A DNA stretch of 1,851 nucleotides from Naegleria gruberi (GCA_000004985.1 GG739316.1), one strand, 5' to 3'; positions 1 to 1,851 are shown, counted from the stretch's first letter. Translations and numbers: made by a program. Notes: generated by a model from the sequence alone, not told the origin.

Positions 1-197
1 AGTCGCAACCAATCCATATAATAATTGAACACAATATTTTAACGTAGATAAAATCGATTTACTTTGAAAAGTAATTTTAAAAATTATACGCCAAAATAGA
101 GCAGCTTTCTTACTGGTCTTTCTTGTAGTGTTGAATTTATTTGTCCGAAAACCCAAGAATCTAAAAACCTATGCTAATTGAATATTCAATCTCATAC

Positions 198-300
198 CGG
201 AAAAGATTCTTATTTGCGGAAAAAGATTCGAATCTTAGCGAATCTTCAATCAATTTCGAATGGAAACCGAATCTAAGAATCCAAGAATATCGAAATCTTT
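198..300. repeat. Cluster of GATTC/GAATC(T) motifs with short direct repeats and a perfect 10-bp palindrome
   Basis: 'cggaaaagattc' at 198-209 is repeated as 'cggaaaaagattc' at 217-229. 'gattcgaatc' at 225-234 is a perfect palindrome. 'gaatct' recurs at 157, 239 and 269, 'agaatcc' occurs at 277, and 'gaaatctt' at 292. Confidence 0.55.
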
Positions 301-469
301 ACCACTTTCCAAATAACAACGCAAACAACAAATACACCAAATCTCGATATCTAGATAGAAAGTATATACTTTTTTTAAAACTTTACTGAAAAACCTTTCC
401 AAAAGCCCAAGATTCACTTAAAGACTCTATATTAGATCATAAAGACCATGGTGCCACCGAAGTAACAAA

Positions 470-535
470 TCAAAACAACACCAGGCCAAACCCCAACCTT
501 CTTCTAAACCCAACGTTCAAACCCTAGCCCAAAAT
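470..535. other. C-rich block with degenerate telomere-like / telo-box-like AAACCC(TA) motifs, immediately upstream of the satellite array
   Basis: 'aaacccc' occurs at 488-494, 'taaaccc' at 505-511 and 'aaaccctag' at 519-527. The last is one mismatch from the plant telomere unit CCCTAAA and the telo-box AAACCCTA. The spacing is irregular (18 and 13 bp), so this is not a true heptamer array. Confidence 0.3.
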
Positions 536-620
536 TATAAACTTATTCAAATATCATTAAATTTTATATCATTCGATTGAAAATCATGAGTAGAACAACG
601 TGGTATATTTAGTTTTTCAA

Positions 621-920
621 TTTATAAAATATTAACTTTGTAAATAGTGTCAGATTAAAATTGTTAAAATGAAACCATAGGAAGAATGATAATTTCAAAA
701 TCCTTTAATGAGATTATATAGTCAATATCATCGTTAACAACATTCATAATCACTTTCATATGAAATTTCAAAAGTTCATGTCTGTAGATATAAAAGTATC
801 AAGTGAAAAGGGAAGTTGTGAGGTACAATAGGTCAACTATAACTTTTGAGTTTCTCATCTAAACATATTGAATCCTGACATGAAAATGTTCCATTTGATG
901 AGTACATATCGAATATCAAA
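621..920. repeat. Repeat monomer 1 (~300 bp), the most diverged copy, with indels
   Basis: It aligns with later units at its start (619-640 versus 918-940) and at its end (880-918 versus 1497-1537). Its interior, 'ggtcaactataac' at 831, corresponds to 'gatcaactctatca' at 1145. Confidence 0.55.
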
Positions 921-1228
921 TTTATTTTAACTTTCATATTTACAGATTTCTTCCCTCAACCATCATGGTCAACTATGATGAAAAGGATGAAATCCTGAAA
1001 AAGAACCACCTATTGAAACTTTACCATAATAATTTAGATGATATATAATGATATAGAATTTAATTTCATGTACTAATAATCAGAAATGGTACCATGGGAA
1101 TGTAAATGTTGATTTTACAAAGTTGACTTTAAGGAAAGACAAGAGATCAACTCTATCAAATATATCAATTCAATCAACAAAATATACATGTACATGCTCC
1201 ATTAGATGTGTAGAGATAGAATATAAAG
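921..1228. repeat. Repeat monomer 2 (308 bp)
   Basis: It starts with the 20-bp box that is perfectly conserved in monomer 3. 'catggtcaactatgatgaaaaggatgaaatcctg' at 964-997 aligns with 'ctagtcaactatggacatgaatgaaaatctgg' at 1274-1305. Confidence 0.7.
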
Positions 1229-1536
1229 TTTATTTTAACTTTCATATTCATGATTTCATCCTTTTCATACTATCTAGTCAACTATGGACATGAATGAAAA
1301 TCTGGAAAATGACCTCTCTATGAAACACTTCCATCATGTTTAACAGCTCAAATAATGTTGTAGTATTCAATTATAGAGTTTTAAAATGTAATTTGATAAT
1401 ATAGTAAGGTAAAGGTTGATATTTTAAGTTTGACTTTAAGGATGGAAAGGTGAAAATCAAGATATCAAAAACATCACTCCAGTCAATAAAACACATATGA
1501 AAATGTTGCAAATGATGAGTAGTTATCGAAAATATC
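1229..1536. repeat. Repeat monomer 3 (308 bp)
   Basis: It shares the 20-bp start box with monomer 2. Its second half, 'ggtaaaggttgatattttaagtttgactttaagga' at 1408-1442, aligns with monomer 2 at 1088-1135 and with monomer 4 at 1706-1750. Confidence 0.7.
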
Positions 1537-1843
1537 ATTTATTCTAATTGGAAATATCTCTAATATCTAAATGGTGGTAAACTCTCCCTCAAATGAACAA
1601 GTGAATCAGCCAAGTTGCCAATCTCAAATTAAATCATATAATCATGTTCCACATCTCGAATAATGTATATAATTCAGTTTTTAGACATTTTTGTAAATAT
1701 TCCATCATTCACTAAGGTAAAGGGTGATTTATCAAGGTGGACTTGGGAAGATCAGGAGGAAATCTTGAATATAGAAAACCACATCCTCAATCTACAAAAT
1801 CATATCAATCGATTGGAAATCGATAGTACATCTCGAAAAAATC
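1537..1843. repeat. Repeat monomer 4 (307 bp), somewhat GC-richer and more diverged
   Basis: 'ggtaaagggtgatttatcaaggtggacttgggaag' at 1706-1750 aligns with 1408-1442. The tail at 1795-1851 aligns with 555-620. The next unit begins with 'atttattt' at 1844-1851. Confidence 0.6.
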
Positions 1844-1851
1844 ATTTATTT

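Follow-up and report, generated by a model that had tools for sequence, protein, structure and literature searches.

A short array of diverged, approximately 308-bp tandem units that correspond position by position among three loci

Results

The window, that is, the whole stretch of DNA that was analysed, is 1851 bp long and 71% A+T, and most of its length is taken up by tandem units of about 308 bp. The autocorrelation of base identity has a peak at lag 307, with a value of 0.394 for positions 540–1851 and 0.435 for positions 840–1851, compared with a maximum of 0.369 among 200 dinucleotide-preserving shuffles. Gapless repeat families in the window have spacings of 307, 308 and 309 bp. A dot-plot type of comparison, which had been proposed as a check together with the sequence-only reading of this DNA, shows the expected off-diagonal signal at a spacing of about 300 bp, and in 30-nt diagonal windows at ≥70% identity no lag other than 307–309 gives any signal. 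Tandem Repeats Finder, suggested for the same purpose, left the array unreported both in the window, where its output consisted of three trivial short repeats, and in the related contig L064 described below. Because this program missed the array, we used autocorrelation, gapped alignment and profiles instead.

The in-register cut points of the array are 564, 872, 1180, 1489 and 1796. All units have the same orientation, and none was assigned to a strand. Unit 2 (872–1179, 308 bp) and unit 3 (1180–1488, 309 bp) have a gapped identity of 74.1% (z = 24.7 relative to shuffles), compared to 69.2% between unit 3 and unit 4 (1489–1795, 307 bp; z = 15.4) and 70.9% between units 2 and 4 (z = 11.4). The first 56 bp of unit 5 (1796–1851) match the beginning of unit 4 at 76.4% identity (z = 7.5). 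The head-to-tail array of about 308 bp proposed from the sequence alone is borne out by the lag-307 peak above shuffles and by z values of 11–25 for the units, and the by-eye estimate of 60–75% identity between neighbours was about right, the computed range among units 2–4 being 69–74%. The array is indeed cut by the window edge, as the partial unit 5 demonstrates. Its span, given as 540–1851, holds in part: the array is firm from about 861–872, where the clear signal starts in a sliding diagonal scan of the window alone, the segment 564–871 is a probable unit only, and positions 540–563 belong to the junction, outside the repeat. Three full units and a cut one in the window are robust, and a degenerate unit is probable.

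A half-period of 154 or 155 bp, suggested by the repeat family D4 of L064, was considered and rejected, with half-versus-half comparisons yielding z ≤ 1.7 in all 8 units. There is also no signal near lag 154, and the unit is not a dimer of sub-monomers of about 154 bp.

Related contigs

A search of a metagenome collection with a 20-mer common to units 2 and 3 yielded 90 loci, and BLAST comparison of the window with all 90 identified one true relative, L064 (contig VFQN01031297.1, 2627 bp). L064 is 83% identical to the window over 1132 colinear bases (window 553–1666, L064 1218–2333). The remaining 89 loci are chance matches of an AT-rich 20-mer; the next best of them, L049, has a match of 49 nt and is a coding contig with an open frame of 613 aa. 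A second relative, L127 (VFQN01205255.1, 502 bp), was found by a protein search with a spurious 55-aa ORF of the array and is 94.3% identical to positions 1183–1689 of the window. Both contigs come from the NCBI metagenome assembly GCA_006365155.1. The known loci are three, namely the window, L064 and L127, and two of these are short contigs.

Searches elsewhere were negative. The phage and plasmid collections contained no match. Among viral contigs there were no matches to three specific patterns, and the AT-rich 20-mer occurred in single copy only, with similarity that never extended beyond about 27 nt. Likewise, one exact 20-mer had only single-copy matches in 185,579 prokaryotic species genomes, none of them extending beyond about 24 nt. 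Together with the lack of genes in 1.9 kb of the window and 2.6 kb of L064, the base composition, the microsatellites of L064 and the depletion of CpG, this single-word scan suggests that the DNA is presumably eukaryotic and nuclear. Exact look-up of three ORFs of the window gave no match, a 72-aa ORF of the flank has no homologue, and a 2786-aa composite of six-frame segments also had no match, in a search that missed the known P0001 and P0002 too. The candidates P0003–P0006 were rejected as relatives; they are unrelated repeat proteins (among them fibronectin-like and translated repeats) in which weak stretches of similarity add up. P0003 is a database 'protein' of 1207 aa with about 17 near-identical repeats of 72 aa, and 17 weak stretches of it align with the array ORF at 25% identity. 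This 'protein' has the appearance of a tandem repeat of another genome that was translated, and its match to the array is additive and artefactual, not a sign of homology. A literature search on '308 bp' satellites produced nothing specific.

Correspondence of units between loci

L064 contains four units, l1 (1229–1536), l2 (1537–1846), l3 (1847–2155) and l4 (2156–2465). Unit 1 of the window is 95% identical to l1 (94.8% before rounding) and unit 2 is 92% identical to l2 (91.6%). Units 3 and 4 have their counterparts in L127, at 94% for unit 3 (m3) and 98% for unit 4 (m4, a partial unit), and the cut unit 5, which is of the terminal type, is 93–96% identical to l4 (96.4% to its start). Units at different positions are 41–70% identical in the multiple alignment and 67–77% identical in the best pairwise alignments. 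The units therefore cluster by position across the three loci, and the order is kept although L064 lacks one unit. Expressed differently, divergence among the units exceeds that between copies of the whole array by a factor of 4–6.

The contrast of 92–98% identity between loci with 67–77% within a locus is the reverse of the pattern left by concerted evolution and speaks against the label 'satellite' that had been given to the array; by this comparison, the array is no longer being homogenised. The amplification is several-fold older than the split of the three loci, with no homogenisation since.

The segment 564–871 merits separate consideration. Unit 1 shows no significant similarity to units 2–4 (z of 1–2; p = 0.12–0.27), and a profile built without unit 1 fails to pick it up. 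On the other hand, unit 1 is colinear with l4 of L064 over its whole length, with a score of 77, whereas none of 500 dinucleotide shuffles scored above 56 (z = 5.9). Its first 40 nt or so match unit 5 (z = 3.8), its length is exactly that of one unit, and weak matches of leave-out profiles lie within it roughly in register. On these four grounds we accept 564–871 as probably a very diverged first unit of the array, recognisable only through the related contig L064. A control with rotated, out-of-register units is of limited use here, as free end gaps let the alignment regain the register. The two terminal units are alike and are the most diverged from the central ones, in agreement with the weaker homogenisation described for the ends of arrays (PMC10048060).

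Unit number and array ends

L064 has one unit fewer, and its third unit is a hybrid of units 3 and 4. The head of l3 resembles unit 3 (87–97% over the first 60 nt) and its tail resembles unit 4 (80–93%), with the switch from one type to the other near unit position 150–180. Such a hybrid is the expected product if units 3 and 4 exchanged sequence out of register. The identity of l3 to its putative parents is only about 83%, compared with 92–98% at the other positions, which indicates that the exchange was not recent or that the history is more complex. L127 has the 3/4 junction of the window type, so two structural versions are present in assembly GCA_006365155.1.

A profile of all units detects nothing in positions 1–560 of the window, nor in L064 before 1225 or after 2453, and the leave-out profiles agree. 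The counterpart of the cut unit 5 is l4, after which no further unit is recognisable in L064. By homology with L064, the array of the window should end about 250 bp past the window, and this does not support the expectation that it is 'likely much longer'. The closure at 4–5 units is to be read as no recognisable unit beyond, as the profile would miss any unit that had decayed to the extent of unit 1.

Some further features were observed in L064. At the end of its last recognisable unit there is a hairpin (2442–2466 with 2492–2516) with 25-nt arms that are 84% complementary and a 25-nt loop; Rfam gives only sub-threshold miRNA-like scores at 2442–2516. This hairpin could be the end of an element, or a chance occurrence in AT-rich DNA. 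The upstream flank of L064 contains a compound microsatellite, (TGATGATATGA)n, of about 4.6 copies at 585–634, and the minus strand of positions 90–175 resembles by eye the decayed head of a tRNA-derived SINE, with a box-A-like TAGCTCAGCGG and a box-B-like ATCGATTCTCG. ARAGORN and Rfam make no call at 90–175.

Left junction and left flank

The array is preceded on the plus strand by a left junction common to L064 (CAAnGTTCAAACCCTAGCCCAAA...), followed by a short indel-rich linker (511–563). At the junction, 26 of 27 bases are identical between window 511–538 and L064 1196–1222, and the window carries 9+7+4 extra bases at 534–563 relative to L064. Further upstream lies an A/C-rich, strand-asymmetric segment with clustered AAACC(C) motifs (426–510, plus strand), with a GC skew of −0.42 to −0.48. 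The AAACC clusters (three within 60 nt) are significant at both loci, with p = 0.007 in the window and p = 0.005 in L064, or p = 0.0135 and p = 0.0005, respectively, when local composition is used. Tandem Repeats Finder reports no array in the AAACC-rich stretch, which is thus no true microsatellite. The segment is weakly homologous to L064 1070–1172 (gapped alignment, p of about 0.01). Beyond it, the window upstream of about 426 and L064 upstream of about 1070 have no similarity.

A single copy of the telomere-like octamer AAACCCTA is present in the window, a number matched by 16 of 200 shuffles. The occurrence is not significant, and we rejected it as a mark of subtelomeric origin. The suggested link to plant subtelomeric or pericentromeric satellites is left without a basis here, since monomer length alone is not evidence. 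No convincing inverted repeats or LTRs bracket the array in the window or in L064, and a Pfam search of the flanks found no transposase remnants.

The left flank (1–510) has some properties of its own. It contains three perfect 14-bp palindromes, at 177–190, 223–236 and 359–372 (ATTGAATATTCAAT, AAGATTCGAATCTT and AAAGTATATACTTT, respectively), and two 10-mer palindromes at 51–60 and 348–357. Three palindromes of at least 14 bp were seen in none of 1000 dinucleotide shuffles of 1–510 (mean 0.06), whereas the array itself has no excess. The flank is also rich in GAATC/GATTC words, and GAATCCAA is repeated 2.5 times at 269–288. Its CpG observed/expected ratio is 1.26 compared to 0.36 in the array (564–1851), though the counts are small. 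With the same reservation about small counts, the repeat, but not the left flank, may have been methylated in the past.

Coding potential, RNA and structure

ORFs reach at most 72 aa in the window and 84 aa in L064, and there are stops in all six frames. Unit lengths across the window and L064 are 307, 308, 309 and 310 bp and do not keep to multiples of three, and the frame is lost at 6 of the 7 indels that distinguish related copies. A Pfam search with the longest stop-free segments of the flanks gave no match. The 55-aa ORF (1374–1538, minus strand) has a 92%-identical counterpart on L127 among the ORFs of a gene caller. A protein-coding array was rejected on the grounds of short ORFs, frame-shifting indels and absence of a Pfam match.

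Rfam at E ≤ 1 recognises no family in the window, and in L064 only sub-threshold noise of miRNA and snoRNA type. A tRNA search found none. Folding of whole units is no better than that of shuffled sequences (z = −0.05 to −0.55). The array thus resembles neither hammerhead satellites nor SINE-like tandem repeats, or other satellites that bear a ribozyme or an RNA. An inverted repeat of 28 nt, 89% complementary, extends from unit 2 (978–1005) to unit 3 (1241–1268). A local hairpin at 943–995 is confined to unit 2 and the corresponding unit of L064 (DNA fold z of −1.4 and −1.9). A family-wide hairpin at unit offset of about 65–135, to which the inverted repeat and minus-strand profile matches had pointed, was rejected, as it is absent from the other units. 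Palindromes of at least 8 bp in the first 30 nt of units make up three of eight in the window (two of these overlap) and one of seven in L064, and the association of palindromes with unit junctions is not significant.

Mode of sequence decay

Comparison of corresponding units shows 70 substitutions in 1259 aligned sites, with a transition to transversion ratio of 32:38. Five of the substitutions (7%) are in CpG context, compared with 1.4% of the bases of the window array that lie in CpG. The observed/expected ratios in the array are 0.36 for CpG, 1.27 for TG and 1.36 for CA. The loss of CpG together with the excess of TG and CA is the trace that methylated repeats usually show when they decay neutrally, with the caveat of small counts.

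The head of the unit, meaning its first 60 columns, is better conserved among units than the unit at large, with 66% compared to a mean of 48% (permutation p < 0.0005). Between loci, the substitution rate is 4.6% in the 60-bp head and 6.1% elsewhere, and the difference is not significant (p = 0.38). Because the head evolves no more slowly between loci, there is no evidence of present constraint.

Discussion

These results lead us to propose, with a probability of about 0.6, that the locus, in an AT-rich and presumably eukaryotic genome, holds an old, unhomogenised array of about five units that has been propagated as a block, that unequal exchange alters its unit number, and that it probably has no sequence-specific function. 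According to this proposal, replication slippage or unequal exchange would have multiplied one sequence of about 308 bp a few times. Homogenisation would then have stopped, leaving the units to decay by point mutation and small indels, including the loss of CpG. Much later, the already diverged array would have been propagated as a unit, perhaps through copies placed elsewhere in the genome; it could, for instance, be a segmental duplicate or form the internal repeat module of a mobile element that is non-autonomous. The unit number would still shift by out-of-register recombination between neighbours, as the 3/4 hybrid and the missing unit of L064 suggest, and the edge units, at which homogenisation is expected to be weakest, are also the most diverged.

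The unrelated upstream flanks and the presence of two versions in one assembly favour dispersal of the block, whereas orthology would account just as well for the low number of loci and for units that correspond strictly by position. All three loci could accordingly be alleles or orthologues of a single-locus VNTR, similar to a macro- or minisatellite, in which the difference upstream is an indel beside the array. We regard this as a less probable alternative. A match of 92–98% position by position is exactly what orthology predicts, a difference of one unit is typical of allelic variation, weak homology continues for about 85 bp upstream of the sharp junction, a metagenome can hold several related strains or species, and only three loci were found despite both protein-based and k-mer searches. 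Nevertheless, about 425 bp upstream in the window and about 1070 bp upstream in L064 are dissimilar, which would require a large indel right at the array, and two structurally different versions occur within one assembly. As to dispersal, the array is possibly carried by a mobile element. The possibility that the units are sub-repeats of a larger repeated element, which the sequence-only reading had offered as the alternative to its own view, fits better than a satellite but is not proven, as no terminal inverted repeats or LTRs were seen. A more specific version, in which the array is the internal module of an undescribed family of mobile elements, similar in organisation to pearl/DTC84 or to Helitron-borne arrays but with 308-bp cores that are unusually long and keep a fixed order of positions, the 60-bp head serving as a recognition site for propagation or silencing, appears to us distinctly doubtful.

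It is improbable that the window lies at the decayed margin of a long satellite of the classical type (subtelomeric or pericentromeric), with homogeneous units further to the right. In favour of this reading, the array is cut by the window end, the edges of satellite arrays are their most diverged part (PMC10048060), the AAACC(C)-rich, vaguely telomere-like segment adjoins the left end, and the small size of the contigs could be due to the collapse or breakage of short-read assemblies in long satellites. Yet L064 passes through the homologous array into sequence that is not recognisably repeat, and there is no fall in divergence towards the right, with identities of about 70–76% between units 4 and 5 and 69% between units 3 and 4. 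Moreover, the units show no homogenisation, the occurrence of the telomere octamer in the window lacks significance, and the 20-mer of units 2 and 3 gave one related contig among 90 metagenome matches. The conservation of the first 60 columns among units and the preservation of the array position by position in several loci might also suggest a functional repeated cis-element or a small-RNA locus, where the head of about 60 bp is a selected protein-binding site or a source of small RNA. This is very improbable, as the head changes at the same rate as the rest between corresponding copies, there is no Rfam match and no excess of structure, and indels and substitutions look neutral. We give almost no credence to internal repeats of a protein or repeated exons: the 55-aa ORF does have its 92%-identical gene-caller counterpart on L127, but stops interrupt all six frames, units of 307–310 bp and 6 of 7 frame-shifting indels do not suit a coding repeat, Pfam has no match, and the other protein matches are unrelated repeat proteins.

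An old block that is no longer homogenised has parallels among known systems. Short satDNA-like arrays of fewer than 10 monomers are dispersed in euchromatin, often inside mobile elements (PMC10048060); examples include the euchromatic tandem repeats of Tribolium (PMC4675708), the short arrays of Drosophila 1.688 and the Helitron-borne repeats of oyster. Like these, the array described here consists of a few head-to-tail, AT-rich, non-coding monomers of satellite-like length with unique flanks at more than one locus. It differs in that typical units of such arrays are far less diverged than the 67–77% identity found here, and in that neither a parent high-copy satellite nor a host mobile element has been identified for the 308-bp array.

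The resemblance extends to the MITEs of the pearl/DTC84 type (DTC84 of Donax trunculus, pearl of Crassostrea). DTC84 has up to five core repeats, with variants in fixed positions whatever the copy number (PMC3879986). The short central array is matched by the four units of L064 and the five inferred at the locus of the window, and the fixed positional order, variable copy number and uneven conservation along the core are also seen here. The simple-sequence module that pearl and DTC84 have at one end of the array may be compared with the decayed AAACC-rich stretch. In contrast, the cores of DTC84 are 156 bp long and differ mostly by single substitutions, while our units are 308 bp long and 23–33% diverged. 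No clear counterpart was found here for the conserved 12-nt palindrome at the junctions of DTC84, for the short inverted repeats of its flanks or for its AA target duplication. The flanking modules of pearl and DTC84 are conserved, whereas here the upstream homology fades within about 100 bp, and the right flank is represented by L064 only. There is no sequence similarity between these elements and the 308-bp array.

Tetris of Drosophila virilis (PMC4079207) and Foldback share the concept of a tandem-repeat module that travels in a larger repeated unit, and the internal tandem repeats of transposons of this type seed satellites (PMC4079207). Their long terminal inverted repeats made of units are absent here, where all units have one orientation. 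Classical satellites are likewise tandem, non-coding and AT-rich, and the monomer is in their usual length range, but they form long arrays, of hundreds to thousands of units, that undergo concerted evolution, in contrast to the very few units without concerted evolution observed here. In addition, L064 shows both ends of the array within a contig of 2.6 kb, and the window has no significant association with telomere repeats. Judged by these analogies, the organisation is closest to that of short satDNA-like arrays, particularly the pearl/DTC84 MITEs, a likeness in organisation without sequence similarity. The array is most likely an unnamed addition to this known kind of short satellite-like arrays.

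One practical consequence is that a periodicity of about 300 bp at about 70% identity should not be taken as the edge of a large satellite. The array is a small, clean case of tandem units that escaped homogenisation, with gain or loss of one unit by out-of-register exchange and with terminal units that are the most decayed. If it is true that a mobile element carries the array, it would add one more case to those that link mobile elements to the seeding of satellite DNA.
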